Notes: a model not told the origin generated them from the letters alone. A DNA stretch of 64,000 nt from a virus (IMGVR_UViG_3300017971_000264:14056-78055); one strand, 5' to 3'; positions 1 through 64,000 are shown, numbered from the stretch's first letter. A program made the numbers and translations.

Positions 1-834
1 TACAACTGCCGGTCGACGACGGTTCCGAGGACGACGGTGATTTCCGTTCCAAGAGGAATGGTGGCGAGGGCAGCTCCGGTCATGCCAAGGCCGAGACCCA
101 CAGCACCGTACCGGCCCACTACCAGGCAAGGATTCGCCCCGTCTACCACCTCACGAGCTACCAGGCGGGATTTCCAGCGGCCACCAACATACGTACCCCG
201 AACACAGGTTACGAGGGGCAGAACCACGATAGCGGGACAGAACGACCCGGTGCTGATGGCAGCCCGCCTCGGGTACCCAGCAGAGATGGTCGGAGTCGAG
301 CCAACGATTGCCTACCGACGCGCCATCAAGACAGGTGGCTCAGAGGCAGCAGCGGCGAAATGGAAGCTCGACCCGAAGAAACTCGATGAGTTCGAAAAGA
401 AGGCAAGGTGGCAACTTTACAAGGGAAAACGACCTTCTCCAAACGTTGGTGGTAACGTTCCCGTAAACGTTGGGCCTAACGTTGGTGGTAACGTTGACCC
501 CAACGTTGCCGGAGACCTTTCCCAAACGTTGCAGAGACTACGATTGGGTGGTAAAGATTTAGCTGTGACCATGCGTATCAGCAAGGTCACCCCTGAGAGG
601 TTGAAGTCAGTAGTCCTTCATGAGGCGGAGTTTGGAGCGAGTAGGCTCTACTGGATAAGAGGACTAGACGAAGCATCGTCGTTGCGTATGAAATTCGACT
701 GGGCGAAGGTGAAGATGAGTGCGAATGCTCTCACAGCCCTTCGGAAGGCGAAAACGCAGGATGCGATACGCAAGGCGCTCAAAGACGTAGAAAAGGCAGG
801 ATTCTTTAAGAGGAAAAGAATATCGCCAAAATAA
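1..834 (+). CDS. 3' part of MuF/SPP1 gp7-like minor head protein with long basic C-terminal extension (5' partial)
   Basis: Frame 1 is open from base 1 and reads YNCRSTTVP, matching the NCRS motif that ends Phage_Mu_F domains; lies upstream of protease and capsid. Confidence 0.65.
   Translation, partial: YNCRSTTVPRTTVISVPRGMVARAAPVMPRPRPTAPYRPTTRQGFAPSTTSRATRRDFQRPPTYVPRTQVTRGRTTIAGQNDPVLMAARLGYPAEMVGVEPTIAYRRAIKTGGSEAAAAKWKLDPKKLDEFEKKARWQLYKGKRPSPNVGGNVPVNVGPNVGGNVDPNVAGDLSQTLQRLRLGGKDLAVTMRISKVTPERLKSVVLHEAEFGASRLYWIRGLDEASSLRMKFDWAKVKMSANALTALRKAKTQDAIRKALKDVEKAGFFKRKRISPK
442..530. repeat. 12-bp-period AACGTT tandem array (iteron-like)
   Basis: AACGTT at 442, 454, 466, 478, 490, 502; GACCTT at 514; AACGTT at 525. 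Confidence 0.9.
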
Positions 835-842
835 AGAGTTGT

Positions 843-872
843 TTGACAGCTCAAGCAGGGTTGAGGTAACGT
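843..872 (+). promoter_or_regulatory. Sigma70-type promoter for head genes
   Basis: TTGACA (843-848), 18 bp, TAACGT (867-872); CTCAA/TTGAG inverted repeat in the spacer. Confidence 0.55.
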
Positions 873-878
873 TAAGCC

Positions 879-1250
879 ATGACACACATTTTTGTGCCAC
901 ATCAGTTCAGAGCGGGCCGTGGAGAATTCTACAGGCTTGCCAATGACCTCGCGACAGACGAAGAACAGGCAGCGGCGGTTCTGAATGGGTTCATCAGAAA
1001 TCTGAAGATCTCGTTCATAGAAGATGCACGCAGAGAAGGAAAGAACCTAGAACAGATCAAGGGCAAGATTACAGAAGCAGAGAAGAGGCGCCGGGTCGAA
1101 ATCATCGCTATGTGGTTCCGCCGCTTGCGAGGAGACTACGGCTTCAGCGCCATCCGAAGCGTCGAGCTTTCTGGTAAAGCTCTGCGTGCAGAACTGGATG
1201 GAGAAACATTTACACCGCCCGTAGAGCGAAAGCTCTGGGCGCCGCATTAA
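879..1250 (+). CDS. Hypothetical protein
   Basis: 123-aa ORF filling the gap in a co-oriented gene run. Confidence 0.75.
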   Translation: MTHIFVPHQFRAGRGEFYRLANDLATDEEQAAAVLNGFIRNLKISFIEDARREGKNLEQIKGKITEAEKRRRVEIIAMWFRRLRGDYGFSAIRSVELSGKALRAELDGETFTPPVERKLWAPH

Positions 1251-1260
1251 GGAGACCATC

Positions 1261-2034
1261 ATGAACGAGCAACTGCTCAAAGTCGTGAAGCGTCAGTCTG
1301 AGCTTCTGGCCAAGATGGAGAGTGGAAAGCTTTCCAAGGCCGAGAAGAAAGAGCTGACCGCACTGCGCAAAGCAATCGATGCGTCGACGGGAGCGGGCGA
1401 GGACAGCGGCCCCACCACACGTATCACCACCATGAAACTGTCCGAGTTCCGTGAGCATACCGAGAAGGAGATCGCGGCCCTCGCCCAAAACCCCGATGAG
1501 ACTCGTGCCAAGATTTTGGCCAAGAACGTCGAATCGGTCAAAGCGTCTGGCAAGACCAACCCCGACGATGAGGTTGGTGTAGAGGTTCTGGTAGAGCAGT
1601 CGGCAGACGACCGCCTTGCCAACCTCGAACAGCTCGTGCGGGACCAGGCCAAGCGCATCGCCGAACTGGAGAAGGGTGAGGATGACTCAGACGACTCCGA
1701 CTCCGACGATGACGACGACTCCGACGAAGAGGACGAAGAGGACGGCGACGACGATTCCGATGATTCCGAAGAGGATGAAGGGGACGACGCCGAAAAGAAA
1801 AAGAAGGCGAAGAAGTCCAAGAAGTCCAAGAAGAAGAAGACCAAGAAGTCCGATTCCGACGACGATGACGACGATGACGAGGAAGACGAGAAGACCTGGG
1901 AAGGTTGGGGTGGTGACATGTCCCCACGTTCCAAGGGAGCCGTTGCCGACTTCCAGATGGCGAAAGCCAACTGCGAAGACAGGGACCTCGAAAAAGGCGT
2001 GAAAGCGTCCGTAACGCCCGGCGGCAAGGAGTAG
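1261..2034 (+). CDS. Coiled-coil acidic/Lys-rich protein, possible scaffold or internal head protein
   Basis: SD AAGGAG; coiled-coil N-terminus, D/E and K tracts; precedes the protease. Confidence 0.75.
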   Translation: MNEQLLKVVKRQSELLAKMESGKLSKAEKKELTALRKAIDASTGAGEDSGPTTRITTMKLSEFREHTEKEIAALAQNPDETRAKILAKNVESVKASGKTNPDDEVGVEVLVEQSADDRLANLEQLVRDQAKRIAELEKGEDDSDDSDSDDDDDSDEEDEEDGDDDSDDSEEDEGDDAEKKKKAKKSKKSKKKKTKKSDSDDDDDDDEEDEKTWEGWGGDMSPRSKGAVADFQMAKANCEDRDLEKGVKASVTPGGKE

Positions 2035-2038
2035 TCCC

Positions 2039-3037
2039 ATGAAAGGGATCGGCATCTTTAAAGGCAAAGTCGGGTCCGAGGATGTAGCATTCTTCGGATG
2101 CGATGATGCCACCTTGCTTGCAGAGATCCACACCGAGGCCAAGGCCATGGTGGGCATGGAGCTGCACAAGGAAGATCCGCCGGTCGGGACTACGGCTCGC
2201 CGTGTCGGCGAGATATTGGTCCACTCTGTCGATGACGATGAGACCTACCAGGTCCAGTCGGAGAAACCTGAGACAGGGAGACGACCAACTGGTTCGCCCG
2301 GAGGATGGGCGGTTCAGTCGCTGGTGTTCTCTAAGGACAAGTTCACGAAGGAACAGGCGAAAGCCTGGATCAAGGAACACAAGCAATTCGTCGATGCGGG
2401 AGTCGATGAGACCGACACGTCGTACAGGTTCCGCCAGTACGACCCCGGCTACTTCGGCAAATACCGCACGTTCGACTTGGCGGACGGCATCAAGGCCATT
2501 TATGGCCAGATTGCCAAAGAGAAGCGTGAAGACGCTGACGCTGAGAAGGACATCGCTGCTTCAATCGCCGATCACGACGCTGTGAAGGCATTGAACGAGC
2601 GCATTCTGAACAAGGGGCTGACGCTCTTTGAAGAAACCATCGAGAAGGCAGAAGAGAGTGAAGAGAGGTATATCCTCGGACTCGTTCTCGAACCCAACGA
2701 TGGAGAGGAAGGCGCTGACTACAAACCGGACACCCAGGGCGACATCTACTCCGCGAAGGCTGTGCGCGACTCTGCTCACGGCTTTATGGAGAAGTACGGC
2801 CAGATTGACCTCATGCATTCGTGGGATGCTCTGAGTGAGGGCGACGTGGCCATCCTGGAGTCCTACCTAGCCCCAGTCGAGTTCACCATCGGCAAAGGCA
2901 AGGATGCGTACAAGGTCAAAAAGGGAACGTGGCTCATGGCGCTGAGGGTAAAGAACGACGAGATCTGGAAGGCCATCAAGGACGGAAAGATCGGAGCGTT
3001 CTCCATCGGTGGCAAAGCACGCCGAACGGAGGTGTAA
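2039..3037 (+). CDS. XkdF-like (PBSX-type) prohead serine protease
   Basis: PDTQGDIYS...MHSW...ESYLAP...KKGTWLM...DEIWKAIKDGKIGAFSIGG signature. Confidence 0.88.
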   Translation: MKGIGIFKGKVGSEDVAFFGCDDATLLAEIHTEAKAMVGMELHKEDPPVGTTARRVGEILVHSVDDDETYQVQSEKPETGRRPTGSPGGWAVQSLVFSKDKFTKEQAKAWIKEHKQFVDAGVDETDTSYRFRQYDPGYFGKYRTFDLADGIKAIYGQIAKEKREDADAEKDIAASIADHDAVKALNERILNKGLTLFEETIEKAEESEERYILGLVLEPNDGEEGADYKPDTQGDIYSAKAVRDSAHGFMEKYGQIDLMHSWDALSEGDVAILESYLAPVEFTIGKGKDAYKVKKGTWLMALRVKNDEIWKAIKDGKIGAFSIGGKARRTEV

Positions 3038-3038
3038 C

Positions 3039-4358
3039 GTGACAACTGCGAAGAAGAAAGATCCCGCCGTTGCCCGCCTCGAAGAGATCGACACCATGTT
3101 CGTATCCCTGGTGGACCGCGGCGCAAACAGGCAGAACAAGTTCTTCGTCGTCAAGGCCGACGGCAAAAAGCCGGAGCCGGTAGGCAAAGGCGTGGCGATG
3201 GAGCTTGGCAAAGAGGCGATGGAGACGCTCATGGAGCGGTTCCAGACCCTCAAGGATAAGATGGACAGCGGCTCGCTTTCCCAGGACGACATCAAGGATG
3301 CGTTCCACGGTCAGTGGCAGCTCGAAGAGCTTATCCGCCAGGCAGTGGCAGTGACAGCAAAGAGCGATACGCTTGCACTTTCCATCGAGAGTGTGTTGCC
3401 GGCGCTGAAAGAACTTGCGAAGCAGGAAGACAACTCGGCTGACAAAGCCACTTGCCCGTACTGCAACGCTCAAGTCGAGCCGGGTGCGTCGATGTGTCCG
3501 AAATGTGGCAAGCCCCTCAAGGCAGGCCAAGGCTCGGATGAACAGAAGGCCGCCCAGAAGGACAGAGCAGAGAAGTACGGAATAGAGATCCTCGCAGAAG
3601 AGAAGAGTCACGTTGTGGCTCCTGCGAAGTCTCCCACGACCGAAGAGCTGTACGGAGATCCCGTCAACTTCCAGTTCCCCCTGGGGTGCGAGAAGGATGA
3701 GACCTCCAAGGAAGTCGTCGGTACATCGTTGCTCCGCTTCAAGCGGAATTATCGCGAGTACGAAGAGAAGAGTCGTACCGTGGTGGCAGCGCGTATCGTG
3801 CGTGCGGCACTGTCCGCCTCGGTGGTGATGGAGCTTCCGGAATCAGTTGCGAAGCTGCTCCCGGAGGATCTGCTGGAAGAGTACAAGAAATCCCAAGCCG
3901 ACGGTTCATCCAACGGTTCGGACGACAACAGGGACGCCAAAGGGAAAGACGATACCGACATGTCTTCCTGGCTCGATGAAGCTGGCGGCAAAGTTCAAAG
4001 TGTGCTGATGGACGTGAAAGTCCGCTCGGCCCTTGACGCCCACTTGGAGTCCGACGGTGTTGAACTCTCAGCAACGGGTAAGAGAAACGTGCGTGTCGGA
4101 GTTGGAGGAGGCGCACCCTCCGGTGACAATGGGGATGTCCAAGAGCTTCGTGAGAAGAACGCGAAGCTTGAGGCTCAGCTCAAGAAGGCTCGCAAGGAAT
4201 TGCGTGTCGCCAAGGCAAAGCTCATCAAGTCGAACGCGACTATCGGTAGCTCCACTGCTCTGTTGACCGGAGAAGAGGAAGCCGAACTCGCGGTAGGCAA
4301 GGGCAACAGCCTGAGCTGGGCAGGAGACTTAGCCCAAGACGTAGAAGAGGACGAGTAG
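3039..4358 (+). CDS. Scaffold-like protein carrying protease C-terminal motif, zinc ribbon and coiled coil
   Basis: GTG start after GGAGGT; FVSLVDRGAN motif; CPYC/CPKC; C-terminal coiled coil; directly before the capsid gene. Confidence 0.75.
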   Translation: MTTAKKKDPAVARLEEIDTMFVSLVDRGANRQNKFFVVKADGKKPEPVGKGVAMELGKEAMETLMERFQTLKDKMDSGSLSQDDIKDAFHGQWQLEELIRQAVAVTAKSDTLALSIESVLPALKELAKQEDNSADKATCPYCNAQVEPGASMCPKCGKPLKAGQGSDEQKAAQKDRAEKYGIEILAEEKSHVVAPAKSPTTEELYGDPVNFQFPLGCEKDETSKEVVGTSLLRFKRNYREYEEKSRTVVAARIVRAALSASVVMELPESVAKLLPEDLLEEYKKSQADGSSNGSDDNRDAKGKDDTDMSSWLDEAGGKVQSVLMDVKVRSALDAHLESDGVELSATGKRNVRVGVGGGAPSGDNGDVQELREKNAKLEAQLKKARKELRVAKAKLIKSNATIGSSTALLTGEEEAELAVGKGNSLSWAGDLAQDVEEDE

Positions 4359-4403
4359 GAAAGGTAGAAAGGTAAACGTCAAACACCGATTACGGAGGAA
4401 ACA

Positions 4404-5345
4404 ATGGCCAAGTCCAATAAAAGCATCATGAACAAGGCGGACATGATCGTCGACGATCTCAAGAACGACGGCGGTTATCTCCAATCCGAGCAGGCGAAGA
4501 AGTTCATCAAAGACCTCATCAAAGAGGCCACCATTCTGCGCCTGGCAACAGTGTACGGAATGAAGTCGCACACCAGGCTGATCGACAAGATCGGCATCAA
4601 CGGTCGCGTGCTTCGTCCCGGTCACAGTGGACGCGCTCTGGGCGTGAACGACCGCACCAAGCCGACCACCAGCCAGACCACGCTCACCACGGTACTGTGC
4701 CGTGCTGAGATGCGTCTGAACGACGAAGTCCTCGAAGACAACATCGAGGGCGGGTCCTTCAAGAACACCGTCATGTCCATGTTCGCGGAGCATATCTCCC
4801 TGGACATCGACGACATGATGTTGAACGGCGACACCACGTCCTCGGACGACCTGTTGGCGCTGTTCGACGGCGCTCGGAAGCTGGCCGTCACCAACACGGT
4901 AAACGTGGGTGACCAGCCCATCGACAAGACCGTTCTCAAGAAGACGGTCAAGGCGATGCCGAGCCAGTACAACCGCAACCGCGCCAAGCAGCGCTTCCTC
5001 ACTTCCGAGGATGGGGAGCTGGAGTACCGCGACTACCTCGCTGACCGCGCCACCGTGCTGGGAGACAAGTTCCTCCAGGACGAGGCTCCCGTGCGGTACG
5101 CGAGCCGTGCGTTGGTTCCCGTGCCGGTCATGCCGGACAACACCGGAACCAGCAGCAAGTCCACGGACATCTTGCTGACCGACCCGAAGAATATGATCGC
5201 CGGGTTCTGGCGCAAGGTGAAGGTCGAGACCGACCGCGACATCACCGCCGGCGAGTGGATCATGGTGGCGAGCGTGCGTCTCGGCTTCCAGTGGATGGAA
5301 GAGCGGGCAGTCGTCAAAGCCTACGACGTAAGGACGCAGGAGTAG
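4404..5345 (+). CDS. Major capsid protein (HK97 fold, XkdG-like)
   Basis: GGYLQSEQAKKFI, LEDNIEG and NGDT motifs; size and position fit. Confidence 0.92.
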   Translation: MAKSNKSIMNKADMIVDDLKNDGGYLQSEQAKKFIKDLIKEATILRLATVYGMKSHTRLIDKIGINGRVLRPGHSGRALGVNDRTKPTTSQTTLTTVLCRAEMRLNDEVLEDNIEGGSFKNTVMSMFAEHISLDIDDMMLNGDTTSSDDLLALFDGARKLAVTNTVNVGDQPIDKTVLKKTVKAMPSQYNRNRAKQRFLTSEDGELEYRDYLADRATVLGDKFLQDEAPVRYASRALVPVPVMPDNTGTSSKSTDILLTDPKNMIAGFWRKVKVETDRDITAGEWIMVASVRLGFQWMEERAVVKAYDVRTQE

Positions 5346-5359
5346 GCGACTGAGGTGAA

Positions 5360-5391
5360 GGCTGGGGCCTCTCCGGAGGTCCCGGTTCTTT
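5360..5391 (+). terminator. Stem-loop or weak intrinsic terminator after the capsid gene
   Basis: GGCTGGGGCCTC-TCCG-GAGGTCCCGGTT followed by CTTT. Confidence 0.6.
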
Positions 5392-5420
5392 CCCGTTAAC
5401 CTTCAACACGGAGAAGTACG

Positions 5421-5663
5421 ATGGCAGAGATTAAAACCAACTTCGGCTTCGGCGGTGCCAATGTGGTACCGAGCGGCGCCCAGGGGAAACCCACCCTCGC
5501 ACAAGCGTTGCGTGACATCGCCGACGACCTGGCCAACCTCCAGGTAGCGGAGATCACCAGCCCCGATGCGACGGACCTCGCCACAGCTCTTACCCTGGTC
5601 AACGAGATCAAGGGAGCGCTGAATACGGTGGCAGGAGAGACCCTGCTCACCACGAAGGGATAG
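5421..5663 (+). CDS. Small virion (head decoration-like) protein
   Basis: 80 aa with SD; DATDLATALTLVNEIK fibre-like helix. Confidence 0.75.
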   Translation: MAEIKTNFGFGGANVVPSGAQGKPTLAQALRDIADDLANLQVAEITSPDATDLATALTLVNEIKGALNTVAGETLLTTKG

Positions 5664-5731
5664 TCTTCGACTGTCCAGGACTTTGGAACTGAAAATTTGA
5701 ATCTCGGCCAAGCCGAGAGGAGGAATGTAAG

Positions 5732-6043
5732 ATGTCACTCGGAACTGTAACTGTCGGAGATAAGGCGGGCCAGAAACGCGCTCCGCAATTCGTTGATCAC
5801 CTCCAGTTCGCCGGAGACGGTGCCTACCCGTCCGGTGGAACCGCGGACTTCCAGGAGTACGTGCAGGCGGCATTCGGCGACAAGCGCGAAGTGATCGGTG
5901 TCCTCGGTCAGGACTGCGGCGATTTCGTCCCTGTCTATGACAAGGCCAACGACAAGCTGAAAGTGTACAAGCGCTCGGACGGCGCGGAGGCCAGCGGAAA
6001 CCTGTCCACCACGACGTTCAACATCTTGGTGTTCAGCTACTAG
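5732..6043 (+). CDS. Small virion protein
   Basis: Strong SD GGAGG; YPSGG...YDKANDKLKVY pattern typical of post-capsid genes. Confidence 0.75.
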   Translation: MSLGTVTVGDKAGQKRAPQFVDHLQFAGDGAYPSGGTADFQEYVQAAFGDKREVIGVLGQDCGDFVPVYDKANDKLKVYKRSDGAEASGNLSTTTFNILVFSY

Positions 6044-6144
6044 GCCGCTGCGATAAGCAGGCAATCGCGGGTGAATGGCGGCCTGAGACCCGTTGAGACC
6101 TCTGGCCGCCACTCCCCCCTTTGACGTTTTTGAAAGGAAATCCC

Positions 6145-6909
6145 ATGTTCTATGCCGTACGACTCAAGGAGTACGACCCCCGGAAAGGCGCGGTCAAGCT
6201 CACGTACATTTCAGCAGCGCTCGGTGCGAAGTACGTCGCCGGCGAGGGAGACCAGCCGTCCAACTTCTCGATCATCGAGGAGCGCAAGGACAAGAAGCAT
6301 CTCCTGGAAATCGCGGAGCTGAAGAAAATCGAGCAATTCGACGTATTCGAATGTGAGACCCTCGAAGAGGTTCACAAGCTCATCAAGGCCGAGGTAAATG
6401 CCAGACTCCTGGAAGGGCGTCCTGGCATCGCGGCCAAGGTTGCCGGAGAGCCTACTCAAATCAAGGAGAAGACTCCCAAGCGTGACCCGAAAGAGATGGC
6501 CAAAATCTTCAAGCCGATTTCGGCAGCGGAAGCTGCGAAGAAGCTCGAAGAAGAGAACGAGAAGAAGGCCAACGTTCCACCCGAGAATCCGGAAGATCCC
6601 GATGGTGACGATGATGACGACGCCTTCGGCGACGAAGGTGGAGATCTCAGCGAAGACCTCGGAGCCAGCACAGGTGGACGCAAGCCGTCGACTGACCCGG
6701 AAGACCCGGAAGGCTCAGAAGACGGTGGCGAGGAAGCCTTGGCTCTTCGAGATGACGACGTATTCCCGGAATACGACGACATCACCGCGACCCAGATGAA
6801 AGAGTTCGCGGACAAGTACGAGATCGAGTACCCGTCGAGGGTATCGAAACACGACCTCTACGAGCTGCTCAAAGGAGCATTCGGAGTGGCCGAAGAAGAC
6901 GAAGAGTAG
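6145..6909 (+). CDS. Acidic protein with C-terminal Rho-N/HeH-like motif
   Basis: ATG after AAGGA; C-terminal TATQMKEFADKYEIEYPSRVSKHDLYELL. Confidence 0.7.
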   Translation: MFYAVRLKEYDPRKGAVKLTYISAALGAKYVAGEGDQPSNFSIIEERKDKKHLLEIAELKKIEQFDVFECETLEEVHKLIKAEVNARLLEGRPGIAAKVAGEPTQIKEKTPKRDPKEMAKIFKPISAAEAAKKLEEENEKKANVPPENPEDPDGDDDDDAFGDEGGDLSEDLGASTGGRKPSTDPEDPEGSEDGGEEALALRDDDVFPEYDDITATQMKEFADKYEIEYPSRVSKHDLYELLKGAFGVAEEDEE

Positions 6910-6961
6910 GAACAAACCTACTTGAACCACGACAAAGCCGCTTGAGGGCAAGGAGAAAGAC

Positions 6962-7243
6962 ATGAATGAGAACAGGAACGCCGAGAGACAACGGTCGAGC
7001 AACGGCGGAAGACCTTCAACGCACAGGGAGGTCAAGGACCTGGCGTTTGCTGGGTATGTGCATCTCAAGGGCGTGACGCTCTTGAAGGCATCGAAGAAGG
7101 GGGGAGACTTCACGTTCCTCTTCGACGATGTGGACGGTGTTATCGAGGGACTGAAGATTGAGTACACCAACTCGGCGGAAGCGCGGTTTGACGCTGCAAT
7201 CCGTCGGCTGAAACGGCTGTGCCACCGGAGTCTCAGTGACTAG
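6962..7243 (+). CDS. DUF5659-like small protein
   Basis: KDLAFAGYVHLKG...FTFLFDD pattern; SD AAGGAG. Confidence 0.6.
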   Translation: MNENRNAERQRSSNGGRPSTHREVKDLAFAGYVHLKGVTLLKASKKGGDFTFLFDDVDGVIEGLKIEYTNSAEARFDAAIRRLKRLCHRSLSD

Positions 7244-7268
7244 GCGAAAAGGCACAGGGGTATAGGGG

Positions 7269-7706
7269 ATGGGATTTCCACGCAACCCGCTGACCATCGT
7301 GAGGGCAGATGCTCTCTATTCGCGAAAGCGAGTTCAGGTAGAGTGTCTGTCCTCCGATGAAGTCGGAGACCCGATGGCTGCGAGGGACAACCCTGTGGAT
7401 GGAGTGTGGAAAGTTCACCGATCCGACCCATTCGACGTGACCCGAATGCCAGCCTTTGGTATTCTTGTTGAGAAGACGTCGACAACGACAGGTTGGATGC
7501 AACTATTCGGTCCCATTGAAGGGATATACAGCGGATTGGAGCTTGGAAGAGTGTATTTTGTTTGGAGACCAGGGAATCCACCGACACAAGTTCCGCCCAC
7601 CGCTGGGCCTTCTGGGTATGCGATGGTTCAAGGAATAGGAGTAGCAGTCGCCGAGGACATCTTGTTGTTGACCGGTGACTTGCAGATGACAATGAGACAC
7701 TCGTAA
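7269..7706 (+). CDS. Virion protein, capsid-attachment/fibre-base-like domain
   Basis: AFGI...GPIEGIYSGL..GRVYFV...QGIGVAV resembles the C-terminus of 8096..9496. Confidence 0.65.
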   Translation: MGFPRNPLTIVRADALYSRKRVQVECLSSDEVGDPMAARDNPVDGVWKVHRSDPFDVTRMPAFGILVEKTSTTTGWMQLFGPIEGIYSGLELGRVYFVWRPGNPPTQVPPTAGPSGYAMVQGIGVAVAEDILLLTGDLQMTMRHS

Positions 7707-7715
7707 GGAGAAGAC

Positions 7716-8066
7716 ATGACTGAGGAAAAGACAGAACTGAGGATGACCGAGGTAGAGATGGCACGCATGGAGCTACATGAGGCTCGTGCGAATGGACAGC
7801 TTGCTATTGTTGAGAAGCTTCAACTGGCAGAGAAGTTGCTCGGCATCGACTACCGTGAAAAGGTCGCCGCCAACCGAGCAAAGCAGGCAGATGCGCAACG
7901 GTCCATGACAGAGGCCCAGGAGGAGGGTCGGGCTGTAATCGCGGGACTCGAAAAGAGGCTCGGTATCAAATTTGACGACTACGTTCTCCAGGATTCTGGA
8001 GAGCTTAAACACAGAGAAGAAATCACCGGTCCTCCAGAAGAGGACGAAACGGACAAAACGACATAA
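7716..8066 (+). CDS. Hypothetical coiled-coil protein
   Basis: SD AAGGAG; 116 aa, helical. Confidence 0.75.
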   Translation: MTEEKTELRMTEVEMARMELHEARANGQLAIVEKLQLAEKLLGIDYREKVAANRAKQADAQRSMTEAQEEGRAVIAGLEKRLGIKFDDYVLQDSGELKHREEITGPPEEDETDKTT

Positions 8067-8095
8067 TCCGGACGCCCGGATAGAAGGAGGACATC

Positions 8096-9496
8096 ATGGC
8101 CGAGAGGAAATTCGTTTTCATCAACCCGACGTACGGGTTCCACGAAGAGTCGGACCCCACGACGGACACCATCTCACTGGCTGGCTTGGCCATGTCGGGA
8201 GACATCCAGATGACTGGCGGCTCGGAAGTCACGGGACTTCCGGCAACGCCGTCAGGGGCCACAGCAGCGGCCTCCAAGGCTTATGTAGACAACAGTCTAT
8301 CCGGACTCAAATGGAGAGACCCAGTGGCCGTCCGGGAGGTCATCAATGATGCCCTGTCTTCCCCCCCTGGATCGCCAAGCGATGGCGATGCCTACATCGT
8401 AGGTTCGTCTCCCACGGGTGGATGGTCCTCCTTCTCCCAGGGTGACCTGGTTGAATGGGACGGAGCTTCTTGGAATCTCATCGTTGCCGGCGTCGGTGCA
8501 GAGCCTGCTGATGGCCTACGAGTCATCGTGACCGAAGGCACCGCGGCGGGTTCGTTCGTAGGCGAGGAAGGCAACATCGGTATCTACGATGCAGGAGGAG
8601 ACTCCTGGTCGTTCAACACTCCGGAGGATGGCTGGGCTGTTCTCATCAACGGCGAGAACGGTGTCGACGAGAACACAGCATGGACCTACGACACGGACAC
8701 GTGGGTGCAGTTCTCCGGTGCTGGCCAGATCAATGCGGGTGCCGGTCTTGACAAGAGCGGCAACACCATCTTCGTGGGCAACGGAGACGGAATCAAGGTC
8801 AACGCAGACTCCATCGAGGTGGAGGTTTCGGCGACCAACCCAGGTTTGGAGTTCGAGGGAACGTCTCCGAACAAGACCCTCGCAGTTCAGGTATCGTCCA
8901 CCGGCGGTCTCCAGAAGACGGCCTCTGGTGTCGAGGTCAAGCTCGACGACACGCCAGACACCCTGGATGTGGACGCCGACGGCCTGAAGGTTGTAGGTCT
9001 CCCCTCTCTGTTCAAGATCAATGACGTGGCGGTAGGCTCCGACGTGACGGCAGCCAACCTGGATACGCTCACCGACGGCAGCAATGCGGATGCCCTGCAT
9101 ACGCACACCATCGCCGCGGTGGACGAAGCCAAGCGCGTCGAAGACACCCACACGAACAACGTGGCGGTGTCAACAGGACAGGTGGTTCGTTGGAGCGGTA
9201 CCAACAACGAGATCACCCCGGCTGCGAACAACAGCGCCCCCAACGCCCGAGCTGTGGGTGTTGCACGTCAAGGCGGCGGTGGTTCGCCGGCGACGTCCGA
9301 AATCGTCAAGCATGGTGTGTGCGCCGGTGTTCTTTCGAGCGCAACGGTCAACACTCCGTACTTCCTCGGCTCCGCTGGTGCGTTGGTCACCTGGGGAAGC
9401 ATTCCGCTTCCGGGCCGTATCATCCGAGTGGGCTACGCCATCAACGCGACCGACCTCGATGTCCAGATCATGGACCTCGGCTGGCGGCGTGCGTAA
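8096..9496 (+). CDS. Head fibre protein with DUF2793-like module
   Basis: AASKAYVD, PPGSPSDGDAYIV...WDGASW, AGAGL fibre repeats. Confidence 0.8.
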   Translation: MAERKFVFINPTYGFHEESDPTTDTISLAGLAMSGDIQMTGGSEVTGLPATPSGATAAASKAYVDNSLSGLKWRDPVAVREVINDALSSPPGSPSDGDAYIVGSSPTGGWSSFSQGDLVEWDGASWNLIVAGVGAEPADGLRVIVTEGTAAGSFVGEEGNIGIYDAGGDSWSFNTPEDGWAVLINGENGVDENTAWTYDTDTWVQFSGAGQINAGAGLDKSGNTIFVGNGDGIKVNADSIEVEVSATNPGLEFEGTSPNKTLAVQVSSTGGLQKTASGVEVKLDDTPDTLDVDADGLKVVGLPSLFKINDVAVGSDVTAANLDTLTDGSNADALHTHTIAAVDEAKRVEDTHTNNVAVSTGQVVRWSGTNNEITPAANNSAPNARAVGVARQGGGGSPATSEIVKHGVCAGVLSSATVNTPYFLGSAGALVTWGSIPLPGRIIRVGYAINATDLDVQIMDLGWRRA

Positions 9497-9510
9497 TCAG
9501 CGGGTGATGC

Positions 9511-9837
9511 ATGACGGATCGCGTTCAGGTCGTCAAATGGGAGAGTCCGTCTAAGGGCGGAACACAAGAAGATACCGTCCCGACGGAGATCAATCCCAAC
9601 GAAGACGGCCTGGACGCTCGCGCCTTATTCATCCAGAATGACACCTCGGAGGATGAAACGGTTCAAGTCACCAGGAACGCTTCTGGTGACATGGTGTTCT
9701 CAGACCAGCAGGTCGACCCTATCACATTGAGCGAGATACTTGCGCAGGCGCTGAACGTGGACGTCATCCTTTGCGATGATGTCCTTGCGGAGGTGCTTGT
9801 AGATGACGTGACAGCCAATGTGCTGATCGACCAGTAG
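9511..9837 (+). CDS. Hypothetical virion protein
   Basis: 108-aa ORF in the structural run. Confidence 0.7.
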   Translation: MTDRVQVVKWESPSKGGTQEDTVPTEINPNEDGLDARALFIQNDTSEDETVQVTRNASGDMVFSDQQVDPITLSEILAQALNVDVILCDDVLAEVLVDDVTANVLIDQ

Positions 9838-9849
9838 GCGGAGGAGCGA

Positions 9850-12213
9850 ATGAAACATAGCGAAGCATCTCTTGGAGCAAGGCACGCACCCTCCAATTGG
9901 GAGTATGCGAACCAGACTGCTCGGGAGGGCGCCACTGGTCTGGTAGCAGCGGACGTAGGGAAGTTTGCACGGCAGCTTGATGATAACTCGACGTGGATGC
10001 TCACCAATCACTCGCCGGTCACCTGGACAGGTGTCGGCGGCGGAGCGCCTGCGGCACACGCCTCGACACACAAGGGAGACGGCAGCGATCCTGTTGACAA
10101 TGCGACGACCTCGGTCAGCGGACTCATGTCCAGCTCGGACAAGACGAAGCTCGACGGTGTAGAAGATGGAGCCGACGTGACGGATGCAACCAATGTGTCC
10201 GCCGCCGGCGCCGTCATGAAGTCGCTGTACGACCTGAACACCATTTTGGCAGCGGACGCGGACAACAATCCGCAGCCGCTCACGGTGAACCCGAGTACGT
10301 TTGTCGGACGGAAGGCCAGCGGGCCTATAGCGGCGATGTCTCCGGGAGAAGCCAGGACGATTCTCAACGTTGCCGACGGAGCGGATGTCACCGGCAGCAA
10401 TGCTCCACAGGCGCACGCTTCGTCTCACCACGATGGAGGCTCGGACGAGCTGGTAGTCGAGGCCCTGGCCACGGCGGGAGCGGTGGGGACGGTTCCAAGG
10501 GCGCAGTCCGATGGCTCCCTTGCCATGGAGGCCCTTGGAAGTCTGGTGCAGATGTTCCAAGGGAACGATACAGCAGGAGGCATGACGGTCGATGCCACTG
10601 AAAGGCATATCGACTGGAACAATGAAACCATCAAGGATACGGCGTTCACACACAGCACGTCCACGAATCCGGATGAAATCACCGTCAACACGGCTGGATG
10701 GTACAACGTTGAAGTAGAGGTCAACGTTGTCACGACGGCTGACACAGGGGCGATGCGCTCCAATCCGATGGTGAAGCTGCAAGTTGACACTGGCAGTGGG
10801 TTTGCGGACCTGGCTTACGAGACCATCGAGTATGTTCGAGAGGACGCATCGATCAATCTCGGCGCAGGGATTTCTATCAGCACGTTCCATGAGTTCAGTG
10901 CTGGTGACAAGATTCGTGTGGCTGTTTACTACGAGGACTCGTCAACGACGGTTGCGTCCACAAGGGCCAACGGTTCACGCATCCGGATGTCATACATCGA
11001 CCGTACAGGAGCGGCCTCCGGGACGGTGGACAACCTCAAGGACGTCGGCGATGTGAGCGCAGCAGCTCCAGGGCCTGGTGCAAAGCTGTTCTTCGACACC
11101 AATGATTCCACATGGAAGAATGAGCCGCTTCCTGTACTGGCCTACGGAGAAGTCATATGTGAGGACTGGTCGCCTTCCTGGGCCGACCTTTATGCTCACG
11201 GACCTATCTTATTCGCCAACACGAGTTTGGCTGTCACGGGGCTGGTAGGTAACGCTACGGTGGCAACCATCAACGGTCTTACACCGACAGCGAACGATTC
11301 CTACGTGGTGACGAACTCAGGTACAATCACCCTTGGTTCGGTGGCGGTCACAGCAGGAGCCATTGTCGTGTTTAATGGCTCAATCTGGGTGCTGGTGGCG
11401 CCAGGTGTGGGCGGATACGTGATGAACAGAATCCGTGCGCAGCTTTCGACCACCACGGCTCTTATCAGCCCGTACACTGATGGGGTTGATGACGGAAAGG
11501 TGATGTGGTTCGACGGCACGAGCAACACTGGTATAGAGACCACGCTCGATGTAACGATCACTCTACCGGCGACTTCAGGGTTGCCGTCGCAAGACGGTAT
11601 GATTCGTCGACTCTACCTTGGAAACCTTGGTGGTAGTGGTGGCCACCTGCATATCGATATTGCAAGCAACGGCACGTTCATTGACGGCCTCAAGTCGCTC
11701 GACGTCATAAGGAATGGCGAAGCGATTATGCTGGCGGCAGCAAACGGGTCGCTGTCACAGCCATGGGTAAGGATCTCAGGATTGGAGGACCATACTCAGG
11801 TGAGACGCGCTGCGACGTGGGCTTCGACGAACTTCACGACGGCGACGGCGTTGCCGTTCGATACGGTGGATAAATCCGGAAACTCGGACATCGCCGAGTG
11901 GACGGTATCTCCGAACCCATCACGGATCGACATCAACTACACTGGGCATTACCACTTCTCGGGTATCGCCAATATCGACAGCACCGGCGGCATCACGTGG
12001 AACCTTGAATGCTACTTGAGGAAAAATGGCACCACGGAGATCCCAGGCACGAGAATTAGAACAGGGAACTACGGGTACGAGGACCAGGCCATTGCCTTGT
12101 CCGTATTCGGAATTGACCTCGAAGACGGCGACTACGTTGAATGGGTATTCCAACAGACGGATCTCACCGGAGATCTGTGGTCGGCGACCCTTTCGGTTAT
12201 GTGTCGCCACTAG
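9850..12213 (+). CDS. Fibre protein with two C1q/TNF-like domains
   Basis: Two HAS.H..GSD repeats and KTKLDG; C1q-like segments (AGWYNV...AGDKIRV and TGHYHF...DGDYVEW). Confidence 0.8.
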   Translation: MKHSEASLGARHAPSNWEYANQTAREGATGLVAADVGKFARQLDDNSTWMLTNHSPVTWTGVGGGAPAAHASTHKGDGSDPVDNATTSVSGLMSSSDKTKLDGVEDGADVTDATNVSAAGAVMKSLYDLNTILAADADNNPQPLTVNPSTFVGRKASGPIAAMSPGEARTILNVADGADVTGSNAPQAHASSHHDGGSDELVVEALATAGAVGTVPRAQSDGSLAMEALGSLVQMFQGNDTAGGMTVDATERHIDWNNETIKDTAFTHSTSTNPDEITVNTAGWYNVEVEVNVVTTADTGAMRSNPMVKLQVDTGSGFADLAYETIEYVREDASINLGAGISISTFHEFSAGDKIRVAVYYEDSSTTVASTRANGSRIRMSYIDRTGAASGTVDNLKDVGDVSAAAPGPGAKLFFDTNDSTWKNEPLPVLAYGEVICEDWSPSWADLYAHGPILFANTSLAVTGLVGNATVATINGLTPTANDSYVVTNSGTITLGSVAVTAGAIVVFNGSIWVLVAPGVGGYVMNRIRAQLSTTTALISPYTDGVDDGKVMWFDGTSNTGIETTLDVTITLPATSGLPSQDGMIRRLYLGNLGGSGGHLHIDIASNGTFIDGLKSLDVIRNGEAIMLAAANGSLSQPWVRISGLEDHTQVRRAATWASTNFTTATALPFDTVDKSGNSDIAEWTVSPNPSRIDINYTGHYHFSGIANIDSTGGITWNLECYLRKNGTTEIPGTRIRTGNYGYEDQAIALSVFGIDLEDGDYVEWVFQQTDLTGDLWSATLSVMCRH

Positions 12214-12223
12214 GGAGGACGAA

Positions 12224-12694
12224 ATGTCCGCAGAATACGTTTATCCAGATCTGGCGAAGGTGCCGTGCCTGAACTACATCCGGGCGTACATAGCGAAGTC
12301 GGAGATGACGGACAAGAATATGACCGACATCTCCTACCATGTCGATGAGCATTGGTTGAAGGTGTGGTTCGGAGCCTCGTTATCGGCGGCGGACAAGGAC
12401 CTGTTGGACGGTATCGTTGCTGACAGCCTTGGGATGAGGGTCATCAAGAAGACACGCGAAGCCATCATGGCTGAGATTCTCACCTTGGCGAGTGTGGACC
12501 CGGCCCAGGTTGGCAGGCTCCTCGACGCGCTGGACAACTACACGTCGATGGCAGTTGCCCTAGACAATTTGAATTATTCTCTCGCTCGGATGCGTGTGCA
12601 GAAGGTCTATGCCGATGGTGCGATCACCGAAGCGGACATGAACCTTGTGTTGTCGTGCATTCCGACGTCCGATTATGAGGAGGTTCCAGAATGA
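12224..12694 (+). CDS. Hypothetical protein, possible fibre chaperone
   Basis: ATG at 12224 after GGGAGG; follows the fibre gene. Confidence 0.7.
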   Translation: MSAEYVYPDLAKVPCLNYIRAYIAKSEMTDKNMTDISYHVDEHWLKVWFGASLSAADKDLLDGIVADSLGMRVIKKTREAIMAEILTLASVDPAQVGRLLDALDNYTSMAVALDNLNYSLARMRVQKVYADGAITEADMNLVLSCIPTSDYEEVPE

Positions 12695-13239
12695 GCAACA
12701 GACCACTTGTGTGCTTGACGGCCTCGGACACCTGGTACGGCAAGGCCATCAGGGGAGTTACTGGTAGCAACGTCAACCATGCGCTGATCGTTTACTACAG
12801 CGAGGCGCACGGAGGTTGGCAAGCTCTCCAGACGGACCAGCGTGGGCTGGTGGAGGTTCCGGCAGAAACCGTGAAGCATTCGTACATCGAGTGCTACGAG
12901 TTCCCGGATCTGGACCTCATGACAGCTCTTCCGAAGTGCAGAGATTTGGTCGGCGATTCCTACGACTGGGCAGGGATTGCAGGCTTCCTACTGAAGATCG
13001 CCTCATGGCGGCTCTTCGGTCGACGAATCGTAAATCCTCTCCACGAGAAGGGCGAGCTGTTTTGCAGTGAGTTCGCTGCGAGGTACTTGCAGCTCGTGGA
13101 CGGAATGTACGATTGGATGCTGAAGGTGAAGCCCTCGGGCATGGCACCTGGTGGCAAAAGCGAAGAACTCGGAGTCCCCTCGTTGCAGGAGCTTCTCCAA
13201 GTTCATGCTGGAGTCACCCGAAAGGACTGTCCTTTCTAA
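12691..13239 (+). CDS. Permuted papain-like amidase (YaeF/YiiX, peptidase C92-like)
   Basis: NHALI His precedes YDW and FCSEF Cys (permuted NlpC/P60 order). Confidence 0.8.
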   Translation: MSNRPLVCLTASDTWYGKAIRGVTGSNVNHALIVYYSEAHGGWQALQTDQRGLVEVPAETVKHSYIECYEFPDLDLMTALPKCRDLVGDSYDWAGIAGFLLKIASWRLFGRRIVNPLHEKGELFCSEFAARYLQLVDGMYDWMLKVKPSGMAPGGKSEELGVPSLQELLQVHAGVTRKDCPF

Positions 13240-13241
13240 GG

Positions 13242-13928
13242 ATGGGGAGCAGTGATGAAGAGAAAAGAGAGTCTGGGGTTGATGACCTGCTCAAGGAGTA
13301 CATCAAAGAGATCAGGCACGAGAGGTCGAAGAGAGGAAGTCCGGGAATGGCACAGGGATCACATAGCGCACCACCACCGACGGAGGGGCAAGGGTGGGGG
13401 TGGGTAAGAGATGAACTGAAAGAAAAAGCGTCGAAGGATTACGTAGAAGGGCAGATAAAAGCTTTGGAAGCACTAATTCAGGCCGTCAATAAAGAAGGAG
13501 AGGAGACAAAGAAGATCGCCCTCTCTGGAAGGAATAAAGCGATGGAGCCACATCAGTGTGCCAGAAACAAGACCGTGGACAACCTGGTCTTTGATTCGGA
13601 AAAAAGGAACACGCGAGTGAGAGGCATCATAGTCACAGTGATCAGCGCGATTGTCATCACGGCAGGAACGCTGACCGGATGGCTGTACTCTCACAAGGTC
13701 CTCCGGGACGATGTGGACGACTTGAAGACAGATGTCGCAGGGCTTCAGGGTGGCATGACCAAGGTGGTCAAGTCCCAGGAAGCCATGCAAGAAGCTTTGG
13801 AGCAGGACGCCGCTGCTGAGAAACTACAGCAGAAGCAACAGATGGAAGATTTCAGAGACGCACTGAAAGAGGTGCTGCTGGAGGTGAAGGAAGAGGACTC
13901 CAGCAACAGGCGACGACGAAGCAGATGA
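13242..13928 (+). CDS. Single-pass membrane coiled-coil protein
   Basis: One hydrophobic helix GIIVTVISAIVITAGTLTGWLY flanked by coiled coils. Confidence 0.7.
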   Translation: MGSSDEEKRESGVDDLLKEYIKEIRHERSKRGSPGMAQGSHSAPPPTEGQGWGWVRDELKEKASKDYVEGQIKALEALIQAVNKEGEETKKIALSGRNKAMEPHQCARNKTVDNLVFDSEKRNTRVRGIIVTVISAIVITAGTLTGWLYSHKVLRDDVDDLKTDVAGLQGGMTKVVKSQEAMQEALEQDAAAEKLQQKQQMEDFRDALKEVLLEVKEEDSSNRRRRSR

Positions 13929-14500
13929 GCCGCGAAGTAGAAATAGGCGCTGATGTCATCGACCAGTTCCCGGTTTGGTCAGGGAACGGCTACGACAAGA
14001 AGAGCGGCGAGACGGTGTTCGATGTCACCATCTGGAAGGATGGTGAGCGCAAGAATCTGTTCCCGTATCTGATAGAAGAGATAGATGCATCAGGGGAGTA
14101 CCGCTGGCAGTTCCGTCCGGATGACGTGGGTTTCTGGGTCTTCGAGGTGAAGATCCCCTACAACCAGGATGTGTGGGCCGGCGAGTACCGCGTCACAGCA
14201 GCGCGACTCAAGGTGAGAGCGTCGATGTCAGATGACAACACGACGACTCGAATCCTCTTGTGGGTGGAGGTCAACGGAAAGCGCAGAACAGACTGGACGA
14301 AGGTCGAGGCGATCATCCGAGACGAAGACGGCACGCAAGTTGTTGACCTCGGAGAGAACGTGACGCCCAATGCGGAGGGGGTCTACGAGTTCGAGACGCC
14401 CTCGACGAACCTTGACTTTCACCGTGCGTACACGGTGGACGTGAAGGCAACGAGAGGCACCACGGAGTGGGATGCCAATGTCGGCTTTGCGAGGATTTGA
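13925..14500 (+). CDS. Beta-rich (Ig-like) virion protein
   Basis: Overlaps the upstream stop; two beta-sandwich-like halves (GEYRWQF and GVYEFET). Confidence 0.7.
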   Translation: MSREVEIGADVIDQFPVWSGNGYDKKSGETVFDVTIWKDGERKNLFPYLIEEIDASGEYRWQFRPDDVGFWVFEVKIPYNQDVWAGEYRVTAARLKVRASMSDDNTTTRILLWVEVNGKRRTDWTKVEAIIRDEDGTQVVDLGENVTPNAEGVYEFETPSTNLDFHRAYTVDVKATRGTTEWDANVGFARI

Positions 14501-14772
14501 TGGCAATCATTTCGACAGAGTTCTGGCTCATCGGGGCGAAGTTCTCCGGTCAGCGAGATCCGAGGTATCGACCCCACATCGAGACCGCGGTGGATCTCAA
14601 GCCAGAGCCAACGTCGAGTACGGACTTGAAGCCGACCCCACACTCAGGAGTGGATGAGGCAACAACGACAGCAGAAATGAAGCCTATCCCGACGGCGGCA
14701 ACCAACTTGAAACCTGACCCGAGCATTGCCCGGAGTCTCAGGCCCACCCCGCTTGGGGCAGATGAGGAGTAG
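14500..14772 (+). CDS. Small Pro/Thr repeat protein
   Basis: ATG after GAGG; ~10-aa (L/M)(K/R)P.P repeats. Confidence 0.6.
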   Translation: MAIISTEFWLIGAKFSGQRDPRYRPHIETAVDLKPEPTSSTDLKPTPHSGVDEATTTAEMKPIPTAATNLKPDPSIARSLRPTPLGADEE

Positions 14773-14774
14773 AG

Positions 14775-15794
14775 ATGGCAACGATTAAAATTCGGTGGGC
14801 GGTGATAGAGCTGACCAACGTCATGTCTTTGTTCGATGTACAGCGAGTGTACCGTTCAACAGACGGAGTGGACGGAACCTACGTCGAAATCACCACGCCG
14901 GCGACGCGAGTTCCGCTCGTTGCAGGAGTCACAAACTACTTGTACGACGACACTACGGGAGACCCGGCGTACTACTACAAGATTGACTACTACAACTCAG
15001 TGACGACCAATGCGTCAGACAAGTCGGACCCTATCCGCGGCGGGTTGTCCGGGTACATAGATGTGCAGGACATCCGAGACGAGGGCTTCACGGAGACGGC
15101 TATAGCAGACCAGGATGTGATTCGCGGTATCGAGATGGCTACGGCGATGATCGATAGGGCAACCATGCAGTGGTTTGAACCGAGAACCAGGACGTTTAAG
15201 CTTGACCAGAAGCGGCAGTACGATGAGCTACACCTGGACATCCCGATCATCGCCATCACGAAGCTGGAGGTGAACGGTACCGAGGAGGACCTCACGAGCT
15301 TCGCTGTTTACAATAGGCACCTCACTCAGGGGCTGCTGAGTCCGGACGACCGTGCGCATCCGCACCTCAAGGTGAAGGAGCTGGACCCGACGGAGAGGTT
15401 GTACCCACTGTTTGGGCGTCCCTTCCTTCGTGGCCAGCAGATCACTACGGTGGAGGGTGTGTTCGGGTACACAGAGCTTGGCCCGAATGATCCCATCGGC
15501 GAGACGGAAGAGGGGAGCCAGATTCCTCTGGCCTACGGAAGTACGCCGAAGCTCATCCAGCACGCTGCCAAGTTGCTGACCATCCGGTACATGTGGCCCA
15601 TCGGAAGCGGCAAGGGCGATGACTTCGCCAACCGCGGTCGAATCAAGAAAGAGCAGACCGAGGACCAGATGTACGAGATGCAAGCCGTGTCCGGCTCCTC
15701 GATGGCCCCAGGTGCAAGCGGAGCCACCGGAGATCCGGAGGTTGATGCCATCCTGTCGTCATTCATGGGTCCGGCACGTTTCGGAGGCGTGTAA
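14775..15794 (+). CDS. Head-tail connector/adaptor with N-terminal extra domain
   Basis: YIDVQDIRDEG...IDRAT.QWFEPRT...FGYT...PKLIQHAA...TGDPEVDAIL. Confidence 0.75.
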   Translation: MATIKIRWAVIELTNVMSLFDVQRVYRSTDGVDGTYVEITTPATRVPLVAGVTNYLYDDTTGDPAYYYKIDYYNSVTTNASDKSDPIRGGLSGYIDVQDIRDEGFTETAIADQDVIRGIEMATAMIDRATMQWFEPRTRTFKLDQKRQYDELHLDIPIIAITKLEVNGTEEDLTSFAVYNRHLTQGLLSPDDRAHPHLKVKELDPTERLYPLFGRPFLRGQQITTVEGVFGYTELGPNDPIGETEEGSQIPLAYGSTPKLIQHAAKLLTIRYMWPIGSGKGDDFANRGRIKKEQTEDQMYEMQAVSGSSMAPGASGATGDPEVDAILSSFMGPARFGGV

Positions 15795-16297
15795 TGAGAG
15801 GCCGATTGATACAAAAGTTCACCCTGGTACTGAGGAAGCTCGACACCAGGGCGACCGCCGATGTTGCCGATGGCGGGTATGACCCTCAGTTCCGGAGCCT
15901 TAAACCTGTCCCAAACGGGACACAGACAGGCGCCAGCACGAGAAGAGAGCAAGACGCAATCAACATACCCTGTCAGATCAAACGGCAGTTCTGGGGCCTT
16001 CTGGAGCTTCTCCAGAGTGGCAAGGCGAAAGACTCCAACATCGTGTTCATTCTCCACATGAGCGATTTGGAGAGCCTCGGTCTCAGAGACGGTACGACAG
16101 GCAACGTCAACATCAGTTCAGGAACGAGGATCGACAAGGTTCTCAACGAGGACGGCGAAGTGGAATGGAGCTTCGAGGGTCCGCAGCAACTGTTCGTGAC
16201 GGCGTGTACTCCGGCGGGACACGGCCTGAACTTCGCAGGTGTGTCGAAATTCAACCTGTGCAGGCTGATTTGCAGGCCGAGGAGGATGGGGCAATAG
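15794..16297 (+). CDS. Head closure-like protein
   Basis: Position after adaptor, size and TAATG coupling. Confidence 0.6.
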   Translation: MRGRLIQKFTLVLRKLDTRATADVADGGYDPQFRSLKPVPNGTQTGASTRREQDAINIPCQIKRQFWGLLELLQSGKAKDSNIVFILHMSDLESLGLRDGTTGNVNISSGTRIDKVLNEDGEVEWSFEGPQQLFVTACTPAGHGLNFAGVSKFNLCRLICRPRRMGQ

Positions 16298-16912
16298 ATG
16301 ATCCGGATGGGAGTACAGGCCACGGGAGCGCAAGCATTCGTGGCCACGATGCGCGGCACGAAACCTCAGTTGCAGCTCGCCATGTCCAGAGCGTTGCGGC
16401 AAGAGGGGCAGGAACTGGTCCGGATCATCAAGACCGGACTGCGAGCGCAGGCTCCAGGCGGAGACAGCATCAAGCCAATCAGCCCGATCACCATCGCGCT
16501 TCGAGGGGCAAGGGGCAAGGGGTCGAAGCCTTCGTCCAAGGCCCTCATGGACAGCGGCGAGATGTGGAGGTCTGTGAAGCTCCACGTTCTTCACGGTGGG
16601 ATGTCAGTTTTTGTAGGTGTCCACAGGAACACGATGACCAAGGGCGGGAAGTCCATGGCCAGCATCGCGGAGATGCAGGAGTTCGGTACCAAGAGCTACA
16701 AGATTCCGGTGACGGCGAAGCTCAGGCGCTGGTGGATGGCCATGTACATCGCCGGCGTGTTCAGTGCGCCGTTGAAGGATTCGACCTCGGTGCTAAATCA
16801 CAAAGGAATCTCTCCACGACCATGGCTGGTGCCGGCGTACAAGGTCTGGTCAAGGGAGGCTCAAGACTCGTTCGCAAGGAGAGTTGCTCAACAGTTTCCA
16901 TTATTTCGGTGA
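16298..16912 (+). CDS. Neck/virion morphogenesis protein (Mu gpG or HK97 gp10-like)
   Basis: Basic; LMDSGEMWRSV, QEFGT and ISPRPWL motifs. Confidence 0.75.
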   Translation: MIRMGVQATGAQAFVATMRGTKPQLQLAMSRALRQEGQELVRIIKTGLRAQAPGGDSIKPISPITIALRGARGKGSKPSSKALMDSGEMWRSVKLHVLHGGMSVFVGVHRNTMTKGGKSMASIAEMQEFGTKSYKIPVTAKLRRWWMAMYIAGVFSAPLKDSTSVLNHKGISPRPWLVPAYKVWSREAQDSFARRVAQQFPLFR

Positions 16913-16929
16913 TGGTGATAGGATAAAGC

Positions 16930-17883
16930 ATGGCTGTACCAACGATTACGTCAGTTTTCCCGGACACGGGGTCCACGATGGGCAAGAACATCGTGCTGAT
17001 TCAAGGCACGAACTTCAAAGTGCCGGTGCATCCTGTGGACCCCGAAGAGCAAGGCCCAGCGCAGAAAACAGTGAAGGTTACGTTCGACGATGTAGAGTGC
17101 GAATTGGCCGACGCTTTCACCGATACGCTCATCAGAGCGAGAGTCCCCATTTACGCCGGATCGTTCGATGTGACATACCCACTGTCCCAGGATGTGCGAG
17201 TGGCCAACCTGGACGACAGCGGCGTGGAGATTCCAGGAGAGAATGCAACGCTGGCCGACGGCTACTCAAGGACCCAACCGGACCTCGTCGGGCAGGAGTA
17301 CCTCCAGCGCGTGATACGAGAGTTCGTCCTGTTGTTCCAGCGGCATGTTTTGAAAGGCACGTTCCTTACAGTGGAAAGGGACTACGCCGAAGATCCGGAC
17401 TCCCAGGAGACGCTGACGGCGAACCTTCCCTCCATCCACATCCTTGGACCAACGACCAGGAGAAACGGCCTCTACGAATGCACCAAGGAGCCGTACGAGG
17501 AAGACCCGGTCGATCCCAACGCCTACTTCAGGAACCAGCGACCCGTGACAAGGGATCTGGAGTTCAGGATTCGTGGATGGGTGGACAACACGAACCACCT
17601 GTTTTCACTGGGCCAGGCGGTCGAGGAGATGTTCAATATCGTCAAGTGGGTTGAGGTGGACATTGACAAGGATGACCCTTCGAAGGGGTCGAAGCAATAT
17701 GAATTGGACATACTTCCGGATGAGCCTGTAGACTACGACGTAGATGCGGCTCTTGACGACTTACGAAGTTTCCAGGCGCGTTGTGTAATCAGAGGCGTGC
17801 ATATTGCACCGGAAGCTGGTACCATAATCGAGAAGGGTTACATCATTTACGCCAACGACGGCGAACCGTCCGTCGAAGTATAG
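16930..17883 (+). CDS. IPT/TIG domain tail terminator-like protein
   Basis: PTITSVFPDTG...IQGTNF IPT start; precedes the sheath. Confidence 0.7.
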   Translation: MAVPTITSVFPDTGSTMGKNIVLIQGTNFKVPVHPVDPEEQGPAQKTVKVTFDDVECELADAFTDTLIRARVPIYAGSFDVTYPLSQDVRVANLDDSGVEIPGENATLADGYSRTQPDLVGQEYLQRVIREFVLLFQRHVLKGTFLTVERDYAEDPDSQETLTANLPSIHILGPTTRRNGLYECTKEPYEEDPVDPNAYFRNQRPVTRDLEFRIRGWVDNTNHLFSLGQAVEEMFNIVKWVEVDIDKDDPSKGSKQYELDILPDEPVDYDVDAALDDLRSFQARCVIRGVHIAPEAGTIIEKGYIIYANDGEPSVEV

Positions 17884-17896
17884 GGAGGAAAGCCCC

Positions 17897-18271
17897 ATGG
17901 CGACAAAAGTTTATCAAATCACCAATTTGAAAAAGAAATCTCGTACGTTTGTGATCCCCCACCGCCCTTGTTGCATCAAGGCCGGAAGGTGTGGATGTAT
18001 CAACGGACAACCGCGTTCTCTGCATCTCTCTGCCGAAGAGGTGCGTGACGATATTCCGGAGGAATACTTGTTCGCTCCGGACATTGTACAGGCCAAGAAC
18101 GGGAACCCACCGACCATCAAAGTTACCAGTCGCGAGGTCAAGAAGGTCGAGGAAGCAAAGGCACCTGCGCCGGCGGACAAGGACGCGAAGCCGTCCAAAC
18201 CAGGAGCGCAGACCTCGGGTAAGCCCACGGGCAAGAACGACGACAAGAAGAAGAGCAAGAAGAAAGATTAA
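17897..18271 (+). CDS. Hypothetical basic protein
   Basis: SD GGGAGG; HxxCC...CGC cluster; Lys-rich tail. Confidence 0.7.
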   Translation: MATKVYQITNLKKKSRTFVIPHRPCCIKAGRCGCINGQPRSLHLSAEEVRDDIPEEYLFAPDIVQAKNGNPPTIKVTSREVKKVEEAKAPAPADKDAKPSKPGAQTSGKPTGKNDDKKKSKKKD

Positions 18272-18295
18272 CCATCAACCCCCAAGGAGGGAGCT

Positions 18296-20575
18296 ATGGC
18301 ATCGACGGAATTTCTCTCGTCGAAGGTCGTCATTCTCGAAGAGGAGCCAAAAGTTCCAGCGATTGCCGCTTTGGCAAGCGCCGTAGTGCTTGGCTGCGGC
18401 GTCACCGAGCGAGGTAAGATCGCGGACGCACAGCTCTCGACATCCTTCGACCAATGGGTAGACCTGTGGGGAGGCTTCACGGCAGACGCTGATTTGGCGC
18501 TTGCATCGTACGGCTTCTACCAGAACGGCGGTCTATTCTTTTGGACGGTGAGAACCGTTCATTTCACAGACATCAACACTCCGGCATCGGCAACGGCAGC
18601 CGCATCCACGGGAATGCTTCAGACAGCAGGCACCGCGGACTCGGCTGGCAAGGTGACCGGAACCAACGCTCTGCCTGTCCCACTGGAGGACGGTGACACA
18701 TTGGACATTACGACGGAACTCGGTGGACCGACGACCGCGACGTTCAATGGCGGAACCGGAAAAGCCTCCACAGGTGGAGCCGGGCCGTACAACCTATCCG
18801 GAGGTGAGACGGTCATCGTGAAAGTCGGTCCCGCAGCGACGGCGCCGACTCAGACGCTCAGCATCGGCGCAGGGTTCATCGTCACGCCGGGTTCGGCCAC
18901 CAGGGCCGAGGTCGCAGCGGCCTTGAATGCGGTGATCAACGGCGCGAAAGTGACCGACGACACAACCGCAGTGAAGATCGAGACCGATCAAGCAGGCAGC
19001 GGCGCTCGCCTGGAGATCATCGGCGGTACAGCGCTTGGCGTAGCTCCGTTGCTCGACTTCACCGTAGGCGTCTATGCGGGTACCGGAAACGTAGCGGACC
19101 TCGCCAATCCCACAGCATCCGAAATCGAAGCTGTTGTGGAAGGTGCGGTGTCCAACGTGGCCGTGTCCCAGGAGTCCGGTGGCGAGATGTCCATCGAGAC
19201 TCTGACTGTTGGCGCGTCGGCGTGGGTACGTGTGGAAGCCACTTCCACCGCTGACGGCAAATTCGGGTTCGACAACACGCAGCACACCGGTGCCGATGCG
19301 ACTCCGGAGGACACGCTGAAAGTCGACGGGAAGACTCCCGGCGCGTTCGGCGACAAGATCTCCACCGTGGTTGCGGACGCCACCAGTGGCACGGCAGCGG
19401 AGTTCAACTTCCAGGTTCTGTCGGACGGTGTTGTCACGGAGACCTTCCCGAATGTCACCATGGACGACTCGGCAGCGAACTACGTCGAGAAGGTGGTGAA
19501 CAACGCCAACTTCGGCTCCAAGCTGATAGCGGTGACCGACCAAGGTCTTGCCTACTCCGCGTTGCTCAAGCGACCGGCGAACGGCACTTCCTCGACGCTC
19601 ACCGGCGGTGACGACGGCCTCACGGGTATCGTCGACATCGACTACTTGGGTTCCTCCGCCGGGCCGACGGGATTGCACTGCTTCGACCGCGTAAGCGGTG
19701 GTCGCATCTTGATCGTCCCCGGAAAGGCGACGCCGGCGATTCACCAGGGCATGTTGACCTACGCCGAGACAACCAGGCTCGGGTCCATGTTCTGCGTTCT
19801 CGACCCACCCGAGGGTTACACCGCCGAGCAGATGGTCACCTACGTGGAGACTACTGCGTCGCTCCTGGAGCGTTCGGAGTTCGGAGCCATCTACTGGCCT
19901 CGAATCAAGATTCCGAACCCCTCGACGGCGGTCTTCGGTGACGACGATGCTATCGCGGTGGCACCGTCCGGTCACATCGCGGGTCTCATGGCTCGCAATG
20001 ACGGCAGGAACGGTGGTGTCTACGAGCAGCCGGCTGGTACGCTCTCCAATTGGGGAGTCATCTCCGGAATGCTCGGAGTGGAAGACGACCCCGGCGGCGC
20101 CGAGGAACATCAGGTCCTCGACGAAGGCAAGCGGGATCTCATCTACCCGAAACGCATCAACCCGATCACCAAACTGGAGGGAACGACCTGGCACATCGAC
20201 GGTTCCAGGACCCTCAAGTCGACCGGGAACTTCCCATCGGTGGCGGAGCGTCGCGGCGCTATCCACATCGAGCAGACCATCAAAGCCGGGCTGATTGTTC
20301 TCAAGCATCGCCCGAACAACAAGGCCAACCGCGCATTGGCCAACCGTATCATCACAGCGTTCTTGCTTCGCGAGATGGCGAAGAACGCTTTCAGAAGCAC
20401 GAACCCGGACGAGGCGTTCTATGTGAACACTTCGGACGCCATCAACACTCCGGCGGACGAGTTCGCAGGCGTGATGAACATCAAGCTCGGCTTGGCTATG
20501 AACAAACCGACGGAGTTCATCCCTGTAGTTGTCTCCCAGGACACACGCGCCTACGTCGAAAGCCTTGGTGTGTAA
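18296..20575 (+). CDS. Tail sheath protein
   Basis: LTGGDDG, AIYWPRI, PSGHIAGLMARND, INPI and GSRTL motifs. Confidence 0.95.
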   Translation: MASTEFLSSKVVILEEEPKVPAIAALASAVVLGCGVTERGKIADAQLSTSFDQWVDLWGGFTADADLALASYGFYQNGGLFFWTVRTVHFTDINTPASATAAASTGMLQTAGTADSAGKVTGTNALPVPLEDGDTLDITTELGGPTTATFNGGTGKASTGGAGPYNLSGGETVIVKVGPAATAPTQTLSIGAGFIVTPGSATRAEVAAALNAVINGAKVTDDTTAVKIETDQAGSGARLEIIGGTALGVAPLLDFTVGVYAGTGNVADLANPTASEIEAVVEGAVSNVAVSQESGGEMSIETLTVGASAWVRVEATSTADGKFGFDNTQHTGADATPEDTLKVDGKTPGAFGDKISTVVADATSGTAAEFNFQVLSDGVVTETFPNVTMDDSAANYVEKVVNNANFGSKLIAVTDQGLAYSALLKRPANGTSSTLTGGDDGLTGIVDIDYLGSSAGPTGLHCFDRVSGGRILIVPGKATPAIHQGMLTYAETTRLGSMFCVLDPPEGYTAEQMVTYVETTASLLERSEFGAIYWPRIKIPNPSTAVFGDDDAIAVAPSGHIAGLMARNDGRNGGVYEQPAGTLSNWGVISGMLGVEDDPGGAEEHQVLDEGKRDLIYPKRINPITKLEGTTWHIDGSRTLKSTGNFPSVAERRGAIHIEQTIKAGLIVLKHRPNNKANRALANRIITAFLLREMAKNAFRSTNPDEAFYVNTSDAINTPADEFAGVMNIKLGLAMNKPTEFIPVVVSQDTRAYVESLGV

Positions 20576-20587
20576 GGAGGGAAGACA

Positions 20588-21046
20588 ATGGCAACGCCAG
20601 TAAAATTCGACAAGAAGTTCGAGTTCGTTGTCGAGATCGAGGGCATCGCAAGGGCCGGACTCAAGACCTGCTCCGAATTCGCGGTAGAGTTCGAGAAGGT
20701 TGTTCATCGAGAAGGCAAACGAGCGCACCCACATCAGGCACCCGGCAATGTCACGTATCCGGACATCACCATGGAACGTGGCATGGCGGACGACTACGAC
20801 TTCTACAACTGGATGATCGACTGCTACAACGCTGCGGCGGGTACCGGTCAGCCGGAGCCGACGCTGTTCCGCAACGTCGACATCGTTCAGTTGGACCGTG
20901 ATGGTGAAGAGTTGGCACGTTACACCGTGTACGACGCTTTCATCCAGCGGTATTCGGCAGGAGATTGGGACAAGGATGCTTCCGAAGTGAAGATCGAGAG
21001 CATCGTCATCGCCTACGACCATTGGAAGAAGGCGAAGGTCGCCTAG
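20588..21046 (+). CDS. Tail tube protein (T4 gp19-like)
   Basis: FEFVVEIEG...PGNVTYPDITMERG...FYNW. Confidence 0.92.
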   Translation: MATPVKFDKKFEFVVEIEGIARAGLKTCSEFAVEFEKVVHREGKRAHPHQAPGNVTYPDITMERGMADDYDFYNWMIDCYNAAAGTGQPEPTLFRNVDIVQLDRDGEELARYTVYDAFIQRYSAGDWDKDASEVKIESIVIAYDHWKKAKVA

Positions 21047-21070
21047 CCAAGAAAAAGAACAGACTGGAGA

Positions 21071-21096
21071 GGCCACCCCTGGAAACGGGGGTGGCT
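21071..21096 (+). terminator. GC-rich hairpin with GAAA loop after the tube gene
   Basis: GGCCACCCCTG-GAAA-CGGGGGTGGCT; no clear U-tract. Confidence 0.5.
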
Positions 21097-21138
21097 AATC
21101 CTTAGAAAAAGAGCAGTTTTAGAAACAGGAGAAGAACA

Positions 21139-21981
21139 GTGAGACAAGCAGAAGTAACACTCCCGTCCAGGCTCAAGATGGTTCTACGTGCGCTCACGCT
21201 GCGCGAAGAGAGCATCCTTGCGTCTACCAAGGGAAAGAGAGCTGAAGAGGCCCTGAATCAGGTTTTGGCGGCGTGCTGTGTGGAGATCACGGACCCAGGT
21301 CCGTACGAGAATCTCGGCACGAGGCCGAACTGGATGAACATGCTTCAGGGAGACCGGTTCGCAACGATGTTCGAGCTGCGGATGGTCACCCACGATGAGG
21401 GGCATCTGTACGAGTTCCGTTCTCAGTGTCCGTATTGTCGCTCGTTGAACACAGCGGAGGCGAACCTTCGCGAGGAGTTCTCGGTGCAGTCGATTTCGGA
21501 CGAAATGTTCGCGGCGGTAAAAAGCAAGACGCCATTCACCGGCGAGGTGGCCGGCAAGAAGGTTGAGTTCGCTCCCTCGTTTGTGAGGGACATCACCAAG
21601 GGTCAGAAGCTTCGCAAGAAGTGGCCTGAGAGAGCGATGGCCGTTGCCCTTTGCCTGAGACTTACGTCCGTTGAGGGCGTGCCGGACCACCAGATCATCA
21701 ACTGGCTGGACGGCGAGGGCAAGGGAGGATTTGAAGGAATTACGTCGGCAGACGCGGAGGTGCTTCGGGATCTCTACGACAAGTACGACGTCGGTATCGA
21801 CACGGAGGTGGAGCTTGAATGCCCGGAATGCCGAGGCACATACGAGATTGACCTCCCTTTCGACGACAGCTTCTGGTCCCCAGCCCGTGGAGCCAGGAAG
21901 CGGAAGAAGGAACGCCGCCTTGGGCTGGCATCCTCGGAGGAACCTCAGAAGGAGACATCCTCCGACAACGATTTGAGCTAG
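21139..21981 (+). CDS. Tail assembly chaperone (G-like), two CxxC motifs
   Basis: Between tube and tape measure; TLPS, GDR, CPYC, CPEC. Confidence 0.8.
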   Translation: MRQAEVTLPSRLKMVLRALTLREESILASTKGKRAEEALNQVLAACCVEITDPGPYENLGTRPNWMNMLQGDRFATMFELRMVTHDEGHLYEFRSQCPYCRSLNTAEANLREEFSVQSISDEMFAAVKSKTPFTGEVAGKKVEFAPSFVRDITKGQKLRKKWPERAMAVALCLRLTSVEGVPDHQIINWLDGEGKGGFEGITSADAEVLRDLYDKYDVGIDTEVELECPECRGTYEIDLPFDDSFWSPARGARKRKKERRLGLASSEEPQKETSSDNDLS

Positions 21982-22121
21982 CTTGGCTGCCTTTGTTTGG
22001 CAGTGGGCTATCGATGCGGTGGGGTGAGACGCTTGATGTATCGCTTGATGAGGTCGATAAACTACTTGATATGATCTCGGAGGCGCGTCGAGCTGAATAC
22101 AAATCCGCATTTGGAAAATGA
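21852..22121 (+). CDS. -1 frame extension of the tail chaperone (T-like)
   Basis: -1 frame open 21852-22121, entered at slippery heptamer C CCT TTC (21855-21861). Confidence 0.7.
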   Translation, partial: PPFRRQLLVPSPWSQEAEEGTPPWAGILGGTSEGDILRQRFELAWLPLFGSGLSMRWGETLDVSLDEVDKLLDMISEARRAEYKSAFGK

Positions 22122-22130
22122 GGTTCGCGA

Positions 22131-24728
22131 ATGGCGATGAATCAATTCGGTGCGGGTTTTACGATATTTGGTAGGGATGCCGCATCTCCCGTCTTTGCAC
22201 GAGTCGCCGGCAGATTCATGGGCATGGTTAAAACGGTCGTCGGAGGGGCTGCCACCATGAGCAGCTCCCTCGGCGCCATGGCCATCGGAATGAAAGCGAG
22301 ACAGATCGGGAAGGCTATGACCGGCTCGATCACCGCGATGTCGGATGCAGCGGCGACGTTTGAGCAAAACCTTGCCGGAATTGGAGTCATCACAGGGGCT
22401 ACTGCCAAAGAAATGAAGGGGTTGCACGATGCCGCGCTCGATGCGGCTATGGCAACCCAGTTCAGTCCAGAGGAGGCGACGGAGGGCCTCCAGAACCTCG
22501 CTGCGGCAGGTCTGAGCGCAGGGGAAGCGGTGGAGGCTCTCAAGCCCGTCCTTGACCTTGCCACAGGCTCGCTGGGCCAGCTTGGCCTGGCGGAGGCAGG
22601 AAATGCCGTTGTCGGTACGCTCAAGGCGTTCGGCATGGAGGCAAGCAACGCAGCCGTTGTCACAGACAAGCTGCTCAAGATCACGCAGCTCACGAACTTC
22701 CAGGCCAGGGATTTCGATGTCGGTCTCTCAAGGGCGGCATCTACGGCGAAGATCTACGGGCAGAACCTCGACGACACGCTCATCACCATGGGTGCGCTGC
22801 GGAACATGAACGTCGAGGCGAGTGTTGCGTCCACCTCGCTGCGAGAAGCGTGGCGACGAATGGCCTCCGATCAGAGGGCGCAGCAGCTCATCACACGCAA
22901 GGGCATTGACATCTTTGACAAGCGCACCGGCAAAGCGCGAGAGTTCATCGACGTGATGTTCGATGTTGCCGATGCGACGAAGAAGATGACAGATAAAGAG
23001 AGAATGCGCATGGCCACCTTGGCCTTCGGTACCAGGGGCATGGCCGCGTTCAACGCCATTGCCCAGGCGCAGAAGACAATCACCGTCAACGGCGTGAAGC
23101 ACAACCTCAAGGGAAGGAAGGCCATCGCGGCACTTCGCTTGGAGATGATGCACGCTACCGACGCGATGAGCGACTTCAAGCGTGAGTCCCTTGAAGCGCA
23201 GATTGGTATCGAGGGAGTGGGAGAGGCCCTTCAAGGCTCCACTGGCGCAGCAGAGAAGTTTCGAGAGGAGCTGCTCGATACGCTCAAGGGCCAGCGCAAG
23301 TTGATTGAAGGTGCCAAGGAGGGTCTGCTGACTGTCCTTGGAGAGGCCGCGGCAAAGGTGCTGAAGCCGCTGTCGAAGGTGGTTTACACGATCATCTCCG
23401 GAATCGCCGGGTTCTTGAACACCATCCCCATGGAGGCGCGACAGGTAATCATCGCGTTCATCGGTGGCCTCGGCACGCTGATCTCGATGGTTGGTGGCCT
23501 GTTCATTCTCAAGGGCATCATGAGTATGCTCGGTGTTTCAATCGGCGGACTGGTATTCGCTCTCGTGAAGTTCGTCCTGGTACTGGCTCCGCTCACCATC
23601 CTCTTGGCAGGTCTCGGTGTCGCAGCGTACGCAGCGTTCCGAGCGTTCAAGAAGAACACGGGTGGCATCGGCGACTCGTGGGAGGACATGGTCAAGAAGA
23701 TAAAGCTTGGCTGGAGAGCTGTTGTTCAGATCATCGGGAAGGGTGAGCTGAGCAAGAAGATGAACAAGGAGCTGAGCAAAGCAGGGAACGAAGGCGTCCT
23801 TGGCTTCGTCAACGGCTTCAAACGGTTCGTCGAGCGCATGAAGGCCATGTGGGAAGGTATCAAGCGAGGATTCGACGAAGGCGTTGCGGCTCTATCGGAG
23901 TCGAGCGCCATGAAGCAGCTCATTGCGACGATGCAGACTCTGTTCGGCACCTTCACGGGAGATGCGGAGAACTCAGCAGCGGTGCTTGCTGACTGGGGAG
24001 AAAAAGGCGAGGGCCTCGGAAAGAAGCTTGCGAGCTTCGGAGAGATTGCCCTGAAGGCCCTGAACCATTTCATCAAGTTCGGCAAGAAGGCAGTCGAGTG
24101 GATGGCCAACCTCACAGCAGAGGATGTCATCAACGGACTGCATGAGATTGCGGAGGTCTTTAAGACCATCTGGACAGTGTTGAAGAAGATCGGACAGACA
24201 GTGGCTGTCGTGTATCACGCCATTCGAGTGTTGGTGCTGTTCGTGAAAAACACCATCGGTGGCATGGTCAGCAACTTCGGAGATATGTGGACCGGTCTAT
24301 TCGGAGACGAAGCAGAATCCAAAGCAGCGAAGAAGCGAATTCTGTATCGACAGCTCAGAGGTGTCGAAGGAGCGTATGGAGAAACCGGTCGCGCCGGCGT
24401 CGATCTTGGAGAGGCTGGAGCAAAGCTGTTTGGCAAAGAGGATGAGTACGCAGAGACAGCGGCATTGTCCAGGGCGCAGCTTGAGCGACAGCGCAGAACA
24501 GGTGCCATGAAGGAGATGTTCTTCAGGATGAAGGCAGGTGATGAGATTTCTCCAGATCTGCTTTCGGCGGCAATGGGTAGAGACATTGTTAAGGCTATCA
24601 AGGATGCGAAGTTCTCAGTGAAGGTGAATGCTTCCGAGTTGAGAGGCGCACTCAAAAGCGATGCACAAGAAGATGCAGAGACAAGCTTGGATACCGACAT
24701 CCCGGTCTCTGAGTTTGGAGGTTACTAA
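22131..24728 (+). CDS. Tape measure protein (TP901-type core)
   Basis: TQFSPEEATEGLQNLAAAG, Ala-rich helices, hydrophobic segment. Confidence 0.93.
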   Translation: MAMNQFGAGFTIFGRDAASPVFARVAGRFMGMVKTVVGGAATMSSSLGAMAIGMKARQIGKAMTGSITAMSDAAATFEQNLAGIGVITGATAKEMKGLHDAALDAAMATQFSPEEATEGLQNLAAAGLSAGEAVEALKPVLDLATGSLGQLGLAEAGNAVVGTLKAFGMEASNAAVVTDKLLKITQLTNFQARDFDVGLSRAASTAKIYGQNLDDTLITMGALRNMNVEASVASTSLREAWRRMASDQRAQQLITRKGIDIFDKRTGKAREFIDVMFDVADATKKMTDKERMRMATLAFGTRGMAAFNAIAQAQKTITVNGVKHNLKGRKAIAALRLEMMHATDAMSDFKRESLEAQIGIEGVGEALQGSTGAAEKFREELLDTLKGQRKLIEGAKEGLLTVLGEAAAKVLKPLSKVVYTIISGIAGFLNTIPMEARQVIIAFIGGLGTLISMVGGLFILKGIMSMLGVSIGGLVFALVKFVLVLAPLTILLAGLGVAAYAAFRAFKKNTGGIGDSWEDMVKKIKLGWRAVVQIIGKGELSKKMNKELSKAGNEGVLGFVNGFKRFVERMKAMWEGIKRGFDEGVAALSESSAMKQLIATMQTLFGTFTGDAENSAAVLADWGEKGEGLGKKLASFGEIALKALNHFIKFGKKAVEWMANLTAEDVINGLHEIAEVFKTIWTVLKKIGQTVAVVYHAIRVLVLFVKNTIGGMVSNFGDMWTGLFGDEAESKAAKKRILYRQLRGVEGAYGETGRAGVDLGEAGAKLFGKEDEYAETAALSRAQLERQRRTGAMKEMFFRMKAGDEISPDLLSAAMGRDIVKAIKDAKFSVKVNASELRGALKSDAQEDAETSLDTDIPVSEFGGY

Positions 24729-25342
24729 TGGCGGAAGAGTCACCTAGCAACAAGCCGCAAAATCCCAACACGTCGGGCATTGCGAAGAACTTCAGTGATG
24801 CCTCCAGGGGCTACCTGAAGAACATGCTGCTCAAGCCGGACATAAGCAAGCTGGTGTCCGACACGATGAGGTTCATGTTCTCTCCGAAGCAGGTTAGCGA
24901 GAAGCTGAGAGCCAACTACCAGGACTTCGCTCCGGTAGGAATGTCGGGAGAGTTTCAGAGCTTCAGAAACACTGTCGGCCCGGTTATTTCTTTTGCGCTG
25001 TACTGGAACTCTCTCATGTACGTGAAGGACACAGGTGTAACGCTGGATGAGGCACACGACTACGTAGAGGCGTCGCGTCGTTTTCTGGAGGCAAGTGTGT
25101 TGCCGGCGGCGGCTCCATCCGGAGTTATCACAGGAGAGACAGCACCGTTCATTTTGTGCTTACCAGGAATTCTCACGCTTCGAGTGAAGGTCCAAGACGT
25201 GAATATCACGTTTGACCAGCTCGACCAGAAGGACAGATTGCGCGAGGTGAGAGCTACAGTGTCGTTTAAGGAGGCTCCACTCGGAAGGATCACCATGCAG
25301 GATCATCTAGAAGTCGGCATGGTACGGACGTGGGGAGAATAG
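24728..25342 (+). CDS. Tube initiator/baseplate hub-like protein
   Basis: Directly after TMP; FMFSPKQV...ATVSFKE pattern. Confidence 0.65.
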   Translation: MAEESPSNKPQNPNTSGIAKNFSDASRGYLKNMLLKPDISKLVSDTMRFMFSPKQVSEKLRANYQDFAPVGMSGEFQSFRNTVGPVISFALYWNSLMYVKDTGVTLDEAHDYVEASRRFLEASVLPAAAPSGVITGETAPFILCLPGILTLRVKVQDVNITFDQLDQKDRLREVRATVSFKEAPLGRITMQDHLEVGMVRTWGE

Positions 25343-25345
25343 ACC

Positions 25346-25681
25346 ATGCTTACGATTTACAGCCGGTACCGGTACTGTGAGCTGCATCGAGACGACGACG
25401 ATGTGACCTATCTCACGGAGCCGGAGCCGATAGAATACTCGGACCAGTTCGATAATATTGTCCACATCGCCAAGGAAGGCGATACGTGGTGGGGCCTGGC
25501 ACATATCTACTTCGGCAACATCGCTGACAGATGCCGTCTTTGGTGGGTCATTGCAGAGTTCCAGCCAGAGACAGTAGTTGACCCGACGTTGAAGATTGAG
25601 ACAGGGGTCAAGGTGATCATACCCTCGATGCGGTACCTACGACTGAGGGTATTCGACAACGACCGCAGAAAGGATCACTAG
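25346..25681 (+). CDS. LysM/tail-X-like baseplate protein
   Basis: HIAKEGDTWWGLAHIYFG...LWWVIAEF...IIPS. Confidence 0.85.
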   Translation: MLTIYSRYRYCELHRDDDDVTYLTEPEPIEYSDQFDNIVHIAKEGDTWWGLAHIYFGNIADRCRLWWVIAEFQPETVVDPTLKIETGVKVIIPSMRYLRLRVFDNDRRKDH

Positions 25682-27069
25682 TGCCATTCGGAGGACCCCA
25701 GGTTATCATCCAGCTTCTCGACTGGGATGACGGAGACGAGGATTGGTACGGGACATGGCTCGACATGCTCGAAATTCTCGACAAGCGCCTTGTGGCTTTC
25801 ACGTTCACGGACCACGACGTGAAGATGGACAAGGCAGTCCTGGAGCTGAAGAACGACGACTTCGCACTGCTCGACAACCCGGTGTTTGTGAGAGGCCAAA
25901 AGCTGCTTATGACATGGGGATGGCAGGGGGACATGGCTGTTCCGAGGCGCATGATCGTGAAGAAGGTGGTCGGAGGAGCGACGCTGAGAGTGGTATGCCA
26001 TTGCACGCTTTCGGAGCTGGATAGAAGGAAGCAGTATCGTATCAACGAAGGCATGACTGACTCGGAATACGTGGCGCTGGTTGCTGCTGAGTATGGGTAC
26101 CAAGGCACGCTACTGCATCTTGATGAAACGACAGAGGTGAGGGAGGCTATTGTTCAGCCGAAGTGGATGACGGATGCCAGGATGCTTCGGAAGCTTGCGA
26201 AGAGGAATGGTTTTCAGTTCTACATAGACGGCTCTGGGCTTCACTGGAAAGCCAGGAAGACCGACGTTGACCCGGCGAAGACGTTCATTTACTCGAAGGA
26301 CCCTCACCGTTGTTTAATCCTGGAGCCTCCGGAAATTGAAGCGAACATGACCAGGGGAGTGGCCAAGGTTCGCGTTCTGGCAAGGGACCCGTTTACGAAG
26401 GAGCAAGTGATCGCGGAGGTCACCGACGAGAATGCAGACATGGTGAGTCTCGGAGAAGAGGATGAGTACGGAGATCCGGATGCGTCCGATGCCGAGATGG
26501 GAAAGAGAGCGGCGCGGATCACGAAGGTGGACGAGCGACACGGTGGTTATATGACCCAGGCCGAGGCCGATGCGGAAGCAAGGGCCAGGTTCAGGGAGAC
26601 AGCGAAGAAGAAGTACAAGCTCAAGATGAAGACCATTGGAGACCCGAGGATTGGTGGCAAGATGGTTATCGACCTTTGGGGCTTCTCGGAGTCGTTCGAT
26701 GGGCTGTATTACATCAAGGTTTGCGAGACAGAGATCTCAGACGGGAGATTTGTACAGACGCTCACGTGTCGAAAAGACTCGTTGAGAGAGGTCAAGGCAA
26801 CGAAGAAGAAACAGAAGCGCGGCAAGAAGAATCCGAAGGGTGGAGCGCAGCCACCCGAGAAGCTAGATCCGAAGGTGCTGATTGGAGAAATGGTCATTCG
26901 TTACAATGACGAAGGCGTTCCACAGCCGGTGATGATCTACAAGGAAGACATGAGCCAAGCTACAGGCAGGGAAATGACTCCGGACTGGTACGAGCTTGCG
27001 AATCTACCGGAGCATGTCCTTCAATCGTTGGCAGATCAGGGAACACAATCTGTTCTGCCGGATGAGTAG
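25681..27069 (+). CDS. Baseplate hub protein (P2 gpD-like)
   Basis: TDARMLRKLAKRNGF, IGDPRI, FDGLYYI. Confidence 0.85.
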   Translation: MPFGGPQVIIQLLDWDDGDEDWYGTWLDMLEILDKRLVAFTFTDHDVKMDKAVLELKNDDFALLDNPVFVRGQKLLMTWGWQGDMAVPRRMIVKKVVGGATLRVVCHCTLSELDRRKQYRINEGMTDSEYVALVAAEYGYQGTLLHLDETTEVREAIVQPKWMTDARMLRKLAKRNGFQFYIDGSGLHWKARKTDVDPAKTFIYSKDPHRCLILEPPEIEANMTRGVAKVRVLARDPFTKEQVIAEVTDENADMVSLGEEDEYGDPDASDAEMGKRAARITKVDERHGGYMTQAEADAEARARFRETAKKKYKLKMKTIGDPRIGGKMVIDLWGFSESFDGLYYIKVCETEISDGRFVQTLTCRKDSLREVKATKKKQKRGKKNPKGGAQPPEKLDPKVLIGEMVIRYNDEGVPQPVMIYKEDMSQATGREMTPDWYELANLPEHVLQSLADQGTQSVLPDE

Positions 27070-27075
27070 GAAACA

Positions 27076-27678
27076 ATGGGTGGACCGAATACAGGATTTG
27101 ACGGCGACAATTTTGAGGGATCTGGTCTCTTTGGCTTGTACGCCGGGATAGTAGTAAACAGAGACGACCCGGAGAAGCTCAGCCGAGTCAAGGTAGAGAT
27201 CCCAGGGATCATCGACGGAGAGTCTGCATGGGCGCTTCCGGAAGGAGGCGGAGCAGCACAGTGGGGCAAGAATGCGGTTCCGCCACTTGGATGCGATGTG
27301 TTTGTGCAGTTCGTGAACGGCAGGGAGAATAGACCGGTGTACCGAGCGGCGGCACACGGAAAGCCTGGAGGAACATCGGAAGCGTTCCCAGAGCATGAAG
27401 CTCCGGATGTGAGCGTCTTCGGCATCGGGCCGTTCAGGCTGGTCATCGACAATAGGGAAATCGAAGGGCAGCCGAAGACTGCCAGGGCGAAAATAGTCAG
27501 AGATGTCAACGGTACAGAGGAAGACGTGGCGTGGGTAGAGTTCAATTACGATGACAACTCGATTCACATCTATGCCGACTCGGCCATTGGGCTTGAGGCA
27601 GCGATCATCGATCTGAATTCGCCACAGGTCCAGCTCAACGGTAGGCAGGTGATGCCCACCAGTAGGCCGGTGAACTAA
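27076..27678 (+). CDS. Baseplate spike (gpV/Gp5 OB-fold)
   Basis: DDPEKLSRVKVEIP...WA...VPPLG.DVFVQF.NG..RPVY. Confidence 0.9.
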   Translation: MGGPNTGFDGDNFEGSGLFGLYAGIVVNRDDPEKLSRVKVEIPGIIDGESAWALPEGGGAAQWGKNAVPPLGCDVFVQFVNGRENRPVYRAAAHGKPGGTSEAFPEHEAPDVSVFGIGPFRLVIDNREIEGQPKTARAKIVRDVNGTEEDVAWVEFNYDDNSIHIYADSAIGLEAAIIDLNSPQVQLNGRQVMPTSRPVN

Positions 27679-28454
27679 TGGCATTCCCCCCAGAATCACT
27701 ATGCATCGAGCTTCCGGACATCCCGACAGTGGATGACATCTGCTTCCCAGGAGGGTTCTGCCTGAGCTACATCTGGGATGCCATCGGAAAGATACCGACA
27801 GCGGCGGACATGAACATGGACTTCTTTTCGCAGATTGGTCCTGCGATGTCCTTCTTGGCTCCGTTGTTCTCTGTCTTGGATACGGTGCTGGCGATCTTCC
27901 GGTGCGTGAAAGCCGTTCCGGATGCCATTACGTCGCTCGACCCCTCGGAACTGTTCAACTGTATGCCGGCGCTTGCAGAGCTGATTGACAAGCTGCTCGA
28001 CCTGCTTCCGTACCTGAGCCTTCCGAAGATGGTGAAGGCGATCATCAACAACCTGGCGGCGCTTTTGCGTAGCATCGCCATGGAGTTCGAGTATCTGAAG
28101 AGCCAGATACAGCGAATCATTGACCTGATTGACCGCGCTGCGGACCTCGGAGACGTGAAAATGAACGGCTTCTTGGTCTGTGCGCAGGACAATACGAATA
28201 AAGGAATCCTCTCCACGGCGGAGGCCCTCAAGGGCATTGGAAGAATCATATTGCTTGTGAATATTCTCATGCAGTTGTTCGGTGGACCGGAGATTCCTTG
28301 CTTTGGAGACCTCATTGAGGGCAATATATTGGAAGGTCTCGACTTTATTATCGATCTGCTCCTGGAGTTGGCCAATCTCTTGGCGGAGATTGCAGACTCG
28401 ATACCAGACCCAGACTTCGCTCTGACGCTGGCCCTGGGAGAACAGAAATGCTAA
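27678..28454 (+). CDS. Hypothetical helical Cys-containing protein
   Basis: Coupled to the spike gene by TAATG; amphipathic helices. Confidence 0.75.
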   Translation: MAFPPESLCIELPDIPTVDDICFPGGFCLSYIWDAIGKIPTAADMNMDFFSQIGPAMSFLAPLFSVLDTVLAIFRCVKAVPDAITSLDPSELFNCMPALAELIDKLLDLLPYLSLPKMVKAIINNLAALLRSIAMEFEYLKSQIQRIIDLIDRAADLGDVKMNGFLVCAQDNTNKGILSTAEALKGIGRIILLVNILMQLFGGPEIPCFGDLIEGNILEGLDFIIDLLLELANLLAEIADSIPDPDFALTLALGEQKC

Positions 28455-28466
28455 TCTGGAGACATC

Positions 28467-28892
28467 ATGGCAGAAGTCGACAAATTCGGACACGGGATTT
28501 TGTTCCCGTTTGTGAGGGATGAGAAAGGTGATTTCGCCAACGCTGGCGAGCTGGATTGCCTGTCATCCGACATAAGTATGCTTCTTGGTGTCATTGGCCC
28601 AAGCGTAGATGGCCCAGGTGAGTTGCCGTTCGCGACCGAGCTTGGTAGTCGCATTGTGGAGCTGAAACATAGGCAGATTCACAGCGATCTCACCAACGCG
28701 CTTGCGAGTCAGTACACTGGTGAGACGATTCGAAGGTGGGACAACCGTGTTCGAGTCGGAAAGACCACGACACAGATTCTAGACCAGGGCGGCCAGGAGA
28801 ACATGCTCCTGGTGAAGACAGTCGTAAAGCCGGTTGGATACAACTCAAACGAGAATACGATAGTCTCCGCCGAGGTGGAGCTGGAGGAATAG
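28467..28892 (+). CDS. Baseplate wedge gp25/gpW-like
   Basis: GELPFATELGS...IRRWDNRV. Confidence 0.85.
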   Translation: MAEVDKFGHGILFPFVRDEKGDFANAGELDCLSSDISMLLGVIGPSVDGPGELPFATELGSRIVELKHRQIHSDLTNALASQYTGETIRRWDNRVRVGKTTTQILDQGGQENMLLVKTVVKPVGYNSNENTIVSAEVELEE

Positions 28893-30407
28893 ATGGCAAT
28901 CTTCCCATCCCCATATGACAACTATTCGAGTCGAGACCAGGATTCGATTGAATCACGGATTTTCGATTTGATTTCAAGTGTTTTCCCGAAGTGGACGAAC
29001 AGGCAGAGACACAACTTCGGAAACATCCTCGTAGGCGGGTTTTCGTTCGTCGGCGACTTACTCGGGTTCTACCTCGATAAGCTTGCGAGAGAGACCCGAT
29101 GGATGACGGCCAAGATGCGGAAGAACGTCATCGCCTTGGCCAAGCTCATTGACTACAAGCTGCCTGGTGCCGGCGCTGCGACGGGAGACGTGAGGGTCAT
29201 CCTCAAGAATGCGTCTGCTCTCAGCGGCACAGTCAATATCCCGGCAGGAACGATCATCCGGACGGTGGAGGTGACGGACCCGGTGAAGGGAGAGCTTCAG
29301 GCAGATCTCAACATCGTTGTCGCAACGGGCGAAATGACAGGCTCGTGGGAGCATAGCCTCACACAGAGTCCGCAGGTGGTAGCAAGTTCCGGACTTCCGG
29401 ACTTTTCAATGTACTTGCCGTTTGGTCCCTACCTGGAGGACTCGGCGTCGGTATCAACGCCTACGCAGTCCCCATGGGAGGAGGTGGACAATTTCCTCCA
29501 AAGCAGGCCGACGGATCTCCACTACGTCGTGGGTGTAGATCATCTTGACCGTGCAACCATCACATTCGGAGACGGCAACCAAGGGGCTATCCCTGTTGGC
29601 AACGTGACCGTGAATTACAAGACCGGTGGAGGTATCGCAGGAAACTTGGAACCAGGCGCGTTGACGGTAATTGAAGGAAACTTCGTAGACTCCAGCGGAA
29701 ACAAGGCATACGTCGAAGCGTACAACGACGCAGACACGTCCGGAGGAGTTCCAAGGGAGGAAGTGAGCGCATCGAAAGTGAATGGCCCGGCGAGTCTTCG
29801 TGTGCAGACCAGGACGGTCTCAAGAGAGGACTACGAAATCAACGCCAAGCGTGTTGTAGGGGTTGGTCGAGCGCTGTTCCTCACGAGCAACGAACAGACC
29901 GGTATCGCCGAGAACAGGGGAAGGCTCTACATCATACCCTCCGACGGAGGAACGCCGTCCACGGCCCTCAAGAACGCCGTGTACACGATGTGTACAGAGA
30001 CCTACCCCAACACCACGACGTTCCAGTTCGAGGTGTTGGACCCGGTGTACAAGACCATAGACACGGAGGCGTGGATCTACCTGGCAGAGGGAGCAGATGC
30101 ATCCACCGTGAAGACAGCCATCCAGGAGGCCCTGGAGGACTACTACGAGCCGATGATGGCGGACGGTACCGAGAACCCCAATGTGGACTTCGGCTGGTAC
30201 TACAAGGATGCTGACGGCAACCCCGCCGGCGAGATCGCATGGAGTGACATCTTCAACGTGGTGAGAGACGTCTCTGGAGTCCGTAAGGTGGAACCGACGA
30301 AGTTCCTCTTGAACGGATTGCAGAACGACGTGGCCATTGGGAATTGGCAGTTCCCAGCGAACGGCTCGTTGACTCTTATCAACGGAGACACAGGGACGGC
30401 AATGTAA
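28893..30407 (+). CDS. Baseplate J/gp6-like wedge protein
   Basis: YSSRD..SI, FGDG..G.IP, GGG..GN, RTVSREDYE. Confidence 0.9.
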   Translation: MAIFPSPYDNYSSRDQDSIESRIFDLISSVFPKWTNRQRHNFGNILVGGFSFVGDLLGFYLDKLARETRWMTAKMRKNVIALAKLIDYKLPGAGAATGDVRVILKNASALSGTVNIPAGTIIRTVEVTDPVKGELQADLNIVVATGEMTGSWEHSLTQSPQVVASSGLPDFSMYLPFGPYLEDSASVSTPTQSPWEEVDNFLQSRPTDLHYVVGVDHLDRATITFGDGNQGAIPVGNVTVNYKTGGGIAGNLEPGALTVIEGNFVDSSGNKAYVEAYNDADTSGGVPREEVSASKVNGPASLRVQTRTVSREDYEINAKRVVGVGRALFLTSNEQTGIAENRGRLYIIPSDGGTPSTALKNAVYTMCTETYPNTTTFQFEVLDPVYKTIDTEAWIYLAEGADASTVKTAIQEALEDYYEPMMADGTENPNVDFGWYYKDADGNPAGEIAWSDIFNVVRDVSGVRKVEPTKFLLNGLQNDVAIGNWQFPANGSLTLINGDTGTAM

Positions 30408-31573
30408 TGGCAGATCCGATTGACAACGGTGACTTCTCAAACGCAGGTGCAGCTCAAGGTGAAGCTGCTGACTGGACTTGGGGACACGTCCAGGCCCAAG
30501 GTGGCTGGGCGCTGTTCAACGAGGCTCTACCTGCGTACGCCGCGTCGATGGAGAGCTTCGAAGCAGGCTGGGATGACAACGAGGACTGGATTGACGAGCT
30601 TGAGAATCTGATTGCGGCAGTCTTCAACGAAGGTGGTGGCCAGTACGAGTCGACCCAAGAGAGCTTCGAGCTGTGGGACGGACTCCCGTGGAGGGACGAT
30701 TTCACGACGACGGCGGCAGAGTGGACCTCTTGGTACAACGAACTTCACGGAGTTACGACATATCCTCTTTCGGAGGAGTCGTTCGATGAAGCATGGCTGA
30801 ATGAGCCGCTGTCCACGGAGGCAGGCCCCAAGTGGATAGCAGGAAGCACTATGGGAGGTCGCCTGTTCAGCGATGCGCTCACGTTTCCGCTGATTGTTAC
30901 GTCCAACAGGAACAAGATGTGGCTTTTCCGTGTCGATGATCTCGACATCATGGAGATGACGGTAGCCGCAGGAGAATACAGCACAGCCGCCGCGCTGGCC
31001 GCTGCTCTCGACACAGCTCTCGACACAGCGTTTGGCGCTGCGACGAAGTCGTTGCAATTCGGTTCGTCCGGAGACGACATGATCTGGCTCGGCTGGGATG
31101 GAAGTGGAACTCACGCTGAGAATGTGTTGCTTTGCCATCCGGGCGACGACAGGAAATCAAGAGACATTCGTGAGACCATCGGATTGAAGTCGCTGAGTCC
31201 CACGGGTGGAGCTGGAACGGTGTCTTTGCCGTTGGCCATTCTGAACACCTTGCCGCCGGCGTCGCTGTCGACGGAAACATGGTGGGTAGATCAGTGGTCG
31301 CAGATCAGATACACGATAGAAACGGAACCGCGGAGTCTCTACGACTTCGCTCTTGAGTATGCGAGAACCCCGGTGGTCTTCGACGACCCGGCAGACCCGT
31401 CCTACTTTGAGATGTTCACTCTCACGGGATGGTTTGGCGCAGGCAAGGTCTGGAAAGACCGTTACGACCCAGGGGATCTCACAGCAGCAGTTTTCAACGA
31501 TTACGGGACAGGGACTCCGACGACGCTGGAAAGCTTCGAGGAGCTGTGGGACGAAGAGCCTTTCCCGTTCTAG
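30407..31573 (+). CDS. Acidic Trp-rich baseplate-associated protein
   Basis: TAATG coupling; repeated ESFE..W motifs. Confidence 0.7.
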   Translation: MADPIDNGDFSNAGAAQGEAADWTWGHVQAQGGWALFNEALPAYAASMESFEAGWDDNEDWIDELENLIAAVFNEGGGQYESTQESFELWDGLPWRDDFTTTAAEWTSWYNELHGVTTYPLSEESFDEAWLNEPLSTEAGPKWIAGSTMGGRLFSDALTFPLIVTSNRNKMWLFRVDDLDIMEMTVAAGEYSTAAALAAALDTALDTAFGAATKSLQFGSSGDDMIWLGWDGSGTHAENVLLCHPGDDRKSRDIRETIGLKSLSPTGGAGTVSLPLAILNTLPPASLSTETWWVDQWSQIRYTIETEPRSLYDFALEYARTPVVFDDPADPSYFEMFTLTGWFGAGKVWKDRYDPGDLTAAVFNDYGTGTPTTLESFEELWDEEPFPF

Positions 31574-31582
31574 GAGGATGAG

Positions 31583-32320
31583 ATGGGATACGCTGATTTC
31601 GCAGACGTTGGGTCATCGCTCTCAGAGGCGTCGCTTGCTCGCGGTGTGACAGCAGGAATCACCCCGCCGCCAGGCGGAGGCTCTTTTGTTTACGGGTACA
31701 ACTCCCTGGATTCAGATGTTGTGGGCGCACACGGCAAGTACGTCGACCGACCGGGGTTCACCCCCACCGGCAGCGGTCCAGCCACGGCGGACGGAGGCGG
31801 AGTCATCGCAGGTGTTCTCAAGAGGTATGCATCGTCCAACAACACTGGCTTCACGCCGATGTTGTTCTTTGCCCTCCAGGGGTCGCCTCCGACAGTGAAC
31901 GACATGGCATACATGATCGCGCTCTCGAACGAGGACCCGTATCGGATTGTCCTTGCGAAAGGTGTCCTGGCGGCAGGCGTTCCGGGAGACGGAGAGGACA
32001 TGACGGTCCTACGCCAATCCTCGGAGCAGTTCAGCATGGGCGATGATCTGTATCATCACGTGCGACTCGAATGCATTGTGCAGCCGAATGCCGATGTGAA
32101 GCTCGTGGTGGAAGGCAACGACCTCACTGCCCATCCGCTTGGAACGGCTCCGGACTGGCAGCCGATCCTCGGCATGGACGATTTCATTGACGACAGGCTC
32201 CAGATTGCCACGGGAAGCGCTCCGCTGCTCGGTGGGTACTGCGGGTTCGCGTTCGCAGTGAACAGGGCTTTGAACCGCCGAGGTGCCTTCGATGGCATCG
32301 AGGCATACAGGAACGACTAA
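31583..32320 (+). CDS. Baseplate-associated beta-rich protein
   Basis: SD GGAGG; in the structural run. Confidence 0.7.
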   Translation: MGYADFADVGSSLSEASLARGVTAGITPPPGGGSFVYGYNSLDSDVVGAHGKYVDRPGFTPTGSGPATADGGGVIAGVLKRYASSNNTGFTPMLFFALQGSPPTVNDMAYMIALSNEDPYRIVLAKGVLAAGVPGDGEDMTVLRQSSEQFSMGDDLYHHVRLECIVQPNADVKLVVEGNDLTAHPLGTAPDWQPILGMDDFIDDRLQIATGSAPLLGGYCGFAFAVNRALNRRGAFDGIEAYRND

Positions 32321-33837
32321 TGACCGGATCGGGTGGATCTCCCACGACGCTGGGAACGTGGTTTGAAAAGGGAAGAGGCGAGACCTCTGGACGTATCGAA
32401 GTTCCCAATAGCCCACGCCCGGCGCTTCTGGTGGCAGGGAATGTCGAGACATTCGACTTCTCGGGCAGTATCGAAGAGACACTGTTCGTGGAGGTGGGTG
32501 AGCTTGCGGCCCAGAAGATCACCTTCCCTGATTCAGTGTTCGTGTCTCCTGCGGCGGCTACTTCGGCAGAGGTTATTGCGAGGATCACCTCGGAGCTTGA
32601 AGGGGCGAAGGGGGTATCCATCTTCGGCGGAGGTCTTGGGATTGAATCGGACGATTCAGGAAGCACCGCGAGAATCAAGGTCACCGGAGGAACGGCGAAT
32701 GCCATCCTTGGCTTTAGCACGGATGAGGTTACGGGTTCAGATGTGAGCTACAAGTTCGTGCTGGGCAACGTCGACCCAATTGTTGCGCAGTTGACGATGG
32801 ACGACTATGCCGAGATAAAGCAGGTTGTTGACCTGGACGGTGTAGACCTGGTCGGTGCAACGATTCAAACGAGAGGAACGCCAGGACACACCTACACGGA
32901 CCCTGTTGGATTGCAGGTGGACGACGATACACTGTTCTTTTTCCCGATGGACAGGGACATCAAGGGCGCGACGAATGCCGTTGCAAGTGGATGGGATCTG
33001 GAAGGCGTAGGAGAGATTGAGGCAACGGACGAGGACTATGCGCCAGTTGGACATAGAACGAAGTGCAGGTTGTTCCCACCGAACAACCCGGTAGGCTCCG
33101 GATCTGCGAAGCTCATCGCCTCGAACACGCCGCAGTACAACACCGCGACACAGAACAGGTACACGCTTCAGTGGTGGATGAACCTGGACCCAACTGGAGC
33201 GTACACTACTAGCTGGGGAGTAGATTTCCCCTTGTTCAAGATCGGCGGTGGCATCAAGGGAATCAGCCAAGGAGGCGGCATCGAAGTGTATCTTCTTGGG
33301 CAAGCTGGCGTCGGCGCATTGAACTGGTACATAGCTGTGACCCACTACAGCGCCACAGGTGGTTCACACGGAACAAGCCTTGTTTACATGATTGCACCAC
33401 AGTCAGGGTGGAGGTTCTGGTCGATTGTTTTCGACGCGACGTTGCCTGCCATGCAGGAGTTATCTCTTTACGAGGGTGCAGGAGTCTTGAGAGCCAATAA
33501 CGGCGGCTTGTTCAACGATCCTATGGAGCCGTATCCGGAAGACTGGGCCATCGAAATGGGAGACCCTTCGTTCTTTGGGATGCTGGACCAGGTTCGATTG
33601 CAGAAGACTGCGAGAACCCAGTTGGAAATTATAGACGACTACCAAGCTTGTGTGGTTGACCCGGCGTCCTACGATATGGAGTGGCAGATGGCAATGCGCA
33701 TCGACGGCACTCCCTATGTTCAGCGTGCCATTGGCGACACGGAGAACCGCTTGTGGACTGACTTCAGGGCGCCTGTCAGGCGCGTTACTAGCTCGCGAGA
33801 GGTGGCCTTGCGTCTCCAGCTCGCTCAGAAGGTGTAG
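32320..33837 (+). CDS. Virion protein with LamG/concanavalin-like domain
   Basis: YTLQWWM, GWRFWSIVFD, GMLDQVRL...ART. Confidence 0.7.
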   Translation: MTGSGGSPTTLGTWFEKGRGETSGRIEVPNSPRPALLVAGNVETFDFSGSIEETLFVEVGELAAQKITFPDSVFVSPAAATSAEVIARITSELEGAKGVSIFGGGLGIESDDSGSTARIKVTGGTANAILGFSTDEVTGSDVSYKFVLGNVDPIVAQLTMDDYAEIKQVVDLDGVDLVGATIQTRGTPGHTYTDPVGLQVDDDTLFFFPMDRDIKGATNAVASGWDLEGVGEIEATDEDYAPVGHRTKCRLFPPNNPVGSGSAKLIASNTPQYNTATQNRYTLQWWMNLDPTGAYTTSWGVDFPLFKIGGGIKGISQGGGIEVYLLGQAGVGALNWYIAVTHYSATGGSHGTSLVYMIAPQSGWRFWSIVFDATLPAMQELSLYEGAGVLRANNGGLFNDPMEPYPEDWAIEMGDPSFFGMLDQVRLQKTARTQLEIIDDYQACVVDPASYDMEWQMAMRIDGTPYVQRAIGDTENRLWTDFRAPVRRVTSSREVALRLQLAQKV

Positions 33838-33839
33838 CA

Positions 33840-35441
33840 ATGGGAACGATGCCAAAAACAGGGATTCGGACTCCTGCGGAGTACACAGATCCTTTCAATG
33901 TAAATTTTGATGACGAACACGCCACGGACATCGACAACTGGGTGGACGCCAACGCATCGGACAAGCTGCTTACCCTGGTGAAGACAGGAACCTTCGCGCT
34001 GGACGCGGCTGGAAATACACTCCACTTCCCGGAGTTCAAGATCTACTCTGCGAGGTACGGAGACAACCTGGTTGTGAGCGCAGGGTCAGTGGCCATGAAC
34101 AACGGCGAGATCGTTTACGTGGCCAACGTCCCGAGACCGTTCAACGGCAACACGCTTGCGCTCGTAGCAGGTGCATGGCCAACGGCTGCTGATGGCGCGA
34201 GAGATGTCATCCCGGTAGCTGTGAGGAACGGCACTCAGCTCAGAGTGCTGATCCCTGAGATGAAACTCTCGGTGTCTCCGAGGATGCCAGACGGACGTGT
34301 TGACATCAGCTCGACCACGACGATTGACATTGCCGACAACGGCAAGGCCATCGTTATCGAGTCTGGGTACACGGCCACGCTTCCGGCGGCACAGGAAGGG
34401 TTGAATTTCTTCATTGCGAGCCAGGGACCGACGACGCCTGGAATTCTCGGAGTGCCGGCGCCTGGCCTTATCGGTTCGTACGGAAAGTTCTACCCGACGC
34501 CGTGGACAGCCATCCAGATCCCGAACCAGCCTGGGTATCTTCATGTGTCGGCGCAAGAGGTGTCTCCTGGTTCGTGGATGTGGTTCATGGCCAGTTGCGA
34601 CATCGCTATCATCAACAATGCGGACACGAGCATGGTGTTCAACCCCTCGGTGGGAGACTATGCGAGGGAGTCTCATGAGCATGTTGCGAGCCAGGTCACG
34701 CCATGGGTCGATGACCCAACGAGCGACGACTCTCCAGAGAATGCCAACAACCTCATTGTGACGAACGATGCAGCGACGGCGAACCTTACCCATACGCTTA
34801 TCAATGGAACGACGACCCAGAGCGAGGGAGCAAGAATCAGGTTCGTGCAAACGAATGCGACGTACTCGATTACGGTGAAGCCGCAGGCAAACGACTTGCT
34901 GCTTTGCCCGGATGGATTGGACACAGGCGATTCAGGAACACCATTCGTTGGACTTCGCTCGAAAGAGCAGTATGCAGAGCTGACGGTTGCGCTGGTAAAA
35001 GACACCGGCGGGACCGGGTCGGTGTGGGTTGTTGAATCGATGCGAGGATTATGGGAAGACGGTGTGTCTGGGATGCTGTACCGAGCTATGACCCCCTACA
35101 AGGACAATCGTAGCTCAGCAGAACAAGTGGTGGTTCCCGCCGGTGGCAATGTTGCTTTTACCATTGAAGCAGGAAATATCAAATCCGGCATCATGGAGCT
35201 GGTGAAGCTCTCGAAGGTGAGTGGGTTGTCCACGGACATCGTTTTCGAGATTCTGGACCAGACCGGCGGGACCATCTTGTATCAGACGAACAACGTAGAT
35301 TTGCAGACTGCGGACTACGAAGACAGGAACCAGTGGTGGCTGGAGGTCAACACAGCCGGGGACCTGGCCTGTGAACTGAGAAACAATGACGGTGCGAACG
35401 CGATCACCATCGACGTTGTCGTTCGCCTCAAAGGAGATTAG
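33840..35441 (+). CDS. Tail fibre-like protein
   Basis: TATLPAAQEGLNF and EGARIRFV fibre modules. Confidence 0.7.
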   Translation: MGTMPKTGIRTPAEYTDPFNVNFDDEHATDIDNWVDANASDKLLTLVKTGTFALDAAGNTLHFPEFKIYSARYGDNLVVSAGSVAMNNGEIVYVANVPRPFNGNTLALVAGAWPTAADGARDVIPVAVRNGTQLRVLIPEMKLSVSPRMPDGRVDISSTTTIDIADNGKAIVIESGYTATLPAAQEGLNFFIASQGPTTPGILGVPAPGLIGSYGKFYPTPWTAIQIPNQPGYLHVSAQEVSPGSWMWFMASCDIAIINNADTSMVFNPSVGDYARESHEHVASQVTPWVDDPTSDDSPENANNLIVTNDAATANLTHTLINGTTTQSEGARIRFVQTNATYSITVKPQANDLLLCPDGLDTGDSGTPFVGLRSKEQYAELTVALVKDTGGTGSVWVVESMRGLWEDGVSGMLYRAMTPYKDNRSSAEQVVVPAGGNVAFTIEAGNIKSGIMELVKLSKVSGLSTDIVFEILDQTGGTILYQTNNVDLQTADYEDRNQWWLEVNTAGDLACELRNNDGANAITIDVVVRLKGD

Positions 35442-35443
35442 AA

Positions 35444-36424
35444 ATGGGACTGCCAACCCTTCAAAAAACCTGGAACTACGACGTTAACGAAATCCGAGAT
35501 TTTGCTGCGGCGACAGACATCGAACGCGCTCGCGCACTCCTTTTCTACATGAAGGAGCAGTTGGTTGATTCTGGGAAGTGGGCTGTAGAGGCGTCGAGTG
35601 ACGCTACGTCGTACAAGAATGTGGGCGACGCAGACCCGGACCTCTGGATCGACAAAGACGACCTGAACAGGGGTTCTACTACGAGATCATGGTGCATCCT
35701 TTACAACTCTACGCTGGGAGTATCGTTGTGTATCGATATGCAGGCGTCGTACGACTACCAGTGCGACGTCTACCTGGTGAAGGGACACTACAACGCTGAT
35801 GGTCTCACCACCTCGAAGCCGACTTCGGCGAACACAGAGATCACCTATGCGAATACGTCGTCAGCGCTTGGGAGAGATGGAGGATCGACTCGCGTGGTAT
35901 TGCACTCCATGTGGTCGACAGATGGAGAGTGCTTCAGGTTCTACGCGATCAGCAACGGTACCAACCCTGGCGTAGCAGCTTTCATCTTGGAGAAACCTTC
36001 GAATGCTCCGGATGGCTGGACGAACCCGATTATCTTCGACTGGATCGGTGACTCCAACGATGAGACGTGGCCGACTCTTGCGAGGTGGTACACTGGGCTG
36101 AACATCTATGCGGAGGTCAACGGATCGATACACCAAATGTATGCGACCGGTGAAGCGTGCGCTGATGGTAACGAGCCTATAACTCAAAGGGCAGACTGCA
36201 ATCCTTCGGACCTGGATACTGGTGGAGGGTACCTGTTGCAACCGATGGGCTTGTACGGAAAGGACCCAGGGATCAAAGGAAGCAACGGACGTCTTACGGA
36301 CATTTGGTGGAGGCCCATTGAGATGGCGATATTCGACACGCTTCCGGATGATGGAACCAGGCAGTTCATCGCCGTTGGGAAAGTGATCTGGCCGTGGAAC
36401 GGTTCAGTCCCGGTTTGGGGGTAA
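35444..36424 (+). CDS. Hypothetical virion protein
   Basis: 326-aa ORF with SD in the tail region. Confidence 0.7.
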   Translation: MGLPTLQKTWNYDVNEIRDFAAATDIERARALLFYMKEQLVDSGKWAVEASSDATSYKNVGDADPDLWIDKDDLNRGSTTRSWCILYNSTLGVSLCIDMQASYDYQCDVYLVKGHYNADGLTTSKPTSANTEITYANTSSALGRDGGSTRVVLHSMWSTDGECFRFYAISNGTNPGVAAFILEKPSNAPDGWTNPIIFDWIGDSNDETWPTLARWYTGLNIYAEVNGSIHQMYATGEACADGNEPITQRADCNPSDLDTGGGYLLQPMGLYGKDPGIKGSNGRLTDIWWRPIEMAIFDTLPDDGTRQFIAVGKVIWPWNGSVPVWG

Positions 36425-36427
36425 GAC

Positions 36428-36604
36428 ATGGCTGAGTGGGATGGAAGATCGATTGACTACCTTGGAGCGGACGCAGACAAGGAAGACTTCGAGACCAAAC
36501 AGTACGAAGGGAACAAAGGCTTTGGCCTTGGCGACCCAGGAACCATCGACGGCGGTGGAGAGGAGGTTCGGCTGGTACCGAAGCTCATCCGTGTGACGCC
36601 GTAA
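36428..36604 (+). CDS. Small acidic hypothetical protein (58 aa, below ORF-track cutoff)
   Basis: ATG 36428 to TAA 36604 fills the gap (MAEWDGRSIDYLG...). Confidence 0.55.
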   Translation: MAEWDGRSIDYLGADADKEDFETKQYEGNKGFGLGDPGTIDGGGEEVRLVPKLIRVTP

Positions 36605-36613
36605 GGAGAAGAC

Positions 36614-37408
36614 GTGGCGACAGTTGAACAAATACTTGCTGCTCTGGAAATCGAGAACGTCGAGTCTCAGATCCAGGATGGTGGGTTTGCTGCGATAATG
36701 AGAGACCCGCAGCCCGACGAGTCGGGCATGGCTCCGGATACGGATATACGAGTAACGCTTGTTGATCTGAACGGAGACCCGGCGTCGATTCCGCCTCGTG
36801 TGTTCAAGATGTACGTCGAAGATGTGGAGGTTCTTTCCTGGGATGGAGCTTCGGCTACTTGGGCAGGGCCATGGACAGGGACAGTCACCCAGTCGGGACC
36901 GACAGACCCTTACGTGTTCTACGACATCGTTGCGCAGCAGACAGCGCCGCCGCAGTTTACGAGTGAGCAAGAGGTCGATGTCAGAATTGATGTTGGAAGT
37001 AGCTCGCTTGGCTGGGGACATGGTTCGTGGGGACATTTCCCATGGGGACACAGCCCGGCGGTGGCGGGGTCGTCGCTTCCGTGGACGTTCACGATTGCAG
37101 ATGTTGATCCTCCGAGCCTCGTGTCGGCTACTCCTATCGACCGCATGACTCTGCGGCTTGAGTTCGACGAACCGATGGCCACCAGTGGGGCAGGGTCTGC
37201 GTTGAACGCAGATGCGTACACGATCACAAGGCACAACGTGACGCCGACGCCGGCGGTCAACCTCCAGGTGGTGAGCGTTGAGGCCGTTGCAGGCTCGAAC
37301 GATGTGCAATTTGATTTGACCTTTCAGTGGGAGCAGACCCCTGGATGTGAGTATCAGATTGATGTGAGCAGCACAGTAACAGACAAGGCAGGGAACGCGA
37401 TCCAATGA
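36614..37408 (+). CDS. Ig-like domain tail protein
   Basis: DVDPPSLVSA...LEFDEPM...VTDKAGN bacterial Ig pattern; WGH repeats. Confidence 0.75.
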   Translation: MATVEQILAALEIENVESQIQDGGFAAIMRDPQPDESGMAPDTDIRVTLVDLNGDPASIPPRVFKMYVEDVEVLSWDGASATWAGPWTGTVTQSGPTDPYVFYDIVAQQTAPPQFTSEQEVDVRIDVGSSSLGWGHGSWGHFPWGHSPAVAGSSLPWTFTIADVDPPSLVSATPIDRMTLRLEFDEPMATSGAGSALNADAYTITRHNVTPTPAVNLQVVSVEAVAGSNDVQFDLTFQWEQTPGCEYQIDVSSTVTDKAGNAIQ

Positions 37409-38766
37409 CAACGACAGCGACATTCACAGGGTTCACGCCTCCAAAGCCACAGGGAAGGTTCTTCGATCTCTGGAGGCAAGTGATTCCGCAGAAAGCAAGG
37501 GAGAAGGATGTCACCAGGGCGTTGCGGAGAATCGTCAACTGTTGGCAGGAAGTTCTCGATCATCTTCTGTACGACCTGGACCTGTTCCCGGAGCAGTTGG
37601 GAGATCCGGACAAGGCAGACATCGACGTAATCCGGCAGATGCTCAGAGACATGGGTAATCCATTTCAGGACTGGACCGAGCTGGAGCTGACAGAGAACCA
37701 GGAAAAGAAGTTGCTCCGGTATTTGGTGGCTATCTACAAGCTCAAGGGGACAGACATCGGCATCGAGAGCGTAGTGTTCTTCCTGCTCAACAAGACCGTG
37801 AGAGTTATCCCCTACGCCGTAGAGGGATGGTCCCTTGGGGAGGACGAGCTTGGAGAGGCCGGTATCGCAGAGGTTGTGTCGCCGGCGGGAGAGCCGTACG
37901 ATTTCAGCGGCCTGACCTGGCCGCTTGATCTTGAGATGCTGGTCGACAAGACGACCACGGAGACGGTGGAACTCAACATAGGAGACGTGGCAGACCCAGC
38001 GGCGGTAGAGACAGAGGAGATCGTGGTGTCTCTCAATGCGCAGTTGCTGGGTGCAAAGGCGAGGTCGGTGCATCCGGGAACCCATGGTGTCACCATTTCA
38101 GACGCAGAGACCTTCAACCTGGTGGGCGGAGAGACCCTCGTGTTCGAGATAGAAGGGCAGTCGTACACGGCGGTGTTCAGGCCGTACGACTTCGTGACTC
38201 CAGGGACGGCCACGGCGGACGAGGTTGCAGCCAGATTGATGTTGACGGCTCCGAGTGTAATCAACGCCCAGGGCGCCGAGATCCAGGGAATGAGTGGCCG
38301 TAGGGTGCGCCTGGCGACGATCCAGCGAGGAATGACAGCTACAATCGACATCGTTGGAGGCACAGCGGCGGCGATTCTCAACTTCTCGCCGGCGACAGTT
38401 GCCGGGGTCGACACAAGCAACCTGGCCATCTATTCGACCACGGTTGGAGAACATGCTGAGATAGAGCTTCTCGGAGGAGATCTCTACGACGCCATGGGGT
38501 GGCAATTCGGTGAGGACGCAGCGGCGTCCGGAACCGGTGGAACAATACTAGGTCCGAGCGAGAGCGCGACTTTGTATTCATTCGACATTGAGACGGATGA
38601 CGTGCTAACGTCGGAAGAAGAACAAATAATTCGGCGTATTGCCGATTACATGAAGCCTGCACACACCCACCTGATTCAGGTCAGAAGCTCCGAGGAAATA
38701 ACATTCCCGGACATTTGGGTGTTGGGCGAGGCAGAGCTGGATGTGACAACAGAGCTTCACGCCTAG
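37405..38766 (+). CDS. Baseplate wedge/tail protein I (P2 gpI-like) with inserted domains
   Basis: IYKLKGT..GIE and YMKPAHTH motifs. Confidence 0.82.
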   Translation: MTTTATFTGFTPPKPQGRFFDLWRQVIPQKAREKDVTRALRRIVNCWQEVLDHLLYDLDLFPEQLGDPDKADIDVIRQMLRDMGNPFQDWTELELTENQEKKLLRYLVAIYKLKGTDIGIESVVFFLLNKTVRVIPYAVEGWSLGEDELGEAGIAEVVSPAGEPYDFSGLTWPLDLEMLVDKTTTETVELNIGDVADPAAVETEEIVVSLNAQLLGAKARSVHPGTHGVTISDAETFNLVGGETLVFEIEGQSYTAVFRPYDFVTPGTATADEVAARLMLTAPSVINAQGAEIQGMSGRRVRLATIQRGMTATIDIVGGTAAAILNFSPATVAGVDTSNLAIYSTTVGEHAEIELLGGDLYDAMGWQFGEDAAASGTGGTILGPSESATLYSFDIETDDVLTSEEEQIIRRIADYMKPAHTHLIQVRSSEEITFPDIWVLGEAELDVTTELHA

Positions 38767-38778
38767 CAGGAGGGTGGC

Positions 38779-41412
38779 ATGAACCTTCGAGATTGGTATT
38801 ACAAACAGATTGTAACTCAGGGAGACCTGGATGAGGCTTTCGAGTGGGCGGAAGATGCGGACCGCGAAATCGTGATGGATCTCGGTTTCAGTGGAATCGT
38901 CTCGAACTACACGCCGACCGAGACTCCGACGCCGGGAATGGCCATCAGGGTCGGCGGCCCAGGTGTGGCATTCGGTAAGAGTGGAGAGCGCATCCAGTTG
39001 GTGAACACGGAAGACGTTGACGCCTCGGTGGATGAGTATGGCTCCTCGACCGCGGTGGCGTCGTCCGGAAACGAGAAGTACATCTCGTTGTTCGTGAGAT
39101 TTGCACGCAACGCCCAGGACCCGGTTGTGGATGGGAACGGTGTCGAGGTCTACACCCGGCAGTACGAGTCCTACACTCTGTTCATCAGGCAGGGTGCGGA
39201 AGCTGCGGTTGGGGCAGCCACGAAGCCGGCCTTGCTCGGAGATGCGTTGCTCATCGGCGATGTTCTTCTGAGCTACGGCCAGACGGAGATCAACACGGGA
39301 GACATTCTCAAGGATCGTCGAGAGGACTTTTTCCGTGAGACGTACTCCACGCTTGGAGACAAGACGTTTGGCGACGTGCATTCTGCTTTGCAGGATCTGT
39401 ACACGGTGCTGGAGTCTTGGAGCGGCTCGTTGCCGTTCACCTTCGGCCAGCAGTGGGCTGGTTCGGTAGATGTTGCTGGCCCGGCGCCGCCGCCGAACAC
39501 AATGCAGAAGGCTCTTGACGCCATAGTTTACGACCTGGCGAAAGTGACGACTGACTCCGGACTCAAGAAGATCGGTGCCGAGGGGTACACAACGGGTGGA
39601 AGCCACGTCACTTGGGGCGATACGACAGCGTATGCGGCATTGGTCGCCACAGCGGATGCCATCGACGGACACGTCGCCGGCGGAGCGCCGAACCACGCAG
39701 CAACGGCCATCACATTCTCGGACGAGACGTGGATTACAGGAGCTACGGTTCAAGCAGCGTTTGCCTCCATCGTTACTGCACTTGCCAGTCAGGTGAATGG
39801 TACAGAGGGAGCGTCAAGAATTGGCGTGTCTGTTCATGACTACATGCCGTCGGGAACTCTTCAGGCTGGACTAGAAGCGATCATTGAAGAACTTCAGAAG
39901 CAGCCGGCGACTGGAGCTTCAGGATCAGACCAGGTTGGCGTGAAAGCCATCTCGGTGACATCCGGAACCCTTGGTTGGGGGATTGTGCAGAACACGTTGA
40001 CGCAGTTCCTCCAGTCTCTCATCAACATCATTGGAGGAAACAGCACAGCAAATGACGGAGCCTCCAGGGTTGGTTTCTACGATGGAACCACGCCGAGCGA
40101 TGTGCGCTCAGCGCTCCAGACTCTCCAGGCCGGAGTTACCAACAGCGTTGCGAAGTCTTCGAAGGACTACCAAGGCGGTGGACTGCATGAGCAAGCTGAG
40201 TTGATCGTGAGGCAGGGGCGAGTATCCATGCTTCCGAAGAACCTCGGTTACTCTGGATTGGCGTCAAATATATTCGGAGATGCCCACAGCGGGTATCCAT
40301 GGCTGGGAGAAAATGCCCACGCTCCGGACTCTTCATATCAATTCAAAGACATTGGGATCATGAATCACGACTTTGGGGATGGGTATGGAAGTAGGCCAGG
40401 AATAGTTTACGTATACAGCACGGGACCGACAGGAAACAACTTTGCCCTGCTGTACGATCCACACAACAAGAGCGCAGGTCCGGTCATCAGCACGAATATC
40501 TACGCAAGTGCAGGGGTGGCAGCATCGGCAGCGATCTGTGACGGGTCTGCTCTTGTGGTCATGTTCGACGATGATACGTTGCGCAGATTCGCCATTACGG
40601 GTGGAGCATTCGTAGAAGACACGTCGTTTTCATGGCCTGTGAGTTTGCCGGCAGGCGGTGTTGCGAGCGACCAGAAAGATGCGCTTTGTTTCATTGGCGG
40701 AAGCAACATCTTCGTGGTTTGCGGAGCGCTTGCGATGAACGCCGCCACAGGCCCGTTTATCATCTACAACAAGGAAGGAGTGCAGCAGAGCGAAGGGCCA
40801 GGTGGCAGAAGCAGCGCAACGGAGTACTCAGATGGAGGTATTTGCTACGACGGTACGGATGTTTACGTGTCGACGCTCGACGGAACCACGGCAAGAGTGT
40901 GTGCGGTAAGCACAGCGAACTGTGCGAACGGTGGTTCCAACGGACCGTGGGCGCAGTCGGGCAACACTCGTGTTCGCTCTTTGCTTTGGGATGGTCGAGC
41001 GATCTGGGTACCGGCGAGACTCCAGGATGGAACCACCGCGGTGCGCCTTGGAAACATCGTCGATCCCTCCGGAACGCCGGATTACAACCCGCTGGAGTTC
41101 AAGCTGGCTTACACTGGTGGCACATCGGCGCAGCATCATCCGCTGTACATGGTCTTCGACGGAATGAACGTCTGGTGTCAGAGTGAGGACGATGACACGA
41201 ACGACTATCTGTACATCGAGAAATTCCCGGTGATGAGGGTCGATGATAAGAACGACAACAAGGAAAGCTCGGAGGTCTTACGCCTGGTTGACGGCTGGGC
41301 TTCAGGATCTTATGCGCCGGCGAGAATGCTCTTCGATGGAATCCATATCCATGGAGCGTTTGCGAGAAACGTCGACGATACCATCAGGGTGCCGTTTATA
41401 AACCACCGATAA
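38779..41412 (+). CDS. Long tail fibre with C-terminal beta-propeller-like region
   Basis: YYKQIVTQGDL N-terminus; GASRIG-type repeats; repeated (F/Y/W)DG blades. Confidence 0.8.
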   Translation: MNLRDWYYKQIVTQGDLDEAFEWAEDADREIVMDLGFSGIVSNYTPTETPTPGMAIRVGGPGVAFGKSGERIQLVNTEDVDASVDEYGSSTAVASSGNEKYISLFVRFARNAQDPVVDGNGVEVYTRQYESYTLFIRQGAEAAVGAATKPALLGDALLIGDVLLSYGQTEINTGDILKDRREDFFRETYSTLGDKTFGDVHSALQDLYTVLESWSGSLPFTFGQQWAGSVDVAGPAPPPNTMQKALDAIVYDLAKVTTDSGLKKIGAEGYTTGGSHVTWGDTTAYAALVATADAIDGHVAGGAPNHAATAITFSDETWITGATVQAAFASIVTALASQVNGTEGASRIGVSVHDYMPSGTLQAGLEAIIEELQKQPATGASGSDQVGVKAISVTSGTLGWGIVQNTLTQFLQSLINIIGGNSTANDGASRVGFYDGTTPSDVRSALQTLQAGVTNSVAKSSKDYQGGGLHEQAELIVRQGRVSMLPKNLGYSGLASNIFGDAHSGYPWLGENAHAPDSSYQFKDIGIMNHDFGDGYGSRPGIVYVYSTGPTGNNFALLYDPHNKSAGPVISTNIYASAGVAASAAICDGSALVVMFDDDTLRRFAITGGAFVEDTSFSWPVSLPAGGVASDQKDALCFIGGSNIFVVCGALAMNAATGPFIIYNKEGVQQSEGPGGRSSATEYSDGGICYDGTDVYVSTLDGTTARVCAVSTANCANGGSNGPWAQSGNTRVRSLLWDGRAIWVPARLQDGTTAVRLGNIVDPSGTPDYNPLEFKLAYTGGTSAQHHPLYMVFDGMNVWCQSEDDDTNDYLYIEKFPVMRVDDKNDNKESSEVLRLVDGWASGSYAPARMLFDGIHIHGAFARNVDDTIRVPFINHR

Positions 41413-41699
41413 CCTGGATACTTATCCGCCATCCACCAGAAACCTGCTTGAAGTCCATGTGAGCGTAGGCTTGCGTATCCAACGTGTACGCTGAGATAGT
41501 TCTCCCCTTTATCCTCATATTCAAAACGCGAGAACGTCCAACACGATACATCCGGGAATTTGCGGCACTGTAATTCCTGAAAACCATACGTACACAACGA
41601 CTTAGGAGATACAGCCTGATGGAACAACGGTCACTTCTCGATGCATATCCGGATGTTTCCGGATGCCAGCCAAATACCATGCCAAACAATGTGAATAAT

Positions 41700-41775
41700 A
41701 AAGCAAAACATGCAAAAGAAAAAAATGCTTTAAAAAACAAAAATAACTTGCAAACGCGGGCAAACATGCTAGGTT
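41700..41775 (+). promoter_or_regulatory. Early promoter P1 with A-tract UP element
   Basis: TTGCAA (41748), 16 bp, TAGGTT (41770) with TGn extension. Confidence 0.7.
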
Positions 41776-41817
41776 TAACTTATGAACTCAAGCACACCAA
41801 AACAAGAGAGCAAAAAC

Positions 41818-42063
41818 ATGAGCAAAAATGAACTGATAGAAAAAGCAAGGCAAGCGCATTCATCCAGCCCAATCCAAGAGGGTGTTGTTGTCTGGGGCGG
41901 ACCCAAACACAACGTTCTGGGCAAAGTCACAAAGGTGGAGTTCTGGAAGAACTTTCCTCATGTGATGGTGGAGATAGAGCATGGCGAATCGATTGGACTT
42001 CGCGGTGTGTCAATATACAACGTCAAAGACTGCGAAATCTTTGAAGAAGTGGTGGGTGCCTAA
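41818..42063 (+). CDS. Small early hypothetical protein (alternative start 41782)
   Basis: First ORF after P1. Confidence 0.7.
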   Translation: MSKNELIEKARQAHSSSPIQEGVVVWGGPKHNVLGKVTKVEFWKNFPHVMVEIEHGESIGLRGVSIYNVKDCEIFEEVVGA

Positions 42064-42384
42064 ATGTCGAACCAAGAGAAAAGAAGCTTCACGATTTGGA
42101 AGTTCACGGGTGTGTTCAACAGCAAGACTATCGAAATAGCAAAGCCCACTGAGCCGGAAGAGGAGAGATTCCAACATGGTTTTCAGACCATACTGGGAAC
42201 GGTGGAGGCCAATGATAAGGACGATGCACTACGGATCTGGAAAGAGAGATCATTGAATAACAGCCAGGTAGCAGCATACCGCTGTCCCATTTGCCTGGAG
42301 GATACAATCGAAGAGAATGCCGGGCGAGTGTGTCCGGTATGTGGCGGATACCCGGACGAAGCAGGCGGGTGGAAAGAAATCTAA
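42064..42384 (+). CDS. Zinc-ribbon protein
   Basis: CPIC...CPVC. Confidence 0.75.
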   Translation: MSNQEKRSFTIWKFTGVFNSKTIEIAKPTEPEEERFQHGFQTILGTVEANDKDDALRIWKERSLNNSQVAAYRCPICLEDTIEENAGRVCPVCGGYPDEAGGWKEI

Positions 42385-42395
42385 GGAGGAAGCCG

Positions 42396-43388
42396 ATGAC
42401 GAAGACAGAGACAATCAAGGTTCTGAATGAAGCGCTGACGGACAAGGACATGAAGGAGCATCTGCTCGGACACTTCGTGGGCTGGTCGCTCACCGGTGTC
42501 AGCACCACGAAGACGGAGGCCATCAGGGTCGCCGCGGAGTGTGGCATTGCAGAATTCCTGAAGGTTCCCAACATCACACCGCCATGTGCGTATCTCAGGG
42601 CGGTCAGGGACCAGACCACGGGAGTGTCGGACACGAAGCAGTTCGAGCCGATCCTTTTGGAGAACAATGAGTTCAAGCAGGTCCATGCCATCGTGGAGCG
42701 CTCGGTGGTCGAAGCGGCACTGGCGAGCGGACAGATCACGAGAGAAGAGACCGACGCTGCGGACTTCGTGGCAGGGAAAGAGGCCCACTTCGATGAGGTG
42801 GTTCGAGTTGCTTTTGACAAGAAGAAGTACAACGCCGGCGGCGTGACAGCGGAGTGCTTCGTTGCAGGAAACGACAGCGACGTGGCCAACGAGATCTTCG
42901 AGTCGTACAAGCAGGCGTGTGACACCATTCGTCCCAACGATGTACGGATCGCCTTCCAGCGAGCGTTCGAAGCTTGGGACGGTGTACGAGTCATCGACCA
43001 CGGTGGAATGTGGTGGATTCCTTCACACCGAACCAGCGAGGTAGAAGGCTGGGAACGATTCCTGAAGGCCCTCGGTGGTCAGCCGGTCATCATTCCCATC
43101 TTCAGCACGGACAAGGCGAAGGAGACCATGAAGCGCATGGTCGAGAACAGCGCGGTGCAGCAGGTGAAATCTCTCAAGGCCAAGGTCGAGAAGTTCGATG
43201 AAAAGACCAGAGAGTCCACCATCGAGAAGCGCATGGACGATCTCAAGAACCTCCGGACGAAGTTGGAGGTCTGGCGCCGCTACTTCGAGGTCGAGACCAA
43301 TGACATCGCGGAAGCCATCCAGGACCTTGAGAAGCAGGGTGTGGACATCATCATGGCTCGCTCTTCCCAGTCCGAACCCGCCGCGTAA
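42396..43388 (+). CDS. DUF6744-like protein
   Basis: Strong SD; LLGHFVGWSL N-terminus, GGMWWIP, C-terminal coiled coil; family recalled from motif. Confidence 0.6.
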   Translation: MTKTETIKVLNEALTDKDMKEHLLGHFVGWSLTGVSTTKTEAIRVAAECGIAEFLKVPNITPPCAYLRAVRDQTTGVSDTKQFEPILLENNEFKQVHAIVERSVVEAALASGQITREETDAADFVAGKEAHFDEVVRVAFDKKKYNAGGVTAECFVAGNDSDVANEIFESYKQACDTIRPNDVRIAFQRAFEAWDGVRVIDHGGMWWIPSHRTSEVEGWERFLKALGGQPVIIPIFSTDKAKETMKRMVENSAVQQVKSLKAKVEKFDEKTRESTIEKRMDDLKNLRTKLEVWRRYFEVETNDIAEAIQDLEKQGVDIIMARSSQSEPAA

Positions 43389-43399
43389 AAACACCGATT

Positions 43400-43468
43400 C
43401 CCTTTAATTATAAAAAAACGTTTTATTTTTAAAAAATTACTTGCAAAAGTAGGTAATAATGTTAGGTT
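43400..43468 (+). promoter_or_regulatory. Early promoter P2, paralogue of P1
   Basis: TTGCAA (43441), 16 bp, TAGGTT (43463); AT-rich upstream. Confidence 0.7.
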
Positions 43469-43510
43469 ATATGTATGAACTCAAACACACCAAACAAATT
43501 GGAGGAAATC

Positions 43511-43768
43511 ATGAGCCACGACGAAAATATCCAAAGCGCAATGGTAGCCCTTTTCAATCTCGCAAACGACGCCGTGAACGGCATGGAAGCAGACGAGCTT
43601 GGAGAAACGGTTCAAGAGATAGCCGAACTCATGGAAGAGGGAATGGGGACCACGGTCGATAAAGCGGTCACCTTTGAAGATGCCGGCGTCATGACGTGTC
43701 AGCAAGGGATTGTTCTTCGCAATGCTGACGGCTCCGAGTTTCAGATCACAATCGTTCGCTCAAGGTAG
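43511..43768 (+). CDS. Small acidic phage protein (alternative start 43475)
   Basis: SD GGAGG; TFEDAGVMT...GIVLR..DGSEFQITIVRS. Confidence 0.8.
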   Translation: MSHDENIQSAMVALFNLANDAVNGMEADELGETVQEIAELMEEGMGTTVDKAVTFEDAGVMTCQQGIVLRNADGSEFQITIVRSR

Positions 43769-43797
43769 CGAAATCATAAAGGAAAGGAACAAAAAAC

Positions 43798-44985
43798 ATG
43801 AGCAGTGCAATCGAAAGACTCGCAGCGGTGCGTGAAGAATTGAAGTCGAAGTTCAAGGAGAGGGAGCAGGTGGTCGATGGTCTATTCATCGCGCTGATCG
43901 CCATGCAGAACGTTTTGCTTCTGGGGCCTCCGGGAACAGGGAAGTCACTCCTGGTCCGGAAGTTCTACGAGACGATCACCCCAGACGCGATGGGTGATAT
44001 GGCCAAGGGTGGTTTTTTCCAGTTCCTCATGGGCAAGTTCACGCTGATGGACGACATCTTTGGGCCGGTGTCGTTCGAGGGATTGAAGAAGGACAAGCTC
44101 AGAAGGGTGACGAGTATGCGTCTTCCGGAGGCGTCGGTGTTCTTCGCAGACGAGATCTTCAAGTCGTCGCCAGCTATTCTCCAGTCGTTGCTGATGGCGC
44201 TGGAGGAGCGAATGTTCGTGAATGGTGATGGGGCTGAGGAGATGCCCCTGGAAATCACCGTGGGAGCGTCGAACGAATACCCAGACGACGACGAAGGGCT
44301 GGAGGCTTTGTTCGACAGGTTTACTGTTCGCTTCTGGGTGGAATACATCTCTGACAGAGACAACATGGAAGCGCTTCTTGTGGACGGCGTGAGCGACATC
44401 GAGAACCACCTGGAGGATGGAGACATCGAAGAGCTTCGCGAGATTGCCGAGACCATCCCACTGGAAGGCGTTCCAGTCGGCCTCCTGCTGGATGTGAAGG
44501 CGGGAATCAAGGACGCAGGGTTCACGGTGTCAGACAGGCGGTGGGTCAAAGCCAAGGCCATTCTGAGAGCCTCAGCGGTAATCAACGGTAGAAAGCACAT
44601 CACACCGGAGGATTTCAGGGCGCTGTCCAATAGCCTGTGGGACCAGCACACGGACAAGGACAGAATGAGCAAGGTGATTGGCCTGGCGGCAGACCCCTTC
44701 GGTTACAAGGCGCTTGCTATCTCCGACTTGGCAGACGCAGCGGTTCGGAGTCTTCCGGATCTGGCCCTGCTCGAACAGAAGCCAGCCCATGAACTGGTGG
44801 CGGATGTGACCAAGGTGTCCGGACAGCTTCAGGACATGAGGAAGAAACTCAACCAGTTGACGAAAGACGCTTTGGACGCGGGAGTGGATGCTCCTCCGCA
44901 AGTGGTAGAGGCGTGCAAAAAGGTGGATGGCGCCATGAGCCTTTGCGAGAAACGTTCGATTGAGCTGATTCGCTCAGGGAGCTAG
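43798..44985 (+). CDS. MoxR/RavA-type AAA+ ATPase
   Basis: Walker A GPPGTGKS, Walker B FFADEIFK, ASNE, ALFDRF, SDRRW. Confidence 0.92.
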   Translation: MSSAIERLAAVREELKSKFKEREQVVDGLFIALIAMQNVLLLGPPGTGKSLLVRKFYETITPDAMGDMAKGGFFQFLMGKFTLMDDIFGPVSFEGLKKDKLRRVTSMRLPEASVFFADEIFKSSPAILQSLLMALEERMFVNGDGAEEMPLEITVGASNEYPDDDEGLEALFDRFTVRFWVEYISDRDNMEALLVDGVSDIENHLEDGDIEELREIAETIPLEGVPVGLLLDVKAGIKDAGFTVSDRRWVKAKAILRASAVINGRKHITPEDFRALSNSLWDQHTDKDRMSKVIGLAADPFGYKALAISDLADAAVRSLPDLALLEQKPAHELVADVTKVSGQLQDMRKKLNQLTKDALDAGVDAPPQVVEACKKVDGAMSLCEKRSIELIRSGS

Positions 44986-44987
44986 TC

Positions 44988-46451
44988 ATGACCCACGTTT
45001 ATCAGACATCGGAATTCCAGGAGGCGCTGTGGAAGGTTCACGAATCTGGTGAACCGGCGTCGAGGGAGGCCGTGGCCAAGGGAGAGGGCAAGTACGACAA
45101 CTTCGATGACTTCGCTGCGGAGGTCTTCGCCAGGGCGTTCACCGGTGACAAGGTGGAGCGTTCGGAAGAAGTGGCAGACCATATGCGATGGGCGCAGAAG
45201 GCTCACGAGGCCCTTGGTATCGGCGAGGGGAAGGCTCTCCTGGAGCGTTGCGAGGGAAACAACTGGTGGGCAGGCATGGCAGCCACGAGCTTCATGAAGT
45301 CGTTCATGGAGAAGGTTGCCCACTCGAAAGAGAAGGTGGAGGACCCCACGAAGGACGAAGAGGTGGCAGAGTACCTCCGGAGGTTGGCGGTCACACAGAA
45401 GGATGAGGCGCTGAAAGAGAGCATCGAGCAGCAGGCACAGCAGGCTCAATCCAGGGCAGACGCAAAGAGAAAGCACAGCGTTGATGCGGGAGACCTGATT
45501 GATCCTTTGGAGGTCAGGAACGCAGCACGCGAGGCGGCGATCAAGGTCAACGAGGCTATCGACGCGGTAGATACGATAATCGATGGAGTTGGCCTGGCCG
45601 CCGGCGAGGGACTTCATTCCGGGAGAGATGGACGGAACAATATGGGTAAGAAGTTGGCGAAAGTGGTCGCCAACAACCCCAGGATCTTCAAGATCATGGA
45701 GCTGGCGGGTCGCCTTCGCAGGATCGCGGTGAACAAGCAGAAGTCGAAACCGAAGAAGAGCCACGGATGCTTCACAGGTATCGAGATGGGAGCGGACTTC
45801 AGTAGGGTTGTGCCGAGCGAGATGATGGACGCGATGGACCCGGTGAGAGAGGTCCTTTTTGCACGGAAGCTCATGAACAAGTCGCTTCTCCAGTACGAGA
45901 CAAAGACCAGGGAGAAAGAGGCCAAGGGGCCGATTGTGATGCTGCTCGATAAGTCCGCGTCGATGAATGCCAACGATGCGGACTCGTGGGCGGCGGCGGT
46001 GGCTATGGCCTTCATGGAGATCGCAGCAAGGCAGAAGAGAGCGTTCTGCGTGATGATGTTCGGTGTGGGAGTTGTGGGAGAGCTTGAAATACTCCCTGGG
46101 GAGTACAGCGAAAAGGTATCGAAACTCATGGAGATCGTCGGACGGAAGGCGAGCGAAGGCGGCACATCGTTTGAGGGGCCGATCACGAAGGCCGTAGAGA
46201 AGGTGAAAAAACAGAAGGTATTCGAGAAGGCTGACATCGTGATGGTGACGGATGGAGCCTGCCATGTGACAGACCAGTGGCTGATGGGGTTTGACTCTGC
46301 GAAGTCGTCCTTGAAGTTCAGCTTCTGGAGCATCCTGGTGGGAAATGCCGGCGGACAACACACGGTCGAGAAGTTCAGCGATGATGTTGTCTTCCTGGCC
46401 AATGCGATTGCGGATGATGAGAAGATGCATCACCTGTTTGCGGAGGTTTGA
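44988..46451 (+). CDS. ViaA-like von Willebrand A domain protein
   Basis: KGPIVMLLDKSASM (MIDAS), GGTSF, VTDG. Confidence 0.9.
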   Translation: MTHVYQTSEFQEALWKVHESGEPASREAVAKGEGKYDNFDDFAAEVFARAFTGDKVERSEEVADHMRWAQKAHEALGIGEGKALLERCEGNNWWAGMAATSFMKSFMEKVAHSKEKVEDPTKDEEVAEYLRRLAVTQKDEALKESIEQQAQQAQSRADAKRKHSVDAGDLIDPLEVRNAAREAAIKVNEAIDAVDTIIDGVGLAAGEGLHSGRDGRNNMGKKLAKVVANNPRIFKIMELAGRLRRIAVNKQKSKPKKSHGCFTGIEMGADFSRVVPSEMMDAMDPVREVLFARKLMNKSLLQYETKTREKEAKGPIVMLLDKSASMNANDADSWAAAVAMAFMEIAARQKRAFCVMMFGVGVVGELEILPGEYSEKVSKLMEIVGRKASEGGTSFEGPITKAVEKVKKQKVFEKADIVMVTDGACHVTDQWLMGFDSAKSSLKFSFWSILVGNAGGQHTVEKFSDDVVFLANAIADDEKMHHLFAEV

Positions 46452-46452
46452 G

Positions 46453-46851
46453 ATGAGCGAATGGATTGTCACTCCAGGCGGCAAGAGAATCCGGAAGGAA
46501 GATGTCGACCTGGAGGAAAAGAGAGAACGAGAGAGAGCAGATAAGGCGGCACTTGCCAGAGACCAGCAGATGAAGGCCAAAGTGAAGAGGGCCAACGAAC
46601 TTCTTTTGGAGATGAAAGATCTGTCCGAGAAACTTCTGGAAGGCACGCTGCCGAAAGGTAGCAATGTCGAGGCCATGAGCAGGTGCGCGGAGAACGCCAT
46701 GGAGGCGATGGAGCTTGGAGAAGGCACTGTCATGGAGCTTCAGATCAATGGTGCGACTGCGCTCATCATGACACGGATTGTGAGATGGAGTGTTGAGAAG
46801 CTCGGGTCAGGCCCGGTCTTCATCAGCATGGGAATAGGAGGCGACGCGTGA
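46453..46851 (+). CDS. Hypothetical protein
   Basis: ATG after GGAGG. Confidence 0.7.
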   Translation: MSEWIVTPGGKRIRKEDVDLEEKRERERADKAALARDQQMKAKVKRANELLLEMKDLSEKLLEGTLPKGSNVEAMSRCAENAMEAMELGEGTVMELQINGATALIMTRIVRWSVEKLGSGPVFISMGIGGDA

Positions 46852-47156
46852 GAGACAAAGAAAGATCATACTTGTTGCAGCTCCAGACGCACATGGTGAG
46901 CTGGATTGAGAAGTTTGATGCGCTGATGAGCGCCGGGAAGGAGGGTGAGGCGATCTCGCAGGTGGATGCTATGCGAGAGCTGATCTCCGACTCCACGCGA
47001 ACCAAAGCGACTTTTTCAGCCGAGACTATCGATAAGCTAGAGCCGCTCTGGGACACCGTAGAGGCTCTTCGCGAGGCTGCAACAACACACAACGCTGACA
47101 AGGCGAACGAGGCTACACGGGCGGTACTGAAGGCCGTAGAGCCATTCTGGCCGTGA
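46848..47156 (+). CDS. Hypothetical helical protein
   Basis: GTGA overlap; SD AGGAGG. Confidence 0.7.
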   Translation: MRDKERSYLLQLQTHMVSWIEKFDALMSAGKEGEAISQVDAMRELISDSTRTKATFSAETIDKLEPLWDTVEALREAATTHNADKANEATRAVLKAVEPFWP

Positions 47157-47166
47157 AACACAAAGG

Positions 47167-47182
47167 AGTTTCACGTGAAACG
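47167..47182. promoter_or_regulatory. parS-like palindrome
   Basis: GTTTCACGTGAAAC (47168-47181); 14/16 match to TGTTTCACGTGAAACA; intergenic. Confidence 0.65.
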
Positions 47183-47199
47183 GGTGGGTGTTTCACGCA

Positions 47200-47249
47200 G
47201 ACTTTAAAAAGAACAAAAAACTTGCAAAAACAAGTAATGTGAGTATTAT
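47200..47249 (+). promoter_or_regulatory. Early promoter P3
   Basis: A-tracts, TTGCAA (47222), 16 bp, TATTAT (47244). Confidence 0.7.
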
Positions 47250-47288
47250 AAAAGAAAAGACACAAAACACAGCAACACGGGAGACAAC

Positions 47289-47657
47289 ATGAGCAAACAG
47301 CAATATCCACGAAACGCGAATCCGAATACATACGCGAAGTGCATTGTGAGGGACGCAGCCGTTCACGGGACCATTGGAGAGACGTTGGGTAAGCCGAAGA
47401 ACGAGTACGAGCCTTTTCATCGCGGAGAGATCGTGGAGGTGACACGCTTTGTTTCTCCTCACACGATGGCCATATGGGACAGCGCCTGCGGACACGAGCT
47501 GTATGTATCAACGGTGGACTTCGAGGTTGTGACATCGCGTTCCTCGGAGCCGCAATCAGTAGGAGAGGTAGCAGAAAAAGAACTCAAGAAGATGGAGGAA
47601 GAGGGCGGAGTTTTGCCGTTTCCCCCTTTTGGTCAAAACGGACAAAACGACAGATAG
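47289..47657 (+). CDS. Hypothetical protein
   Basis: SD GGGAG; follows P3. Confidence 0.7.
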   Translation: MSKQQYPRNANPNTYAKCIVRDAAVHGTIGETLGKPKNEYEPFHRGEIVEVTRFVSPHTMAIWDSACGHELYVSTVDFEVVTSRSSEPQSVGEVAEKELKKMEEEGGVLPFPPFGQNGQNDR

Positions 47658-47671
47658 GGACCGTGAAACGT

Positions 47672-47698
47672 TTGACAAATGAACGTTTTTGGTAGAAT
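47672..47698 (+). promoter_or_regulatory. Promoter of the HTH gene
   Basis: TTGACA plus extended -10 TGnTAGAAT (15-bp spacer); overlapped by AACGTT at 47667 and 47682. Confidence 0.5.
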
Positions 47699-47724
47699 GT
47701 AGATGAAAGCGGAATGAGAAAGAA

Positions 47725-48000
47725 ATGGAAGAAAAAGACATGGCTGGCGGAAAAAACAAAGAAAGTGTGAATGTAGCGGCACGTGTGAACATGCTGCTCA
47801 CAGCAAAGGGTATGAAAGTTTCGGAGCTGGCCAGGGAGATGGGGCGCACTCCTCAGTCACTGGCGCACTTGCTGAAACGGAACGACCCTACGACTTCCCA
47901 GATGGCGGAACTGGCGAAGGCGTTGGACACTGACATTCAGATGCTTCTTACCCCGGTCACGGCGGAAGAGTACGGGAGGTTGATGCTAGACAATCTCTAG
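47725..48000 (+). CDS. XRE/Cro-like HTH regulator
   Basis: KGMKVSELAREMGRTPQSLAHLL...PT....ELAKALD. Confidence 0.88.
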   Translation: MEEKDMAGGKNKESVNVAARVNMLLTAKGMKVSELAREMGRTPQSLAHLLKRNDPTTSQMAELAKALDTDIQMLLTPVTAEEYGRLMLDNL

Positions 48001-48011
48001 CGGACTCCTTG

Positions 48012-48118
48012 TTCCTGGGAGCCGCGGACGTGCCGAGTCAAGTCGGTTTGAGTTCCTCCTTCACTCTTGCCGACTCAGCCTGCCACGCTCGATTCGATGC
48101 GTCCGCCGCTCCCAGGAA
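48012..48118 (+). ncRNA. Putative structured RNA (long hairpin)
   Basis: Nested complementary arms; G-U pairs favour the + strand. Confidence 0.55.
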
Positions 48119-48147
48119 ATGCAGAGAACAGAAGGGAGAAACAACAG

Positions 48148-49374
48148 ATGGGACGTAGAAAGCGACTTGGATCGCACACCCCCCGTATGCTCGAAATCTT
48201 CGCAACATGCCGCAAAAAATATGAGATGGCCCACGTCAACGGACTGCGGAGAGCAGGTCGTGGGAAGCTCTCATTGAAGGAGCTTCTTGCGGAGCTGTTT
48301 CGAGCGAGAGACATCGCCATCGCGATGAGCATCGCGGATGTGCCGAGGGTGATGAACACAGCGCTGCACATGTGGAAAGCGCAGGTCACGCAGGAAGGGT
48401 TCAACCAAGAAGAGATCCGAGAGATCTGCGATGAAGCCAACAATATCGCGGCGTACTACCACGCGACACACCTGTCGGAAGATAGGAGGCTGTCGTTCAA
48501 GCAGGTTGAGGCGAGTAGACTCAGGAACACCAAATCGAAGAAGCTCGAACCGTTGGTCGGTCGCATCCTCGAAGGCAGAATCCTGAACCCCAAAACGCGA
48601 AGACAGAGCATGAGCAAGGTGGCGATTAGGTTGGACGGTGTGGTGATGCACGAATGTTCGACCGGAATGAAGCCGGCGCTGCTTGTGAGGTACTTCACTT
48701 CGAATCCGAACAGGCAAGAGGTTGAATCGGAACTGAGAGAGCGAATAGATTGGAGACCTCACCTCTGGCTTGCGATGCACCTGCTCAAGGTACCCATCGA
48801 CAGAATCGTGTTTGATGTCGTAAGGACAAAAGCACCAAGAGAGCCGAAGATGCTCAAGTGTACAAAGTGTAAGGGCAAGGGGTGCGAAGAGTGCGCAAAC
48901 ACAGGCGTGGGGCTGCCCAGCTCGGAATCAGTTGATACGACCCTTCGCGTGTGGTCTTCTGCGGTTTTGAAACATAAACACCTTGACACCGACAAAATAA
49001 AGGAGAAGTGTGGAAGGGTAATCGACCGTCTGAAGGTGAAAGGCGAGACCTTTGCCTACAGGTTCGAGACTCCAGTTTCCCCGGCTGGCGGAGTTCATTG
49101 GGAAAGGGAAGCTTGGGAGGTGTTCTCTGACATCAAGCGGCAGCGGAGGAGAGAAATCTGGCCGAAGAACATCGGTGCGTGCAAAGGAGTTCACGGTCTG
49201 TGTTCGTTCCTGCCTGCCTGTAGAGAGGAAGATTCTGAATCAATAGCCTGGTACGTGAAGGCGGACGACAAGTATCCAGGCGAATCAAACAGAAGGGAAG
49301 TCGCCGAAGAGGCGGCAAAACTAATCATGGAATGGAACATGAAGGAGGCTGAAAATGGGGGAAGCAGCGATTGA
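48148..49374 (+). CDS. PD-(D/E)XK Cas4/AddB-like protein with zinc-finger insert
   Basis: N-terminal TCRKKY plus C-terminal C...C..F...C; CTKCKGKGCEEC insert. Confidence 0.65.
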   Translation: MGRRKRLGSHTPRMLEIFATCRKKYEMAHVNGLRRAGRGKLSLKELLAELFRARDIAIAMSIADVPRVMNTALHMWKAQVTQEGFNQEEIREICDEANNIAAYYHATHLSEDRRLSFKQVEASRLRNTKSKKLEPLVGRILEGRILNPKTRRQSMSKVAIRLDGVVMHECSTGMKPALLVRYFTSNPNRQEVESELRERIDWRPHLWLAMHLLKVPIDRIVFDVVRTKAPREPKMLKCTKCKGKGCEECANTGVGLPSSESVDTTLRVWSSAVLKHKHLDTDKIKEKCGRVIDRLKVKGETFAYRFETPVSPAGGVHWEREAWEVFSDIKRQRRREIWPKNIGACKGVHGLCSFLPACREEDSESIAWYVKADDKYPGESNRREVAEEAAKLIMEWNMKEAENGGSSD

Positions 49375-50344
49375 TATGCTCCACGAACAGTGGGTAAAGC
49401 GTCGTCGTTCAGGTCTTGGTGCATCGGACATGCCGATCATCGTACTGGGTGAAGCGTATGAGCAGAAACCCATAGACGTGTATCTGTCCAAGATAGGGGC
49501 AGACATGGGGAACCAGGACCAGAAGATCTTCGAGCGCGGCCACGCACTCGAACCCCATGCACTCGAAGCGCTGAGAAAGAAATCAGGGCTTGAATTGGTA
49601 GTCCCGCAGACAGACGAAGAGAGGTACGGGAAGTTCTGGTTTGCTCATCCAGAGCAACCATGGATGTTTGCCAACCTCGACGCTTTCGTAGGAGACCCAA
49701 GAAAGGAGATCGCGGAAGCGAAGAGTGTCTGGGCGTACAAGTACCAGGAGATCAAAGAGCAGGGGTTGAGTGAAATCTACCAGATCCAGGGGCAGGCGCA
49801 GATGGCTGTCACGGGTGCCTCGGTCAACCACTTCTCGGTGTTCTCGGCTGAGTATTGGGACTGCCTGTACTTTCCGCTGGAGCGAGACGAGGAGATGATC
49901 GAGATGATCATCGCCAAGGGCAAAGAGTTCTGGGAGAACCATGTCCTTCGGCAAGAGCCGCCTCGCGATGAGAACTACGTGTACGAGGCGCCGGTGATGA
50001 AGATGAAGTCCGGCGAGTACAAAGACATGAGCGACAGCGAAGCCATGACCAAGGCGATGGAGCAGTACGTAAAGGCTCACTGGGCGCACAAGGATGCGGA
50101 AGAGGCAAAAGACGCAGCGAAGGTTGTGCTGGCTGGTCTCATGGAGATTTCCGAGGAGGAGGCTGTATCTGTCCACGGCAAGAAGATGACGTTCAGACCG
50201 TCGAAATCGACGTCGATGGACATGAAGTTGTTGGTGGCAACACATCCGGAAGTGAAGCCGGCGAAATTCAAGGTGGAGCGCTGGAGCAAACGTCCGTCCT
50301 TGACAGTGTACGTAGGGAAACGACCGGAAGCAGACAAAAAGTAA
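49355..50344 (+). CDS. YqaJ/lambda-exonuclease family nuclease
   Basis: W...RRSGLGASD, RGHALEP, ANLDA, EAKS, YQIQGQAQMAVTG. Confidence 0.92.
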   Translation: MGEAAIDMLHEQWVKRRRSGLGASDMPIIVLGEAYEQKPIDVYLSKIGADMGNQDQKIFERGHALEPHALEALRKKSGLELVVPQTDEERYGKFWFAHPEQPWMFANLDAFVGDPRKEIAEAKSVWAYKYQEIKEQGLSEIYQIQGQAQMAVTGASVNHFSVFSAEYWDCLYFPLERDEEMIEMIIAKGKEFWENHVLRQEPPRDENYVYEAPVMKMKSGEYKDMSDSEAMTKAMEQYVKAHWAHKDAEEAKDAAKVVLAGLMEISEEEAVSVHGKKMTFRPSKSTSMDMKLLVATHPEVKPAKFKVERWSKRPSLTVYVGKRPEADKK

Positions 50345-50380
50345 TTCTTGCTGGCAGGCAAGAAGGAGGGATTTAGAAAA

Positions 50381-51532
50381 ATGACAGACAAAGAAATCGC
50401 AATATACCAGAAGTCATACGAAGGAATTTCGGCAATGCTCAACCAGACGAAGGTAGAGCTTTCCAGGGCGTTACCCAAATATATAGCTCCGGACAAGATG
50501 ATCAGAGCAGCCTTGACCCTGTGGAGAGGGAAGCCAGAACTTTTGTCGGTGACACCAACATCGTTTGTGGGTGCTGTTCTGGAGTGTGCGCAGCTTGGAC
50601 TCATCCCGGATTCGATACTTGGACACGCGCACATTGTGGCGTTCTGGAACTGGAAGAAGAAAAGGAACGAGGCACAGTTAGTCCCTGGCTACAAGGGATA
50701 TGTCCACCTCGCTCGCGCAACAGGTGAAGTCAATGACTTTGACGCGCAGATAGTGTTTTCCAAAGACGAGTTCGAGTTTTCGAAAGGGTCTAAGCGCCAC
50801 CTTCATCACTCTTGGGATCACACGAAAAGGCATTCTGAAAGAGGAGAGAAGGTCGCCGTGTACACCTTTGTGGTGATGAAGAATGGCGAGGAGCATTTCG
50901 AGGTGATGAACTGGATGGACATTCTCGACCATAGAGAGAAGGTGTTGGCGAAGAAAAACATCTATATCACGACAAACGAGAATGGCGAAGAAGTGGCCAT
51001 AAAGAAGAAATATGATGGCTCCGAAAAAGAAACATCAAGCACGTGGGTTGATTATTTGGACTGGATGGCCAAGAAGACAGTAATTTTGCAAGCCTCGAAA
51101 CTTCTCCCTCTATCACCAACGTTTGAAAGGGCTGTAGCCTTGGATGAGGCAGCGACGTTTGGATATGATCAGAACTTGGGAGCCACAGTAGCTGAGATTC
51201 TCCCGGACATTGAAGAAGCAGTGGAATCACAGCATGAAGTGCAAGATATGGGCGCGACAGAGCAAACAGGCGAAGATCTCAAGGCGAAGCTACGGCAAGA
51301 GCAGGAGGAAAAGAAAAACGGTGGCGATGAAAAACCTCCGGAGGAAGAAACAGAAGGGCCGGAAGAGGAGACCGAGCAAGAGGAGACCAAGGAAGAAGAA
51401 CGGGACTCGAACGGGATGAGCGCAGAGGATAGGAAAGCCCTCGAAGCAGCACGAGAGCGTGCGAAGAAGAAGAACGGCAATGGAGGGAAAAAGAAGGGAG
51501 AGCAGAAAGAGCTTCTGCCATCGGAGGAATAG
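50381..51532 (+). CDS. recT: RecT single-strand annealing protein
   Basis: CAQLGLIPD..LGHAHIV, GYKG, MAKKTV, LPLS. Confidence 0.92.
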   Translation: MTDKEIAIYQKSYEGISAMLNQTKVELSRALPKYIAPDKMIRAALTLWRGKPELLSVTPTSFVGAVLECAQLGLIPDSILGHAHIVAFWNWKKKRNEAQLVPGYKGYVHLARATGEVNDFDAQIVFSKDEFEFSKGSKRHLHHSWDHTKRHSERGEKVAVYTFVVMKNGEEHFEVMNWMDILDHREKVLAKKNIYITTNENGEEVAIKKKYDGSEKETSSTWVDYLDWMAKKTVILQASKLLPLSPTFERAVALDEAATFGYDQNLGATVAEILPDIEEAVESQHEVQDMGATEQTGEDLKAKLRQEQEEKKNGGDEKPPEEETEGPEEETEQEETKEEERDSNGMSAEDRKALEAARERAKKKNGNGGKKKGEQKELLPSEE

Positions 51533-51535
51533 ACG

Positions 51536-52648
51536 ATGGGAGGGACGCAGAAGAAGAGAAAGTATCGCAAGACTGAATGCTACATGTGGAGCGACAATCG
51601 CTTTCTCTCCATGTCGGATGATGCCAGACAGATTTGGTTATATCTGCTGGGCAGCCACAGAACATCCGATGCTCCGGGGCTGGTCGTTACATCGGTGCTG
51701 ACCATGGCGGACGATTTGAAGTGGTATGAACGCGATGGAATCAAAAGTTTGGAGAGAATCGAGAACGCCATCCAGGAGATACGAAGGCGGAAGTGGCTGG
51801 AGGTTGACTCAGAGGCGAAGGTGATGCTCGTGACCAACTCGGTGAAGCACAATCTTCCGTCTTCGCCGAATGTTGTTACCCACTGGCATCGGTCGTTCAT
51901 GGAGGTTCCGGACACTCCCCTCAAGTCGAGTTGGTTGAGATACGCGAGAAAAGCGTTGGTGGAAGAACTCGGAGAGGACTGCGGAAGGGTGGCGAAGTTC
52001 GATGAGGTACTATACGGGCCGCACTTCAAAGAGTCCGAAATTGCTCAGGAAACGCTGCCACAAATAGACAGAGGAAACGTTGAGGGTAACGTTGGTACCA
52101 ATGTTGGGGGTAACGTTGGTACCAACGTTGGTGGGAACCTTGACCTAAACCTTGGCGCCAACATTGCCGAAACCAAGAACAGTAACAATAGCAAGATCAG
52201 TAACAAGATCAGTAACAAGGACAGTAACAAGAACAATACAAGAGAAGAGGGGCCTGCCAAGGCAAGCCCCTCCGCTACCAAGGAGCGTCTCTCTAAGCTC
52301 AATAAAAAACAGAGAGCAGCGTATGACGCGCTGAAGGGACAGAAATTCACCTATGCGAGAAGCGAGGAACCGGTGACGCTGGGAGAAATAGACATCGACA
52401 TCATAGCCCTTGGCGAGATTCTCGGTGGCAGCGCATACCCAGGGATTGATCCAGTCATAGAAATAGGCAGAGCGGCGAACTGGACTCTTACGAACAAGAG
52501 CAAGGCGAAAGTGATGCTGGATCGTTTCTTGGTGAATTGGTTCAACAGGCGTCAGGAGGGTGGGGGAACAAGGGGGTATGTTGCAGATGACGACGATGCA
52601 GGCGAATCGGTGTACGATCTGAAGAAGAAGGTGCAAGATGCAAAATAG
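51536..52648 (+). CDS. Phage replication initiator (O-like)
   Basis: MWSD.RFLSMS...WLYLL N-terminus; internal repeats; FLVNWFNR; upstream of DnaB. Confidence 0.75.
   Translation: MGGTQKKRKYRKTECYMWSDNRFLSMSDDARQIWLYLLGSHRTSDAPGLVVTSVLTMADDLKWYERDGIKSLERIENAIQEIRRRKWLEVDSEAKVMLVTNSVKHNLPSSPNVVTHWHRSFMEVPDTPLKSSWLRYARKALVEELGEDCGRVAKFDEVLYGPHFKESEIAQETLPQIDRGNVEGNVGTNVGGNVGTNVGGNLDLNLGANIAETKNSNNSKISNKISNKDSNKNNTREEGPAKASPSATKERLSKLNKKQRAAYDALKGQKFTYARSEEPVTLGEIDIDIIALGEILGGSAYPGIDPVIEIGRAANWTLTNKSKAKVMLDRFLVNWFNRRQEGGGTRGYVADDDDAGESVYDLKKKVQDAK
52076..52240. repeat. Putative replication origin: iteron array plus A-rich repeats
   Basis: 8 units at 12-bp period (AACGTT/AATGTT/AACCTT/AACATT) followed by AGTAACAAG repeats. 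Confidence 0.75.
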
Positions 52649-54086
52649 AGGCGCACCGCAAAGCGAATGGCACGGAGGGAGAATTCCCCCTTACAGTCGT
52701 ACAGCAGAGCAGGCAGTTCTCGGAGCTATCCTTCTGAACAACAGAGCGTTGAGAGTGGTCAAGAATGTCGTCACGGTGGATTCGTTCTACGTTGAGGCGA
52801 ATCGCAGGATTTTCCAGGCGATGGATGACCTCGATATGAAAGGAGACCCCATTGACCACGTGACCCTTGGAGAGGAACTTTCCAGCGCAGGCGATCTGCA
52901 AAAGGTCGGCGGCATCATGGCCCTCGACAAGCTCACCGATGCGGTGGCAACGGTTGCCAATGTCGACTACTACGCGAAGATCATCAGGGAAAAGGAAATC
53001 GTTCGAAAGATGATCTACGCAGCTCAGCAGATTGTAGCCGATGGCTTCAGCGATTTGAGCGACGTGGACACGTTCATGAATGAGTCACGAGCTTCGATAC
53101 TCGCGGCAACCGCAGAGAGGACAGCGGGACTATCGGCCATTCGTATCGATGCGGACATCGACGAAGTGGTCGAGGAAGTGATTGAAGGACGTGAGCCGGA
53201 AGGTCTTGTGAAGACAGGAATCGGAGATCTCGATGATGTGACAGGCGGGCTATACCCAGGACTGATGCATGTGATTGCGGGTAGGCCGGGAATGGGTAAG
53301 AGCGCAATGGCGCTGAACATTTGCCTGAACACCGCGTTGTCTCAGAAGAAGTCTTTGTACGTATCCTTAGAGGATGTTCGAAAGTTCCTTTCGCTACGAA
53401 CACTGGCGAGATTTGCAGATATGGATTTGCAGAACCTCGTGCTGAGAAGAACAAAGCCGGACGACAGATATGCCCTGGAGGGTGCAGCTCAGAAAATAAA
53501 GGGACTACCCTTCTGGGTCGCTGACTTTGCAGGCATGACGGCAGATCGCGTCAAGCAGGTGATCACGGCTCACATGGATCTTCACGGCTTGGACTGTGTG
53601 GCGATTGACCACTTGCAGCATGTCCATGGAGAAGGTGACAGGCTGGAAGTGGTGAGCAAGGCGGCGAAGCTGTTTGCTGATATGGCAAAGGAGCTGAACC
53701 TTCCCGTGATTGCCGTTTCTCAGTTGAACCGCGGTGTTGAAAGCCGTCCGGATAAGCGTCCGAGGATGTCGGATCTGAAGGAAACAGGCGAGATTGAACA
53801 GGTGGCGAGGGCAGTGTGGCTCATGTACAGGCCGTCGTATTACAAGCCGGAACACGACGAGCATGAGTTGGAGCTGAACGTTGGGAAGGCCAATCATGGA
53901 AAGACCGGTCGCGTCAAGCTTTGGTGCGACCTGAGTAGGATGTTCATCACAGATGAGCAGACCGGAGGACAGGTTGAAGAGGTCCGCAGGAATCCACAGA
54001 TGCGGATTGATTCTGAGATGACGGGAGGAGATGCTCCCGAACAACGAGGAGATGCAGAAGATGACGACGAATTTGGAGCCTGGTAA
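52638..54086 (+). CDS. dnaB: Replicative DNA helicase
   Basis: AEQAVLGAIL, GRPGMGKS, IDHLQ, SQLNR, RP.MSDLKETGEIEQ. Confidence 0.96.
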   Translation: MQNRGAPQSEWHGGRIPPYSRTAEQAVLGAILLNNRALRVVKNVVTVDSFYVEANRRIFQAMDDLDMKGDPIDHVTLGEELSSAGDLQKVGGIMALDKLTDAVATVANVDYYAKIIREKEIVRKMIYAAQQIVADGFSDLSDVDTFMNESRASILAATAERTAGLSAIRIDADIDEVVEEVIEGREPEGLVKTGIGDLDDVTGGLYPGLMHVIAGRPGMGKSAMALNICLNTALSQKKSLYVSLEDVRKFLSLRTLARFADMDLQNLVLRRTKPDDRYALEGAAQKIKGLPFWVADFAGMTADRVKQVITAHMDLHGLDCVAIDHLQHVHGEGDRLEVVSKAAKLFADMAKELNLPVIAVSQLNRGVESRPDKRPRMSDLKETGEIEQVARAVWLMYRPSYYKPEHDEHELELNVGKANHGKTGRVKLWCDLSRMFITDEQTGGQVEEVRRNPQMRIDSEMTGGDAPEQRGDAEDDDEFGAW

Positions 54087-55131
54087 AACAATCACTCCAG
54101 GAGTGAAAGACATTACGCTTGTCGTCTGCCAGTGCGGAAGCGCGAAGTTCGTGGTCCGCAAGCAGTTGAAAGACTCCGTTGCGATCACATGCGTGAAGTG
54201 CAAGGGAGAGACGACAGTAAAGGGGAACATCGCCTTCGCCCCGGTAGACGAGGGAGCCATCAGTGTTGCCGTCACCGAGAAGGTGATCGGCCCTTCGGGC
54301 ATTTCGACGAGAAAGAAGAAAGAGGTCCCGGAGAACGAGAAGCCAAAGACCCTCGGAGAGCAGGGGTTCAGGCAGTTCAGGTTCCGTATTGGAGTTGAAG
54401 CTTCAAAGACGGTTCAAAGGGCGCTGGAGGTGATCCGCGTCATGAACTACGGCCAGGAGGAGTATCAGCAAACAACGTGGCAAGGGTTCGCCCTGGAGGC
54501 CATGGCTGCTGACTTCATTGCAGGAGCAGATCCGAGAGCGGTAGCCATCGTAGACGCGCAGGATGAGGCGGTCGCAGCAGCGGCAGAAAAGGCCAAGAAG
54601 GAACTTACCCAGCGGCAGGTTCGCGACATCCGGAGGAAGACGCGAGAGGATCTGGCGAGCAAGATGCACGGTGAGGAGGAAGCTCCAGAGGAGAGTGAAG
54701 AAGCTGCCCAGGATACCGAGGACGGCGAAGACACGCAGGTTTTTGACCACGGAAGGCTTGAGAGAGCAGTTCAGGCAGGAATCAACGACATTCGAGAGCA
54801 AACCAGGGTAGGCGTCGGAACGCTCCAGGAGCTTAAGGGAATGTGGGAGAAGAACGGTGGCTACCTGCTCAGAGTGGATGGAGATGAGAGGACTGTGTCC
54901 TCCACTGGCCAGCGTCCGCACGTCTACTTCTGGATGAAGGACGAAGCCGAGGCTGAGTTCGAGTTGTACTACGATGAAGAGATGGAGAAGAAGGACTCCG
55001 GCGGAGTGCTGATGGATGCAGCCGTCTCGGTAGTGGAGCTTGTTCCGGCTGGATACTCGAAGTTCGAAACGAAAGACAAGTGGCAGCGACCAGCAATCGC
55101 CCACAAGCGCGAGGAGATGGCAAGTGAGTGA
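54061..55131 (+). CDS. Zinc-ribbon hypothetical protein
   Basis: CQCG/CVKC; SD GAGGAG; start uncertain. Confidence 0.7.
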   Translation: MTTNLEPGKTITPGVKDITLVVCQCGSAKFVVRKQLKDSVAITCVKCKGETTVKGNIAFAPVDEGAISVAVTEKVIGPSGISTRKKKEVPENEKPKTLGEQGFRQFRFRIGVEASKTVQRALEVIRVMNYGQEEYQQTTWQGFALEAMAADFIAGADPRAVAIVDAQDEAVAAAAEKAKKELTQRQVRDIRRKTREDLASKMHGEEEAPEESEEAAQDTEDGEDTQVFDHGRLERAVQAGINDIREQTRVGVGTLQELKGMWEKNGGYLLRVDGDERTVSSTGQRPHVYFWMKDEAEAEFELYYDEEMEKKDSGGVLMDAAVSVVELVPAGYSKFETKDKWQRPAIAHKREEMASE

Positions 55132-55438
55132 AGCAGAAAATACACCGACCACGGGAACAACCCTGAGCAAGATGCTTGCGGATGCAGCATCTGAGGAGCT
55201 GACTTCTCTCTTCGCGAAGTACGAAAACGCGGAGAGAGAGAGCGATCACCAGACAGCGGTCAGTTGCCTTGAGGCCATGGCGAGACTCAAGATGAAGATC
55301 GCCAAGGACTCGTTCATGATGGCGACGATGGCGGCCAGAACCTTCGGCGTCTCTCAGAGACCAGATGCAGAAAAGCCGAAAGGGAAAGAGCCTCCGATGG
55401 TGCCATCGAGGCCCGTTCCGGGAGGCGAGCCGGACTAA
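55124..55438 (+). CDS. Hypothetical protein
   Basis: GTG after GAGGAG, overlapping the upstream gene end. Confidence 0.65.
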   Translation: MSEAENTPTTGTTLSKMLADAASEELTSLFAKYENAERESDHQTAVSCLEAMARLKMKIAKDSFMMATMAARTFGVSQRPDAEKPKGKEPPMVPSRPVPGGEPD

Positions 55439-55503
55439 GGTGAACGAATAGTTCATTTGTGATAGTATCTTACGAGCAAACAGACAGGCGAAAGGAAGAG
55501 CCA

Positions 55504-56373
55504 ATGTTGGCGAAAAGCGCGAAAGTAGATTTCGAGGGCGATGGATTCTCTAAAAGGAATGCCATTGTCTTTGCAGGCCGCGAGTTCTGCATCGGAACGA
55601 GAGTTCACCGGTGGAACGAGAAGAGCGGTTTCAACGGATACACGAAGAAGCACGTCCATATCGAGGAAGAGGACCGAGCGACAGGCAAGGTGAAGGTCAT
55701 CGACTTCAGGGGACCACGGTACAGGCACCGCAGGGCGGGCCTCAAGGGGATAAAGCAGTTCTTTATCCATCACTCCGGAGGCGACGGAAACGGCGCAGGT
55801 AACATCTTCAGGACCCTGTACATGTATCGTAATCTCTCAGTCACCTATGTCGTCGATGATGACGGGCAAATCTGGCAGTTCAACGATGCGCTGGATGTCA
55901 CGAGACATGGTGGGTCTCACAACCAGATGTCCATCGGAGTGGAGTGTTGTCTGTTCCCGTTCCACGACGAGAAGCCGAACTATTACAGCGAGAAGAGAAA
56001 CAAGCGAACGAACAATCTTCCGCACAAGACGAAGATCGACACCATCCACGGTCAGAAGATCAAGGTGTTCTGCTTCACGGACCCGCAGGTAGACGCGCTT
56101 GCCAGACTCGGCGCAGGCAACTGGCTCGCTCTTCAGATCTTGAAGGGGACGAAAACAGACGACCTAGCGCCACCGGTGTTCCCAAGGAACGCACGTGGAA
56201 ACATCCCACGTACGACGGTGAAGAATCCCAAGGGGCATACTGGCCTGATTGGTCATTTGCAGGTTACACGTCGGAAGCCGGACCCAGCCGGATTCCCATG
56301 GGAAGAATACGAAGAGAAGGTTCATGATTACTTCTGGACGTTCGCCGCTGGGAATCAGGAGCTTTACCTGTAA
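55504..56373 (+). CDS. Endolysin, N-acetylmuramoyl-L-alanine amidase (Amidase_2)
   Basis: FIHHS, DDDGQIWQ, HGG..N..SIGVE, GH......K.DP. Confidence 0.88.
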   Translation: MLAKSAKVDFEGDGFSKRNAIVFAGREFCIGTRVHRWNEKSGFNGYTKKHVHIEEEDRATGKVKVIDFRGPRYRHRRAGLKGIKQFFIHHSGGDGNGAGNIFRTLYMYRNLSVTYVVDDDGQIWQFNDALDVTRHGGSHNQMSIGVECCLFPFHDEKPNYYSEKRNKRTNNLPHKTKIDTIHGQKIKVFCFTDPQVDALARLGAGNWLALQILKGTKTDDLAPPVFPRNARGNIPRTTVKNPKGHTGLIGHLQVTRRKPDPAGFPWEEYEEKVHDYFWTFAAGNQELYL

Positions 56374-56397
56374 GCAGCTCCTGGCAAGGAGGTTACG

Positions 56398-57246
56398 ATG
56401 AAGAGCGAAGTTGTGTCGGTACTGACGGCAGTACTGGTGGCATTGATTTTGATTGTTGGATTCACGTGGGGATCTCAGGAGGAGGTTGCCATGGCATCCG
56501 AAGCACAGAACGATGCTCCATGGCTGCAAGAGGAGCCGGAGCCACAATATCTCCACGAGCATTGCTGCGAATGCGATGCGATGGCCGGAGTGGAATATCC
56601 AGTAGAGATGCCAGACTCGAAGGTCGATGAATCAGACAGGGCAGAGTACGAGGTTTCCTACGATACGATGGTCGATGAGCTGGTTGTTCTTTGGAATCTG
56701 ATGTTCGATGACGATGGGGCGAAGAAGGCAGACCCTCGTAGGGAGAAGTTCGACCGCTACGCTGAGATTGTTGCAGACTGGGTGGTCTACTACCAGAACA
56801 ACGAGACAGATATTGGAGGGAAGCTCCCAGGCCACATGAACGATCACCTGCTCGCCGGAATCATCGTGAAGAAGGAAAGTTCAGTTCGTCCAGAGGTTGT
56901 GGGAGCAGCTCCGCGCTTCGAAGTGGGGATGATGCAGGTGTGGGGGGTGGCTCTCGCCGGATACTCCAGGGAGCAGGTGAAGAACAACACGAAGCTTGGT
57001 GTGATGCTTGGAGTCAGGTGGCTTGCATCACGTGTTCAATGGTGTGAAGGCGACGAACTGGAAGAGAATGGCTGGGATGATTCAAGTTGGGTTGGTCCGT
57101 TGTCCCTCTATGCCAGCGGCCCCCCTGCTCAGAAGAGCAAGAAAGAAAAGACCTGTCGACGTTTCAAGCCAGGCGTCGAGAGGTCAAGAGCGCTTTCCCT
57201 CTACCGCGCAAGAGTAGATGCGGAGATGCTGATGTACGGAGATTGA
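56398..57246 (+). CDS. Membrane-anchored or secreted lytic transglycosylase-like protein
   Basis: N-terminal hydrophobic helix; KESS...VGMMQV SLT motifs. Confidence 0.65.
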   Translation: MKSEVVSVLTAVLVALILIVGFTWGSQEEVAMASEAQNDAPWLQEEPEPQYLHEHCCECDAMAGVEYPVEMPDSKVDESDRAEYEVSYDTMVDELVVLWNLMFDDDGAKKADPRREKFDRYAEIVADWVVYYQNNETDIGGKLPGHMNDHLLAGIIVKKESSVRPEVVGAAPRFEVGMMQVWGVALAGYSREQVKNNTKLGVMLGVRWLASRVQWCEGDELEENGWDDSSWVGPLSLYASGPPAQKSKKEKTCRRFKPGVERSRALSLYRARVDAEMLMYGD

Positions 57247-57247
57247 G

Positions 57248-57589
57248 ATGAACGCCAGCTTCGAACAGTTCGCGGATGTCAGAGATGTCCTGGACTTCCT
57301 TCTGTCAGTGGCAGACCCGAACGGTGAGAATCATCGGGAGCTGTCCAAGCTCAAGAAAAAAGTCGAAGAGAATGTCATGCTAGGACCACGTTCGAGACGA
57401 TATATCCAAACGTGCGTCGAGCAGCTTGTTGACAGAATTGAATGTAGGAGAATGCGAGCCTACGACGGGCTTTGCATGAAACTGAAAGGCAAGGGGACAT
57501 GCACCTTTGTCAACCGCTGGAAAGAGTGTATGGCGTACGAGCCGGCCACTCCCACAGCAGAACCCTTGAAGGAGGGGATTAATGAGTGA
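57248..57589 (+). CDS. Hypothetical Cys-rich protein
   Basis: ORF in a tightly packed run. Confidence 0.7.
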   Translation: MNASFEQFADVRDVLDFLLSVADPNGENHRELSKLKKKVEENVMLGPRSRRYIQTCVEQLVDRIECRRMRAYDGLCMKLKGKGTCTFVNRWKECMAYEPATPTAEPLKEGINE

Positions 57590-57947
57590 GAACGGATTTC
57601 AGCCGATGATTCGGAGGGTTGGTCTTTGCGAGAAAGGAAGCAAAGGCAAATTGTTCAAAGTGATCGAGGTCACCATGGGGGTTGGAGACATCCTCAAGGC
57701 GAAGGCAAAGATCCGAGAAGTTGTGAGGAAAGAGGGGTTCGACCTCATGTCGCTCAACCTACTTACGGATTCCGAAGCCGGGAAGAGGGGCATCGAATAC
57801 ATCGGCGTAGTGAAGACCAAGGGTGACATGCTCTTGAAGAAAAAGAAAAAGCCGGTGACCAGAGGAGGGAAACCCATCGGAAATCCACAGCAGGGAAGGA
57901 CGATGGCCCATGCGAGACGTGTTGCTGACCAGAGACGGAACCAGTAG
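57582..57947 (+). CDS. Hypothetical basic protein
   Basis: SD GGAGG; overlaps the upstream gene. Confidence 0.7.
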   Translation: MSENGFQPMIRRVGLCEKGSKGKLFKVIEVTMGVGDILKAKAKIREVVRKEGFDLMSLNLLTDSEAGKRGIEYIGVVKTKGDMLLKKKKKPVTRGGKPIGNPQQGRTMAHARRVADQRRNQ

Positions 57948-58445
57948 ATGAGTAAGTGGTCAGAACTACTCGGCAGCGAAGATGCTGGTCCAGCAATAGA
58001 TCTCGGAGTCAGGGAGGGACAGCTTCTACCAACCCAACCACCATTGCCGGCGGCAGAGGTTGTGAAGGCGGTCAAGGTGGACGTGAAGCACCTCTTCTAC
58101 CATGTGGTCCAAGTGAAGGCGATGGATGAGCATGGAGATCGCGAAGAGGATATTGCGATAGGGCGTCTCGTTGCGGTCACTGAACAAGGCGCGGAGATTG
58201 AGTTCGAGCGCGAGGCTCACCCAGTGGATGCGGTATCCGGAGAAGTCAACGTGTCACGGTGTGATGCATGTGGCGGAGAGATCCACGGGAAGGACTCAGT
58301 GATTCTTTGCTTCTTCCTGTCATCTTCGGGAAGGTGTGGCGCACAGAATGGTGCGCCTGCTTGCGAGTACGAGAGAGAAGGCGACTTCGATAAGTGCAGA
58401 CTGTGTAGTCGGAAGCTCGCATACCACAGGTCCTGTACTCGATGA
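57948..58445 (+). CDS. Hypothetical zinc-finger protein
   Basis: CDAC, CRLC and HxxC. Confidence 0.7.
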   Translation: MSKWSELLGSEDAGPAIDLGVREGQLLPTQPPLPAAEVVKAVKVDVKHLFYHVVQVKAMDEHGDREEDIAIGRLVAVTEQGAEIEFEREAHPVDAVSGEVNVSRCDACGGEIHGKDSVILCFFLSSSGRCGAQNGAPACEYEREGDFDKCRLCSRKLAYHRSCTR

Positions 58446-58564
58446 TGGTGCTGGCTCTCATCTTCGGAGTCGCTCTTATCTGGTTGCTGGGGTTGTCTTT
58501 TTCAGATGCGATACGAAGGGCCAATGGGAAGCGCGGCCTGGAGTTCAAGAGGAGAATTAAGTAG
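58442..58564 (+). CDS. Small membrane protein (40 aa)
   Basis: ATGA overlap; MMVLALIFGVALIWLLGLSF then a basic tail; ends just before the next ATG. Confidence 0.55.
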   Translation: MMVLALIFGVALIWLLGLSFSDAIRRANGKRGLEFKRRIK

Positions 58565-59050
58565 ATGGGAGTCAAAGAAGACATCATTGCCAATGTCAAG
58601 GCGATAGCCGATGTAGGCCGAGACACGTTGAAGCTATCCCTCGGCTCTGAGGGGAACTACGTCAAGCTTGGCGGAGTCAACCGTGAAACGGGCGCGGCAT
58701 GGAGGCCGAGTCCCTCTGTGATGGAGACCATTATCGAGGGCATTTCGACATGGTTGGGTGGAAATGTTAAACCGAATAACCAGTGGCCAGTGCGTGTTGT
58801 AGTCATCTCCGGGAACGTCGTAACAACAGACGTGATCGTTGAGCTTCAACAAAATGCACTGGTTTTGTCTTTACCGTTGCATGGTGAGATTCCCACTGGT
58901 ACGATATTCATAATCAAGGCCGCGAACGTGACCGGCTGTTCGTTGAATGCGCAAGGCGGAGCGACAATTGACGGACAAGCCACAGTGGCACTCGCGCCAT
59001 ACCAAACAGTACGGGTATACCGCTCAGGGAGCGAATGGAGAACATGGTAG
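58565..59050 (+). CDS. Protein with fibre-type beta module
   Basis: LSLP...GTIFIIK...TIDG...W pattern. Confidence 0.65.
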   Translation: MGVKEDIIANVKAIADVGRDTLKLSLGSEGNYVKLGGVNRETGAAWRPSPSVMETIIEGISTWLGGNVKPNNQWPVRVVVISGNVVTTDVIVELQQNALVLSLPLHGEIPTGTIFIIKAANVTGCSLNAQGGATIDGQATVALAPYQTVRVYRSGSEWRTW

Positions 59051-59652
59051 GTACCGAGGAGAGGTACGAGTCCAAAGAGTTTCTCAGGTTTGCGGCGGAA
59101 CAAGGCGGAGTCTGCTGTATCTGTCGAAAGATACACGGAGAAGTGGTTCCGGCGAAAGAGCGACATCATTTCGGAGAAAAAGGGATGGGGCAGAAAGGTA
59201 GTGACTTCAGGGTCGCTCGTCTTTGTCTCAAGTGCCACAAGAAGTGGCAAGGCAAGCGCGGATTCTCATTCACAGTGAACGAAGAGTTCGAGGTGTACAA
59301 CGCGATGCTGACCGATGCGATAGAGCTGGTGTCAGCCTATGCGAATTACCTTGAAGGACTCACAGCGAAAAACGTGAAGAAAGTTCTTGCCGCCCTGGTG
59401 ACCGAAGCCAACGACAACTGTGCCAGAGCAGAGATGCAGCAGTGGTTGCTGGAGAACGCTCCAGACAGAATCGAAGATCTCGAATGGATGTTGCAATGGG
59501 CGAATCGACGAAGCGGGAATGTCATCGCATTCCTGGCAGAGCCGATGCGTGAGATTTCAGGGTATGTTCCGGATACGGATGGAGGGTGGAGAGGAGCGTA
59601 CACCTCAATGAGGTTTGTTGCTCAACAAGCTTTGAAGAGGTGTGGACTATGA
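59044..59652 (+). CDS. HNH-like (DUF968/Ref-like) nuclease domain protein
   Basis: CCIC...HH...GMGQKGSD...LCLKCH. Confidence 0.75.
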   Translation: MVGTEERYESKEFLRFAAEQGGVCCICRKIHGEVVPAKERHHFGEKGMGQKGSDFRVARLCLKCHKKWQGKRGFSFTVNEEFEVYNAMLTDAIELVSAYANYLEGLTAKNVKKVLAALVTEANDNCARAEMQQWLLENAPDRIEDLEWMLQWANRRSGNVIAFLAEPMREISGYVPDTDGGWRGAYTSMRFVAQQALKRCGL

Positions 59653-60434
59653 AGCCTCACCCGATTGAATGGTGTGACCTCACCAAGAATCCGTTCCATG
59701 GATGCCAGCACGGTTGCCCTTACTGCTATGCGAGGGACACAGCCGAACGGCTTTCTCACATCCCCAATAGCGGCCACTATTGGCATCTGAGAGAGGCAGG
59801 GTTTGATTTCTTCAAGCCGGTTTTCGACAAGGAGAAACTGGAGAAGATGGTTGCTCAGTTCAGCAGGAGCAGGACATCGAAGGTGATTTTCCTCGGGTCG
59901 ATGGGAGACATTGGAGGGAACTTTGACTACCTGGTTCCGACTCCGGAGCCGACCTACATTGGAGCGTTCTCTGTGAGGAACGCGGTGAGGAAGGCAACGG
60001 AGAAGATGGGCAAGCACACGGTGGTGATGCTCACCAAGAATCCGACTGGACTCCAGAGTGAAAAGTGGCCGGACAACGTGTGTCTCGGTGTGAGTGTCAC
60101 GTCCAGCCGAGATGCCATAAATAGGGTACCTCGACTGATGGAGGTGGAATGTGGCTCCAGGTGCGTGTCGGTCGAACCTCTGTTCGATGAGGAGTTAGAT
60201 CCGAGTCTTCTTCGTGGAGTGGACTGGGTGAAGGTCGGAGCAGTCACAGGAGACATGCGCAAGCTTGGAATATCGCAAGGGATTGTGCAGGCGGCGAAAA
60301 GAATTGTAGAATGGGGCAAGAGTGAAGACGTTCCAGTTTTCATAAAGGCTAACCTCAGAGAGGTCGCTCCGGACGTGGATTGGCCTATGGAGAGGTTAAG
60401 GAGGTCCCAATGCAGCTTGTTGAAATCTTACTGA
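59649..60434 (+). CDS. DUF5131 (phage Gp37/Gp68) radical-SAM-like protein
   Basis: IEWCD.T.NP..GCQHGCPYCYA, SMGD, LTKNP, SVEPL, VPVFIK. Confidence 0.88.
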   Translation: MKPHPIEWCDLTKNPFHGCQHGCPYCYARDTAERLSHIPNSGHYWHLREAGFDFFKPVFDKEKLEKMVAQFSRSRTSKVIFLGSMGDIGGNFDYLVPTPEPTYIGAFSVRNAVRKATEKMGKHTVVMLTKNPTGLQSEKWPDNVCLGVSVTSSRDAINRVPRLMEVECGSRCVSVEPLFDEELDPSLLRGVDWVKVGAVTGDMRKLGISQGIVQAAKRIVEWGKSEDVPVFIKANLREVAPDVDWPMERLRRSQCSLLKSY

Positions 60435-60718
60435 CCCCGCTCGTTCTCGGGGTGGCAGCCGGTATCGTGGCCCTGATGTACGCCATCGGCCAGGTTCCGG
60501 TAGGAGAGAAACGACTTCGCCAGAAGGTCATCTGGCGGAAGCTGGCGCCGATTATCCCGCTCGTGCTGGGAATCGTAGGCGTCTTCATGCCGGGAGTAGT
60601 GGAGGACAGCCCAGGATGGGGTCACACACTCTTGGTGGGATTATGGGCAGGCTTCGTGGCGTCCCATGGAAGGAAGATCGCCAAGAGACTGCTCGTAGAT
60701 AAACTGAAAGAAGGCTGA
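60410..60718 (+). CDS. Putative holin (3 TM)
   Basis: Three hydrophobic helices and a basic C-terminus; SD AAGGAGG. Confidence 0.65.
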   Translation: MQLVEILLTPLVLGVAAGIVALMYAIGQVPVGEKRLRQKVIWRKLAPIIPLVLGIVGVFMPGVVEDSPGWGHTLLVGLWAGFVASHGRKIAKRLLVDKLKEG

Positions 60719-60720
60719 AA

Positions 60721-61110
60721 ATGAAAGGGGTTCAGAAGGTTACAGGTTGGTATTCAGGGTTGCCCATCTGGGCGAAGGTTCTCATGGCCATTCCGATCAT
60801 CTTGGCGGTAGTTGGTGTGGCTGCTCTCATCTTCATGCGCGGCGGTTCATCCGTCAAAGAGAAGAAGAAGCTGAAGGATGGTCATGAGAAGATGGTCGAC
60901 AAGCTCGTCGAGAGAACGGAAACCAAGGCCGCGGCAATCGATGCCGAGGTTGGGAAACTCGAAGGCGAGCGAGAAAAGCTGCAAGAGCAACAACAGGACG
61001 AAGAAGAGACAAGGAGACTGAAACATGATGCGCTGGACAGTGCTGACAGTTTTGATGCTGTCGATGATGTCATTTTCGGCGATGGCCCAGGAGGCCACTC
61101 AAGCAGATAG
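60721..61110 (+). CDS. i-spanin-like protein
   Basis: N-terminal TM plus coiled coil, after the holin. Confidence 0.6.
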   Translation: MKGVQKVTGWYSGLPIWAKVLMAIPIILAVVGVAALIFMRGGSSVKEKKKLKDGHEKMVDKLVERTETKAAAIDAEVGKLEGEREKLQEQQQDEEETRRLKHDALDSADSFDAVDDVIFGDGPGGHSSR

Positions 61111-61513
61111 CGGAACGTTGCCGGAGCAGTTCTGGCAGTTCCCGAAGGTTCCGACAAAGACGGTAGACGGAGCCAATTATCGCTGTTTCAACCTCGACGA
61201 GTACAAGACACTCGCCCGGATCTACCAAGATTATAAATCGCTGTGGCGGCAGGCACGGCTCATGTCCCTCGAACTATCGAATGTGGATAGACAGTTGAAG
61301 CTACGCATGGAGGAGGTTACTCTATGGAAAGAACTGTCCACCGATCTCGATGAGGACAGGAAGTTTCTGTCATCAGCTTTGGACGACGAATACGAGTCGA
61401 GACTGAAGCTGGAAAAGTCACAGCGGTTCAGAACGAACTTCCTTTGGGGGGTCATTGTTGTTGAGTCGCTGGCTTTAGCAGTCCTTGGGACGGTGGCCTA
61501 TACAGCAAAATGA
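61025..61513 (+). CDS. Spanin-partner-like secreted coiled-coil protein
   Basis: Overlaps the upstream gene; signal peptide ending AMA; C-terminal TM. Confidence 0.55.
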   Translation: MMRWTVLTVLMLSMMSFSAMAQEATQADSGTLPEQFWQFPKVPTKTVDGANYRCFNLDEYKTLARIYQDYKSLWRQARLMSLELSNVDRQLKLRMEEVTLWKELSTDLDEDRKFLSSALDDEYESRLKLEKSQRFRTNFLWGVIVVESLALAVLGTVAYTAK

Positions 61514-61538
61514 TGGAGAAAGAACAAAGAGGACTAGA

Positions 61539-62036
61539 ATGTTACGAGGTATCAAGGTGAATACGGATTGGCAGGCCGTCGAGAAGACCTTGAAGGAGGA
61601 AGACATCAAAACGTTGACCAACAAGCTTGTAGTGGGAGAGTTCGATCTCTACTTCAAGCTCGGTTTCTATCCGGTGGAGGGTGATCCCGACGGACGGATG
61701 AGGCCGGTGATGGTCGACATCACTTTCACTCGCGCAGGATCGAAAGAGACGTTTGAGTGCGAAGAGTGCGACATGAGAGAGTCGCGCCGCTATGAAGATA
61801 TGCGTTCGTACTTGGAAGTTGTCTGTAGACAGGCGAGTGCGTTGTTGCAGGCCAACATCTGGACGCTGAACGACTTGAGCGACATGTGGATCATGACGCG
61901 GTTCGAGCCGTCAGGTGCTTGCGAGCAGATTGCAGGCATAGCGAAGAGTCCCCTGGACGCATGTGCCAAACTGGTACGAGCGAACCAGGCACGCTGGTCC
62001 TTGCAGATGCGGGAGAAAAAAGAGGATGCGGCCTAG
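61539..62036 (+). CDS. Stand-alone TSCPD-like domain (class II RNR C-terminal domain)
   Basis: LYFKLGFY..DG.P..V.I....GS...SALLQ...TRFEPSG...KSPLD. Confidence 0.6.
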   Translation: MLRGIKVNTDWQAVEKTLKEEDIKTLTNKLVVGEFDLYFKLGFYPVEGDPDGRMRPVMVDITFTRAGSKETFECEECDMRESRRYEDMRSYLEVVCRQASALLQANIWTLNDLSDMWIMTRFEPSGACEQIAGIAKSPLDACAKLVRANQARWSLQMREKKEDAA

Positions 62037-62223
62037 CGAAGAGTACATCGAGAACATCCTCGAAGAATGCATGGAGATGCTCGAAGAAGACGAAGAGGTC
62101 TTCACCGAGTTTGAACAGGAGTTCCTGAACAGTGTTCATGAGCAATCTGCAAGCAGGTTTCTCACGGACAAACAGTGGGAGACCCTGGAGAAGATCTACG
62201 AAGAGAGGGTATGCAACAGCTAG
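62026..62223 (+). CDS. Small acidic phage protein
   Basis: TEFEQEFLNSV...LTDKQWETLEKI. Confidence 0.7.
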   Translation: MRPSEEYIENILEECMEMLEEDEEVFTEFEQEFLNSVHEQSASRFLTDKQWETLEKIYEERVCNS

Positions 62224-62771
62224 AAGTCAAAGCGAAAGACGTGATGAATGTCTTTCTCTGCAAGGAGAACTGCATCCGAATAGCGGAGCCGACACTCATC
62301 GTTTGCGAAGAGGTGGAGGTAGCTATCGTTGAGCCGTCAGAAGGTGGATGGGCGGTAAAGTCGATAGCTTGTACGCACCAGAGTCATGGTGTGAATCCGC
62401 GGTTTAAGAAATTGCAACAGAGAATGGACGCCCTTGTGAAGAAGAGCAAGGGTAGTGGTCTCACGCTCACTACACAGCCGTGTGACCGCTGCGACGGGTC
62501 GGGATGGGTTTCTGGCGATTCGAAAGAGGCGCAGATGATCATTCTCACCTCGGCGTCCATGGGCAGGTTTAAGGGGATCGATATAGGGCAGCAAGTCTTG
62601 AGGAGCATAGTGGACTGTGTTACCTTGGGTGACGGGAACTCAGCTTCCTCAAACCTTCTGTTTGGCGCCCGACCGGAATCCGCCCCGGTCGGGCGCACCT
62701 TTGACCCCCCAGAAAAAGAAGCAGGAGAGGAAGATGGAGAACATCAAGATAGTATGCAAGCAAGAAGATAA
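62211..62771 (+). CDS. Hypothetical Cys-rich protein
   Basis: CKENC and CDRCDGSG. Confidence 0.65.
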   Translation: MQQLEVKAKDVMNVFLCKENCIRIAEPTLIVCEEVEVAIVEPSEGGWAVKSIACTHQSHGVNPRFKKLQQRMDALVKKSKGSGLTLTTQPCDRCDGSGWVSGDSKEAQMIILTSASMGRFKGIDIGQQVLRSIVDCVTLGDGNSASSNLLFGARPESAPVGRTFDPPEKEAGEEDGEHQDSMQARR

Positions 62772-63033
62772 AGTCATTGGAACCATTGGACTGGAGCCGG
62801 GCAAGCACCGGGTAGACTCTCCGATGATCCGAGACAAGTTCGTCCCGGTGGAACAGCGGTACAGATACAAGCAGTTGCCGAGGGACGGTTCCTATTTGAA
62901 GTGTCCCTTTTGCGACGGACACTGTGTGATCGTGGCAGACCACGACTACATCGACCACGACGAAAAGAGAAAGCGCGAGGAGGCTACCCCGGTCGAAGTG
63001 ATTCTCGGGCAGATGATTTCGGTGCAGCAATGA
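62734..63033 (+). CDS. Hypothetical protein
   Basis: SD GGAGAGG; CPFC. Confidence 0.65.
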   Translation: MENIKIVCKQEDKVIGTIGLEPGKHRVDSPMIRDKFVPVEQRYRYKQLPRDGSYLKCPFCDGHCVIVADHDYIDHDEKRKREEATPVEVILGQMISVQQ

Positions 63034-63734
63034 CAGAGCGCAATACCGAGAGGCAGATGACCGATGAACTCATCGAGGCCATCCGTAGGTACATCCCAAA
63101 GCTGAAGCTCAAGTTCAAGGATCAATCACGGTTCTGGAAGTGCCTACCAGCCAAGCTACGGGAGTCATCGACGACTTTTCCATCAACCATATGGCTCAAC
63201 ACAAAGAAGCGCTACGACGAGCCTGACAAGTACTTGTTCGAGACAATTGCGCACGAGTGCAAGCACGCGATGGACATGGCGAGGGGAGGGTTTCTTTTCT
63301 GGCTCGCATACTTGCTCCCGCAGATCCTTGCCCTCGGTGGTGTCCTCTGGTTGATTGCCTATTTTGCGTTTGGGCTGTCGGCATGGAATCTCATCCCAGG
63401 CATTGCACTCCTGGGCGCCTTGGCTCCATGGCCATCCCCTACGAGGGCTGGCCGAGAGATTCGTGGCTACTCGATGAACATGCTCATCAAGAAGGCAAGG
63501 ACAGGGGAGGTTCCAACCGAGAAGAGGATGTACATCGTTGGGTATCTCACAGGCTGGCTGTACTACAAGATGGTTTGGAGGCGTAGCGCAGCGATAGAGA
63601 TGGTCGATGATGCTGAGCGTAGCGTGGGGCGCGGTACGGAGTGGTGCATGGTCACCAACAACGTGCTGAAGATTCTGGAGCGACACGGCCAGAAGAAAGA
63701 AGGTTGGGTGAGTGGAGCTAGGAAAGGTGGTTGA
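63030..63734 (+). CDS. Membrane-associated HExxH metallopeptidase-like protein
   Basis: IAHECKH, TM segments, then REIRGY. Confidence 0.65.
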   Translation: MTERNTERQMTDELIEAIRRYIPKLKLKFKDQSRFWKCLPAKLRESSTTFPSTIWLNTKKRYDEPDKYLFETIAHECKHAMDMARGGFLFWLAYLLPQILALGGVLWLIAYFAFGLSAWNLIPGIALLGALAPWPSPTRAGREIRGYSMNMLIKKARTGEVPTEKRMYIVGYLTGWLYYKMVWRRSAAIEMVDDAERSVGRGTEWCMVTNNVLKILERHGQKKEGWVSGARKGG

Positions 63735-64000
63735 GGGCTTGGCGGATTTCGCAGATAGCATCGTGTCCTCCATAGAACCCTGGGATGGTGTGTCGAATCC
63801 GGAGACCTATGTCGCCGAGATCATCAAGGACCTTCGAGTGATGAAGAAGTCGCTCAAGAAGGAAGGTGTCGTGTGGCTCAACATCCGAGACTCATACAGG
63901 TACATAGAGCCGGTAAGAGACGAGGGGCAGGCAGGCCGAGAGGAGTTTGCAAGGGGCAACGGCATTGAGGACAAGAGGATCGGCGGGAACATTTCCAACA
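63712..64000 (+). CDS. N4/N6 DNA methyltransferase-like protein (3' partial)
   Basis: ADSIVSS.EPW...ETYV...LKKEGVVWLNIRDSY resembles a beta-class MTase N-terminus; start uncertain. Confidence 0.55.
   Translation, partial: MELGKVVEGLADFADSIVSSIEPWDGVSNPETYVAEIIKDLRVMKKSLKKEGVVWLNIRDSYRYIEPVRDEGQAGREEFARGNGIEDKRIGGNISN

Follow-up and report, generated by a model that had tools for sequence, protein, structure and literature searches.

In phage SPP1, the replisome organizer gp38 binds with similar affinity to repeats within gene 38 (oriL) and to repeats in the late region of the genome (oriR) (PMC5737612, PMC6316719); for oriL, oriR and gp38, the primary source is Missich et al. 1997, followed here as it is represented in PMC5737612. 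In the model developed for this phage, gp38 bound to oriR stalls the replication fork, which leads to a recombination-dependent switch from theta to sigma replication and to the synthesis of concatemers (PMC5737612, PMC6316719, PMC3485210); oriR has also been described as a second origin with the same layout of repeats (PMC6316719). That oriR acts as a fork barrier and triggers this switch has so far been proposed only as a model. Inspection of the SPP1 record placed the oriR repeats, together with an A-rich tract, in the 336-bp gap that immediately follows the MuF-family gene 7; gene 38 contains the oriR words as well, repeated every 11 bp.

In phage lambda, ori lies within gene O, where the iterons are located between the regions that encode an N-terminal domain binding DNA and a C-terminal domain recruiting the helicase, and are followed by an AT-rich tract. 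The R6K initiator pi is bound at the gamma iteron array and is thought to loop from there to the distant alpha and beta origins, which contain few or no iterons. P1 incA and F incC are clusters of initiator sites without an unwinding element that are separate from the origin and can titrate or handcuff the initiator. Similarly, datA of Escherichia coli is an initiator-titrating locus apart from the origin (PMC5010248).

Here we analyze 64,000 nucleotides of phage DNA (hereinafter, the window) that correspond to bases 14056-78055 of a linear IMG/VR virus record of 78,055 bp, with an estimated completeness of 81%. Nearly all genes of this phage are on the plus strand; the genes for the large terminase and the portal, as well as the start of the gene for a MuF-family minor head protein, lie upstream of the window. 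DNA identical to that of this phage was found in marine sediment and seawater metagenomes, and proteins identical to those of this phage are also encoded on a 101-kb contig; comparison of window positions 1-3000 with known phages using BLASTN yielded a low-complexity match only. An earlier note on this DNA described an array of AACGTT palindromes within the MuF gene and a second such array within the initiator gene, and all the coordinates, as well as the identities of the two host genes, were confirmed. The principal features are as follows.

1-834, plus strand: 3' portion of the gene for the MuF-family minor head protein (complete gene G000, 12733-14889 in record numbering, 718 aa; Phage_Mu_F, phrog_115)
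442-507, no strand assigned: array A, in which six perfect AACGTT cores recur exactly every 12 bp and are separated by variable spacers of 6 bp, the in-frame translation being N-V-x-x
49355-50344 and 50348-51532, plus strand: genes for a RecE/YqaJ-like exonuclease and a RecT-like annealing protein, directly upstream of the initiator gene
51536-52648, plus strand: replisome-organizer (initiator) gene, 370 aa, with an N-terminal domain of the phrog_25711/phrog_1701 type, an iteron linker and a C-terminal domain
52076-52171, no strand assigned: array B, eight in-phase units (four AACGTT, one AATGTT, two AACCTT and one AACATT) within the part of the initiator gene that encodes the linker
52178-52243, plus strand: tract of A-rich 12-bp repeats of the (AACAGK)n type with a GC content of 35%, which may serve as the DNA-unwinding element of the origin and is present nowhere else in the window
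52638-54086, plus strand: gene for a DnaB-like replicative helicase (phrog_19, E = 1e-89), directly downstream of the initiator gene

In array A, the AACGTT cores start at positions 442, 454, 466, 478, 490 and 502, and are followed by GACCTT at 514 and another AACGTT at 525. In array B, at a distance of 51.6 kb, AACGTT is found at 52076, 52088, 52112 and 52124, and degenerate cores continue in phase up to 52171. The window contains 26 copies of AACGTT (13 +/- 3.7 expected), of which 11 belong to the two arrays, the remainder being at chance level. A phase-aware scan of the whole 78-kb record recovered arrays A and B, with scores of 36/36 and 34/36, as the only arrays, whereas the next best place scored 21 and the maxima of 20 shuffles ranged from 19 to 22. 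Thus, the count and the 12-bp periodicity bear out the claim of the earlier note that the same motif and period recur in these two genes, although, given that the record is 81% complete, further arrays may exist. The array sequence was detected in three holders among DNA sequencing runs, identical in all of them and with no array length variants; two of the three may be the source, and no RNA holder was listed in this check.

The location of a lambda-type origin inside the initiator gene is supported for the 52-kb array. The initiator matches phrog_1701 (DnaD-like helicase loader; E = 7e-12) and phrog_25711 but not the O-like PHROGs or the Pfam family Phage_rep_org_N; Pfam scans of the initiator and of the C-terminal part of the MuF protein identified no family, and a PDB profile search with the initiator alignment found nothing. 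The proteins of three viral contigs (L062, L008 and L038) and an additional protein, P0002, share both phrog_1701 and phrog_25711 with this initiator, and their N-terminal domains align with its N-terminal domain; for L062, L008 and L038, the C-terminal domains align as well. In all four genes, that is, L062, L008, L038 and the gene of this phage, the region for the N-terminal domain is followed by an AACGTT array with a 12-bp period and then by a hexamer tract, which consists of AACAGG in L062 and L008, AACAGT in L038, and AACAGT/AACAAG in this phage. The arrays and tracts are translated as ER.. and QEQE in L062 and L008 but as NV.. and NS or NK in this phage and L038. The DNA words are kept whereas the peptides change, so it is the DNA that is conserved, which is the signature of a cis-acting element; the retention of the 12-bp AACGTT array in two reading frames in homologous initiators also upholds the argument of the earlier note for selection at the DNA level. 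The tract at 52178-52243 is the most AT-rich and the most A-rich stretch of the initiator gene (GC 35% at 52180-52239) and, by analogy, would correspond to the AACAAT-type unwinding element of SPP1. Judging by this family-wide arrangement, array B is a real, family-typical origin. What emerges for the poorly known phrog_25711/phrog_1701 family is an origin architecture that is defined at the DNA level, namely, AACGTT at 12 bp followed by (AACAGK)n, across reading frames.

The low-complexity QEQEQE and NSNSNS peptides of the phrog_25711/phrog_1701 initiators (L062:4146-4330, L008, L038) are mere consequences of this DNA element. A search of viral contigs found no close relatives of the initiator, and P0002 was the only one among 5.8 billion proteins. 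The sole match among genome contigs is a distant relative of the N-terminal domain (30% identity) encoded in a Candidatus Binatia metagenome-assembled genome (L120:9980-11275), on a contig with no AACGTT array. This protein contains an HNH-like Cys-rich insert and a QDQEQDQE tract encoded by AACAGGATCAGG repeats, which are followed by an IstB/DnaC-like ATPase.

When viral contigs were screened for three AACGTT spaced at 12 bp, more than 109 loci were recovered, one large group of which belongs to Streptococcus pneumoniae prophages. Among the 35 array-hosting open reading frames (ORFs) that were scanned against profiles, 13 belong to Pfam Phage_rep_org_N and nine more match PHROGs of replication initiators or organizers (one of these nine, L037, also has a weak Phage_rep_org_N match), so that at least 22 of the 35 ORFs from other viral contigs encode replication initiators or replisome organizers. 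The AACGTT core and the 12-bp period thereby occur in two organizer families that are unrelated to each other. In the Phage_rep_org_N genes of pneumococcal prophages, AACGTTAC units are repeated at a 12-bp period (L021, L054, L066, L084, L109 and others), and AACGTTAC-type arrays are also present in the organizer genes of Streptococcus phages IPP51, IPP43 and phiARI0131-2. A different kind of host is represented by long tail-fiber-like ORFs in which AACGTTACAGGA-type units encode (NVTG)n peptide repeats (L018, L024, L027, L068, L071, L075 and others); given such repeats, the DNA pattern alone is no proof of an iteron array.

Of the systems outlined above, oriL/oriR of SPP1 is the closest known case and a direct precedent for two sites of one organizer. 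In both phages, origin repeats and an A-rich tract are located inside the organizer gene; the order of the module is exonuclease, RecT, organizer, DnaB (the exonuclease and RecT being encoded by genes 34.1 and 35 in SPP1); the repeats recur in the late region, at a MuF-family head gene; and their spacing is approximately one helical turn, 11 bp in SPP1 and 12 bp in this phage. There are, however, several differences. The distal array in this phage is coding, in frame within the 718-aa MuF protein, whereas oriR of SPP1 lies in an intergenic moron segment; array A consists of iterons only, whereas oriR has an AT-rich element of its own; the core is the palindromic AACGTT, in contrast to the asymmetric AAAAGACAC boxes of SPP1; and the two sites are 51.6 kb apart, compared to 12-13 kb on the SPP1 circle. 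Although gp38 and the initiator of this phage both match phrog_1701, they match different parts of the profile and show no BLASTP similarity; family membership at the PHROG level is all that they share. A second site for the organizer is known from SPP1 but is not universal; what sets this phage apart is a distal site that is coding and consists of iterons only.

The remaining systems resemble individual parts of this arrangement. The layout of array B, with linker iterons followed by an AT-rich tract, is that of lambda O and of the Phage_rep_org_N origins of Firmicutes phages, although in lambda the iterons are four in number and 19 bp long, and a distal array is lacking. Array A, in turn, is comparable to incA, incC and datA in being a cluster of sites, presumably bound by the initiator, without an unwinding element and apart from the origin. 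However, incA and incC are non-coding loci adjacent to the rep gene, no more than ~1 kb away, and all three loci belong to stably maintained replicons, whereas neither a ParB_N domain nor a tyrosine integrase was found in the 78-kb record of this phage (81% complete). R6K shares with this phage an initiator on a main array together with distant sites, but the latter are kilobases rather than 50 kb away and do fire, and R6K is a plasmid with non-coding sites.

To characterize array A, the following additional features of the MuF gene and the region downstream of it have to be considered.

431-448, plus strand: left arm of a direct repeat, GACCTT-NN-CCAAACGTTG, overlapping the first core of array A
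442-513, plus strand: in-frame insertion of ~69 bp or 23 codons (MuF aa ~589-612), missing in both MuF homologs, with the gap placed to within one codon
514-531, plus strand: right arm of the direct repeat, which includes GACCTT, a degenerate core, at 514 and an AACGTT that is both off phase and out of frame at 525
843-881, plus strand: putative promoter for a leaderless mRNA of the head-region gene that follows (TTGACA at 843-848, 18 nt, TAACGT at 867-872, 6 nt, ATG at 879)

The Phage_Mu_F domain occupies aa 273-359 of the MuF protein, and array A encodes aa ~589-612. An exhaustive HMMER search with the C-terminal part of the protein identified a single homolog, P0004, which is 48% identical to the MuF protein over 688 aa; a 5.7-kb contig, L118, encodes a relative that is 85% identical to P0004, and these two full-length homologs show ~48-51% identity to the MuF protein of this phage. 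Other searches had a narrower yield: a single-protein search for close relatives found none in viral or metagenome contigs, a search with the three-protein alignment returned the 5.7-kb L118 contig only and nothing in genome contigs, and a word-based search with the C-terminal part retrieved the protein itself only. In P0004 and L118 alike, both flanks of array A align well, with a single clean 23-residue gap at the NV repeat, and L118 contains no AACGTT over its 5.7 kb. On these alignments, array A is a lineage-specific insertion, and the peptide that it encodes is dispensable because it is missing from both homologs. The alternative considered in the earlier note, namely, that homologs retain an NVGG peptide with free choice of synonymous codons, does not hold, given that the MuF homologs are devoid of the segment.

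An AlphaFold model of a 277-aa piece of the MuF protein, built with a three-sequence alignment, has pLDDT values below 50 for residues 1-187 and of 60-90 for residues 188-277. Array A is thus predicted to encode a disordered linker that precedes a folded C-terminal domain of ~90 aa. This domain (window 562-831, aa ~629-718) is confidently modeled as a small alpha/beta domain (pLDDT 60-90) and is conserved in P0004 and L118; a fold search with the model gave a best Z of 5.4 and no meaningful match.

The codons of array A are in accord with constraint on the DNA. All 12 core codons are AAC or GTT, and the Gly, Pro and Val codons of the spacers vary; by comparison, the share of GTT among Val codons is only 20.5%, and of the 58 NV dipeptides located elsewhere, only 7 are encoded by AACGTT. 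By our own count, synonymous deviations affect none of the 12 core codons vs three of the nine spacer codons (p ~0.06), a result that is marginal when taken alone because the repeat units are not independent. The statement in the earlier note that every Val codon of the arrays is GTT holds for all 11 core Val codons but not for the spacer Val at 463-465, which is GTA; the argument for selection at the DNA level is only sharpened by this exception. The unit at 525, which the note singles out as being out of frame, belongs to the right arm of the GACCTT-NN-CCAAACGTTG direct repeat. Together, these observations support the view that array A is the same DNA element as array B and is selected as DNA rather than as peptide.

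With its six perfect cores, array A equals or exceeds most origins of the phrog_25711/phrog_1701 family, but it has no tract that could be opened, so it is most likely a binding-only site. Specifically, from the sequence comparisons and the analogies outlined above, we consider it probable, albeit by no means certain, that array A is a site to which the replisome organizer binds without firing and that serves as a sink, a handcuffing partner, or a roadblock to forks or transcription. Binding of the organizer to AACGTT and to array A is inferred from the identity of the motif and its conservation in the family; the ensuing effect, and any part of array A in copy control, transcription coupling or packaging as envisaged in the earlier note, are likewise putative. 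In the proposed mechanism, the N-terminal domain of the organizer would bind the palindromic AACGTT cores, and at each of the two arrays a filament would form on the sites, which are spaced at 12 bp. At array B, the adjoining A-rich (AACAGK)n tract would be opened and the DnaB helicase loaded, so that this site would function as the origin. Array A could act as a sink or handcuffing partner that limits initiation, in the manner of P1 incA or E. coli datA; as a tightly bound roadblock that stalls forks, as in the model for SPP1 oriR, and so promotes an exonuclease/RecT-dependent switch to concatemers; or as a roadblock to transcription reading into the head genes.

It is further possible, although we hold this elaboration to be rather doubtful, that array A is a timing device located half a genome away from the origin, where the bound initiator would halt forks or late transcription and thereby tie the completion of theta replication to the formation of concatemers and the expression of head genes. 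This reading supposes that an array bound by the initiator with high affinity resides in a structural gene and is harmlessly translated as a disordered NVxx linker. Should it apply to other phages as well, cis-acting replication sites could be concealed in structural genes as in-frame peptide repeats. What looks like a low-complexity peptide repeat of a structural protein can reflect a cis-acting element in the DNA, a point of relevance to the annotation of phage genomes and to their synonymous recoding. This phage is a natural separation-of-function variant, with distal iterons that lack an unwinding element and with close homologs of the host gene that lack the array, which makes the binding-only hypothesis directly testable.

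The principal competing explanation is that a piece of an AACGTT-type origin array, derived from this phage itself or from a co-infecting relative, was inserted into a tolerant linker of the MuF protein by illegitimate or RecT-mediated recombination and, although possibly bound by the initiator, fulfills no function under selection. The absence of the segment from both MuF homologs, its position in a linker that is predicted to be disordered, and the exonuclease/RecT pair encoded by this phage are all compatible with such an origin. So is the direct repeat: its arms at 431-448 and 514-531, which contain AACGTT and are alike in 16 of 18 bases, bracket array A as expected from short-homology recombination or slippage, and the GACCTT-NN-CCAAACGTTG pattern has two exact matches, with 0.4 expected at no more than three mismatches. 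Furthermore, when 15 other phage records whose initiator genes contain AACGTT arrays were searched with a two-unit, one-mismatch pattern, a distal array was found in none of them; seven of these records, including the family member L038, are at least 93% complete, and in some of the 15, a second cluster is present 170-330 bp away. Hence a distal site is not a general need of such origins. However, all six cores of array A are perfect whereas the spacers differ in four of the six units, and array B, at the origin itself, has decayed to four perfect cores out of eight; perfect cores could nevertheless reflect a young insertion instead of selection. The spacers of the two arrays show no significant collinear similarity (p = 0.52), which gives no indication of a recent direct copy of array B, and a strong sink for the initiator in an essential late gene seems unlikely to be neutral. 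On balance, insertion of a fragment with no selected role is less likely than the binding-only reading but is a serious rival to it.

Still less probable is a second origin that fires at array A in the manner of a true oriR, with the initiator assembling on the array and replication beginning nearby. The precedent is oriR of SPP1, described as a second origin with the same layout of repeats (PMC6316719), and the nearest AT-rich DNA, the intergenic stretch 800-859 with a GC content of 37%, lies ~290 bp downstream of array A. However, array A is not adjoined by an (AACAGK)n tract, which follows the iterons in all four family origins and, within the window, is found only next to array B; nor is there an AT-rich flank, the adjoining 60-bp windows having 45-55% GC. 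The missing unwinding tract disfavors the second-origin option that the earlier note had put forward. The single strands of the arrays can form hairpins, with z about -3.2 for both arrays, but this potential follows trivially from the palindromic cores; we rejected hairpin folding as evidence and set these scores aside because tandem palindromes inevitably fold.

We regard as very unlikely the possibility that array A is a site for a different protein, such as the terminase (a pac-like hexamer array), a late regulator, or a methylase or restriction enzyme, in which case the motif shared with the initiator gene would mark sites of that protein instead of the organizer. Phased hexamer arrays are known in pac sites such as P1 pac, array A is located in the packaging and head gene block, and a palindrome such as AACGTT is typical of restriction-modification sites. 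Yet pac sites are normally located in or beside the small terminase gene, which in this phage is ~7 kb upstream of array A, and AACGTT outside the arrays occurs at chance frequency, being neither avoided nor enriched. The motif and the period are conserved in the initiator genes of two unrelated organizer families, which points to the initiator itself. Finally, the idea that array A is a flexible or structural NVxx linker that arose independently in two proteins is highly improbable and already largely refuted: it can appeal to the N-V-x-x frame shared by both arrays and to the NVTG-type repeats that the same DNA pattern encodes in tail-fiber-like ORFs of many viral contigs, but the peptide is missing entirely from the MuF homologs, the homologous initiators hold the DNA motif in another frame (ER..), the 12 core codons show no synonymous change despite a rare Val codon, the region is predicted to be disordered, and the DNA word is also found in an out-of-frame unit and in a lone non-coding unit.

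That lone unit brings into focus the promoter-like sequence downstream of array A. The GGTAACGTT 9-mer occurs five times (0.18 expected), four times within the arrays and a fifth time at 865-873, where the -10-like box of the 843-881 promoter sits within it. A sigma-70 consensus scan gave no call for the head-operon promoter that the earlier note placed here (843-872), but its geometry (TTGACA, 17-18 nt, TAnnnT, 6 nt, ATG) is conserved at the matching place in L118 (2466-2504: TTGACA, 17 nt, TACGGT, 6 nt, ATG), and the two sites look like a conserved promoter for a leaderless mRNA. Elsewhere in the window, at 47667-47698, the TTGACA of a promoter-like site whose -10 element is extended (TGgTAGAAT) lies between two AACGTT with a spacing of 15 bp; this pair may have arisen by chance because AACGTT outside the arrays occurs at the expected frequency. 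At 47152-47197, just upstream of an AT-rich promoter region, there is a parS-like perfect palindrome, GTTTCACGTGAAAC, with flanking half-sites, and the first AACGTT of 47667-47698 overlaps a parS half-site.
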